This document shows positions 1-64,000 of a stretch of 64,000 bases of DNA, piece after piece; the first letter of the stretch is position 1; each line of letters begins with the position of its first letter. The stretch lies in NCBI RefSeq assembly GCF_009914755.1, contig NC_060937.1. One strand, given 5' to 3'. The position numbers were made by a program, and so were the translations under genes. The notes beneath the pieces are model-generated. The model made no database searches. It was given only the letters and a program-made list of their open reading frames with translations, and had not been told where the DNA came from. The stretch is from the human T2T-CHM13v2.0 reference genome, Homo sapiens.

Positions 1-964
1 TTAAAAAGATTGTAATCTCATATTAGCAGTCTAGTAATTGGATTTTTTCATTTAACAGAGGAAAAAGAACTGTATTTTAATGAGAGTATATTTTTAAAAA
101 GCAATTTCTTCTTTTTGCCATGCTATTTTCATTCGTAGTATTTTAGAGAGTGGACTTTTTTTTAGCATGGAATTATGTGTATGATATTCCTTTGACCTAG
201 CAATCACAGTACTAATAGGCTTCACATCTGTTTACTTTTAAAGAAATGTGAGCATTTTGATAGAAAACACTATTAATGAAGTTTTTTGAAAAAAATGACA
301 TTCTGAACATATTAAATGACGTTAAATTAAAAAAATCAAAAGATAGTAAGACTGAGAAGGCTTTTCCAATCCTAGAGGGATTCAGAAGTAATTTCAAAAC
401 AAAGATGGGGAGGAAAGCTTCTCCTTCCTCCAGCAACCTTTTCTCTCCTTACATGAAACTATGACTTTAACCTCTTCTTGGCTGCAAAGTGAAATCTATT
501 TTTTTAAGGGTGAAAGAGGTATGAGTACTTAGGAGAGGAATAAAACAACACGTATTGGATTCTATGGTGCCAAGCTTGATTTGCCTCTGGCTTGGCCATT
601 CCAAGAAGAGCTTAAGCTTTTTCATCTTAACTCTGATGCACAATCTTAATTTAAACTGTATGAGATTTGCCCTGATGCACACCAGTTTCATCCGTTTCTG
701 GTATCAACAAAATCAAAGCGTCTAACTTTTTCAAACACAAAGGGATGAATTGTGAATACCTGCTGAATTTCCACAAGTCAACAACCTAACAAAACCACAA
801 AAAAAGACGAGGTAACTTTTTTCTTAAGTGAAAAGTAGCCTAACACTAGAAAAGAGAACATTTATTTCTGTTAATCTGGGCATTAATAAAAGGTGCTGGG
901 CCATAATTATAGTTCCCTTTGTCATTTAATAGAGAGGTAGAAAAATGCAGATTTTTATTCCCTT

Positions 965-1055
965 TGCCTAGGGCGGAACCTGAGATTCTGCATTTCTAAC
1001 AGGCTCCGGGTGATTAGATGTCACTGAACGTTGTCACATTGTGTACCAAGGGTAA
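965..1055. mobile_element. MER5-like hAT-Charlie fragment
   Basis: ctgagattctgcatttctaacaggctccgggtgatt resembles the MER5A core. Confidence 0.5.
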
Positions 1056-2411
1056 ATATGTATAATTTCTTATGAATGATAGGCTCCTTTCCACCATCTT
1101 CACAGAGGTTAGACAAAGCTAAGGCAAGAAACCAACTGAGAACAGATATTTTATCTAGTACAGCTTTCATATACGCACAACGTTCAGAAAATGAAAATGA
1201 ACATTTCTCAGCCTCAATCTCCTCTTCTATAATTTGAGAGGCTTGGAAGCTTCTTCCAGACCTAAGATTTTATGATTCTACTGGGCACTAAATAAATCCT
1301 CTATGAATATATGAATGAGCAAGGGAATTAGTGAATTTTGAGTTGCCAGTTTAACTATAAGGAAGTGGCTCTTTTGTTCTCCCATTATTACTTACAGAGG
1401 AGCTTGGGGTATATGTGAGTCATTTCATAAACTTCAGACAGAGGAGAACGTGTGAAATAATGGCCTAAGAGAGAAAGTAAATGGGGAAGAAAGAAATATA
1501 ATAGGCCAGACAGACCACATTTTAAGTGTTAACTTCAGGTGAGAGACCATGAATTTAAACTGAGATCAGTCCACAAGGCTGTGTTTTTTATCTGTAGTCA
1601 CAGCAGAGTGACTGTTTCGAACATGTGAAATGTTCTGGGTCTCTATTTCCAGTGGGTTTTAACAAAGGTTACAATTTTGTTAGTTTGCACAAGAGTTGGT
1701 TTTAACAAGGGTAATAGGCCCTGGAATTGGGTCAGGTAAGGAGGAGAGTGAGGTTCTGAGGGACGGAAGCACAGGAAAGGCAGTAGAATAATGAATTGTA
1801 CTTTATGTTGGTTTGTACTTCCCTGAAGGATTGTTGAGATGGGAGTTACAAGGGGCAAGCTAGAGTGTGGAAGGCTTGAAAATGGGGTTATGGAAGGTAA
1901 CTTAGTAATGGCAAGGTCTAGGGTGTGACTACCTAAGTCACATAATGTCACATCTCTGCTCCAGGTATTATGGCGATGATGAAGGTGTGAAAAAGAGAAA
2001 CTGAACTGACAACTTTAAAGTTGTATTTTCTAATTGGGACTAGATTTAATACTGGCATAGGTCTTCTGTGAACCAAGTTACTTGACTTGTTGAACATGTA
2101 TAAATGACATGAAGTATTTGATGGGAAGTTTCAGCCAAACAGGTGATAAGAAGTTGAATTTTAAACCCTGTAAAATTAGGTCAGTCTACCATATAAAAAC
2201 AAGATTTAATAAGCGGCAGATGATATTTTGTCCAATTCCGTTAGATTTTGCAGTGCCAAATAATTATAGGCAGTGCAAATCATGCATTTGCTGTGCTATG
2301 AAGGGTTATGTGAATTCTCCGCTACAGACATGCTATACCTTCCCTGAAAAAAGCACATATGGCTATCAGTAAGAAGGTCATTTTGAATGTGCACCTACAA
2401 TAGTGACAACA

Positions 2412-2744
<333 letters not shown>

Positions 2745-5700
2745 TTAGCAAAATTATATTTTATATACAAAAGTTAAAAAGCTACATAGTAATATGTCTT
2801 AAGATAATATTTTATCACTTCATGACCAAGTGTTGAACACCTAATCTGCTACTAAAATCTGTTTTTTCTCAGTGACGAGTTCACATTCACCGTGTAATCA
2901 AGCAAAAGTAACTGCAAATGTTACTGTCTCTGGTAATCTAGACATTTTATGAAGTCTCCAGTTCTTGAAGTTTAGTAGGTTTATAGTCAGGTACACTAGG
3001 TAAAGGCATAAATGTCATAGTTGTGTTAGGTATTTGAAAACATTGGCTTCATGAACTCCCCCCTAATTTAATACCCTTTCAAATCTGAGTGATTTATGAT
3101 ATGTATCAGTGGTTAAATTTAATACATGCACTGTTTTTTAATATCTAACTTTTTCTAGTTATAAAAGGTTACATAACTACATAAAACAATCCACATACTA
3201 ATTTTTATCTCTCATTTTAGGCTAGATACTTCTGTTCTGAGGTATATGAAATTATCAGTTTGTCAGACACTTAATCCTTTATCATTTATTGGCAAGGAAT
3301 GTAATTGAATTGGTCTAAACTAAAAGTGAAGATATTGACAGATTGTAGAGGGGTGGATTATCTGGCATAGTAGAAGGCACATCGGATCTGGGGTTAGACA
3401 ACTGGAGTTCTTAACTTGCTCTATGACTCCTTTGTCTCTGGTTCCTTTTCAGTAAAAGATGGTATAAATGCCTATGATTAAGTGTTTATGAGTATTACTG
3501 ATACTGTATGGAAAGCATGTTACATGGGACTGGCTCTGTAAACCAAAGTCTGACCTTATCAAAAGCTCTTCACAGCCATAACTGCACTGGGCACTGGGGC
3601 AGGTAGTGGGGCAGGGATCCCTAGATTCAGTAGGCTGTCTTAAAGAAGTTACTATCTAGTGGAAAAAATTCCACTTTCATGTACTCTAGTACATATTTAC
3701 AGAACATTTGCATGTGGTGGACAGTAGCCTGGGTTGTGGGTACTCAGTGAACAAGACAGACATCATCCTTCAACTCATGGAGCTTACATTTCTGATACCT
3801 TCATTTCTCATCCATTAACACGATTTACATTGACCGTGATTGCTGCTACATCACGTAATATTGGCTTTATCTTTCAAGTGTGCATTTATTGTATTTTAAG
3901 AATGAAGATACTAGAAAGGCCTCTCTTACTCAAGAGTACATAACAACTATGACAAAATAACTTGAAGTGAGATTTTTCTGAGATTATATATTTACATGAG
4001 TTATATATTAGTTTTTAAACTGCATCTTATGTGTCATTGCTACCATTTGATACATTTACTGTGGAGCTTAAACCATAAAGACCAGAGCTTATTCATAATG
4101 GGCAAAGCTGAATATAGAGTGAATGTGCTCGTCAGCTTGAATTAAAATTTAGAGGGTCCTAACTGAGGCTTTTTCAAGGGTGGAATTGAAGATTTTTGAG
4201 GAAACAGCATCTCTGGGACACAGGAATTACTCAGACTTCACTATGATCTCTATGTCGTCTCAAACAGCATCCCAAAGAGAAAGGGAAACTGTCTTTAGAG
4301 CAGAGATTAGTGTCAGGACAAACCTCTATGTTGTATGAAGTCAGTGACCTAGCGCAAACATAAACAGGGTTCCATGTCATGTTATGCTTGCCAGAAAAGC
4401 ATTTAATGTGAACTGGAATTGTGTGATTTTCTATGAGAATGTGGCCTATAAAACTGATTATGTTTTTGCAAGTTATTCCATCTGTAAGCAATGTGCATAA
4501 AAATGTTTTGTTAAAATAAAGAAAATTGAATTCAAAATGTGCACTAAAAATTATCCTATCAGTGTGAACATCAACCTAGAAAATTAGATGCACTCATCTC
4601 CCATATTTCATATTCTAACATTTCCCAATATTATGGAACATTTCTCCTATTCATGAATCTGCCTGCCAGTGCTATAAGTTTGTATTATTTTTAAACTTCT
4701 TGAGTTATTTGTTGTATAGGGTAGGATAAAAATAGTTTGGATGGATGGTATGCATTGGCATTAAATCTGCTTCAAGTCAGAGCCTAGAAACTCTGAATGG
4801 CACAGTTATTTTTAAAATGGCCAACAGATCGATAGAGACTGTGGCCAAAATTCTGAAAAAGTCTAATAAAAAGCATTGATACCTGTTTGGTAAAAATATG
4901 GTTTGCCTGAATAGACACTTGCAATGTTTGCTTTTCTGGATTGAGTATCACAGCAGGCAGATATTGTTGTTCTATATTGTCTCCAGGCTATCTCTGTCAG
5001 AGGGTTGTGTCACTGGGAACAAGTTATCTTTTCCAGGGTCTTTTCAGGCTGTATGTATTTAAACATAAAGACTAGAACTAAAGATAACAAAGAAGACAAA
5101 AGAATATACAAACAGCTCTTTGCTTCTCAAAAGGTGTAGAATGGTCATATCTGCTTTCTGACAGTGGTGATAGGGAGTGGGTTTGATTCTTCCTCAGTGC
5201 TTTTCAATGTTGAGCATCTTTTCATTTTCTCTTTGGTGAGACACTGTCGAAATGTCTGACCCCTGAAGCAGGATAGGATATGCTTTGTCCTGCTCACTCG
5301 CCCAAATCCTCCAGGGACATTTCAGTGCCTGGCTCTAGTAGTTGACACTGCTCCCCATTCCTGGTAAATGTGCTGGTACCATTTCCTCAGAAGAGAGAGT
5401 TTTCTACCTATCCAAGCCAAAAAGAGAGAAAAATTGAAATGTTGACTGAAAAAAGAAGGTGGAGATTTCTAGTCCATTTTATTGTTTCATGTTGGTTTAT
5501 TGAAGGGTCCAATTGGGAATTCTTACACATTTTGTAAATGTAGGAATAGGAGAAACCTGAAAAAGTGGTAAAACATAAATGAACTTCCAGCTTCATTTCC
5601 CTGACTTCCTTGTAAGTACCTTCCATGCTTAACCAATTCATCTTAGAATTCCCAAACCTTGAAATTCCATACATTGCTACCTTCAATAATCTTCATTCTT

Positions 5701-6133
5701 CCTGTTAATGTTCTGAATCTTCTTCATGCTGCAAATGAATGAATGAACTAATAAATAAGATGTTTCTCTTTTAATTGTTTCAATAGGTAGTATACTAAAT
5801 TTCCCCCTTTGAGTAGGTATTTAAGAGATTATGTTTAAAAGTTCCCAGTAGTTTTATTTTTACTTTAATTTTTACTATTAATTATGACAGTTGTTTTTTC
5901 ACTGTAAGTAGATAATATAAAAGAGAAATCAAAGGGACATACTTTTATCATTATACAGTTTATGCCTTGTCTTTTATCTTCTGTCATCTTGTTCCAAAAT
6001 ATGGCAATTTTTTTCCTGTATTCCCTTTCTCTGTATTTTGTTTTGCTTTGTTCTGTAATAACTGGAGATACTTGGATATGGATACTCAACTGTTATTTTT
6101 GCTATCACTCAGACACTTCCCCTTCCCGAATAA

Positions 6134-6472
<339 letters not shown>

Positions 6473-6949
6473 TGAAAATAACCTTTTACAGAAGAAAGAA
6501 AAGTGATGGCATGAAAAATGGTATGTCTCTTGGACAGAGTTCAGTAATATGACCTATGAAAAATAAATATATTTGAAGCAGACTAGAGAAACACCTGAGA
6601 GAGAAATAATTCCTAGGATAATAGAAGAAAGCTTATTGTTCTGATTTTTTAATATAAGTTTGTCAATTAAGAGTTTTCTCTACTCCAGACTAAACTTTTA
6701 TCATCACTTTTTAGTATTCATGTATCCACAGTCTGAAAACATGTTATTTTTCATTAACTGTGAAACAAAGGCTCCAGAGCTTGACTATTGTGTGAGGGAA
6801 GGAAATTATATTTTGAGTTTAGTATTCTTGCATTCATGCTGACATTGTTTAACCCGTCCTAGAGCAGCTTCTTACTTTTTCATTTCCTAATCTGTTTTAT
6901 AATCTTTAAGCCACAGCAAAATTATGAGTCCTAAGGGGGAAATGGAATG

Positions 6950-7890
6950 GAAGAAAATATTTTTAAATTATGTCTTTGATAAGGGAATTATATACAAATA
7001 ATAAAGAACTCTTCTAATGCCACAACAATGAAAAGACAACTCTATTGAAAAATGGGCAAATGACTTGAATAGACATTTCTTGAAAGAAGATATAGAAATA
7101 GGGAATATGAAATATGTTATCTTATCCAGTAAAAAATGTATATCAAAACCAGTATAAGATACCTTTTCCTACCCATTATGATTGTGATAATAAAAAAAGA
7201 CATGACAACAAGTATTGGTGGGAAAGTGGAAAAATTAAAGCCCTTATACATTGCTGGTGGGAATGCAAAATGATACAGCTCCTACAAAAAATAGTTTGGC
7301 AGTTCCTCACAAGCTAAACCTAGAATTACCATATTCCCCAGCAATTTCACAACTAAGTATATACCTAAAAGAAATAAAGGCATACATCTATCCAAAAACT
7401 TCTATATGAATGCACATAGCAACGTTATTCTTAATAGCCAAATTGTAGAAATAACCAGAATATCAATTAACTGGTGAGTGGCTAAATATATGTGGAGTAA
7501 CCGTACAGTGGAATATTATTTAGTCATAAAAAAGTGAAATACTGATACATGCTGCAATATGGATGAACTTCAAAATCATTATGCTAAGGGCAAAGAGCTA
7601 TGCATCAATGACCACACACTATATTCTTCCATTTAGTAAGTAGCTTAATGATTGTCTGTGGCTGGGGTGGGGAATGGTAGAGGGTTGGGAGAAAATCAGA
7701 ACGGCTGCTAATGTGTATGGAATTACTTTCTGGAGTGATGAAAATGCTCTAAAATTGATTGTTGTGATGGTTGCACATCCTAGAGCAGTTATGAATAGGT
7801 GAATATATTAAAAACATTGAATTTTATAATTTAAATGGATGAATTGTATGGAAGTATATGAATTATATCTTAATAAAACTGTTTTTAAAA
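6950..7890 (+). mobile_element. Old L1M (L1MB/L1MC-like) ORF2 end plus 3' UTR
   Basis: aaaatgggcaaatgacttgaatagacatttct; HCWWECK remnant in ORF 7114-7317; ends ...aataaaactgtttttaaaa. Confidence 0.85.
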
Positions 7891-9947
7891 AGGCATAGCA
7901 TAAATTGATTGATAGATAGATATAGGTTAATTTCTGGGTTTCTGATGGAATTGAATAAAAAAAATGGATGAGGCTTTCATATAATGTTATACCAATTAAG
8001 CCTAAAATTTTAAATGCTAAGTTTAATAATTCTCTTTAAAAGTGTGTTTTCACTCTTTCTAGAAAAGGCATACATTTTCAATTTTCTGATAGCTTGATGA
8101 TTTGTAATTGTTTACATATAAGTAAGGAGTAGGGTCCACCATTACATATGTACATGACCTAAAATTTATTTTATTGATTTGCTTCAAGAATGTGTTCATT
8201 ACAGCTTCATTTCAAGATCCAGACAAGTTTGCGTACTTCTCACCTGTCGGTTCCAAATCTCAAGCCACCTCCAGAACATTTTAATTTTACTATTTTAATT
8301 CTATAATCCTAAACTAAATAAATCTACATGCCATAACTTAGTGTTCCCACTTAGATTATATTTCATAGTAAGTTCTTTTGTACTCCAAGGTAGTTACCTC
8401 CTGAGTCCCTACCCATCAATAACAGAGCCTGCCTCCCAAACTCCAGTAGAGGGGTTAGATATACAAATTCTGTCTACTCTTCGCCTATCCCAAATCAACC
8501 ACCAGGAACCATAGATTCTCTCTTGACAACTATCCTAGTTTCCTACTATGCTGCAGGCAATATCTGAACTCCAGTCCAGTTTGGGCTTCTCCATGTAATA
8601 GCTGCATGACGTTGGCACATCACTTAAAACTCCCTGAGTCTCCGTGAACTAGAGAACAGAAAGGGTCATTTCTTCTCTCCATCCTAGCAGAGCTGTTATG
8701 AAGACCAAAGAACATAGCAGCAGTTTATGGGCCACCATTTTGAAAAATTAAATGAGTTTTTAACAAAAGTTATTACATGTGACATTCAATCATTTTACCT
8801 AGTAAGTACTTTAAAAATTTATTCTTTCTTTAACAAAAAATTATAGCCACATAGATTAATAGAGAAATTGAACCAGGATAACAAATATAAGAAAGCGGTA
8901 ATGAGGTTTAAGAATAATTTACAATAAAACCCATATGAATAGCAAGGGCACAGTTCTCAAATGTGTCACTATTATGTCATTGAGAAAGGTAGAAAGATTT
9001 TCTAACTAATCTCTATTAAATCTATACTTATAGTTATCAATATAATAACATATTACACTTATATAGTACATATCCTATGCCACCCTGTATTCTAAGTGCT
9101 TTGCATACATTACATACCTGTCACCCTCTATCACCAAGTCATCTTTCAGTTAAGTAAATTAATCATGATGGGTGGAGAATAATGAGCTAAGAGTTTGAAA
9201 GAATATATAAAAATAATGTTTGGGGGAATCATATACATTTTAAAAGATTATTATATTTTTAAAATGTAGCCCAACTTTTCAGAGAATGTTTCATTTTTAG
9301 ACTATCATATACTACATTTTAATAAGAGGTTACTACTTGAACTATGTAATGCATGGGTAGTTATATGGCGTGCATTATATGTATAACATAGTTCATACAT
9401 AGTTTTTAGCCACTGCTAATTCTAAGCTATGCCTTTCTCCATTAAATATATTTGTTTGCGTATTCTAAAAAGAAGGAGCAGAATTGTTGATCATCCCCTC
9501 CAATCTTGTTTAGTACTTCCACTGAAATGTGGCTTATCTATCAATTAGGTTTGGCCCAGTATTTCAGCTGCTGGTTTCAACTTAATTCCCTCATTTGTTC
9601 CCCTTTTATTCAAGCAAAGTGCCATTTAATTTATGGCTCCTTTTCTTTCCCTGTAGCCTAAGCTTCTTAGAAAATAAATGAGGCTATAAGTCCTCATTTA
9701 GCCCTTCTTAGTCCTGTGGATTCTGGCTGAGGATTTGAGTCTCGTCAGTCATTCACCACGCTATGCCTTAGGTCACTGTGCTCTCCTTCTTTGGCTCTTT
9801 CAATTTTCTCTTTGTAGAAACCTGTAAAGATGTTTTTATAGAAATTTCAGTATTAAATCAGCTACACATATTTTGAATAAGAATGCTTTTCTTTGAACAC
9901 CATGGAATGCATGCTTACTGGCAACCTTGAGATCACTTGGAAAATAA

Positions 9948-10439
<492 letters not shown>

Positions 10440-11319
10440 TAAATATTAATCTAGGTTTTGCTTAAATTCCTGTGGACAGACAGATAAAATATACAATGTT
10501 AGGATTCTTAGCTAACAAGGGATACTGCCAAATGATAAAATATTAATTCTATTACTTTGTATGCAGATATGTGAGAACTAGAAGCAATTACCCTGACTCT
10601 AATTGCTTCATAGATGAATACAATTATGATGTTATACTCATCCTGTCTGTATTCTCAGTATAAAATAACATCAACATAAGACAGTCAGAAATTTCATTTA
10701 AAAGTAAACCTTACCAATGTGAAATATATTAAGGCAATAAACCAAGAGATTAAACTTTCATAAACAGTAAGAGCTTATTGTTTTGTAAATGAGTGTATAA
10801 TAATATCTTTGCAGCTCAAATGAAACCATAAAACTGACTGGGGGCCTCACTTTTTTCAGCAAACTTTTGATTTATCTTTTTAATCTGTTCTTAGCATTGT
10901 ATAGCAATTAAACACTGGAAATGGGCTTTACACTTCTTGCCACATTGCTCTTCTCCCGTTTCACTTCTGTCATTTCTTTTATAATGACAAGCAATTTAGA
11001 GGAACAAGAAACAATTAAAATGTAAGTAGCTCCTGCTGTTACAGGTGTTCTCCACTAATGAATAAAAATGACTGGGATTATAGAAAGGTGAGATTTAAGG
11101 AAAGATCTCTTTTGGGTGTTAGAAAATTTAAAGATTTGTGGACAAATTCAGAAGGTAAGCACAGATTCCCAAGACGTAATTCCTCAGGGGAATTTGATAA
11201 AGTCAATTAGTTGTTGAAAGTACCACATACAGAGGCTGGCCAAATGAAATTGTCAGTAGTTTTAGTGGGCATGGGAAGTGTGTGATGTGCCTGAACTGGA
11301 GTTACTGATTCAGACAAAA

Positions 11320-11412
11320 TGGCATGAAGGCAAGAACTTAAATTCCAACAAGTTTCCGGTTGGTTCTGACACCACTGATCCAGGGAACACACTTTGAGAG
11401 CCACTGGTCTAA
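11320..11412. mobile_element. MER5-like fragment
   Basis: ...gatccagggaacacactttgagagccactggtcta matches a MER5 terminus. Confidence 0.5.
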
Positions 11413-12469
11413 CAGAGGCCAATGACTTTTGCATTCTTTCTGTCCACTTCCTCTTGAAAAACACTCAATGCTTGATAGAAATACTTCAAGGCTGTGACGG
11501 CTTGACACTGGTGTATGGTAGACTCCCGTAGGGTAGTAGTAGACTCACTTGCGATAAATAAATTCACAGATAATCAAATGTCTTACAAAAGGTTATATAC
11601 TTGAACATACTGGAAACTCAAGACCCTTTCCCTTCTAATTCAGTGCTATGCTGTCTTCAGTAATCTGTATCCATGACAAAGAGGTTTCTGGGACATCGGT
11701 CACTCCCCTAAAGGCAACAGTTTAAGGAATTATAATTTTGTTTTAAATTATGAGTCTGACTTAATGAAGAGTAGATGGGTGACTTAGACAACATTGTACT
11801 TATGAAATTAAGTAGGCCACTTACACTTCACTTTCCTGAGTCACCCTAGTGTCTGTATAATACAAAGGAGGCCAAATAATTTCTTGGTTATAAAACCTCA
11901 GTTCTAAATGTTAACATTTTATTCAGCAAAGACTAGATTAATTTAGATTAATGGGATAGTTATTACTATACACTATATAGCTCTATGTGTAAGTTGTAAA
12001 AACAATTTTAAAAATTAGAACATTTTCATCCTATTCTGAATATTACACAAAATATATTTCTTGTAAAGATGACACATGTAAAGATCACACATGCTCTTGT
12101 AAAGAGCCTTATCTAAAGACTCCAAGTGCTAATTTAACAGGTATACACAAAGGAAAAGGGAAAAAATATCATGTAAATTGTAAGAATTAGCCTGATCTTT
12201 AAGTACATAATAACTCCTCTCTCTATATGAGATGCTTTCAGCCAAGGTCTTCTATCCTCAACATTTGTCTTCCAAATAATCTGTTGGATAACTAAGTTTC
12301 CTTTAATGTGAGCTGAAATATTTCATTCAATTTTTAAAGTTTTAGTTCCTGTCAAAAAATACAAATGCCAGCCACTGTGACAGACTTTGAACTTACATAT
12401 TGTTAATATGAACTGTATGTAATTAAACACAGAACTCCTATGGAAAGCAAGTTTATTCCAGAAAGTATG

Positions 12470-12810
12470 AGTGAGGATGAGTTCACTCTACAGATAGTTA
12501 CTGAGTACCTACTGTGTTTCAGACACTCTTTATGGTGAGCTTGAGCTAAATCAGAACAGAACCAACCATCCAAAGATCATGACCCTTATTTTAAGCTTCC
12601 TGTTTGGGGAGCATGTGTAGAGATAACCAGTAAACAGCAAGGTAGTTGTAGGGAGCTGAGAATAGAAGCAAGGAGATAGCTAGGAAACCTAGACGTAAGG
12701 CAGGTGAGAGATGATGGCGGCTCCATCAGAGAAGTGCCTGTGGACTTAGTGAAGGGTGGTTGAATTCTACACACATTTTGAAAGTATAGGAGAAAGAATA
12801 GGAGAGAGAA
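12470..12810 (-). mobile_element. L2 fragment(s)
   Basis: ttactgagtacctactgtgtttcagacact and caggtgagagatgatggcggct...gaagggtggttgaattct are typical antisense L2 motifs. Confidence 0.6.
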
Positions 12811-14929
12811 TGAAGACAAAAGAAAGTAGAAATATATTCATTTTAAGAGAACAACAGATTGTATTGATTTACTTTAGATCCTGCGACTCTGAAAAACTAT
12901 CAGTCTTGTAACTACCTGGCAAATACGCCTCTCCCTTCTTTCCACTCCTCAGATCTAAACACATTGGATTCTCTGCCAAGTCAGATGGCTACCTTCCTTG
13001 CCCTGCAAATAAAGGATAGAGTTCCCAGGATCAGTGACCATACGCATTTCCATTTCTAATACTGTGAATCAGGAAGAAGAGAAGTTTACAAAATGTGATT
13101 AGTGGGTTAATTTTCTTAATTTCAGTTAAGACTTTCTTTAAATTCAATTTGCATAATGAAAGGCTCTTGTTTCAGATCTTAGGATTTTAAGGGCCATGGT
13201 ATGAATTGTGGATGTCTGGCTCTGACTCTAGGGTATAATTTAAAATACAGTGACATTGATATCTGTAATTCATAAGCAAGACACCCTTCCTCCCTAAATG
13301 AGGTACCTTTGGCAGCCACTTCTTGTCCCCCATCAGTTTCTCTAGTTGTTTCTCGCTGAACCTGGAACATTTGCACATATGTGCCCACTACCACTTCTCC
13401 ATTTCTGCCCTGCTCGTTGGCCTCTATTGCCAGTTACAAGCCCCGTGCAGGAGGCAACTGACAGCTGCCACCACTGTCCACTCACTCTTGAGAATGCTGC
13501 TTGGCTGCCTGGATTCTGTTTGCTGGTGTTCCCAGTACTCTATACTTTCTAGGTAGTAACTGGAGTTGCATTCCCTTGGTCATTACTGCACTGGGGTCTA
13601 CTGCGTGTGTTTAGTTGGAACATATAGCTTAGAAGCCCACTTTTGTACCTGGCCCCAGAGAAGTTTCAAGTAAATAAGAACTGCTCAACTTTAATTTACA
13701 TTCCTTGCTCTTCCTTGACCTCAGATCTCTTCCATGGGGAAGGACTCGGCATAGACACTAAACTGGTCTCTGAGTTCCTTGCTTTTCTCAGACACCCATC
13801 CAAAAAACTTTGTTCTTAAAGAAAGCTCCCCCAACCCCTCCTTCCCTACGCATATTGTCTCAGGCTGGTGGCCCACCAGTGTTTTAATCAGGCACAATTT
13901 AATTCTGAATCTCTGTTTAGGCTCAGCTGACACTCACAGGACATGTCTAATTTTGTCTTAAGAAAGAAAAAGAACTTTGTTGTAGAAACAGCTTCAGACG
14001 ATTTGGAAAGCATTCAAGATTCAATAGCTACATTGAGTCCGTTTCACTATATTCTCATCTGGCCACCTTTCTATCACTTTTCTAAATGAAATGGAGCTGT
14101 CCCCATTGTTGTGTTGTAGGTCGTCTTAGATTTCTGCACAAACCCAAATGAGATAATAGAGGTTCAAGCATGTGATGACTGGAAATAGACTTGAAATGGT
14201 TTCAGTCCTGGCTTTAAAGTTGCTTTTGTTCGAAGGTGACTATTGTTTGTTTTTTAGGAGGCCCATTGACCATATGGCTGCTTTGAAATTCAGATGAAAG
14301 GGATGACATTTTCTTGTGGGAGAGCTAAACTAGTTGATAAATTGTCATTGTGCTACCTTTCAGGCTATGGCCCGTAATTAAATGAATGACAAAAAAAGGG
14401 CATTAAAGAATTCTGATAGATCTGATTCACCTCTTAAAAGTAAAGAAATTCAAAATTAATGCCCAAAGTCTAAAGCCAAGTGTGCAATATTAAGTATTGT
14501 GGAATATTTTGCTCTTGGGGAAAACATTAGCTGATGCCTGGATCTGCAAAATATCACAGCAGGATATGTAACAAAAGCCAGGATTTGCTTTAAGTTTTTA
14601 TTCATCTTATGTAGATACATATGTATATTTTCTTTCTTACTTACATAGTTTTGATAAGAAACTGATAACCAGTTTGCTTAATGTTGTTTTATCTTCACAT
14701 ATCTGAACCTGACTGCATGGTCGTATTCAAACCATTTCAGAAGAAATGTTTCCTCTTTCCATGAGCAGTGATTTATGTATTTGACTTTGAAGTCAACAAT
14801 TGTGTAGCACTTAATGCCACATCAAATGCAACATCAAATTACCTTGTATTCATTTAAGTGAATTTGCAGATTTATGGTGGATGGGCACAGATTCAGGAAA
14901 CTGGGGAAAGGACAGTCACCCCAGATGAT

Positions 14930-15830
14930 GGTACAGAAGGAAAATGAAGTAAATATCTGGCGATTAATTACTTAAAAGGTTAAGGCCTGTTCTTGAAAAG
15001 AGTCAGGAGCAATTTATTCCACAATCAATTTGCAAGCACCCAGAGTGTGACAAAGTGACAGGGAACATGGACTGCTCAAAAACAAGCCATGCCCAACAAA
15101 ACTAATTTCCCTCTTTGACAGAGTGATTGATCTTATAGACTGAAAGATCCACTGGTTACAGCCCAGTTTGATATCTGCATCATTGTCAATGCTATTTCAC
15201 ATGGACTGGTCATTGACAAGCTTGCAGAAAATGGCTTGGGTAGTATCATAATCAGGTAGCTATTGAACTGGTTAAGAAAATGTTCTTAGATTTGGTCAGT
15301 AAATAGTGTGAGGACAAGGCTTGGCTTACGTAGACATTCCCCACAAGCTTGACTGTGGATCGGATTTTTTTTTTTCCCCCTAACAAATGGTTTCATGAGA
15401 GAATGCAAAGCGTATTCATGGGGATTGAGGCAGAGTCAGCTTTGTTAGAGCCTCTTTGCCAGAATTTCTGAAAAGAAGATTGAGAATGCAAAGTGAATTT
15501 GACTAATTAAAATTATGATCTAAATTAATTGGGAAGGAATTGCTGTGTGATTAATGCTAAAAAATATGTGTAAGGAAACAAAAAGAAACTTATTAAATCC
15601 CATACATGCAAAATGTGAAAATAAAGCTGCTCTGTGCACATCAGTATCAACTACTTTCCCTGCCTCATATTGCATCCCTACCCTGCAGCCACACTTACTG
15701 TTATAAGAGAAAGACATGAGGCATATCTCAGCTGACCTTGGCACCAACGTATATCAACAATGTCATTTGATTACTGAGAAGGGAAAGCCATTTTATATAT
15801 TCAGTGAAGTGGTGTTATATTTAGGTCTCA
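14930..15830 (+). mobile_element. CR1/L3 LINE remnant (reverse-transcriptase region)
   Basis: Translation from 15066 gives HGLLKNKPCPTKLISLFDRVIDLID*, and downstream ISHGLVIDKLAENGLGSIIIR*LLNWL. These match the CR1 RT motifs HGF..KSC.TNLISFFD.V and VSH..L..KL...GL....RWI.NWL. Boundaries are approximate. Confidence 0.75.
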
Positions 15831-15861
15831 GTCACTGAAAGACCATAAAGAGGGAGATCTG

Positions 15862-16190
<329 letters not shown>

Positions 16191-16514
16191 TTACACACTA
16201 GCCCACATATAGGGGAAGGTGGTTGATCAACTCAAAATTGAGTGAAGGATATACAGGTTTTACAAGAATATGTTTAATTTCCCTTAAATTATTTTTCTAA
16301 TCAAGGATATCACATAACTAACACATTCCACCTGCTTTTGTTGCCAAATGCAATTTTTTCACTTCTCTTAATAAAGATACCTTCAGAAGACCCCATTTGA
16401 CTGATATCCTGAGAAAAGTAGTGTTCATTTTTTATATGCCAAGATAAATTTTAAATGGATAATAATGACCAAGGGTGTTTGTTATTAGCAAGTGTTTCGT
16501 TCTTGAGAAACTAA

Positions 16515-16660
16515 TAATAATTGGTAATTATATAGTGCTTACTATGTGCTGTGCCACACACTCTCCTAATTGCTTCATGTATATCATGTCATTCTCATAA
16601 CACTCTATCAGGAAGGGACTATTATTATTTGCATTTTAGAGATGAGAAAACTTAGGTCAA
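16515..16660 (-). mobile_element. MIR
   Basis: tagtgcttactatgtgc...attattatttgcattttagagatgagaaaacttagg is the antisense MIR core. Confidence 0.7.
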
Positions 16661-16967
16661 GAGTACTGGTATATGCCTGTCTCTCAACTTTTGATAAAGC
16701 CAAGAGAATAAGGATTGTCACTAATTGTCAATAATGCATCATTCCACTTATGTTGTGATATGTAAATAATCGTATTCAGAGGCTGTGTTTGGGCATCCAT
16801 CTCTCCTCTTCTACAGGACTGCTTTAGATATTTAGAACTACTGTGAGCTGACATTTCCCCTGCACAGGGAAAGTAGTATATAGTTTGGTAGTTTCTGTAT
16901 CTCAGTAAAATATAATAATTTTAACCTCATAAAATGTATATTACCAGATAAATGAAAAAAATGGAAT

Positions 16968-17176
16968 GATTCATAAGGTCAGGAGTTCGAGACCAGCCTG
17001 ATCAACTTGGTGAAACCCCCGTCTCTACTAAAAATACAAAAATTAGCAGAGCATGGTGGCAGGTGGATGTAATCCCACAGCTACTCAGGAGCCTGAGGCA
17101 GGAGAATCGCTTGAACTTGGAGGTGGAGGTTGCAGTGAGCCGAGATCATGCCACTGTACTCCAGCCTGGGTGAGAG
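16968..17176 (+). mobile_element. AluS fragment truncated at both ends, no A-tail
   Basis: aggtcaggagttcgagacc through ccagcctgggtgagag; no GGCCGGG start and no poly(A). Confidence 0.9.
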
Positions 17177-20100
17177 AACTTTGCATAACTTCTGGGGATA
17201 ATGTAATCTCATATTTATTTATAATAAGAATTTGCTTTAGATGTTTTTCCAGCTGCGATATTGAAATGAAATAGCAAAAGAACCCTGCTAAACATTTCAT
17301 CTTAAAGATACAATTGATTATAATTGTTTTATTTTAAAAGCCTTATTTAATTAGTAAAAAATAGTAAGGATAATTAATTGTTATTGATTTAAGAATATCT
17401 TGAGGAAAATGGGATGACCATGATATTTAAAATAAATAAAGTATTGGTAACCACAAAGTTATCTTTTAATGAAGGATTTTTCAGATGTTAAATAACTTTT
17501 TACAATTTATATATGTATCATATATAAATTTAATTTTCTCACTTTATAAGATAATATAGTTTATCAAGTGTATTTTTTTTTAAAAAATGAGCAAAACTTT
17601 TATACTACCTTGCAAAAAGAGCCTTAATCATTTAAGAAACAAAATTAAATATAAAGATCATATATGTATCATCAATATTGTGTGCAGTGGTATATAATTA
17701 TTAATGTTCTTTAGATTTTAATGTTTTATCTCTTACTCTTACAATAGTTTTGCCAGTGGTATCTTATTGGTGACTAACACATTCTAGGTGTCTTCTTAAC
17801 ATGTAACTGCTTTTGGTTTTTCTTTTCCATTTTCTTATTAGGAGGTATCTGCAGGCTCATATGTGGCAGAAGGTAATTTTAAATAATGAGAAGATAGTGG
17901 ACAGGAGAAATACATGGAAACTTTTGTTGAGGATTACTCATTGCTATTTGAGGAATTGCTTTTATTCCTGGTCCTTCACTTCTTATTTATACAGCGCTTA
18001 TTCTAGATTTATGCCATTAACAAATATTACTTGACATATTTCTAGAAAAATGTTAAGCAGATATCCACAAAGTGTTTTTAAAAGCATGTTTTAATTATTG
18101 ATTTTTATTTTCATTAGATATTTATTTGTAATAAAATCTCTAATCTTTTGAAATTTATATTTAAGGATCACAATACCAGCAGTTATGCTAAATCATTGGT
18201 ATTTTCAACATGGTCAGCCTTGATTTGTCTCTTGAGTACATTAGTTATGACTTAAGCAAAATTAAAATTATTGGCCAATAGAGTTTTTTCACATGAAATA
18301 AAATAGTGTTATTCCCAACTTTTCCTGTTTGTACTTTGGAACTGTAGGCTTTGGGGCTTTGGGGACCCACTTAATTTGACATCTTTGGCACACTGAACCA
18401 GAACCTGGCTTGGAAAGATACAAAAACTACTTTGGCAAATGATCTGTCAAGTGACCCATGAACAAAAGCGAGATTGGGTTGCCCTTTGAAATAAACCTAT
18501 TTGAATTTTATTATCTCCACAGCACCTTGTGTCTCTAATCTTGTGAAAGGTTAGTATTCTATCCATCAGAGCAAGATTAGAGTGCTGGTTGATGTCTGCT
18601 CTTGATGATAACTGAATGCAGCAGTTGGCGCTGGAAGAGGGAGATTCATTACCATCAGCAGTTCAAAAACAGAGGGGAGAGATGGGCACAGAGGGAGTCA
18701 CGTTTACAACAGAAGCTACCTATTCCCAGGTCAAGGTATTTAAAAGAGAACAAAACAAAACCAAAAAACAAAAGACTGCTGTTTGGGCAAAGCTTTGCTG
18801 AGATTTTTAAATAAGTTCCCTCCCTGAAAGCAGAGCTGTATTAAGGCTATATTTTGCAGAAATTACCAATTTTTAATTTCAGATACCTTCTTGTAAACAA
18901 TGCTGATTGCTGATGGGTGGCTTTTATGACACACATCAGAGGAAAAAAATAAGAATGATATTATATCACTATATAACATACAACTAATAACAACAAAAAA
19001 TATAAAACATCCACTAAAGTGTGAAATAATAAGCCTGTGGCATGAATAATTATTTTTGAAAATTACTGAATTCTGAACTGAATGTCCTTTTGGGGAGACT
19101 TTTGTGAATGATCCATATAATTCAAAAATTGAAATATAAACAATTTGAAATTTGTAAAATATGTAACTGTATCAAAGTAAGCATATTCTTATCTAGAATT
19201 TAATATAATTTTAACATGATGAAAAATGACCTGCATACATTCAACCCTGTACAATTTCAAATAGGTACTGGCAGTCACTAATTGATACTTTATCAAATGA
19301 TTAAAGATGATTGTTTTTTGTTTCTTGCATTCCAAATGACAATGTTATGAAAGTAAAATAGCCTTCCAAGAACATGAGATTAATGAATTTGACATTTTTC
19401 TTTGAGAAGTATCCTGTGAATAACTGACAAAATAAATTTAATCAATGTTAAGCAAATTAGGTTGACATTAAATTTATTCATTTTCATTTAGTTCTTACAC
19501 AATAATACTTTGTCTCATTATGTAACTACATCAGGATATCTATTGTTTGTTTATTCATCAAAAGTATATTCATTACCTTTGAATGAAGACATCTGTGATG
19601 CCACATGAGCCTGATATTATTTTCCTGTTGATAGATTTAAAGACTAAAATGATTTCTAAGACATGGCTTGGGGAGCTGAGCCATCTCTAACTCCTGACAT
19701 CAATAAGAACCAAGTGTATGGTAAGGAGCAAAGGTGGTAAAAGGTGTCTTAACTTCCTTTACTTTGGTTATTGTTTTCAAATTGTTTGTAGAAACATTTA
19801 TAGAATTACACAGTTTATCATCTTATTCATCAAATCCCCACCAAAGGCTCTGTAGAGAAAATGAGCAATGACTTTCAATTCATACAGTCATTTAAATCTA
19901 AGATTGATTTTTTTTCTTTAGTTTGGTCTGATATCTATAATAATGAACAATGAAATTTTATTGTCTCCTGATTACATCAATTTGGGAAATCCTTTCTCTG
20001 CCAAGAAATAGATGGAAATTATCTATATTTTAAAAAGCATTCATTACAATACCAAAACTGCAGATGATCATATTATCAATTAATAATTACCTAACCATCC

Positions 20101-20866
20101 TGGGGACTATTATTTTATAGACAGCACGCTGTGCTTTAGAGACTACTACTTTCTTCTTTTGTTTATTAAACCCTTTTTACTAATCAGCATTAATTCACTA
20201 TATTTAGAGTGAAGAGACCCAAATTCTATTCCATGCTACGTTGTTGTTACATTCTGTGATTTTGAGTAAATTACTTGTTTACCTTCTGCCCTCTTTATGC
20301 TTTTTTTTTTTTTCAGCTTGATTCTTGGATTCTCCATGGTAGATTTATTAGACAAAATACTTCCTATACTTTTAGGTCTTTTAAGTTAAAATAATATTTG
20401 TTTTTTTTTCAACTATGAAAATAATTTATAGCCATCTACTTAAATTTTCCATGCCTCGGTTTCCTCAAATGTTAATTTTGGAAAATTAGACAATGTACAG
20501 AGGAAAAAAAAACACAAACTATATTCTTCAACCAATTGTAAATCGTTATTATATATTTTGATTTTTCTTAATAGGCATATTCACAAATTATTTACAAAAC
20601 TGAGATTGTACTGGATATATACTTTCATGTCTTTTGTTTCTATCTTAGCATACTATTACGGTATTATATTTTGTATTAAAAGTGGATTTCATTTGAATCT
20701 GGTGAAGCTTATGTTTCAGGTACCTTCCCATTAATAGACCCTTTCGAAGCCTCTGTACCTAATTGTGCCTACTCACAATTGTGTAGAATATTTGTTAAAG
20801 GGAGTCCTGTAAATTGCATCAGCATCAATCCTCATAGAATCTGGGTCTATCACTGTAGGCACTAAA

Positions 20867-21055
20867 CCTGGAGGAAGGCTGCCTGGATTTGGAATCCCAG
20901 CTCCATCACCTTGGAAGTTACTTAAATTTGCTGTGCCTCTGTTTCCCTAAATGTAAGACGTTGATGATAATAATAACTACCTCATAGGACTGTTGACAAC
21001 ATGAAATCAGTTAATATAAGAATCCCTTGGAATAGTAGCTGACTGATAGTATTTG
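20867..21055 (+). mobile_element. MIR
   Basis: gaatcccagctccatcac...gtgcctctgtttccctaaatgtaa...ataataactacctcatagg. Confidence 0.75.
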
Positions 21056-21352
21056 GTGTTAGCTTTTAAATATTCTTTAAAAATAATTATAAACGTAACA
21101 GTATTTTGCAGTGTAGATTTATCCTTCTTGTGAGATTTTCAAATCCTTTTTCATTTTAGCTCATATAAATAATAATGGGATGGATATCTTTGTACACAAA
21201 TCTTTGACCTTACCTTTGTAATTGAACTATTTCCTTTTATTAGTGTTATTTTCTACTGAAGCATCTTTCATGTCACTATTTATTTAAAAAAGACTTTGCT
21301 AATAAATATCAAAGAAGTTAAAACTTATATTTTAAAAAATATAAGTAGTTTA

Positions 21353-21643
21353 GACTGGGTGCAGTGGCTCACGCCTGTAATCCTAGCACTCTGAGAGACC
21401 GAGGTAGGTAGATGGCTTGAGCTCAGGAGTTCCAGATCAGCCTGGGCAACATGGCAAAACACCATCTCTGCAAAAAATACAAAAATTAGCCCAGTGTGGT
21501 GGCGTGCACCTGTAGTCCCAGCTACCCAGGAGGCTGAAGTGGGAGGATCCTGGGAGCCCCTGGAGGGGAAGGTTGCAGAGCCGAGATGGTGCCGCTGCAC
21601 TTCAGCCTGGGTGACAGAGTGAGACCCTGTTTCAAAAAATAAT
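21353..21643 (+). mobile_element. AluJ-like element
   Basis: Full dimer with gcttgagctcaggagtt and gggaggatcc J-type motifs. Confidence 0.9.
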
Positions 21644-21646
21644 GTA

Positions 21647-21907
21647 TAGATAGATAGATAGATAGATAGATATAAATTTATAAAAATTATACCTATAATA
21701 TCTATTATAGATATAATTTATTAGTTATACCTATATATATAATACATAAATATATAAGTATATATAAAATAAAAACATAAATTATATACTTATATATTAT
21801 AGATGTATTTATTTATACAGTATATATAATTTTATATGTTAATATAAATCATATATATTTATTATATGTATATATTATATATAATAATTTATATATACAC
21901 ACACACA
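21647..21907. repeat. Compound (GATA)n / AT-rich low-complexity / (CA)n tract
   Basis: Visible directly after the Alu tail. Confidence 0.9.
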
Positions 21908-22716
21908 TAGTTTAAAACAACTCAGAAATGAAGGTAGGATATAGTAGAATATACAAAAATATTACTTTTCAATTTCTTTTTTTAAACTCTCATAATGTTC
22001 TACTTACATTTGCTCTTATTTAGACATCTGTGGAACAAGGTAAATTTTTTTATTCTGTGAATTTTCACATTTTTCAGTATTGCCAGTTTTTGATGGACCA
22101 GAAAGATATAACCTAAAAACTTAGCTTTCAATTAAGATGTAATATTTTCACAAAATTTTTATATATAATTATGCTTTTACAACTCAGCATTTCTCAATAC
22201 CTTCAGTTTTTGTTGTCTATGTTATGTGCTTAAATGCACCCTAGGTGGGCCGTGACTGGCATTCCTTTTCCCCTGGTCATTAATTAGCTGGAGGAGTATC
22301 AAGCCCTGTTCTTTCCTCTTCCCATGGTATACCCATCCTTCCCGCATCGTGGGACAAGCCCATTGTCCTGTAATTGATGTAAGCAGAGGGAGAGTTGAGA
22401 GAGAGTGCTGGGTGCTGATAAATGGGAAAGAAATGGAGGAGAAAGGAAAAGATACCAGCACAGTCTTGTCCTCAGAAGCACTGCTAGTGTTCCTCACATA
22501 CTGTTGATACTCTTTCATCAATGAAACTCTCTCTTCTCAAGATGCGAATACTGGCTGTCTACAGGGAGTAAAGAGAAGGGAAAGGAAATGAAGGAAAGAA
22601 TAGAATTGGGAGTTTTCATGATGTATAATATGGCTCCATCCCCATTTCTCCTTCCACTGCCCATGGAACCACAATCATACATCAACTAAAATGAAAGTGT
22701 TGGAGAACGAAGAGCT

Positions 22717-22895
22717 GCAGTGATTCTCAATCTTGGCTGCACACTGGGATCACCTGGGGAGATCAGTATACAAGATATACAAGTATACAAGATATACTGG
22801 TACCTGGATCCCACTCCCAGAGAAAATGAATGCAGCCTGGGCATAAAGATTTTTAAAAGTGATTTTAATGGGCACCCTGGGTTGAAAACCACTGA
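22717..22895. mobile_element. MER5B-like hAT-Charlie MITE
   Basis: Terminal inverted repeats cagtgattctcaa...ttgaaaaccactg. Confidence 0.75.
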
Positions 22896-24870
22896 ACTGT
22901 GTGAAGAAGAAGGAAAAAGTACACTCCATTTGACTGTTCCTCTTTAGTCTCCTTAGAGCCTACACAATCTTTTGTTCCAATAGCCCCAGGTCCTTATCAC
23001 TGGCTTTTAGCAAAAAACTAGCTTTGGGTCCACATCCCAGATTTGATCCTTGGTGGTTTGTTCTTGGAGTTTTTCCATCTGCTAGTCCAACAAATGTTTA
23101 GGTGAAGAAGGAACGGGAGCTGGGGAAAGAACTGGGTTTGTGAACAGGTTAATATATATTGTTAATACTACCATCATGATTTGGAAACCTAATTGCCTCT
23201 TACAGTTGAGAAAAAAAAAGCTGGGAATGATTTTAAGTTACTGTTAATACAGTTATATACTTTAGGTGCATAAAGGGTTAAACAGGCATCCCACACTCTG
23301 GTTAATGTCATTTCTGAAAGAAAAATGGAAGCAGATTTGCGGGCCAGGCCCAGAGGCCATTTTCTTTAGGCCAGTGCTAGGAAACTGCAATGATGAAAGT
23401 CAACTGCGAAAGCATCTCAGCTTTTAATTTTATATTCAGAGCTTAGGGTGAGATAGAAATGCAGTCCATAGGCTCAAAGCAGTTGTTTGCTTTTAGCAGC
23501 AACCATCAGCACATTTCAGACTTAATTCATGATTCTGGGAATTAATAGTTTATCTATACCACCATGAGAACATAAATGGCCTAATCAGTCTTTCTTACTT
23601 TAAAAGATATCTTTGGGAGAAATAACCTACCAAGAAATAAAACATTTATCAATCTAATGTGTAAAGGATCACTAAGAATAGAAAAAGTTTAACCTTGTGA
23701 AATGTGGATTCAAGTCAGCATTTCTACAAACTGCTTTATTGCTTCAAATCTCCCTATATCAACCAATTACATAGTGCTGCTTTTCAGGAAACTTTCATTT
23801 TTGCAACTGAATTACACACTTGATTCTGAAAAATCCAGCATTTAGTCTCTTCAGCTGACTGTAGTGGAATTAAATTGAAGTACTTTGGTGCAAGGTATTG
23901 ATTATTTTTAATGAACATTCATGGTTGTATACTGATGACTTTTCATTAAAAATTTCTTCATGGAAAAGTTTATTAAATTAGACACATTGGAAAAACATAA
24001 ACTGGTGATGTACAATTGTCCTGAATAATGCATTAAAATACATTATTATATTCTTGATTTACTTGACTTACTGAATAGGAGTATTGCCCTAGAACTCTTG
24101 TTTCTACTTATATATAATTTAAGTAAATTTAATTTATAATGTTTAAGAGTTTCCAATACACATTGAGAGTAATATAATACAAAGTGATCCTTGGATTAAA
24201 TATTGTGAACATTTTTGAATTATGTGTTACAGTATTTTTAACAGCCAATATACTTATGATTTTCTGAAAATAATTCTCCTTGTTTTGTGATGAACATTAT
24301 ATTTTGTTGCAGGGCCTTTGATAGTTTTTGTAAGATGTTAAAAGATAGTTTAAATTTCTATTTTTATTAATTGTCATGAATGGAAAGTTAAAAAAAAAAG
24401 GAAATTGTAATAACAATAGTTTTTCTTAACCCAGTATCAAAGTAGGGTTTTTTTTTTTATTCTTCTTTTTCATCTCTATACTCTTTTAAATGTCAGAGTT
24501 ACTGTGAGATTTTTTTAAGTCTCCTGGGACTCATTAGACTACAGCCTTAGAAAAATTTAGGAGTGTCTCACTTTAAAATCACTAAATTCACCTGAATCCT
24601 CCAAATCATTTACATGATTGAGGGAGTTACTTTTAGATTTTAGCTACCGTGCAAAGGAATATAAAGAGATGAGTGCATTGTGGAGTTTTCAGAGCACATT
24701 TTAACATATGAAAATACTGAAAGAAAAGGAACTTTTATTCTACTGTTTATGAGAGAGTTGGCAGACTAATAATTAAACTGTCTTCCTGACTACAAGAATT
24801 TAAAGGCATGATATGTTTTGTTGAATTAATTTATCTTTGAATGTCTCACTTAAGATTTTGACCTGCCATG

Positions 24871-25060
24871 CTAAGGATTGGCAAAATTTTTTGGTAAAGG
24901 ACTAGATATTAAATACTTTTGTCATTTTATACCACATAAAGTCTCTGTGATATATCATCTTTTGTTGTTGGTTTTTTTCTTTGTATTCAAACAGAAAAAT
25001 GTGAAAACCATTCTTAGCTCACAGGACTTAAAATAGGTTGCTGACTAGAAGCAACCCCTT
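24871..25060. mobile_element. MER58-like hAT-Charlie element
   Basis: ggattggcaaaattttttggtaaaggactagat...aatgtgaaaaccattcttagctc...caacccct. Confidence 0.6.
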
Positions 25061-25759
25061 CTTGAAACTGTTACGGTATTTCGTAAAGTATGTTCTCTGA
25101 AACACTTGTTTTCAAGCTATTTAATAATGTTATAGGGATGAGGGTCCTGAAGAGGAAATAGGCCTGGAAAATACTCATATAGGAAAGGTAAGCAGATTGT
25201 CTGCTGGGGACGTTCAGTACTAGAAGCATTGTCCTGGGTGCTGAACCTCTCCAGGGGCCTGGGATGCACAGTTCAGGCGCACAGTCTCTTCCTGGGCTGG
25301 TCAAATGTACCTCGAGAAGTACAAATTTAGGACATTGGGATTTTTAAGTGTTGCAATTATAATCATTTGCAACCACAGTACTCAACTGTAAATAACATCC
25401 TTTATTAGAACTCCATTTTGGAAGTGGAAACATATCTTTTCTGTATTATATTTGGACAGTCACATCTCACAGTAGATGTACTATGTGATCAGCTTTTTTT
25501 GTTCTTCCTCAGTTTCTCTAACTTGTCTTTCCATTGAGATTGCTGAACAAAGTCAGGGCCCCCCTGTCTGTGAGTCTCCTTGGTTGAAACAAATAACATT
25601 AATAGCTCTTATTTTAAGGACACTCATTTCCTTAAAGGATAACTATTATAGAGAATTTTAACAAAATGTTAAGACTTACAACTGAATTATATATTTAAGC
25701 ATATTATCTAACATGAAAATATGATTTCTATGTAATTTGTCAGGGATATGTGAATGTAG

Positions 25760-25990
25760 TCACGTATATGTATAATTGTTATATGTATATACATATATAC
25801 ATAATAATATGTATACACATGATATACATAAAGTACATAATATTTTGCATAAAATACATAATATGATATACATAAAATGATTTACACAATATTGTCTGTA
25901 TATATAAATATACACATTTCATATATACATGTATGTATATACATATTGTGAATTAATTATGATTTACACAATATTTTCTATGTGTACAAA
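25760..25990. repeat. (TA/TACA)-rich low-complexity region
   Basis: tatatacat-type repeats; atgatttacacaatatt occurs twice. Confidence 0.75.
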
Positions 25991-26231
25991 TATCATAAAA
26001 TGAGGCACCATTTTGGCCAAACATTTTAACTATCCTTTTGTAAGCCAGTCACTGTTCTATACACTGTAGTGATAATCCCAGGTTCTGTGTTTGATTTTCT
26101 TCTAGCAGAAGCCCCCGCTTTTAGGAAAATATACCAATCCCAGAGGTTTGAGCATGCTCTCCAGGCTCGGTTATCTGCATTAACTACTTAATATTAAGAG
26201 GACAATAATCACACATGAAAATTATTATTAT

Positions 26232-26611
26232 TATTTTATTACACTTTACATTCTGAGGTACATGTGCAGAATATGCACGTTTGTTACATAGGTATACATG
26301 TACCATGGTGGTTTCCTGCACCCATCAACCCATCACCTACATTAGGTATTTCTCCTAATGCTATCCCTCCCCTAGACCCCCACCCCCCAACAAGTCCCAG
26401 TGTGTGATGTTCCTCTCCCTGTGTCCATGTGTTCTCATTGTACAACTCCCACTTATGAGTGTGAACATGCAGTGTTTGGTTTTCTGCTCTTGTGTTAGTT
26501 TGCTGAGAATGATGGTTTCCAGCTTCATTCATGTCCTGCAAAGAACATGAACTCATCCTTTTTTATGGATCCATAGTATTCCATGGTGTATAAGTGCCAC
26601 ATTTTCTTTAT
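26232..26611 (-). mobile_element. L1PA7/8-like 3' end, 5'-truncated
   Basis: Reverse complement of the L1 ORF2 end and 3' UTR (ataaagaaaatgtggcac...gggatagcattaggagaaatacctaatgtag...taaagt). Confidence 0.9.
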
Positions 26612-26943
26612 TATTATTATTATTATTATTATTATTTTATTATTATTATTATTATTTTCTTTGAGATGGAGTCTCGCTCTGTCACCCAGGCTGGAGTGCA
26701 GTGGCACGACCTTGGCTGCCTGCAACCTCTGCCTCCTGGGTTCAAGCAATTCTCTTGCTTCAGCCTCCTGAGGAGCCAGGACTATGGGTGCCTGCCACTA
26801 TGCCTGGCTAATTTTTTGTATTTTTAGTAGAGACAGGGTTTCACCGTGTTAGCCAGGATGGTCTCGATCTCCTGGCCTCATGATCCGCCTGCCATGGCCT
26901 TTCAAAGTGCTGGGATTACAGGCATGAGCCACCATGCCTGGCC
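26612..26943 (-). mobile_element. AluSc/Y-like element with (AAT)n tail
   Basis: Diagnostic ccgtgttagccaggatggtctcgatctcc; (TTA)n tail at 26609-26657. Confidence 0.92.
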
Positions 26944-28900
26944 GAAAATTACTTTTATAAATAATTTAGGTATGACTTTAGAATGCATTTTGCAATTTAT
27001 ATTTAAATATGAATTTATCCACTGTCCTAAGAGTTTATAATGCTTCCCATTAATTATTCATATCATGGTCTGAAAATTTGACTTAGGATAGACTACAAAG
27101 CCATCCTGCTGTCTTGTTCTTTCCTAGAACTGTTTCTTGTCTATCATCGTTTTGGATCTCTGGGTTGCATTCTGGTTCTATTGATCTAGGGCAACTCACT
27201 TAACATTTTGAGCCTCAGCTTTCCTATCTGCAAACTAGATAAACTAATAACTGATTGCCTTGCAAGTAAGTAAAGCCTGTAATAAAATATCTGATGCCCG
27301 TTAGAAGTCAGGCAACATCTTAGGTACTATCTTTACTTTTACTTGAAATTAGCATCATTCACTGTTTCAAATCCACTTTTGTCTCCAGTTAAAGTTTGGT
27401 ATCTTTACTTTTCTCCTAAAATATGACGAAGACAAATGGAAATGATGAAGATGTTCTATTGCCATATTACTGGCATTTTTAATTAGTTTGTGTATATGGA
27501 GGGGAGGGACATTTACTTGAGGGTTAAAAATTTGGTTCTAATAACCTCTCAAACAGGAAAGATGTGGATTCCTACTATGAGATCACTTTGAAATTACATA
27601 AGCTTTTGTTAAGTCCTAGGAATAATTAGTTGAGTAAATAATAATACTTATAATAAACTTAATTTATAAAAACATACACCTACACACATTCAGAGCAAAG
27701 GAAAGTGTGAATTATGAGATGCAGAAGTGGCAAATCCCAAAGGAATTATTGCTTAAAGCAATATTGTCTTTTAATAATCATAGATTTTTATTTCTCCCTT
27801 TTAAAATAAACTGTAATTTAAAAAAATCTTTATATAATTTCAACCTCAAAATCTAAAAAATACATTCAAAGAATCTGCTTTTTACACCAAAAAATGCAAG
27901 TGATGTTTAAGAAAAAAATACTGAGACAATGTAATATCTATTGGAAATAGTTCTTTTCCTTTTTCCCTTATATAATTGCTTTTTAAAAAAACTGTATGAG
28001 TGAGGAAATAAAGGATGCCATAGTCTTGCATATTAAAAACAATACTTGAGCAAAGCCTCAATGTGAGTTTATTCAATACAGCAGATGACTTATTGAGTGG
28101 AAGAAGGCTTTATGTGTGAGACTGCAATGTGTGAGACTCAAAAGTGGTTTGGGAATTAACTCTAATGTAGCATGCTGGGCATTGCTTAAATGTAGTATGT
28201 GAGTGAATGTGAGTGCAATCAGCTTGGTGAGATAATGCACTATGAAGTCATGTCCCAGCAGGGACAGAACAGCAGAAGCAATCATTAAGCCACGCAAAGA
28301 ATGGCTCAGGACAGGCAGAGTTTGGAGAGAAAGTCAAGCTCTGGCAGAGCGATATTGATAGCCAACTTTTTTTTTTTTAAACAAAGGCACAATATTATAT
28401 GCGTAGGTACACATGAACTTGGAGCATGGGGGGTTATACATGAATATTTATATGTGTATAAATGTATAAGAATTTGCAAGATGACAAGAGGGCAAATCAG
28501 TTATGTCCTGTTCTAAGATGTGGTTTGTGGGATCTTTCTTTCTCTGAGGTGGGCCCACAAAATCATCACTATCAAAGAGAAGTCCAGAACCAAAGGAGTC
28601 AGGATGTATTTCACTGGATGGTCATGTTCATCCATCGATCTATTCATTCATTCACTATTCACCACTTTTTAAGGCACTATCATGTAACAGGCACCATACA
28701 TGGAAATGGGAGTATTGACTACCGAGAATCTTACTGTGAATACAATCTGTATTTCAATTCCTTCCATTTAAGACACAGCACCTCAAATTTGTATTACAAA
28801 CAAATCATGGGGTTGATGAGATGTGGTTTAGAAATAGGCTGGCGTTTTCTCTGAATATTTTTAATGTTCTATTAGTAGACCTTGGAATCTATCAGTAGAA

Positions 28901-29149
28901 GGGTGGCTCTCAGCAGGTGGGGGTAAGGAAGGGAGTGAGAGTGGTCTTGTCCCCAAGAGGACATTTGATAATGTTTGATGACATTTTGGTTGTGACTACT
29001 CAGAGAAGGATGTGCCACTGGCATCTAAAAGGTAGAGGCCAGGCATACTACTTAATAATTTACAATATACAGCACAGTGCTCCCCAAACCCCTGCCCAAA
29101 GAAAGAATTATCCAGCTCAAAATGAGCACAGTGCTGAAGTTGACACCTG
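28901..29149. mobile_element. MER20 hAT-Charlie element
   Basis: ggacatttgataatgtttgatgacattttggttgtgac...actggcatct...aagaattatccagctcaaaatg...agtgctgaagttg. Confidence 0.8.
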
Positions 29150-29611
29150 AGATAGACTAGGGTCATCTACTGCTCAATAGCACACAAGCTGCAGCTTGCA
29201 AAGGACACCGCCTCATGTGGCAAGGACAGACGTCCTGAGCAATGTCCATCTTTACTCTACTTACTTTCAAGGTCCCAGCCTCTGGGAAGTGGGAAGAGAT
29301 AGGCCATTTGGGACCATGTTTTCCCTCCCTCACAGTCTAATGCAGAAGAGGATAAATGGCACTGTGGGTCTCCCTTCATTAACGCTCCTCATTAACTCAG
29401 CATTTTCCTGCAGATTATATCAGGCTGTTACATAAGCAAGATGCCTTTTGAAAGGAGAAATGATCTCAAAGATATATCTGAAAGCTGACACATGTGTGTG
29501 GAATGAGAAAGACTACTCCTCATTTCACCTTGAGAAAGGCAGGAGGGAAGACAGGCTGGTAAGTTTATTGAGTGTCTATGGATCATAACCCTTATAGGAT
29601 GTCAGCTTTCA

Positions 29612-29937
29612 TCTTTTATTTTTTATTTTATTATTTTCTTTTTTTTTTTTTTTTTTTGAGATGGATCTTGCTCTGTCCCCCAGGCTGAAGTGCAGCAGTA
29701 GGATCTCAGCTCATTGCAACCTCCGCTTCCTGGGTTCAAGTGATTCTCCTGCCTCAGCCTCCTGAGTAGCTGGGACTACAGGTGCCCACCACCATGCCTG
29801 GCTAATTTTGTATTTTTAGTAGAGACGGGGTTTCACCAGTTTGTCCAGGCTGGTCTCGAACTCCTGACCTCAGGTGATCTGCCCACCTCGGCCTCCCAAA
29901 GTGCTGAGATTACAGGCATGAGCCACTGCACCCGGCC
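29612..29937 (-). mobile_element. AluSx-like element
   Basis: Perfect 15-bp TSD ggatgtcagctttca at 29597-29611 and 29938-29952. Confidence 0.96.
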
Positions 29938-32900
29938 GGATGTCAGCTTTCAGAACCAGTTTATCCTCCATGTCAGCCCCTCCTATGGAGCATTCCTTAC
30001 CCACAGCTTGGCTGGGCTGACCAAACTGATTTATCATACTGTTGTTGAGGGAGAGTAGAAACAAAGAGATTAGCAGATAACTACACAAACATACACAATT
30101 GCATACACATGTGTGTATTTCTGGGTTTAAGGAAGGAAACAGCATACCTGCTTCCCACAGTAGGACAAGTGCTATAATCTCGACTGACTAATGACCAAAG
30201 CTTTTCACTCCTTGGGTTCCGAAAGGATATAGATTCACACCACCATGCTGTAACATTCATTTTAAGCAAGTTTTTAATAGGAAATGTCTCTGAGAGCATG
30301 AAAAAAAATAGGAAAAGGATGTTATATAGTACTTAATCCAATCCTGTACCTAATCCAGCACAGAACATGTTTATCTATGTAGTGTTAACAAGACATTTCT
30401 GAGTTGAATGGGAAAAGCTTTTGCTGTGTGATGTAGACTGTAGAGAGCCTCTTGTCTGCCTTTTTCCTTTTTCTGTGCTTCCCCTTGTCCCGGTGTGCCA
30501 TCTTACCTTTCAGTCCATTTATTTGGAGGCTTCATTTGGAGCCTTTCTCAGTTATCCTTAGGGCACCTCTTGGCTCCTTGGGGTTGGTTTCTGCCCCTTA
30601 AGAGGTCTCTCCAAGTGATCAGGCCACATCACACAGACCTTCTTTTTGCTTTTGCAACAGTGGTGGTTTTTATCTACAAGACTGTTCTCCCACTTGAGAC
30701 AATCTGCCCTGAAGCAAACAGATGTTTGCATTGAGATCTCCCCTCTAGATGAATAAAATCTTCCCAGAGGCTAATGCTGGCTAGGAAAGGTTTTTTGTGC
30801 ACCTATGAAGCGTAACTGAGCCCTGAGCAACCAACTTTGATGTATATTTTGTGATTGAGGAAGAAGAAAAAATCAAATAGCATTTCTTTCTGCCAAACTG
30901 TTTTTTGCAGATAAAAATTTTTGTTGACTGAAGACTTTATCCAATGTGTGCTTTGTCCTCTTCCATTAAAAAGAGTTCAGTTGAGATTGCTTTTTCTTAT
31001 ATTGTCCTTGAATTTTGTTCTCTCTGATGTTGCTTGCACATGATACTTCATCAGTAAAATGGATCACATAACTGTCTTCTAAATCTCCATCTTGTTTGGT
31101 TTGCTGAGAAACAATTTTCATCCAAGCATAAAGTAATTAGTTCAAAGAGTCAGATTTCAAAAGGTGGATGTCTACAGTCATGGTGAAAATGAAATGAGTA
31201 CCCTTATTTTGGGAGGACATTAGCTTTGCCTCAGTACCTTGGATCTCCATTATTCATAAGATCTTAGATCAATGTGCCTTGAGGTAGCAACATTTGTCAT
31301 AATTGGCTGATACATTAGCGTCTTTCAATACCAAATATTAACTTTGACTATGAGATCAGTAAACCATGTAATGATTTTTAACAAGAAATAATAATAACTT
31401 GACTTTGAGGATCAGTGAAGTTAATAGAAAACTTTTGAGACGATGGCATACTCTTAGACAACAATGTAAGCTTGGAATCTAAGAAAATGTTATTTGAGCC
31501 ATATTTATTGAAATGTGATAACTTGGTTTCTATACTCAATCACAAATACTAATTTAAACTTGGGAAAAACAAACCACAAGACATAGTGAGTGGGCAGTCT
31601 TGTTTGAACCATTCACTTTCAAAGTGGGCATAGCTCAATATTCAGAGTCCTCATATCAGCAGAAGAAAAAATAAAAAAAAACTGAAGGAGGTGTTACCCT
31701 CAGTAAAAGAGAAAATGATATTTTTATTCCTAAGACAAACATTTATTTCTCAAGACTTTGGAAAACAATGAGTATCAGAGAATTTTTTTTTTCTCTTTCT
31801 CTTTTTTTTAAAGCTCTTTGCAAATCCAGACCACACTATTGATTACTATTCATTGCTGAAGGCAGTATTCTGTATTCAATAAATTAAGCTTTAATTCCTA
31901 AGTCCAACAAAATAGTTGACCTCAAAAAGAAGATAAATGAATAGGCTGCAGAGCTCATGATTAGAATCCACTTTCCAGTCTCATTGTATTAGTATTTTTC
32001 AATTCAGTGATTTTCCCATTCTTTTTTATCTTCTTTCACAATCTGTTACGCCTTCCACCCTGTTCCTGTATCAGCAAGGCCAAGCTACTTTCATTCTTGG
32101 TTTCCAGATCGGAAGGTTTAACTTATGATATTCTCATACTTTTATATTAATAATTTAATATAGTTTCCATTTTAGGACAAACTAGATAACTAGCATTTTT
32201 GAAAAAAGTATGAAATTCTCTTGATTTCCTAAAATGATAAGCAATATCAGCATACAGCATATATAAATATTTTGATAAATTTATGCTTCTCAATTTTGCA
32301 AATTTCGCCCTATCTGCTTCAATAGTCATTTTCTTTACCGAATCCTTAAAGATTCAGAGAGATTTAATAATATTCAACTTTATTTTACATTTAGTAAAAA
32401 TAAAAACCATTTGGTGACCTGGACAAAATTACACAGTATTTGTAATCCCACAGTTTTTGCTGCCACTGTAGCAACAGAATGTCTATTTAAAAATATATAT
32501 ATATTTCATAGAAAGGAGGTAAACAAATGAAAAGTACTTTCATTGCTGCTTTGGTCTGATTTGAAAACAAATATAAAACATTTATCATTATTATAGACAC
32601 CATTTAATTATCAAGACAATGGTTTGATTGTATATTAATCAGAACTGAAGTGGCTAAACCAAGCACTTCTTCAGCCAACTTCTAAGAATGCACAAGTAGC
32701 TTCCATGGAATTAATGGAGAGGTGTTTGTCACTATTTCCTTTCTGTATCTCAGCAGAGAATACCCAGAACCCCAGAAAGGAGAAGAGTCCTTTTAAAAAA
32801 TTCCTGGAGCTTTTGAAATATGCAGGACTTGATTTGTCCCTGCATTTCTGAGAAGGGGCATAGTTTCAGGCAATAAACGGGGACTATGAAGAGGTAAAGC

Positions 32901-33908
32901 AGAATCATTTTACTCTTGGGAACTTAGATTGATAACCTCAGAAGCATTATCTTTCCTTAGCTCTTTCCCCACCCCAATTTATAATCTCTAAATGAGATAA
33001 AACTTGAACTTGCTCTACCCAAGCTTATTTGTGCAAAAGGATAGGTGCCCTACACACACAAAGTGTGTCTTGAGGGAGACTAGCATGAGGGCCAGTGAGG
33101 CTAATGATACCCAATGGCTTTAATTTCTGTCTTATTTTTTTGCATCCTATAAGGGATCCCAGTAACACTCAAGCGCTGTTGCAAAGTGGAAGATTTGAAT
33201 TATTGGTGTGCACTTTTTCATTTAGAACCTCATAACCAGAAAGTCCAATTGTCAATATTTTATTCAAGTTCTATAACATGATGGTTTATATTTGTAATGA
33301 TAATCCAAGATACTTTAAGGCTTTCTGACTCATTATGGCCACCTAAATTATGCTCATTATAGCTTTATTATGAAGTGAATTTAATTGCATTATGAATATC
33401 TGAACATTGCTAATTGATTGCTATATATAGAAACTAGAAAGAGTCTAAAATATGACATTAATTTGAACATCTCATTTATGGACTATTTCAAATAAAAGCA
33501 ATTTAATGGAATTTAGTGTTAGGACAAATTTATAAATAAACTGAAGCAAATGTGTTTATCATTATGTAAACAACAATACTCTGCACGTTATATTTGCAAT
33601 ATATTTTGATTTGAGTTTGTATCAAACCATAGGATTATTTAAAATTTAACAAGAAATGATTAAAGAATTGAGCTATTTTGGAGGAGGATTACATGGTAGA
33701 CTCCTAATGTTAATGGAAATCATGGGGTATTCTGTTTTGAGTTGTACAAGGTCATAGATGTAGGTCAAATCCCATTTAAAATACGTTTTTTATCTGTCCA
33801 TTAACACCTTAATCACAGGATATGTTTTTCCATGAAAATGTCAATTAAAAGCAGTTGTACTTAAGGTAAGTGGGTGCCTTGGGCTTTCTAGATTTCATTA
33901 ATTTATGA

Positions 33909-34388
<480 letters not shown>

Positions 34389-34389
34389 T

Positions 34390-34415
34390 AAAAAAAAAAA
34401 AAAAAAAAAAAAAAA
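34390..34415 (+). repeat. A26 tract 68 nt into the intron after the GPC6 exon
   Basis: Seen directly; flanked by the direct repeat aaaaccaa(t/g)gt. Confidence 0.9.
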
Positions 34416-35586
34416 CCAAGGTAAAAATTCTTAATTGGTGGTCCTTGCTCTTAATCAGTTAAATATCAAAGCATAATTCTGGCTTTCTTTTCCTTGCATT
34501 GTGTGAGAGAGAACAGGATTTTAAGCCATTCTATGTGGTTTGAAAATTAATGTTAATACTTATCAGCAGTATAGCAGAGAAGCTTTTAGTACCAATGGTG
34601 CAAAAGCAGGCACGTTGCAACTATGATCATTTGATATTTCTGATCAGGGTTTTAAGGATGATAAATACTCATGAAAGAATCCATTCAGAGGTTATAATCC
34701 TCTAGGGAGTCAAGATGACAGTCTTCATGGACCTGCGAATGGAGACAAGTTATTGTTCAGGACATCAGCACCTGGCATTTCTTCTTTTTCAACACATGTC
34801 AATGTGTCCAAATTCCTTCATGGTAAAAGAAGAGCCCTTTGCTGACACCTGTATTACTGGATTAGGAAGGACTAATGAGTACCAAGTATAGATTCTCCTA
34901 GAGAATTTCTTTTGTTACCCCTTATCTTTGTAATTTCATACCATGCATTGCCTTGGGCTTATGAATAAGATCAATCATTAATCTACTTTTGGGCCTTTCT
35001 TGAAGATAACATCTCTATACCTTGGATATAAGGGATAATTCTACATTCCACTACTTAAACATTGAATATTTCCTGTGTAGAGGATATCTGCTTTTGTTTA
35101 AGTTCTTTCTTGACATTTAAGGCACTTGTGAGGTCAGTCCTCCAAATAAAATGAAAGACAATTACTTAAAGAAGTAAAGTTAAAAATAATACGTAACAGG
35201 AATCTGGTATTATGTCACTCCAAGAAGGTGTATTTGTATAAGGATTATTCCCAAACACTACTTTTCTATTGGAGGGCTGTGCCAAAGAGCCACAGTATTT
35301 TTCATAACTATTGGTACTGTCCTACAATGCTTCTTTTTTTTTTTTTGACACTTTGGTCTCCTCAATATTTACATCCTAGCATAAAGATGGTGTGTACCCT
35401 TACAAATGTTTCTCTATTGCACTGTCAGTAAAATCCGTAATAGCCCATTTTAAATTGTTAATTTCCTAAACGTTTATTTGAGCATACAGAAAGATTATTT
35501 CTAGGAAGGTGCTGAAGGAAATAATTACAAGGGCTTATTTATCAATATAAAGGGCATATGATTCTAATGTTTAAAATAATATCTTT

Positions 35587-36015
<429 letters not shown>

Positions 36016-36845
36016 CTAGGTAGAATAGCAAGAGGAAATATCATCACCTGAGGACTGTCAGTAAAATATGAATAAGTGTAGAAAATAAATATGCATTCCA
36101 TATTTTCTTGAGTAGATGCATTTTGTTGTAAAATAAGTGTAAATTAATTTAATAAGTTAAACTCAATAATAGGATTAGTCACAGAGGCTGCAAGCTGAAG
36201 CTTTTGATTTTGTTGAAGGATAAACATGTAGCCAGCCTTTGAGAAATATGAATTAAGAAATTCAAAGTATGGATGGATATATGCCTGATAATGTGTATTT
36301 ATTCTAATTGAGTGTTAATAATGTTTAGATGTGTGTATTATGATCTGGCAAGTTTCCGGTGAGATAACAGAATATTTTCTAGCAAAGTGTCTACAAAGCC
36401 ATGAGGGAGGCTGCTGCTGGCTATCCCTCCTGTTTTTCAGTGAGTGTCATTCACAACTGCCTAGAGATGGTGTCTCCCCTTGGTCACTCTCTGACTGCCT
36501 CAACTGAGGTCTTTGTTGACCAAAGTCTAACACGCTCTTCCTTCTGGCGAAGGATGACCTCATGAGCCAACCATCAGTAGAGTATGACCTTTTTCTCTAG
36601 AAGTGGTGAGAAATGTATTTTCCAACACTGTATTCTCTCTCCCACTGATCCCTTCAAGACCACCATTCTTTTGCAGAACAATTGCTGTGGGCATGGAATA
36701 TAGTCCGTAGGTCATTTAACCTTGGAAAGTTAACTGTTCCTTGCAGATATTGGCTTGTTTGACCTGAGTTTCATCATCATCCCTAATCAGTTAAAATTAT
36801 AAGCCCCATCCTGACATTTGGGCACTGCCTTTTGGAGATGGGTAG

Positions 36846-36932
36846 AGAGATAGATGGATGGATGGATGGATGGATGGATGGGTAGATAGATAGATGATAG
36901 AGAGAGAGAGAGAGATGGTATATATATATATA
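36846..36932. repeat. Compound (GGAT)n/(GATA)n/(GA)n/(TA)n microsatellite
   Basis: Seen directly. Confidence 0.9.
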
Positions 36933-37644
36933 GCCTTGGTTTGAAAGAAGCTGAGCAATGTTTTTGTGAATAATTTGTCTCAGGAATTTAAGTATTTTAC
37001 CAATGAACTTCCTCACCTAATGATTACAAGATGGTCTAGAGCCGACTAAACTAGCAATTTGTGATCTACTGGTACTATGATGATTTTCAGCACCCAAGGT
37101 ATTTTTGTAATAAGAATAAAATATCACAAAGACTAAATACATTAAGAAGAGAAGCAAGAATTGTGTTTGAGGTTTAAGCCCTTCATAAACCTGAAGCCTC
37201 TTTATGGTCTATTAATTGAGTGATTTAGAGTTGGAGAAATGATGACAGAAGAGTTAGAAAACTCAAAGCAAAATTCCCAAATGGAGATGAACAAACTAGC
37301 TTATCTCCTGCATCCTGATTTGAGTGATTTTTTTTTTTCTCTTCAGTTTCTCTCTACATTTATGGTGACTTTTTAATCTTGAAAGACATCATGAATATCT
37401 TCTAATTAATTGCTTTGACTGGAAAATTTACCTCTTTGGCAGAACACAGCAGTTTGACACAAATGTTTTGACATAATGTTCAGAACATTATTGGGAAATT
37501 TCTTACCAGAAAAATGGAGGTCTAAATTGTAAGCATCAACAGAATTATTTTTAAAACTTCTGCTTGCCATCTTATGGATACAGACAGTCTTTTTCTAGCC
37601 TTCGGATGGGGCCAGTTTATTTTAAGTAACTATAACTCTAGGTC

Positions 37645-37694
37645 TGACTCTTAGAAGCACCATGTGACTCTTAGAAGCACTATGTGATTCTTAG
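37645..37694. repeat. 20-bp tandem repeat, about 2.5 copies
   Basis: tgactcttagaagcaccatg / tgactcttagaagcactatg / tgattcttag. Confidence 0.9.
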
Positions 37695-37744
37695 TGAATA
37701 TCTATGGTCAGCCAGCCAGGATTCATTTTCTGTGTGAATGACCA

Positions 37745-38420
37745 TTTTGAGCATGTCAAGTGTTGATGAGAGGTGGAATATCAGGAACCTCCATGCATTG
37801 CTGGTGGAATTATCAATTTATATGCTCACTTTAGATAATAATCTGAAAATACCTGTATTGTTGAAGATGTACCTATTCTAAAACTTCAATTTCATCCGGA
37901 TAAACTGTTACATGTGCATACAATTAGACGTGTAGAAGAGTGTTTGTAGCAGGATCTTTTACAATGACATAGAAAGTAGAAACGTCACAAATGGCCCATC
38001 TGCCTAAATGGTTATCTCTTCACATCATGAAATTTTCCAGAGCATAGAAAGTGCTCATGAATGAGTTACAGAAACCTCATTGTGAGAGATAAACATCAAG
38101 TCATCTAAAATACATACATTTTTATGAAGTTCAAAAATGTAAAACTAAACAATACATTGTTTAGGAATAAAATATATGTAGTAAAACTCCAAAGAAATTT
38201 CAAAGAATGATAAAAAGAATCAGATGGTGGTTACCTCTGGAGATGCAGTTTGGAGGTAAGATGAAGGAGGGATACATAGAGATATCTAAAGTTATCAATA
38301 ACATACTATTTCTTAAGCCAGGTGCTTGAGGAGTGTGTGTGTGTGTGTGCATGCATGTATGTGCAAGCATGTATACATGAATGTATTGTGTAAAGCTTTT
38401 TTAATGAAATAAATTAAGAT
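37745..38420 (+). mobile_element. Ancient L1ME-like 3' region
   Basis: caagtgttgatgagaggtgga...cattgctggtggaat...aaaactaaacaatacattgtttagg...gtggttacctctgg. Confidence 0.7.
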
Positions 38421-38928
38421 GTAGAAAGATTTTACCATTTTCCATCTCTGTTTCTACCTGTGTAACTACAATTGAGTCCCTGAGCTACCCTCAGTTGTTT
38501 GTAGTACTAACTACTGTTCATGGACCTGCTAGCAAGTCAGTTTCCATGTTCCATATTGTGCTAAGTGATGTCAGAAAGGCATGGAAGGAAGAGCTCTAAA
38601 ATGAAGAAAAAAATAAATTTTGATAATGTGGGCACCTTGACAGAATGGATTCAGACTATTTTTTAGCACTGTCCCTTTATTAAAATACCACCGTCATTCC
38701 CTTATCTTCCACCACTAGTGAGTGGAAACATGGATACCAGCCGTCACTCTGAAGGCTTGTCAGACATTGTGAGGAAGAGAGAGGGCTTCATAAAGAGATA
38801 TTAACAGATTGTCTGCTTAAACCAGTCTTTATTAATTATAAAGGCAAATGTGGAAATGACTATAGTGTCTTCACTAGTCCATCTTGATGCCATTTACACT
38901 AAGAAGACATGACTTTAAAGTGACTTCT

Positions 38929-39591
<663 letters not shown>

Positions 39592-41269
39592 TCATTTCAA
39601 CTTTGCAAGTCATCTCATTGATTTATTACAGACAAATGGGGGAGGTAGTAGAGCTGGGATCCATATAACTTGAACTATTGACAAATACTGTCAACTATCT
39701 CTCTATCCATCTCTCTATCAAAAATCTTTCTTCCTGTGGCTCATGACTTTGAAAAGAAAGTCTGACTTTTAGTCTTTAGTAAAACCGGAATATTTTCATC
39801 AACAGACACCCACCTACGTCTGCTACATAGACTGATGTTTTTGCTCGAAGAGCCTCTTAAGTGGTTCATTCCCAACTAAACAGCTTTGCATTAATGTGTG
39901 CCTAGAAAGCAACAGACAAAGTCAACTTTCAATAAATGTGGTTGATGCACTATAAGGAAAAATGTTATTACCAAATTTAATGAAATAGAGGTTATCAAAT
40001 GCCTCTGTTTAAAGTATTCTCTGATCACAATGGAAAACCATTCTGAAGAATTTACTATGGATTCAATTTACAAGAGAAATTGTATTCTATTTAGCGTTTG
40101 CTTTTGAGAAAGAATTGAGAATACAAAGATCACCTGTTGTCATTATCACCTGAGTTACTTGTTTTGTCCTTCTGTGGTGGTTTTTGGATTGGAGTTAATT
40201 TTTGGGAGGGCATTCCAGAAATGAACACAATCACAAAAAGGCCTTAGGTGAATGAAAGTTTTTTTATAGTTCATTTGTGATTAGTGTATTCATTTCTGTA
40301 ACTGATAATTTTTCTATGTAGATTACTTCAATAATATACAGTGTTATGAATAATTGGCAAGCCTTTTGAAATTATCAATGATGTTTCTATGCTTACAACT
40401 TTTAAATCAGCATAATCTGTGACTGCTGTCTTATGATGGTATTTCGAGTATTATATTATATTTAGAAAGTACTTTGCACTTGATAAATAATTTCATAATA
40501 AAAATAGTAAGAAATTGATATTGGGACTAGGAACCATAATAACAAAAATAGATTATTAAGATAAATCATTAAAAATGCAAGAATCTTACCATGGTTCAGA
40601 TACTGTGCTAAGCACTAGAAATTACAAGAGTATAAGAAAGTCCAGGTGTCAGTAGAAGAAAAGAACATTTTCCCCTCTAGAACAGCATATGGAATGTATC
40701 ACAGTTGAGTCTCCAGCAGTAAGAAAGTTTCACTTTGATTAAAACAATTTGATTATATTGATTGAAACAATTTAAGTTTTTCTCATTAATTTTAAGTAAT
40801 CTTGCAAAATGTATAGCCTAGGTATGTAAATATGGAAGATTGTTAAGAAGAGAGTATAAACCAAGGAAAATGAAGCTATCTATTTCCAATGAATTAAAGG
40901 CTATTTGTGTAATCTTGTTCTTTTGTAGCTTGTGTATGTTTCCAGTAACCTATGTCTGAGTTATATTACTTCATGGTAAAATTATACTATGTATAGGAAG
41001 TCAGTTAAAACAACCACCTGTCTCTCCACTGAATCTGATTTTGAAGTTTTATTCATATTGAAAGAAGTTAGGGATTCCATAACCCTATCTAAATGTACCA
41101 TGGCTAGAAAAACTTGTTTGGAACCACAGTCCTAATAACTGTATTGTACCTATCGAATATAAACTTCTGTCTTCTACAATCTGAGATAGGTGGTTATGAT
41201 AATCCAACCTTCATCTGACCCAAATGTTAACTCTTGTAAAAACAGAGCCACTATAGAGATTTAGCTCAG

Positions 41270-42490
41270 TCCTGATCAGTAAACATTTGTTCTTTGTATT
41301 TTGTATGTCAAGTACTGTCGGTTAACTTCCTGAGACATGAAGACTAAGCAGGTTACAGCATTTACAAGTAATAATTAGGAAGAGTGAAACAGAAGCAAAT
41401 AATGTCAATATATAATGAATACATATTCATTTATGTATATGAACATTATTTATGTAATGAACATTTATTATGCAATAAATGCTTTGGGAACTGAGAGGAG
41501 AGGCACCTAGCTTAATTTGGTAGGAGGAGTCACAAGTAAACTTTCCTTGAACCATGTGTTAAAGGTTGCATAGGTGTTGGGCAGGTGATGAGGGCACCTA
41601 GCATAGTGAAGGACATTTTAGGCAGAGGCAGTAACAGAGCAGAAGTGCAGAGGTGTGAAACTGAATGATGTGTGCAGGGAGCTACAAGCATGTTATCCTT
41701 GAGCCATAAAGTACAAAGCAATGATTTGCAGGAGACAAGGATAGAGACCTTAACTGAACCCTTGAATGAAAACCATCTATTTCACTAATGGTTTTGTTTG
41801 TCTATTCTGCCTGCATAATTTAAAACAGTTTCTGTGGATAGAAGCATTCCAGTACTTTCAAGAGACAGACATGGGCTGAGCACCTACTATGTGCCAGGCA
41901 CTTCTCTATAAGAAACAGAGGGAAAAACAATGAATGGCATTGTCCTTGAGGGATTCACAGTCTATCACGAAGAGAGACACTATGAAAAGTCCAAGTGTAG
42001 TGTAATTAATCAGGGTGACAGACGTAAGGATAAAATACTATATGAACCAACGGAAATACATGTTTCCCTTTACCTTGGGAAACGGGAGCAGACATCTTAG
42101 AGTAGGGAATCATCAGATGTGGACTTAAAGAATGAATAGCATCTCACAGAGGGAAAAAAGAGGTATGGCTTTCTTGCCAAGGGCCCAGCATGTGCAAAGG
42201 CATAAATCATGAAATGTTATGGTTGTTTGGAAATGAGGCCGGGAAGTAGATTTGAACCATATCATTTGGGCATATTATTTTTAAGTTAAGGAATTTGAAG
42301 AGCATCACGTGAGCTGTGGACCACCAGCTAAGATTTTTTAAAAGACAAATATATAATTGGTTATTTTTTCACTTAAGAAAGATGGGCAGGGAGCTGGTAA
42401 ACTGGCTGAAAGGAGACACACTGATGGCAGGTGCTGGGATGGGAAGCTGTTGCAATTAACCAGACAAGGGGTGATGAGACCTGAGTCAAA
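41270..42490 (-). mobile_element. Cluster of L2 fragments
   Basis: gagcacctactatgtgccaggcac, cagcatgtgcaaaggc, gaagctgttgcaattaaccagacaaggggtgatgagacctgag. Confidence 0.65.
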
Positions 42491-43231
42491 GCAGCATGGA
42501 GCAGATTGGGGAGCACATCTGGAAAGACCGCAGAGACCCTCCAGCTCAACAGCCACGATGCATGGTTTAGGGCCCTGTCCCCAGAGTCAGGGATGGAACT
42601 GTTTGGGAACAGTTGTCTGCCTGCTGACTGATTTGAATATCACCAACATATAAATGTTTGTTGGCAAAGGATAGCAACATTTATCTAGAGAAAGAAGAAT
42701 CAGGATCAGATGAAATGTCAGAGACTGTGCACATTTAAAGAGAGTTCTGAAAACAAAGACAAATGATGAGAACCAGCAAAGCACGCCCTCCTGAAAGTAA
42801 AGAGAGAGAGAATTCAAGAAATAGACTAATCAATAGCATCAACTGTGGCAGATAGTTAAGTGGAAAGGGCAGAGAAAACAGACCTTAGGATGTGGCCATT
42901 AGGATGTTAATGACTTTAGCAAGCGCAGGTTGACTTGAGTGGTTTAATTGGTTGGGAAGTTAACTTATCTTCCCCTACACATTCTAGAACAAGGTGTGCA
43001 AAGCTTGGTTCGTGGACTGCTGCATGTTCATAAATAGGCTGTTACTGTTTTGCCACAAGATACATACCAAAATTGAAAGTTAAAAAAAAATCTTTACATC
43101 AATTTCACATTGCTCTGACACCATCAATGGGACTTTTCCTGGGATGTTGAATTTGCATGGTGAGGCTCCTATGTGTGAGCGGCATATTAGTTGTACTCAA
43201 TAGGATCAGGTATCAGGTCATGATATATTGG

Positions 43232-44173
43232 TTTTTAATTCTGTTTATGTGGCGTATCACATTTATTCTGTTTATGTGGTGTATCACATTTATTCTGAAT
43301 GTAAACTGTGGCTTATCACCGTTTACACTGCTGTGTAAACTTTGCACAGCAGTCACATCGTCATCACTTACACATGTACAAGTGAGGAGGGTAGGCAAGG
43401 TATGTGATACCATGGGCCCAACTTGAAAGTTTGGAGGATTTCTCTTTTATTGTCCCGTCTTCAGAGATTCAATGTTATGAGGATGTTCCCTGGTGCAATA
43501 TCAGCGCACTATAGAGGTTTCTGAGCCAAGATCTTGCATATGTTAAACCATCCCTGCATCCTTGATATGAAACCCACTTGAGCATGGTGGGTTATTTTTT
43601 TGATATGTTGTTGGATTCGGTTAGCTAGTATTTAGTTAAGGATTTTAGCATCTATATTCATCGAGGATATCAGTCCGTAGTTTTCTTTTTGGGTTGTGTC
43701 CTTTCCTGGTTTTGGTATTAGGGTGATGCTGGCTTCATAGAATGAATTAGGGAGGGTTCCTTCTTTCTCTATCTTGTGGAATAGTGTCAAAAGGATTGGT
43801 ACCAATTCTTCTTTGATATCTGGTAGAATTCTGCTATGAATCTGTCTGGTCCTGTACTTTTTTTGTGGGTAATTTTAAAATTACCATTTCAATCTCACTG
43901 CTTGTTATTGAAGCTGGTTCTTTGAAAAGATAAATAAAATTGATAGAGTATTAGCAAGATTGACCAAGCAAAGAAGAAAGAAAATCCAAATAACCACACT
44001 AAGAAATGAAACAGGAGATGTTACAACTGACACCACTGAAACACAAAAGATCATTCGAGGCTACTGTGAACACATTTACGCACATAAACTAGAAAACCTA
44101 GAAGAGATGGATAAATTCCTGGAAAATACAACCCTGTTAGCTTAAATCAGGAAGAATTAGATACCCTGAACAG
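43232..44173 (-). mobile_element. L1PB-like ORF2 fragment, internally primed and 5'-inverted, with an embedded templated insert
   Basis: TSD caggt(ca/tg)tgatatattgg at 43214-43231 and 44171-44188. Antisense ORF2 at 43232-43267 and 43533-43910, sense ORF2 at 43911-44173. The pieces are contiguous in L1 coordinates (...ctgaacag|ac|caataacaag...). Confidence 0.85.
43341..43532 (+). repeat. 192-bp direct duplication, copy 1 (inside the L1)
   Basis: Ungapped match to 44771-44962 with 13 mismatches by manual count. Confidence 0.95.
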
Positions 44174-44770
44174 GTTGTGATATATTGGGAAAAATCAATC
44201 AACCAAAGATTGTTCAGATAATTTGAACCCCAAACAGATAATTTGAAATGTACTCTTCTAGAATAATGCTAAAAACAGGAAAATAATGAACATATTTTGA
44301 TTGATTTTGTTGATATGCTTGGGTTTACCTTTCCTGTGTTCAGCTCCTCTTTACCTATTTTTGTACCTTCCTACCCTAGCAGTTTTTCCCAGGGGTATAT
44401 TCTGGGTATGTACAACCATGATGAGCTTTCAGAAAACTCATTATGATTGGCATGTCTACTGTTTGCCTATCCCCCTCAAATACAAGAACTTCCCTGGGAC
44501 CGTGGAAAATGTGTGCAACAAACAGATGAGACGTCTTTGTTACTAATAGGGAACATCCACGGGTGAAATATGCCAATTAAAGTACAGCACAAATAAAAAA
44601 GACCCAAGGATAAAACACTAGTGCTATAACTCAGAGAATGCTGCTTGTAAAACAGCTTTATGAAGAAAAATGAACCTGACGTTTATCCCAGTCTCAATGC
44701 TGCCCATTTTTGGACATTTATTTCTGAATGCAATTATGCTCTTCCTATGAGAGGGTTCTGTGAAACAAGG

Positions 44771-44962
44771 TTTGCACAGCAGGCACACTGTAATCACTTA
44801 CACATGTACGAGTGAGGAGGGTAGGCAAGGTGTGTGATACCATGGGCCCAACTTGAAAGTTTGGAGGATTTCTATTTTATTGTCCCATCTTCAGAGATTC
44901 AATGTTACAAGGACATTCCCTGGTGCAATATCAGCGCACTATAGAGGTTTATGAGCCAAGAT
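44771..44962 (+). repeat. 192-bp direct duplication, copy 2 (probable donor)
   Basis: Offset exactly 1430 nt from copy 1. Confidence 0.95.
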
Positions 44963-46489
44963 ACACATCAAAAATAATTTTAATAAAGCTTGACAGATAT
45001 ATTGCCTTAATAGTGCTGACATAGTGAAGCGGGACTTATATAGGGAATACGACATCCTAACATTTTTAAAAATGAGATATTAGGTCACACAGATATTTGT
45101 AAGAAAGAGGGGGGTATGTTATTACATTTTGTAGATTTCCTCCATTGTTATCTTTGTCATTGCAAGCAAGGGTTATTCCTTTGCATCTATTTGCATTATA
45201 CCTCTTCATCCTGATGAGTGATATTCAGCACAAACACAATGGGTCAATCTCAGATACTTAGAATATAGTAATCATACCAAACAATGTTGAAACTCTACAT
45301 TTTTTGTGTCTAAATCAAATAACCAAGAGTGAAAATGGACAGTTCAGAGTGTCAGTAATAGGATAACGGTGACTCTAACATTCAGACGTAAGTAAAACTA
45401 TAGCCGAAATCAGTAGATACTGCCAAGTTAACATCAAATGACCCTTAAGTGGCTTGCATACACAGAATTTTTTAATTCATTTTTGCCCTTGCAGGAACAT
45501 GCTGCATGTCAGAAATGCCACTGTCATATTTAATACTGAACAGAGAGCAGTGGATTTTATATGGAAATTTTAACCTTTTCAGATTGTAGTGTCTGAAGAA
45601 GTGAGGAAGATCAACTTTTCTATGTTAATTTTGTATAGAATTTTGGCAATCAAAAAGTACATTCACTGAATATTTTAAACTTTCATAAATACATTAATTA
45701 CGGAAACATTATGCATACTATTTTTATAGTAGGTACAAATACAAGTCTTTTCATAGAGAAATATATTCATTTATAAATAATGGGTTTTAAAATTTTCATT
45801 TGCTCTCAGCTTTCTAAAAACACGTTCTGTTACTAAAAATGTATCAAGACATAAGGAAATACTTATTTCATTGTTTTTAATGAAAATGGACAACATTTAG
45901 TAAGAAGTACACAATTTTATAACGCTTTAAAAATTAGCAGAGAACCAAGCACTTTGCAGAAGTCTTTGTTCTTTTCATCTTAGAATTTTGTTGCACAAAT
46001 CAGAGGCTCAGCCAAGGAGAATTCAACTGTGCTTGCAATAAAGCATTTTATTGGAAAGACAAACCTTACGATATTCTGCTGCATCGGTAGAGAGAAGATA
46101 ACTATATAAAATATTTATGCCCCATTTTCCATAAAATATCAAAAATATCTATTTTGGAATGGAGAAAAAAGTACCCTGACATTTTTGGCTAGGATGGAAG
46201 ATAGAATCCAGATTGAAAGTCTTTTTTATTTGTGCAGATTTTTTTTCAGTGTTAGTGTGATAGTACTTTCCCAACAATGGTCTGTTATCCTAAATGTTTA
46301 ACAAATTGTAAAACCTTTCACTCCCAACTGTCCAAGACTTCCCTCTTGATTGCTTGTGTTTGTCACTTGGGTTGTGATTTTGCAGTAGAGAACTGGAGAA
46401 ATGAAATAATATTATGAATCACCCTAGCCAAATAGACATTTATATCCTTCAAATTACTGAGGAAATTTAAGTTGTTGCTCCAGCTTAAA

Positions 46490-46572
46490 TCACCAGGATA
46501 TTTATTTTTTGTTGGTGGTAAGAAAAATAAGTCACCAGGATATTTATTTTTTGTTGGTGGTAAGAAAAATAA
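46490..46572. repeat. Perfect 42-bp tandem duplication
   Basis: tcaccaggatatttattttttgttggtggtaagaaaaataa occurs twice with a 42-nt period. Confidence 0.95.
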
Positions 46573-47897
46573 TTTTAAGTATCTTCATATATTTTTTTCT
46601 GATCCTAAAATCAATATGTGTGTTCATCTGAATTTTTTTGAAGAAGCAGAAAAGTACAAAGAAGAAAATAAAATATTCTAAATTCTCCATACCCAGAGAT
46701 AATTAAATGTCAAAAGTTTTATTTCTAGTATATCTCTAATATGATTTTATATTGCAAAATTATGTGTGCTGTTTGATATTAAATTCTACTTTTATTATTT
46801 TAACATCACATGCATTTCCCCACCTCGGTGGCACTTCTTTTTTTTTTTTTTTAAGTACTCCTATATCTTAAAAATTTTCTTTTACAACCTAAGAGATTTG
46901 TTTGCTGCCGATATATCTGGGTATCTCTTACAAAAAAATAATTCCCTAAACAGCCTTACCTAGAAAATAAAACAGTTGGCTCGCATCGTTTGTTTGCATG
47001 TGTGGGTGTACATGTGTGTGCATGTTTAGCCTGACTCACTTTTCACTCTGAATTCCAAGGTACATGGGAGCTCCGTAGCTCTCTTATCATGTATTTAACT
47101 GCTGGAATTTACTGATCACTTTATACCTACTCCACATAGTTCCATAACTTAGAAACAGTTTTCATTCAAAAGGGAAAAGAAAGGATGGGTATATAAAGGG
47201 GAGATAAGGAATGAGGCTGACAAAAAAATGTGTGGTAGAAATCCATGAACAATACCTTCCATTGGGCCCCAAATCTGAATCTATGTCAGATTAAAAACTG
47301 GTGGACCTTGGTCCAAACTGGCCCAGTTGTATAAAAAAACATAATTTATTTGGCATGAGCTCTTTAGGATTTCAAGCAATGTTTTTAAATTGGGCGGATT
47401 GACATAAAATATGGATTTCTACAGTTTCTTGGAAGATAAAACAACCCTGAGCCGGCAATTGCATAGCAAAGATCAGCTGGAGTTAATTAGTCTTTAGACT
47501 GAGCTTTTTTTTGCCTTAGCATCCATGTTCAGTTTAACGCAGGTCTGAACACTCCTGGAGTTGGCCTGATCCTGAATTCAGTGCTAGTTGCCATTTAGCT
47601 CAGTGCTTAGCTCCTTTGTTCATAATAAATAAATATTTTTCTGTACCTATTTTTTAACCAAAAGTGAAAAAGTGTAATCCAAATAAGCCATGTGTCAAGA
47701 AAAATAATGCTTCAAAAATAATGCTTTTTTTTGTTTTGTTTTGGAAGTACACAATATGTTAAATATTTAATATACAAATAGCATCTGTGGTTAAAGAACA
47801 CATTCAGTGAACTTCACTCACAGTTATTGTTCATCTCCCTAGCCTGTGAACTTGCAAAGTCTCCTTTAAGCTTTATATTGGCCATCATTTGGTGTAA

Positions 47898-48194
<297 letters not shown>

Positions 48195-48212
48195 GGTAAA
48201 CACTATTTCTTA

Positions 48213-49764
<1,552 letters not shown>

Positions 49765-50230
49765 AAATGAAAGTAAACCAAAAGCTAAGAAGAAAACTCT
49801 ACTATTTCTGATGTTAGGACCAGGGAAGAATCCTCCCTTCCATTAATGCCCTCAAAAACATCCTCGTAATATATACAACTAGACATTGAAGCCAAAATGT
49901 ACCAAAATGTATAGCAAGCACAGGCTTAGAATTGTTCCTATTTTATGTCATTATAATATCATCACCATTATGAAAATTCTCTTCCTGTTCAATGTAATGC
50001 AAGCTAACAAATGATTACTTGCCAGCCACTATGCTAAGTACTTTTTACACCTTGCCATTTAGCCCTTACATTAAACCTATGAGATAGGTATGGTTATCAT
50101 TCCACTTATTATATAAGAAACCTAAAGCAGAATGACACAGAGCCTATGCTGTAATATTCCACACTGCTTCACCCACAGTTGAATTTTTGGTCTCTAAATA
50201 CAGCAACCTAATGCAAAACTCAATGGTCTA

Positions 50231-50650
<420 letters not shown>

Positions 50651-51029
50651 GAGATAATGTTTTAATACATTATTCTCATATTTAAGATAAGAAAATTTAA
50701 AATATCTCCCTAGGAAGCCTAAACTCTTGTGGATGATTATTCATACACTTTCTGTTTATTTCACGATTATTCATACACAAGGAAAATGGAGAAATATTCT
50801 GTCTTTTCATAATGCATTTTTGTCTGTAATTGGAACTCTAACATAAGTAACATAGACACTTTATTGAGGGATTTGTTCTTGCCATTGCCTCAAAGGCCCT
50901 ACAAGGAGTGCTACTTCTGTCCCTTAAGTGTAATGGCCATGAGGAAGGTTGCAAGTCATCATGGATGAACTACTCTGTGATTTTCAGTCGGCTCTGGGGA
51001 AGTGGAGGAGACGCATTAATACAGGAGGT

Positions 51030-51230
51030 GGCACGTGTCTGTGGATGTTAGTATCAGCAGTAAACGAAATAAATAAATGCCCAATTATGATCATGAGAAG
51101 GGGCCGTCTGAGATGTTTAGCTCTTTAAAAATAGCCATAATACTCATAAAGCTGGCCCGTCACTGGGTTAAATGACTCAAAACCACATGACTCATTTGTG
51201 TTCACATAGATTTGAGGGTGTTTCACAATC
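51030..51230. promoter_or_regulatory. Candidate intronic enhancer (AP-1/RUNX/AP-1 with MEF2, HOX and E-box motifs)
   Basis: Motif cluster in non-repeat sequence; motif evidence only. Confidence 0.4.
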
Positions 51231-54200
51231 TTTGGGTAAAGAAGGTTCTTTTCAGGTAACAGCCATGAAGCATTGGTTCTATTTGATTTGTCATTAAACA
51301 TTTTAGAATATAACTTTTTAAAAAATATGAAATTACAATTTTAGTGAATTATTACTTGGGTGCATACGGTGTTACACTAAGTAAGTTAACCAAATTGACA
51401 TTCATTGTCCCAAAATGCTTATCTCCATGAGGAAGGATCTTCTCATTAGGTGGGTCATATTTAATAATTCCTATTAATTTTTAAGTATGCATTATGGAAT
51501 TGATACTTTCACCGCCATGCTGCAAATTGTGATGTGTAATTCATTTTCCTTTTGTAATATAGAGAGTCAGATCAACCTGGCAGAAGTATATGCCTCTGTG
51601 GCTGCAACCATGTTCTGAATACACACAACTTTCTCCTGGGCTCAAAGTATCATGGTGCTGAAGAGCTGACTTTGGGCTTATTTTATAATTCTCTTCGTTA
51701 AATTAATTTAGAATATGTAAATGGATTTATTGTGAGATTTAAAGTCCTTTCCCTCAAGAGAGCCCAGAATATTGGTCTAGCAGTTTTTTGAACACAACAT
51801 TGACTCAATTTCTGGGGCCAGTCAATTTAATGTCAGCATCCCATAATCTTAGCTACACAGTCATTTTCTCTCTACTTTTCACTTCTGAGTCAAAAATCTT
51901 TTTGAGAGATTACAAGTATGTCAGAGTATTTCCAACAGAGAGAAAGTTTGTACATAACTTCTATCTGCATCCTCAAATTCTTACTTTTTCTTTATTCCAG
52001 CATCTATGGTTTGTGCTTTCTCTTGGGTACTCAGAAACCCTCAAACTATTGAAAATTGAGTTTAGAAATTTCAAGCAACACAATCATTTTGTAACTTTCG
52101 TTTTGTGTTGCTTTCTTTCTGTGTTGCTTCCTCTCTATATTTCTCCCTTTCCCGTGCCTTGGTTTCTGCTGAAATCTACATCTCAATCACCCCAAGAATA
52201 GGCTGTTGCCACCTTAAGGCAACCCTCCCAGTCATTAGGCTCTGTACCTTCTTTTGGGCATCCTACGAATATCTTCATCAAATACCACTTTGATGAGGTT
52301 ACTGTCCTGTTTACAAGTCCTGGCAGTATATTACTTATCAATTACTTTTTAAAAATCTGGGGTATTTACTAAGTCCTTGATTCTCTGCTAGGCATGGACT
52401 TTAAATGTCATATTCCTACCCTCAAGAGGTTGACAAGTCTGAAGTCCGCAGCCTTGCCTTTAAGTCTTCCATCTCTCACTTACCTTGCGGCCTGGTATCT
52501 TTAGTCCCAACTCAACAGCCAATTTCTCAAGCAAATTTGTCTTGCCCACTGCCCCCCGCAACCAATGTAATTTTTATCAGAGTTTCTTTGCCACTTTCCT
52601 TACTCATTGTGCCTTCCTCTCCCCTTTCTTTCAAACCCAGCTCGCTTGCCTCACTCAAAACTTGCTAAAATCCACTGACCACCATATCTCATGTATCCAG
52701 GAAGCTCCTTAGAGCTGAACCAGTTTTTTACTCACCCTCTTTTCAGAACCCCTGTACTAAGATTTCAGCATGTTTGTTGATTCAAAGTTTTCACATTGTA
52801 CCATACAGTGGGCCTTCCCAACCTGAAATTGTAAACTAGTACTCAGGGAAGGAACATGCCTTCCATCCTTATCATTCCTCAGAGCAAGAACTATTGCAAT
52901 TTGGATATGGTAGACGTTGAATAAATATTATTACTTCTATTATATTACTTTTTTTCTTTCTTTCAGTCTTACCATGGTTGGGATGAAGGAGAGTAATATT
53001 CATATGCGTTATAACATCTCCCACTTTATTGTAAATAGTGCCCTGCCTGAATACCTGATGGTTTTGGAAAAGGATGTACTATAGTTCTTTCTAAAACCCT
53101 ACTTTCTCACAAAAGAGATAAAATTAAATACTCATGGCATGTTGTTACCCAACAGAGTGGTAGCTTCTTTTTAGGTTTTTTGGAATATCCAGCTCGAAAG
53201 ACATTGTAGATGAATGAAAGATGAATGACTGAATATAAGCTGAGAAGGCCCATCTCCCTCTAGCTCTCACCTAGATGCAGTTGCAGCTCAAGATCTGCTG
53301 AAGAGTGGTGAATCTTTGTACTCAGACTTCCAAAACACCTATATCTATACTGTCCACCTATACATAGATAAAGATATCTATACTGTTTCCATAGTTAATG
53401 GAGCAACTCTTCTTTCCCTCAGATTTTCCCTTCTTGCCTTAGAATTCAGCTCATCTTTCCAGAGGCTTGTTGACTTACTTATTACAATTGAGTTTGGTAA
53501 ATGATTAGTGGAAGGAAGGGTATACCAGTAGTTTCATAGTCTTCACACGTGAACATTGTACATTTCCCTAGGTGTGGGTAAACAGAAGAGAAAGATGTAC
53601 CAAAATGCTAAAATGATGGGAACATTTTTACCGTGAATTATTAGAATTATTAAGGAGAAAGGAAAGAAATAAAGGGAGAAGCAACTAATAATCTCTTTTG
53701 TAAAGTGCTCACATTGCACATTTACAATTAAGCTGTTCTGACTTCTGTAATTAAAATAATTTCCTCTGAGAGGTCTTAATCATTCATGCCCATGAGTAAA
53801 AAAAGGCTGTTGTCATGAATGAGCGATTAAAAGGAAGATCTTATTCAGATGCATTAGTTCCTATGAGAAATCTTTGAAAACAAACCACGCATGAAAAAGA
53901 CAATCAGTAGGTTTGGCCAGGGTAATTTTGGCAATCTGTAGAAAACACCAGTGCATATGTTTATTCACCCCTTCATTCAGCAGCATTTATTGAACACCAA
54001 CTCTTTGGCAGGTGCAGTGGGTGCGATGGTAAATAACACCTAGCCCAGCCTTAGAATTCCCATTCTAAAGTGGATCCCAGACAAATGAATAGTAGAGGCC
54101 AATGAGGGCTAAGATAGGTATTCATGAGTCATAATAACTCGGGAGACCATTGGTACAAGCTCAACCTATGGGGACCCTTTGACCTTAGACCATTTTATTT

Positions 54201-55569
54201 TGCCAGTCACAGATTTTATATCAACAGAAGCATAAATTCTAATGAAGATATGAAAATTCACTGTTTATTGAGAAAATAAAACTCCATAAACAACTAGTTA
54301 ATATTTATTGACTAGTCACAAGGTATATGCAACTGCTGCTGGGAACAGTTAATTTTAATTATATATATATGTACATTTTCTCTTTTACATTATATGCTAT
54401 ATCATGACCGTAATATGAAAATAACATAGGAGAAAATGTAAAGAGAGGAGAAACTTGATGTAATCCAGAGCTCGTTAGACCAGAAATAGGAGATACCTGG
54501 AAGGGAATTCTTAGTTTGACCCTAATTAGTTGTCTGAATAACTTAATTTCTTTTCTCTTTGATGAAGTGAGGAGATTAGACCACATGAAATGCTTATTGG
54601 GAATGAAATTCCCAATGTGATGGTTATTGAGGTCTTAGACATATGACTGAGAAACTGAAGTATAGTTTCAGGACTGCACCTCTGAGCATTTAGATCTGCC
54701 TTGGAAGGGGTTGGCCAATTAATGCACTAGCAGTTATTTTGAAAGTTGTAGGCTGTACTTCATTGTATGTGTCTTTGAATATGGCTTGAGAATCTAACTA
54801 CTTCTGATTGTCATCCTTGTAATTGGGCTTAATTCTAATTTTGGTGTAACACAGCTTACTTTTATAATAACAGGACTTTTTAAAAAATCACTTCAAATTC
54901 CAAAGACAGTGTTGAGCAGCTGGATACCTGTATGCCTAATGGATTTCCATGGGCCTCTAGAATTCAACCTGTTTTGCTGGCAGAGCCAGACATCTAAATC
55001 TACTATACTATGTTTTTGTATATAATTCATAATTTTAATTTTGGCACTCATGATCTATTTGGTGTTAAATACACGTTACTGCCAGAGATAATGGATGTCC
55101 TCCTAAGGAAATGGTGTTTGCAGTGTTCTCTATTGAATCTCACATTTGATTGGCATGTGTATCCTAGAAAAATTGGCATAGCACTTTGTTAGAGGGCACA
55201 GTGCCATCTAACAGTCAGGGAAGAATATAGGCTGAAAAGTGATCACAAATGAAGTCAGCTAGGAGTGTTCAGGAATCAAGATTTGGCTCACTGCAGTAGA
55301 GGGAAATAAGTACTTTTATGAAAGTCTTCTTTTATGCAAAAGTTTCCACTGACTGTAACCTTTAAATATATCTCGGAAAGATTTGAAGGCACTTTTGCTA
55401 GCTTGGAAGAATTATGTTTAAAATTTAATTGTATAATGATGTTGAAAAACAGCATTATGTTTGTATTTACTCTACAGTTTGTTAAATCAATATGCAGGTG
55501 AATCTAGTATATCAAATCGCACAGTCAACAGGATTTTGTGTACCAAGTAAAATAAGTAGAGGATTATAT

Positions 55570-55730
55570 CCTTCTGCCACTTGTTACCTAGTGAAATTCT
55601 AGGTCACTGAGCTTCTGTTATCTCATCTTCAAAGTGGGGATAATAGGAAGTGGGGATGATGTACTTACCTGAAGTTTTTATGATAGTTATATGAGACAAA
55701 AATATGATAAACGTGTTTGGTAAGCAATAG
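55570..55730 (+). mobile_element. MIR
   Basis: ctgccacttgttacc...ctgagcttctgttatctcatcttcaaagtggggataatag. Confidence 0.6.
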
Positions 55731-58602
55731 CAGATTCCTAAGACTAAGAATAGTCTATAATATCACAGTTTTACATAGAGGTGAAAAAAGCAAAATGTAT
55801 TCCAAAGTAGTTGACAACAAAAACCTATGACAGCAATATCAAATTTAAACACTGTAATATTCTGTATTATAAACATGATGATACTAATTATGGAATACTA
55901 TACCGGTTCTGAGGAATAGGCTCTCTTTATATCTACTCTAGTCTCATTACACTGCTAGGCATTGGCAAACAAAGGAACACACATGGAAGTCATCTCAGTT
56001 TTTGTTCTTGTCTAAAGTTTACAGGTATATGCACAATGCCTTTTGGAAACGCATACTTTGTAAACTGCATATAAGATACACATGGGGCTGAATCAATAAA
56101 GTTCAGCAGACACCACATTCCTATTCTGTTCTCTGTATTCTCTCCAAAGTATCTTTAAGGCTACAGTCAACAATAAGATTTTTGTTGTAGACAACAAATT
56201 AAAGCCGAAATAAGCACTCCAAATAATTTCATGATTTCTACTGGAAATTTTCAGGACTTAGCAATTTGTGGTACAATATGTCTAAAATAAATACTACCAG
56301 CTTTTCCTAAAGTAGACCCTACAGTATAAAGTTAAAAGTAAAAACTTTCTGATTAATGATTTCTCTCTCTCTCTCCAATTAATAGCAGAAAACCACTGAA
56401 AAGAGACTTTTTCCCCACAAACTCTCAATTCTTGTACACATGGTTTTATTATTGATTGTACATGGGAACTGACTGTGATTCTGTTACTTGAAATTTTATT
56501 GTTCCCTGAGTGTTGACTTCAAAATTACATCTCTTCTCTGTTGGATCTTCTGAATGGCTATGATCCAGTTTCCAATCTAGAGGGATATTTCACCCTCTCT
56601 CTTATTGGCTAGTATCATTCCCAGAAGGGATCTGTCTTTTGTGCTTATTAAAGTTTATTTTGTACAAAAATTTATGTTCCTCATCTTAGTATTTAGTCAG
56701 TATTTTAATCTTATGCAGGCAACATATGTACCAATTTCAAGGGGATAAAATGGTAATTAAAAATCCAGTTAAAAAATAATTACAAATATTTCTGGGGAAA
56801 TACAGAAGAAATGTGATGAACATTGTTCTATGTTTACTATTTCCTCTTCTGACATTGTCACTAATAATGAAAAGTTTTATTTAAAAACCAAAACACGGTC
56901 AAGCAATACTCTAATTAAATGGTGGGGATAATTTTAAAAATTCAGCCAGGCTCCAGGAGTATAATTCAAGGTTAAGTAACATCTATTTGTCTTTCCCTGC
57001 TTCTTGCCTATATGTAATCTTTTCTTCTTGGTACAATGCATCGGTGTGAACAACGCCTTACCACCACTATGGCAAAGGAACCATTGGATTTATAAATAAG
57101 GCAGAAAAATCAGTTTATTATCATATTACCATTCTCCACAACAATTTCTTTGTCTTTCAAAAACCAAGTAGAGGTTAAAGTGTAGAACTGAGTAAAGCTT
57201 GTAAAATCATTTGCAAGTCTTTAATCAAATTTTTACATTCAGGATAAATTGTTCTAATAGACCGTTCTATATAATGCCTTAATTACTATATTTTCACTCC
57301 TAAAACCTTCAATCGAGACAGAAATAAAAAAAATATGAATTTTAAAATTTTACTCTATTTAACACCTGTAGACAATTTGTCTCTTATCCTTGTGTTAGTC
57401 AATCCCTTTAAACTCACATGGTGGCAATAATTGTATCTTTATGAAGTAGTATAGTTGATCAAATTCAAACTGCCTTCCCCAGATAATGATACACGTTAAT
57501 GTGTTTTCTGAATTTCTTTACTGATGCTCCAGAAAGGAAGACAAGTTCATTTTTATAATTTTATTTTTAATATTTGTGTTATTGTTGTCCTCACGGGAAT
57601 TAAATACTATATATGAACACTATTAAAATTCACAAAACTACTCAAGTCAATGAAACACAGTAACATGTTCACAGGGACAAGATAAAATGACTGTAACTAT
57701 TGTCAGGTGTCGGAATTGCTTTAGCCTTTTCCATAAATCATGGTGGAAGTATCATTATCATACATGATTAATGACACTTCACGTCGTGGATCTGATTACA
57801 ACCACAAAACAAAGAAAATAAAGAGGAAATCATTCATGAACACCCTCTATGCAAAGGTTGGGGTGTTTCTTTCAAATTACCATAATTTGCTTACTCAGCC
57901 AGTCAAACACAATTCACTGAATCCCACAGAGACCTAACAGAGATTTTCCTGATGATATTCAGGTCTCTTTCATAAACACTGAGTGAGCAGTTTGGGGAAC
58001 AGCAATAATCTTTTTTCCTTCATCCCATTTCTCGTTTGGAAATCTCTGAATCCGTATTTATTGATCCAAGCTACCTTATATTGAAAAACTATTTTTTTCA
58101 CGATAGTAGTATTTGATTTATTTAAAGATAACCTTAAACCTCATGATTCTGCAAAATGCTAGGGTATTTTTCCCCAAAACTGTGCTCTTTAGTTATCTGT
58201 TCTCAAATCACACTTGTTTCTTAATAGAATGAGCTTACATGTTATATTTTCATTTGGATTATATTGTTAAATTTTCACTGGTAATCCACTGAAATCACAC
58301 GTGAAGATTTTCTTTGAAATACATGTTAAAATTATTTTAATACAAAAGACATTTTATATAGTTGAGATATTTTCTGATTTTTAAGAAGCATCTACATACA
58401 TGGAATAACGTTTTAATTATTGACTACAGAGTATTCTTATCCATTAATCAACTAACTAATCCATTAATATAGTCTGCTTGATAACACATTATTTGTATCA
58501 CTTTTTGTTATTTTTAGAAATTTACAACAATGAACTTTCTTTTATTGAATAGTCTATCCTTAAGATACCTAATTTACTTTCCCACCTAAAAGAATCTAAG
58601 TA

Positions 58603-59845
58603 CATTTTTTTAAAAGAATAGACATTCTTTTTCAGAGCAGTTTTAGGTCCACAGCAAAATTGAGTGGAAGGTACAGAGATTTCCCACATAACCTTTCCCC
58701 TCCTGCCCCTCACCTCATGTACAGCCTCCCCTGGTATCAATGTCCCCACCAGAGTGGCACATGTGTTATGACTGATGAACCTCATTGACACATCATTATC
58801 AAAAAGGACCATAGTTTACATTAGGTTCACTCTTGTGTTGTACATTTTGTAGGTTTGGACAAACATCTAATAACATGTGTTCACTTTTACAGTATCCTAC
58901 AGAATAATGCTGCCCTGAAAACTCTCTATGTCCCACCTGTTTATCTCTCCATCCTTACTAATCCCTGGCAATAACTGATATTTGTATTGTCTCTATAGTT
59001 TTTGCTTTTCCAGAATGGCATGTAGTTGGGAATTCTACAGTATGTAGCCTTTTCAGATTGGCTTCTTTGACTTAGTCATATGTTTGTGAGGTTTCTCCGT
59101 GTCTCTTCATGGCCTGGTAGCTCATTTCCTTTTAAGATTCAATAATATTCCATTATCTGGGTGTAACACAATTTTATTTATCCATTCATCTACGGAAGGA
59201 TATCTTGGTTGCTTCCAAGTTTTGGCAATTATGAATAAAGCTTTCATAAATATCTGCATGGAGGTTTTTGTGTGGATATGTTTTCAGTTCCTTTGGGAAA
59301 ATACCAAGGAGCAAGAATGCAGGATAGTATTTATAGTTTTGGGAGAAACTGACAAACTGTCTTCCAAAGTGGCTATACCATTTTTCATTCCCACCAGCAA
59401 TGAGTGAGAGTTTCTGTTGCTCTACATTCTCACCAGCATTTGGTGTTGTCAGTGTTCTGGATTTTGGTCATTCTAATAAGTGTGTAGTGTATCTCATTGT
59501 TGTTTTCTTTTGCATTTCCCTGATGACATATGATGTGGAGCATCTTTTCGTATGCTTATTTGCCATTTGTTTGCTTATTTGCCATTTGTATGCCATTTGT
59601 ATGTCAGTGAGGTGTCGAAGTCTTTAGATCATTTTTTGATTGACTTGTTTTCTTATTGTTGATTTTAATCATTCTTTCTATATTTTGGATAACAGTATTT
59701 TATCAGATATGCCTACTGCAAATATTTTCTCCCAGCCTGTGGCTTCTCCTTTCATTCTCTTGACAGTGTCTTTCACAGAGCAGTTTTTAATTTTAATGAA
59801 GTCCAGTGTATTGATTCTTTCATGGATCATGCCTTTTGTGTTTGT
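58603..59845 (-). mobile_element. L1MC/L1MD-like 3' end
   Basis: agagcagttttaggtccacagcaaaattgagtggaaggtacagagatttccc...cccaccagcaatgagtgagagtt... Confidence 0.88.
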
Positions 59846-62109
59846 TCCTCAGATGCATATGAATTGGTGAGAGAGTATATATCAGCATTCTTGCACTGCC
59901 ATCTCAGTTCTCTCCTTCAGGCTCAAGAGGCTACAACACAGCCTCCTATAAACTATGCTTCCCAAAATAATCTTATTTGGGTGAAAATTGCCTTCCCTAT
60001 AGGTCTACTCAACAGCAGCTGAAAGTTGAGAGTTAAGCAGAATATCGTGACTCCTAAGTGATGTCAAGTGGGTTGAGGATAAGGCAGGATGTCCAAAGAA
60101 TGTTTAAGTCATCCAAACATTAACAATCAGCAAGTATTAATGGAGCACTTACCTTGTTTCAGGTGCTGTGGTAGGCAGAGTGTACTGAGAGGTCCAGAAG
60201 GCATGGATCCTCACTACAAAAATATCAGAATAAGAGACAAAGGAACATAGGCAAATGAGAAATTTGTAGGGAGCTGTGTGTAGCAAAAATATTTGCACAG
60301 TTTACTCCAAAGAGTAAGTAAGAAACTATGTCTCAATGATGCAGTGGGTAGTTAGTTGGTGCACAGGCTTGGGAAGAACCTAGATATCCTGATGCCTGAA
60401 CTAATTTTGCAAAGATACAGATATTTTCAAGGTGGACATGTGTAGAACATCATTCTATGCAGATGGAACTGTGGTGGACATGTTTGAGGTGGCTATAGCT
60501 TCAATTAAAAGAAATAAGCACTTTGGAGAAACAAACCAGGAATGGATTGTGAGTCTTGACTTTGATAATGGATCCTCTTGCTACATCATTAGCTGACCTC
60601 CAGACCTGGTTCATTGTGCCTCCATTTAAGAGAACGTGGTTAAATAGGCAAAGCCAAATTTCTTGTGGATTTAATAAAATAAGAAGTCAAAGAAAAATAG
60701 CAGTAACTACCTTTTCTCATTGCCACTGTCTGGTGCCTATTTCTTGTTGTAGATTCTTATTCAACATTTCCTATATTAAAATGGCAATACAATACAATAT
60801 TTACAGCCACATATCACTTATTTAGTACCAAAGGGATGCAATGCATTTTGTCACTAACATCACCTGAAGACATTTTTCCCATTGGTCACTATTAGAAGGG
60901 GGTATAAAATTCATCCTTATTGGAAAAAGGAAAATAGATCACAATAAATTGCAAACACATCAGGGAGTTTACTCCTAAGCAGCAGGAGAGAATCAAAGAA
61001 AGTTTTCATGTAGAAGGAAGGCAGCAGAATGAAAGAATCACTCTGTGGGAGATGACAAACCATAAAAATATCAGAGGTGTTGCATAAGATTTGGAAATGG
61101 TCAGCTATGTCAACCCATTGTGAATTCTATAGATAGCTCAAGTTTTGTGCAGATGTTATCCAGAATAATTTGATCAGGTCCTGTCTTGTTTAGAGAATAA
61201 TAAAATGGTGCCTTTGTCAGCATGTGCAAGTGATATAACAACAGTTTATTTTTATTCCTTGAGAATTGGAAATTGTCTTTATCTCTGAATAAAAAGAAGC
61301 CCAGAGATTCAGCCCACTTTCAGGTCTTTGGAATATATACAAAGTAAGGTAGAAAAAAAGAAGCTTTAAATTGAAATCTATTTAAAATATTGGGAATATC
61401 ATATGTTATTTATAGGACTGTTGGTAACTGTTACTTTGCTTTCTGAACACATTGTTTTCAGCAAATGCGTTAAAGCAAAGGGCTACTACTACTAAGGGCT
61501 AGAGAAAGTGGAATGGGAGAACTGGCCTTTAAGTTGCTAATAATTTTTCCAAATAGAGAAAATGTATATATACACCCCGAATAAAGAACAACACAGAAAT
61601 ATAAGTGCCAAACTATGTAATACAGACTATAAATAATATATAGGGTCAAAGAGAGGAATGATCTTTGTGGGCCATAGATAATGGGGAAGAGGAAAGAACT
61701 GAATTGAACCATTAGTATTTATTTTCTTTTTTCACTTTGAGAGTGGATAAATTGCTGCTAACATACATTAATTACATATTACAATTCAAATTCTACCCTA
61801 TAACAAAAAATCTACAACTACCCTTTAAAACAATTTATTTTAAATAATATTAATTATAATGTAAATGCATTTGTTGTCTACCACTTAACAGTTTGACTGA
61901 TTAGTTGCTATTGATATTTTTCAGTGCTGAAAGTGCTTCTTATTCACAAATCTTTATTCGTACAATTAAATCTTTTTTGAGGTGGTCAAATTAATCCCAA
62001 TTACTATCTGTTGTTTTGTTAATAACATAATATTTCTACACTGTCATTATATTATTAATTGAGCTTGTATAAATAAATAATGGCCAATGGATTATGGTTA
62101 TATGTGGGG

Positions 62110-62770
62110 TCTATTAGTTATGAAATTTTAGTTTGCCATTTTAGGTCCCATACATAATTTGGCATCAACACTTTATTAATGCAAACAAGTAGAAAATTTG
62201 AAACTTATCTCCAATGGAAGATGGAAGACTGGATGAGATCACCAAGGAAATGAGTGCATGTAGGGAAGAGTAGAGATCCAAGAACTCCAGCTTCAGAAAT
62301 CTCAAAGAAATGGACAAATCAGCAAAGACGATTGAGGAAAAGAACCAATGAGACAGAAAGAACACCATGAAAACATGATGTTCTAGAATTCAAGTTTAAA
62401 AACCTGTAGCACGGAGGAGGGAAGGAGGAGAAGCAAGTAACAGTTTGCAAAAGAGTATGAGAATGAGAATGGCCTGTCAAATTAGCCATGCAGAGCTCAT
62501 TGGTGGTATCGACTAGCAGTTTTATTGGAGTAGTGGGGGTGAAAGTCTAAGTGGTTTTAGGGAAGAATAGGAGGAGAGTCACTGTGGGCAGCAAATGTAA
62601 ACAAGACTTTTGAGGAATTTTGTTATAAAAAGGGAAGGGAGACATTGAAGCTAACTTCAAAGTAGAATAAAGGGAAAGAGGATTATTATCTAATACTATT
62701 AATAGTAATGATTATTATTATGTTAAGATGAAAGAAATGAGAATTTGTATTGTGCTAATGGGAGTCAACG
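62110..62770 (-). mobile_element. L2
   Basis: gactggatgagatcaccaagg...cagcaaagacgattgagg...agcagttttattggagtagtggggg. Confidence 0.65.
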
Positions 62771-63624
62771 CAGAGAAAAATTTCTAATGAACACTTCATT
62801 AACTTAGGTCATCTCTTTAACATCTCTGTGGGGTCTATACTATTATATCTTCAATTTAATAGAAGCAGTAACATTACCCAGCTAGCATGTGGGCAATCTG
62901 GTATTTTATTCTTGGCATTATTGTCCAGTCTTAGGTCTTAAGCACTTTCTCTTAAACAGTATCTATCTTTTAAAAATGCACAAACATGTACTTATACCAG
63001 CTAAATTATAATGTATCCACGTACCATTTTCTTTAGGGAATTTCTTAGTGATGTGTCTAATTGTTCTTTCATTTTCATGTATTTTACTGAAAAATAAACT
63101 ATTCAGTGTTATATTGGTTAATATAAGTTCTCATCAATTTCTGAAATGAATATAACTGCTTTATTACCAAGAAATGATTTTATAATCTGTAAATATTCAT
63201 TTGACAGGTTTTTACCTTCAATTGGCTTAAAGTAAAAGAAAGGAATATTTGGGTTTAAACTGAGAAAAAAGTTGGGTGATTTTTGTCCTAATTTACAGAT
63301 AAAGATTTCTCTTGTAGTAGTTCTATCTTGTAGTAGTTACCATTGTCTATCATTTTGACCAAGAGAAAGATAGCACGTATAATTACGCATCAGTAGTTTT
63401 CCCTTTGTACATATCTTTTTTGGGGAGAGCGGGGAGCACAATTCAAGTCTTAACAACCATAAGCATTTTATGTGCATTTTGATTTCTGTGAGCTACATTG
63501 GGAACTGTAGAAGGCATCTATAGAGTTCAGTAGCCTCATGACTGACTGACTCATGCCCTCCCACTCAGTCTCTTGACCACCCTGGAAATATATGAACTTG
63601 AAGAAAATGCTACAACAGCTAATG

Positions 63625-64000
63625 AATCAGTGGGTTCCCACTCATCTTAGAATAAACAAAAGTCCCCTTAACATGGTCACAAGGATCTCAACGGTCCCAT
63701 CTCAGCCACAATACTGGGACCTTCTGTGCCAGCACATCTGGCTGTATTTTATTTCTTTACATTCTCGGCCTTCCTACTTCCTCTCACCTTATGGTGTTAG
63801 CTTGTGTCATTTGTCCTCCTTCTTCCTTCCCATCAACTCTTAGCAGACATTTACTCATTCTTTAGACACTAGTACCAGCATTGTCTTCTCATGGAGTCAT
63901 CTTGGGCCACCCTAAATCAAATTCTTTCTTCAGAGGTTCTTAAGCAAAAATTCACCTCTTTGTCTTAATTATATCACATTGCAGTTTTGTGCTTGGTGTG
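63625..64000 (+). mobile_element. L2 fragment
   Basis: Pyrimidine-rich L2-like sequence: ttcccactcatcttagaataaa...ggccttcct...ttactcattctttagac. Confidence 0.5.

What the first reader, a model, noticed from the sequence alone, without database searches (positions are those of the whole stretch)
42982..44962. Multi-template L1 integration: internal priming, stuttering, capture of 192 bp of neighbouring DNA, exact return to L1, and twin priming within one TSD pair
Seen, reading left to right (the direction cDNA would be made for a minus-strand L1): (1) TSD1 caggtcatgatatattgg at 43214-43231. (2) No poly(A) or 3' UTR; antisense ORF2 starts at an internal A-rich site (tttttaattctgtttatgtggcgtatcacatttatt). 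(3) A 27-nt re-copy at 43265-43291. (4) Short patchwork filler to 43340. (5) A 192-bp direct copy (43341-43532) of unique DNA that lies about 580 bp beyond the right TSD (44771-44962). (6) L1 resumes essentially where it left off (recalled consensus cacatttatt-ga-cttgcatatg). (7) Inversion at 43910/43911. (8) TSD2 caggttgtgatatattgg at 44171-44188, sharing CAG with the L1 end. The empty site is reconstructable because the host Charlie element and its TTCTAGAA TSD rejoin across the insert. The nick (attgg|gaaaa) is not the L1 endonuclease TTTT/AA consensus. Established: twin priming, internal priming and templated insertions are each known separately. Inference: a single event in which the polymerase left the L1 RNA, copied nearby genomic bottom strand (giving the direct orientation seen) and came back. 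Alternatively, a later Pol theta-type repair patch landed inside a pre-existing L1.
Basis: partly seen in the sequence, partly recalled or inferred. Interest (0 to 1): 0.8.

Follow-up and report, generated by a model that had tools for sequence, protein, structure and literature searches.

The report
Patchwork L1 insertion with captured neighbour DNA
An old, tail-less, partly inverted L1 fragment in a GPC6 intron is interrupted by a 265-base patch copied in short hops from the L1 itself and from unique DNA half a kilobase away, which looks like a fossil of a copying enzyme switching templates during one integration, although a later repair event is not excluded.

Summary
All eight numbered items of the observation hold. 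Against 22 genomic L1 copies, three L1 ORF2 pieces (about residues 364-590) sit between 18-bp target-site duplications. They lie within 2 nt of each other in L1 coordinates at the inversion (43910/43911) and across the 265-bp patch (43268-43532). The two TSD mismatches are a CA/TG pair, the footprint of one ancestral CpG. The 192-bp unit occurs only twice in the genome.

New findings:
- The L1 departure point shares a 9-nt identity with the flank at 44714-44722, and the next 10 bases are copied from there.
- The filler holds a 12/13 palindrome at the start of the 192-bp copy.
- Two 10-11-mers in the filler match one 35-nt stretch of L1 that lies about 1.7 kb outside the inserted piece (36 of 40,000 shuffles do as well).
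- The target's primer strand is partly complementary to the L1 RNA at the internal priming site.

Dating is inconclusive; by the strictest CpG masking it leans slightly towards a younger patch.

Best reading (about 0.58): one complex, tail-less, twin-primed retrotransposition with repeated microhomology-guided template switching. Main rival (about 0.34): a later break or replication error repaired inside an older L1. The Charlie host claim is unconfirmed. Primate orthologues would decide between the two readings.

The parts
43214..43231 (.). Left target-site duplication (TSD1), 18 bp. Its 3' part is also partly alike to the L1 bases that lie just 3' of the priming site.
   Evidence: 16/18 identity to 44171-44188, with the mismatches CA vs TG. 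11 of 18 matches (median over 16 loci) to the L1 18-mer next to the priming site; 33 of 8000 background 18-mers do as well.
43232..43267 (-). L1 ORF2, antisense on the + strand, 36 nt: the 3'-most L1 piece (about ORF2p residues 580-590 by continuity). It has no poly(A) and no 3' UTR.
   Evidence: BLAST to 20 of 22 L1 loci ending at the same L1 base; sequences; reading frame.
43268..43294 (-). 27-nt re-copy of 43241-43267 (one difference, 43253 C / 43280 T). It ends at the same L1 base as the first copy.
43295..43340 (.). 46-nt filler. 43295-43304 copies flank 44724-44733 (1 mismatch). 43307-43319 is a third partial copy of L1 43248-43260 (12/13). 43327-43339 is the inverted complement of 43341-43353 (12/13). 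43297-43307 and 43324-43333 match the sense strand of one L1 ORF2 C-terminal stretch that is not part of the insert.
43341..43532 (+). 192-bp direct copy of 44771-44962.
   Evidence: 13/192 differences; only these two places in the assembly.
43533..43910 (-). L1 ORF2 antisense, about ORF2p residues 453-578. It resumes 2 nt after the L1 base where 43267 and 43294 stop.
   Evidence: 91-92% identity to genomic L1 copies; contiguity; PDB ORF2p residues 484-544 and 546-578.
43911..44173 (+). L1 ORF2 sense (inverted relative to the rest), about ORF2p residues 364-450. Its last base is 2 nt upstream in L1 of the base at 43910. The last 3 nt (CAG) are shared with TSD2.
   Evidence: PDB ORF2p residues 364-438.
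44171..44188 (.). Right target-site duplication (TSD2).
44714..44733 (+). Flank site that shares a 9-nt identity (44714-44722) with the L1 departure point, followed by the first copied bases. It lies 526 nt right of TSD2 and 38 nt left of the 192-bp source.
   Evidence: Local alignment of 43286-43304 to 44714-44733: 18 matches, 1 gap, 1 mismatch. 1 of 984 other 126-nt stretches of the window scores as high.
44771..44962 (+). Source of the 192-bp copy: unique DNA 583-774 nt right of TSD2.

Best explanation
One complex L1 retrotransposition produced the whole 957-bp insert.

Shown:
- About 681 nt of the middle of ORF2, with no tail, lies between 18-bp TSDs as three pieces. In L1 coordinates the pieces are collinear to within 2 nt at both internal joints.
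- One end piece is inverted and shares CAG with the TSD, which is the twin-priming geometry.
- The other end starts at an A-rich internal L1 site that the target's 3' end partly complements, which is tail-less (internal) priming.
- The patch, 36 nt from that end, is a chain of short direct and inverted copies with microhomology at several joints. The units are: a 27-nt L1 re-copy, 10 nt of flank entered through a 9-nt identity, a 13-nt third L1 copy, a 13-nt fold-back, 192 nt of flank, and a return sharing GA.

Inferred:
- While the two sticky ends of the target were being extended on one L1 RNA, a growing 3' end repeatedly left its template and re-annealed nearby. Possible landing sites are the L1 RNA, its cDNA, and local single-stranded nucleic acid 0.5-0.8 kb to the right.
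- That local template could be DNA exposed by resection from the nick, or a local transcript, since the site lies in introns of GPC6 and GPC6-AS2.
- The end came back because the rest of the L1 hybrid or duplex held the proper template in place.

I cannot decide whether the wandering strand was the first-strand cDNA (left to right) or the second strand being laid on that cDNA (right to left). I also cannot decide whether ORF2p or a host polymerase did the copying.
For: - L1 contiguity at both joints is 2 nt. ORF2p residues 364-438, 484-544 and 546-578 are matched by PDB search.
- The TSD is 16/18 and its only mismatches are a CpG footprint. Its length is inside the 12-18 bp class reported for twin-primed insertions, and short 1-10 bp losses at the inversion were seen in 22 of 32 experimental cases (PMC11702581, passages read).
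- The target primer strand is partly alike to the L1 bases next to the priming site: 11/18, with 33 of 8000 background 18-mers as good. This is as described for tail-less retropseudogenes (PMC5322556, sections read).
- The patch begins 36 nt from the priming site.
- The 9-nt identity and copied bases are at 44714-44733.
- Two filler words (11 and 10 nt) hit one 35-nt stretch of L1 about 1.7 kb 3' of the inserted piece, in all 4 copies of that stretch I found. 36 of 40,000 dinucleotide shuffles reach the observed pair sum.
- The only copy of that stretch within 30 kb of the patch, 49120-49164, is in an L1 98-99% identical to other copies, so it is far younger than the patch. It also matches the filler worse.
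[quoted passage not shown] Purified ORF2p jumps templates in vitro (PMC7617806, passages).
- Pol theta templated insertions are generally under 25 bp (PMC12426944, passages), against 192 nt here.
Against: - Non-CpG divergence of the 192-bp pair is 6 differences over 180 sites x 2 lineages (1.7% per lineage). The L1 has 24 private changes in 602 sites (4.0%). The ratio is 0.42, one-sided p 0.033, which suggests a younger patch.
- That result depends on my reading of 7 differences as CpG-type. With the script's narrower rule (3 CpG-type) the ratio is 0.67, p 0.19. With all sites it is 0.85, p 0.38.
- CpG retention is 5 of 12 in the pair against 20 of 78 in the L1 family, in the same direction but not significant (Fisher p 0.30).
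- A return within 2 nt of the departure point is what a break in existing DNA gives for free.
- The L1 C-terminal words are in sense orientation on the + strand, opposite to the neighbouring L1 pieces. No single simple route explains every unit.
- Among natural 46-mers of the window, 108 of 6000 reach a pair sum of 20 or more (observed 21). That null includes old repeats, and the statistic was chosen after seeing the hit.
- Neither nick fits the L1 endonuclease consensus.
- No orthologous locus could be examined.
Confidence: 0.58

Rival explanations
1. Two events. A tail-less, twin-primed L1 inserted first. Later, a double-strand break or a replication stall 36 nt inside it was repaired by iterative microhomology-mediated synthesis (polymerase-theta end joining or MMBIR-like template switching). 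The left 3' end annealed through the 9-nt identity to the resected minus strand about 1.2 kb to the right, stuttered, copied 192 nt, and was finally joined to the other side of the break.
For: - The exact return (2 nt) is automatic if the return point is the other end of a break.
- The patch is a patchwork of short direct and inverted copies of nearby sequence with microhomology, which is the described signature of polymerase theta repair (PMC12426944, passages).
- The 192-bp pair looks younger than the L1 by the strictest non-CpG count (ratio 0.42, p 0.033).
- All templates except the two L1 C-terminal words exist in the locus.
Against: - 192 nt of continuous copying is far beyond the usual size of under 25 bp.
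- The break would have had to fall exactly at the end of the 9-nt identity with no loss of L1 bases, and within 36 nt of the end of a 681-nt insert.
- That insert is itself of a rare kind (tail-less and inverted).
- The two filler words matching an L1 stretch absent from the locus would be chance (36 of 40,000 shuffles).
- The dating signal disappears under other CpG rules.
Confidence: 0.34
2. This is not endonuclease-driven retrotransposition. A pre-existing staggered break or stalled fork in the GPC6 intron was patched with whatever was at hand, including L1 RNA or cDNA pieces and local DNA (endonuclease-independent, repair-type L1 capture). All units were joined by end joining rather than by one polymerase travelling between templates.
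For: - Neither nick resembles the L1 endonuclease consensus: TTGG/GA on the + strand and CCTG/AT on the - strand (read).
- There is no poly(A).
- There is microhomology at both outer junctions.
- Experimental insertions can take up additional cDNA products before ligation (PMC11702581, section 7).
Against: - An 18-bp clean TSD and two L1 pieces that abut within 2 nt in L1 coordinates are what twin priming on one RNA predicts, not what random capture predicts.
- From recall, not read here: endonuclease-independent insertions usually lack TSDs.
Confidence: 0.05

Closest known systems
Twin priming (5'-inverted L1 insertions; Ostertag and Kazazian 2001, seen here only as a cited reference; experimental series in PMC11702581)
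   Same: Two L1 segments lie in opposite orientation inside one TSD pair. They are 2 nt apart in L1 coordinates, and the inverted piece abuts the TSD with 3 nt of microhomology. The TSD is 18 bp.
   Different: The non-inverted arm has no poly(A) and starts about 685 codons before the end of ORF2. That arm is interrupted by a 265-bp non-collinear patch.
Tail-less retropseudogenes / internal priming (PMC5322556)
   Same: The insert is 3'-truncated without an A tail and flanked by TSDs. It is primed at an A-rich internal site to which the target strand is partly complementary. That paper counts 5,593 3'/5'-truncated L1 forms with TSDs under relaxed criteria.
   Different: The target does not fit their consensus TT/WAAAAWW; in element orientation it reads TC/CCAATAT. 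It is combined here with inversion and a templated patch.
[quoted passage not shown] S10 could not be seen)
   Same: Chromosomal DNA from close to the target is copied into a TSD-flanked L1 insertion.
   Different: Those cases are attributed to processing of the reciprocal DNA end before ligation. Here the patch lies inside the reverse-transcribed tract, 36 nt from the primary end, with L1 on both sides collinear to 2 nt.
Polymerase-theta templated insertions and MMBIR/FoSTeS template switching
   Same: Iterative short copies from nearby sequence, both direct and inverted, with microhomology at the joints and a patchwork make-up.
   Different: One unit is 192 nt long (usual size under 25 bp, PMC12426944). 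Two words match L1 sequence that is not in the locus. The patch lies inside a retrotransposition product, next to its priming site.
L1 chimeric insertions by RT template switching to other RNAs (U6/L1 and others; PMC13174262, passages read)
   Same: A second template is concatenated to L1 within one TSD pair, in the same orientation as expected for a switch during reverse transcription.
   Different: Known chimeras put the foreign RNA at the 5' side of a 3' L1 piece. Here the foreign tract comes from the insertion locus itself and L1 continues on the far side.

Membership tests
Canonical L1 TPRT insertion | L1-derived sequence | tested here: met
   91-93% identity to many genomic L1 copies; ORF2p matches in PDB with E 1.6e-26, 5e-24 and 3.8e-12.
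Canonical L1 TPRT insertion | Flanking target-site duplication of roughly 7-20 bp | tested here: met
   18 bp, 16/18, with the mismatches a CA/TG CpG footprint.
Canonical L1 TPRT insertion | 3' poly(A) tail next to one TSD | tested here: not met
   L1 antisense sequence from the middle of ORF2 starts directly after TSD1.
Canonical L1 TPRT insertion | First nick at the endonuclease consensus TTTT/AA | tested here: not met
   The + strand reads TTGG/GA at 43231 | 44189. The consensus itself is taken from PMC5322556 and PMC13174262, written there as TT/AAAA.
Twin priming | Two oppositely oriented L1 segments within one TSD pair | tested here: met
   43533-43910 antisense and 43911-44173 sense.
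Twin priming | Segments adjacent in L1 coordinates, with a small loss or duplication at the inversion | tested here: met
   2 nt apart, directly in 16 of 22 loci and in the other 6 after allowing for trimmed match ends. 1-10 bp deletions were seen in 22 of 32 experimental cases.
Twin priming | Microhomology between the reciprocal target end and the internal priming site | tested here: met
   CAG at 44171-44173 belongs both to the TSD and to L1.
Tail-less retropseudogene (internal priming) | 3' truncation without an A tail, with TSDs | tested here: met
Tail-less retropseudogene (internal priming) | Target site complementary to the RNA at the element's 3' end | tested here: met
   11/18 (median of the 16 of 21 loci that could be placed); 33 of 8000 background 18-mers do as well.
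Tail-less retropseudogene (internal priming) | Target consensus TT/WAAAAWW | tested here: not met
   In element orientation the site reads TC/CCAATAT (reverse complement around 44189 and 43231).
Polymerase-theta templated insertion | Inserted bases copied from sequence near the junction, direct or inverted, as a patchwork | tested here: met
Polymerase-theta templated insertion | Small size (generally under 25 bp) | tested here: not met
   The patch is 265 bp in all, with one unit of 192 nt. The size rule is from PMC12426944.
Polymerase-theta templated insertion | Dependence on POLQ | not testable with these tools
   Needs genetics in cells.
   TTCTAGAA is present at 42984 and 44257. No inverted terminal repeat was reported. 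No other copy was found with 42980-43231, but that search misses old, diverged repeats and no repeat library was at hand.

The most novel reading that the evidence does not exclude
During a single integration, the L1 enzyme itself alternated at least six times between templates. These were the L1 RNA (two regions 1.7 kb apart), the nascent cDNA, and a local chromosomal template 0.5-0.8 kb from the nick. The local template was either resected DNA or a nascent GPC6 / GPC6-AS2 transcript. The enzyme copied 192 nt of it and resumed on L1 within 2 nt of where it had left. That would be a germline fossil showing that an integrating L1 complex can sample local nucleic acid in mid-synthesis while its proper template stays clamped in place.
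Probability: 0.3. Interest if true: 0.7.

Novelty: new variant of a known kind. Interest (0 to 1): 0.5.

Why it matters
Each ingredient is described separately: twin priming, tail-less priming, RT template jumping, and locally templated extra sequence at L1 insertions. A patch inside the reverse-transcribed tract, with L1 collinear on both sides, was not described in what I could search and read (searches; passages of five papers). The supplementary figure S10 of PMC11702581 was unseen.

If it is one event, it records how unstable early synthesis can be at a weakly primed site. It also shows that the template can be regained, which bears on how ORF2p holds its RNA and on how L1 integration duplicates nearby DNA.

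It gives a concrete search pattern for a genome-wide count: an L1 insert interrupted by a copy of its own flank, with collinear L1 on both sides. If it is two events, it is an unusually long templated repair insertion, of modest interest.

Tried and rejected
- The 192-bp unit as a dispersed repeat: rejected. Only two places in the assembly match.
- L1 running on into TSD1: rejected. BLAST matches to L1 copies start at 43216-43218 in 12 of 22 loci. But only about 10 of 15 bases agree there, against about 92% in the rest of the L1, and those bases are identical in TSD2. I read this as primer/template likeness.
- Charlie host element: a genome search with 42980-43231 found only the locus itself and no terminal inverted repeat appeared. 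This is left open, not refuted.
- The nearby L1 at 49120-49164 as the template for the L1-like filler words: rejected. It is 98-99% identical to other copies, hence much younger than the patch, and it matches worse. Older L1-like stretches at 7243-7284 and 59368-59417 also match worse.
- Gapped local alignment of the filler to five L1 places gave only small, inconsistent hits. Four of those five places lack the C-terminal stretch.
- My first null for the L1-word test was spoiled by other repeats in the reference loci (1382 of 3000 natural stretches had an exact match of 11 or more). I replaced it with single-place references.
- Dating by star decomposition of pairwise distances and by private changes agree at about 4-5% for the L1. 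The comparison with the 192-bp pair does not settle one event against two.
- Gilbert et al. 2005 (PMC1190285) is not held.
- Two searches failed on term format and were re-sent in corrected form (then 22). Two PDB searches failed on stop codons and were re-sent with stop-free coordinates (then 29-31).
Full report
**Where it lies.** By the hub's annotation the region is in an intron of GPC6 (+ strand) and inside the span of GPC6-AS2 (- strand), away from exons.

**Check of the observation.**
- The sequence and the repeat finder show the 192-nt direct repeat, 43341-43532 against 44771-44962, at 93% identity.
- They also show the 18-nt repeat, 43214-43231 against 44171-44188, and a 27-nt tandem repeat.
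- A pairwise alignment fixes the ends of the long repeat at 43341 and 43532.
- A search of the whole 3.1-Gb assembly with the 192-nt unit finds these two places and nothing else. It is therefore not a dispersed repeat.

**The L1 pieces.** No repeat library was at hand, so I used natural L1 copies of the same genome as rulers.
- Searches with 43533-43910 (reverse strand) and 43911-44173 returned 40 scored matches each, at 90-93% identity. I kept 11 loci from each search, 22 loci in all, covering 21 distinct places.
- BLAST of 43150-44260 against these loci shows that 43232-43267 and its re-copy 43268-43294 both end at the same L1 base.
- It also shows that 43533 lies 3 bases further on, so 2 nt of L1 are skipped. 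This is direct in 13 of 22 loci; the others have trimmed or missing matches.
- The base at 44173 and the base at 43910 are likewise 2 nt apart, directly in 16 of 22 loci.
- The sequences show the skipped bases are GA in 8 of 9 copies printed. The 192-nt copy ends in GAT, so up to 2 nt may be shared at the return.
- Translated stop-free stretches match human ORF2p in the PDB at residues 364-438, 484-544 and 546-578.
- The insert therefore holds about 681 nt from the middle of ORF2. It has no 3' UTR or tail, and its 5' third is inverted.

**The ends.**
- The two TSD copies differ only at adjacent positions, CA against TG. That is what one ancestral CG gives when it decays on different strands, so the duplication was probably perfect.
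- At the right end, CAG is shared by the TSD and L1.
- At the left end, the 18 bases of TSD1 agree at 11 positions (median of the 16 of 21 loci that could be placed) with the L1 bases just 3' of the point where copying began. Only 33 of 8000 background 18-mers from 40000-48000 agree as well.
- The L1 RNA there is A-rich.
- This fits priming of reverse transcription at an internal site by a partly complementary target end, as described for tail-less retropseudogenes (PMC5322556, sections read).
- The nick contexts are TTGG/GA and, on the other strand, CCTG/AT. Neither fits the endonuclease consensus.

**The patch (43268-43532).**
- The 27-nt unit 43241-43267 is repeated once, with one difference.
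- The last L1 bases plus the first filler bases, 43286-43304, then match the flank at 44714-44733 with 18 matches, one 1-nt gap and one mismatch. Only 1 of 984 other 126-nt stretches of the window scores as high.
- So L1 and the flank share a 9-nt identity exactly at the switch point, 38 nt left of the 192-nt source, and 10 further bases were copied from the flank.
- The rest of the filler holds a third partial copy of the L1 piece: 43307-43319, 12 of 13 alike to 43248-43260.
- It also holds an almost perfect palindrome: 43327-43339 is the inverted complement of 43341-43353 at 12 of 13, i.e. of the first bases of the 192-nt copy.
- The patch is thus a chain of short direct and inverted copies with microhomology at several joints.

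**An unexpected template.**
- Two filler words, 43297-43307 (11 nt) and 43324-43333 (10 nt), match the sense strand of a single 35-nt stretch near the C-terminal end of L1 ORF2.
- That stretch lies about 1.7 kb 3' of the L1 base matching 43533, and the match holds in all four copies of the stretch that I found. This part of L1 is not in the insert.
- Against one natural 7.5-kb L1 place, 36 of 40,000 dinucleotide shuffles of the filler reach the observed pair sum of 21.
- Among natural 46-mers of the window, 108 of 6000 reach 20 or more. That null includes old repeats, and I chose the statistic after seeing the hit. I take the true chance level to be somewhere between 0.001 and 0.02.
- The only copy of that stretch near the locus (49120-49164) lies in an L1 that is 98-99% identical to many others, far younger than the patch. 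It also matches the two words less well.
- If the match is real, L1 nucleic acid reaching beyond the inserted piece was present when the patch was made, which favours one event.
- Its orientation is sense on the + strand, opposite to the adjoining L1 pieces. The simple left-to-right cDNA model does not explain this.

**Dating.**
- Star decomposition of pairwise distances gives the window's L1 a branch of 4.0-5.1%.
- Counting changes private to the window at sites where at least 85% of the other copies agree gives 24 of 602, or 4.0%.
- The 192-nt pair has 13 differences. From the contexts printed, I read 7 of these as CpG decay, including two TG/CA double hits. That leaves 6 over 180 sites, or 1.7% per lineage.
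- The rate ratio is 0.42, one-sided p 0.033.
- With the script's narrower CpG rule (3 flagged) the ratio is 0.67, p 0.19. With all sites it is 0.85, p 0.38.
- CpG retention is 5 of 12 in the pair against 20 of 78 at four clear CpG sites of the L1 family. This is the same direction but not significant.
- The L1 figure also includes any differences its source element had before insertion.
- The data therefore allow equal ages and lean mildly towards a younger patch.

**How it most likely arose.** I favour one integration event at 0.58.
- Two 18-nt 3' overhangs of the opened target both primed on one L1 RNA: one at an internal A-rich site, the other 230 codons upstream through CAG.
- Near the weakly primed end, a growing 3' end repeatedly left its template and re-annealed by microhomology to whatever was single-stranded nearby. 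It then regained its template because the remaining hybrid or duplex kept that template in register.

Two routes fit.
- **Route A: the first-strand cDNA wandered, left to right.** It left L1 through the 9-nt identity, copied the minus strand exposed by resection from the nick (or a minus-sense local transcript), and returned with GA.
- **Route B: the second strand wandered, right to left, while being laid on the cDNA.** It left at 43533 and copied a plus-sense template (DNA or GPC6 intron RNA) plus bits of the dangling 3' part of the L1 RNA. It re-annealed to the cDNA through the 9-nt identity, 2 nt from where it had left.
- Route B explains the orientation of the L1 C-terminal words, and it explains the exact return by the 640-bp duplex anchor. 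Route A explains more simply why a single-stranded flank was available.
- These routes are inference. The enzyme (ORF2p, which jumps templates in vitro, PMC7617806; or a host polymerase) is not identified.

**The main rival (0.34)** is a later break or replication error inside an older L1, repaired by iterative microhomology-mediated synthesis.
- For it: it gives the exact return for free, it matches the described patchwork signature (PMC12426944), and it agrees with the mild dating lean.
- Against it: it needs a 192-nt unit where under 25 bp is usual, and a break exactly at the end of the 9-nt identity with no base lost.
- Also against it: the break would lie 36 nt from the end of a rare kind of L1, and the two L1 words would be chance.

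**Against what is known.**
- Twin priming, tail-less priming and RT switching to other RNAs are established (PMC11702581, PMC5322556, PMC13174262; passages read).
- In four full-text searches and the passages read, I found no case with a locally templated patch inside the reverse-transcribed tract and collinear L1 on both sides.
- I therefore file this as a new variant of a known kind, pending the primate comparison.

**Not settled.**
- One event or two.
- The strand and enzyme of the patch.
- Whether the local template was DNA or RNA.
- The identity of the host sequence. The Charlie claim is unconfirmed.
- The L1 subfamily, since no library was available.

Noticed in passing
window 48935-49779 (+): The 3' part of a very young L1, 98-99% identical to dozens of copies elsewhere in the assembly. 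The match begins at about 48935, inside the masked block 48227-49779.
   Followed up: partly
window 7243-7284 (+) and 59368-59417 (-): Older, diverged L1 ORF2 C-terminal fragments, found while looking for possible templates of the filler.
   Followed up: no
window 42984-42991 and 44257-44264: The palindromic octamer TTCTAGAA occurs on both sides of the insert, 1.27 kb apart. I found no inverted termini and no other copies, so it may be chance.
   Followed up: partly
window 43253 / 43280 / 43312: At the one position where the two 27-nt copies differ (C against T), the third partial copy in the filler also has C, while most genomic L1 copies have T. The template copied three times therefore probably carried C (a CpG), and the second copy later decayed.
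   Followed up: partly
L033 (G000:C6:2447000-2454500), sense positions about 4638-4662 and 5488-5499: This reference L1 place carries two copies of the ORF2 C-terminal stretch about 840 nt apart. It is therefore itself rearranged, or holds a second L1 fragment.
   Followed up: no
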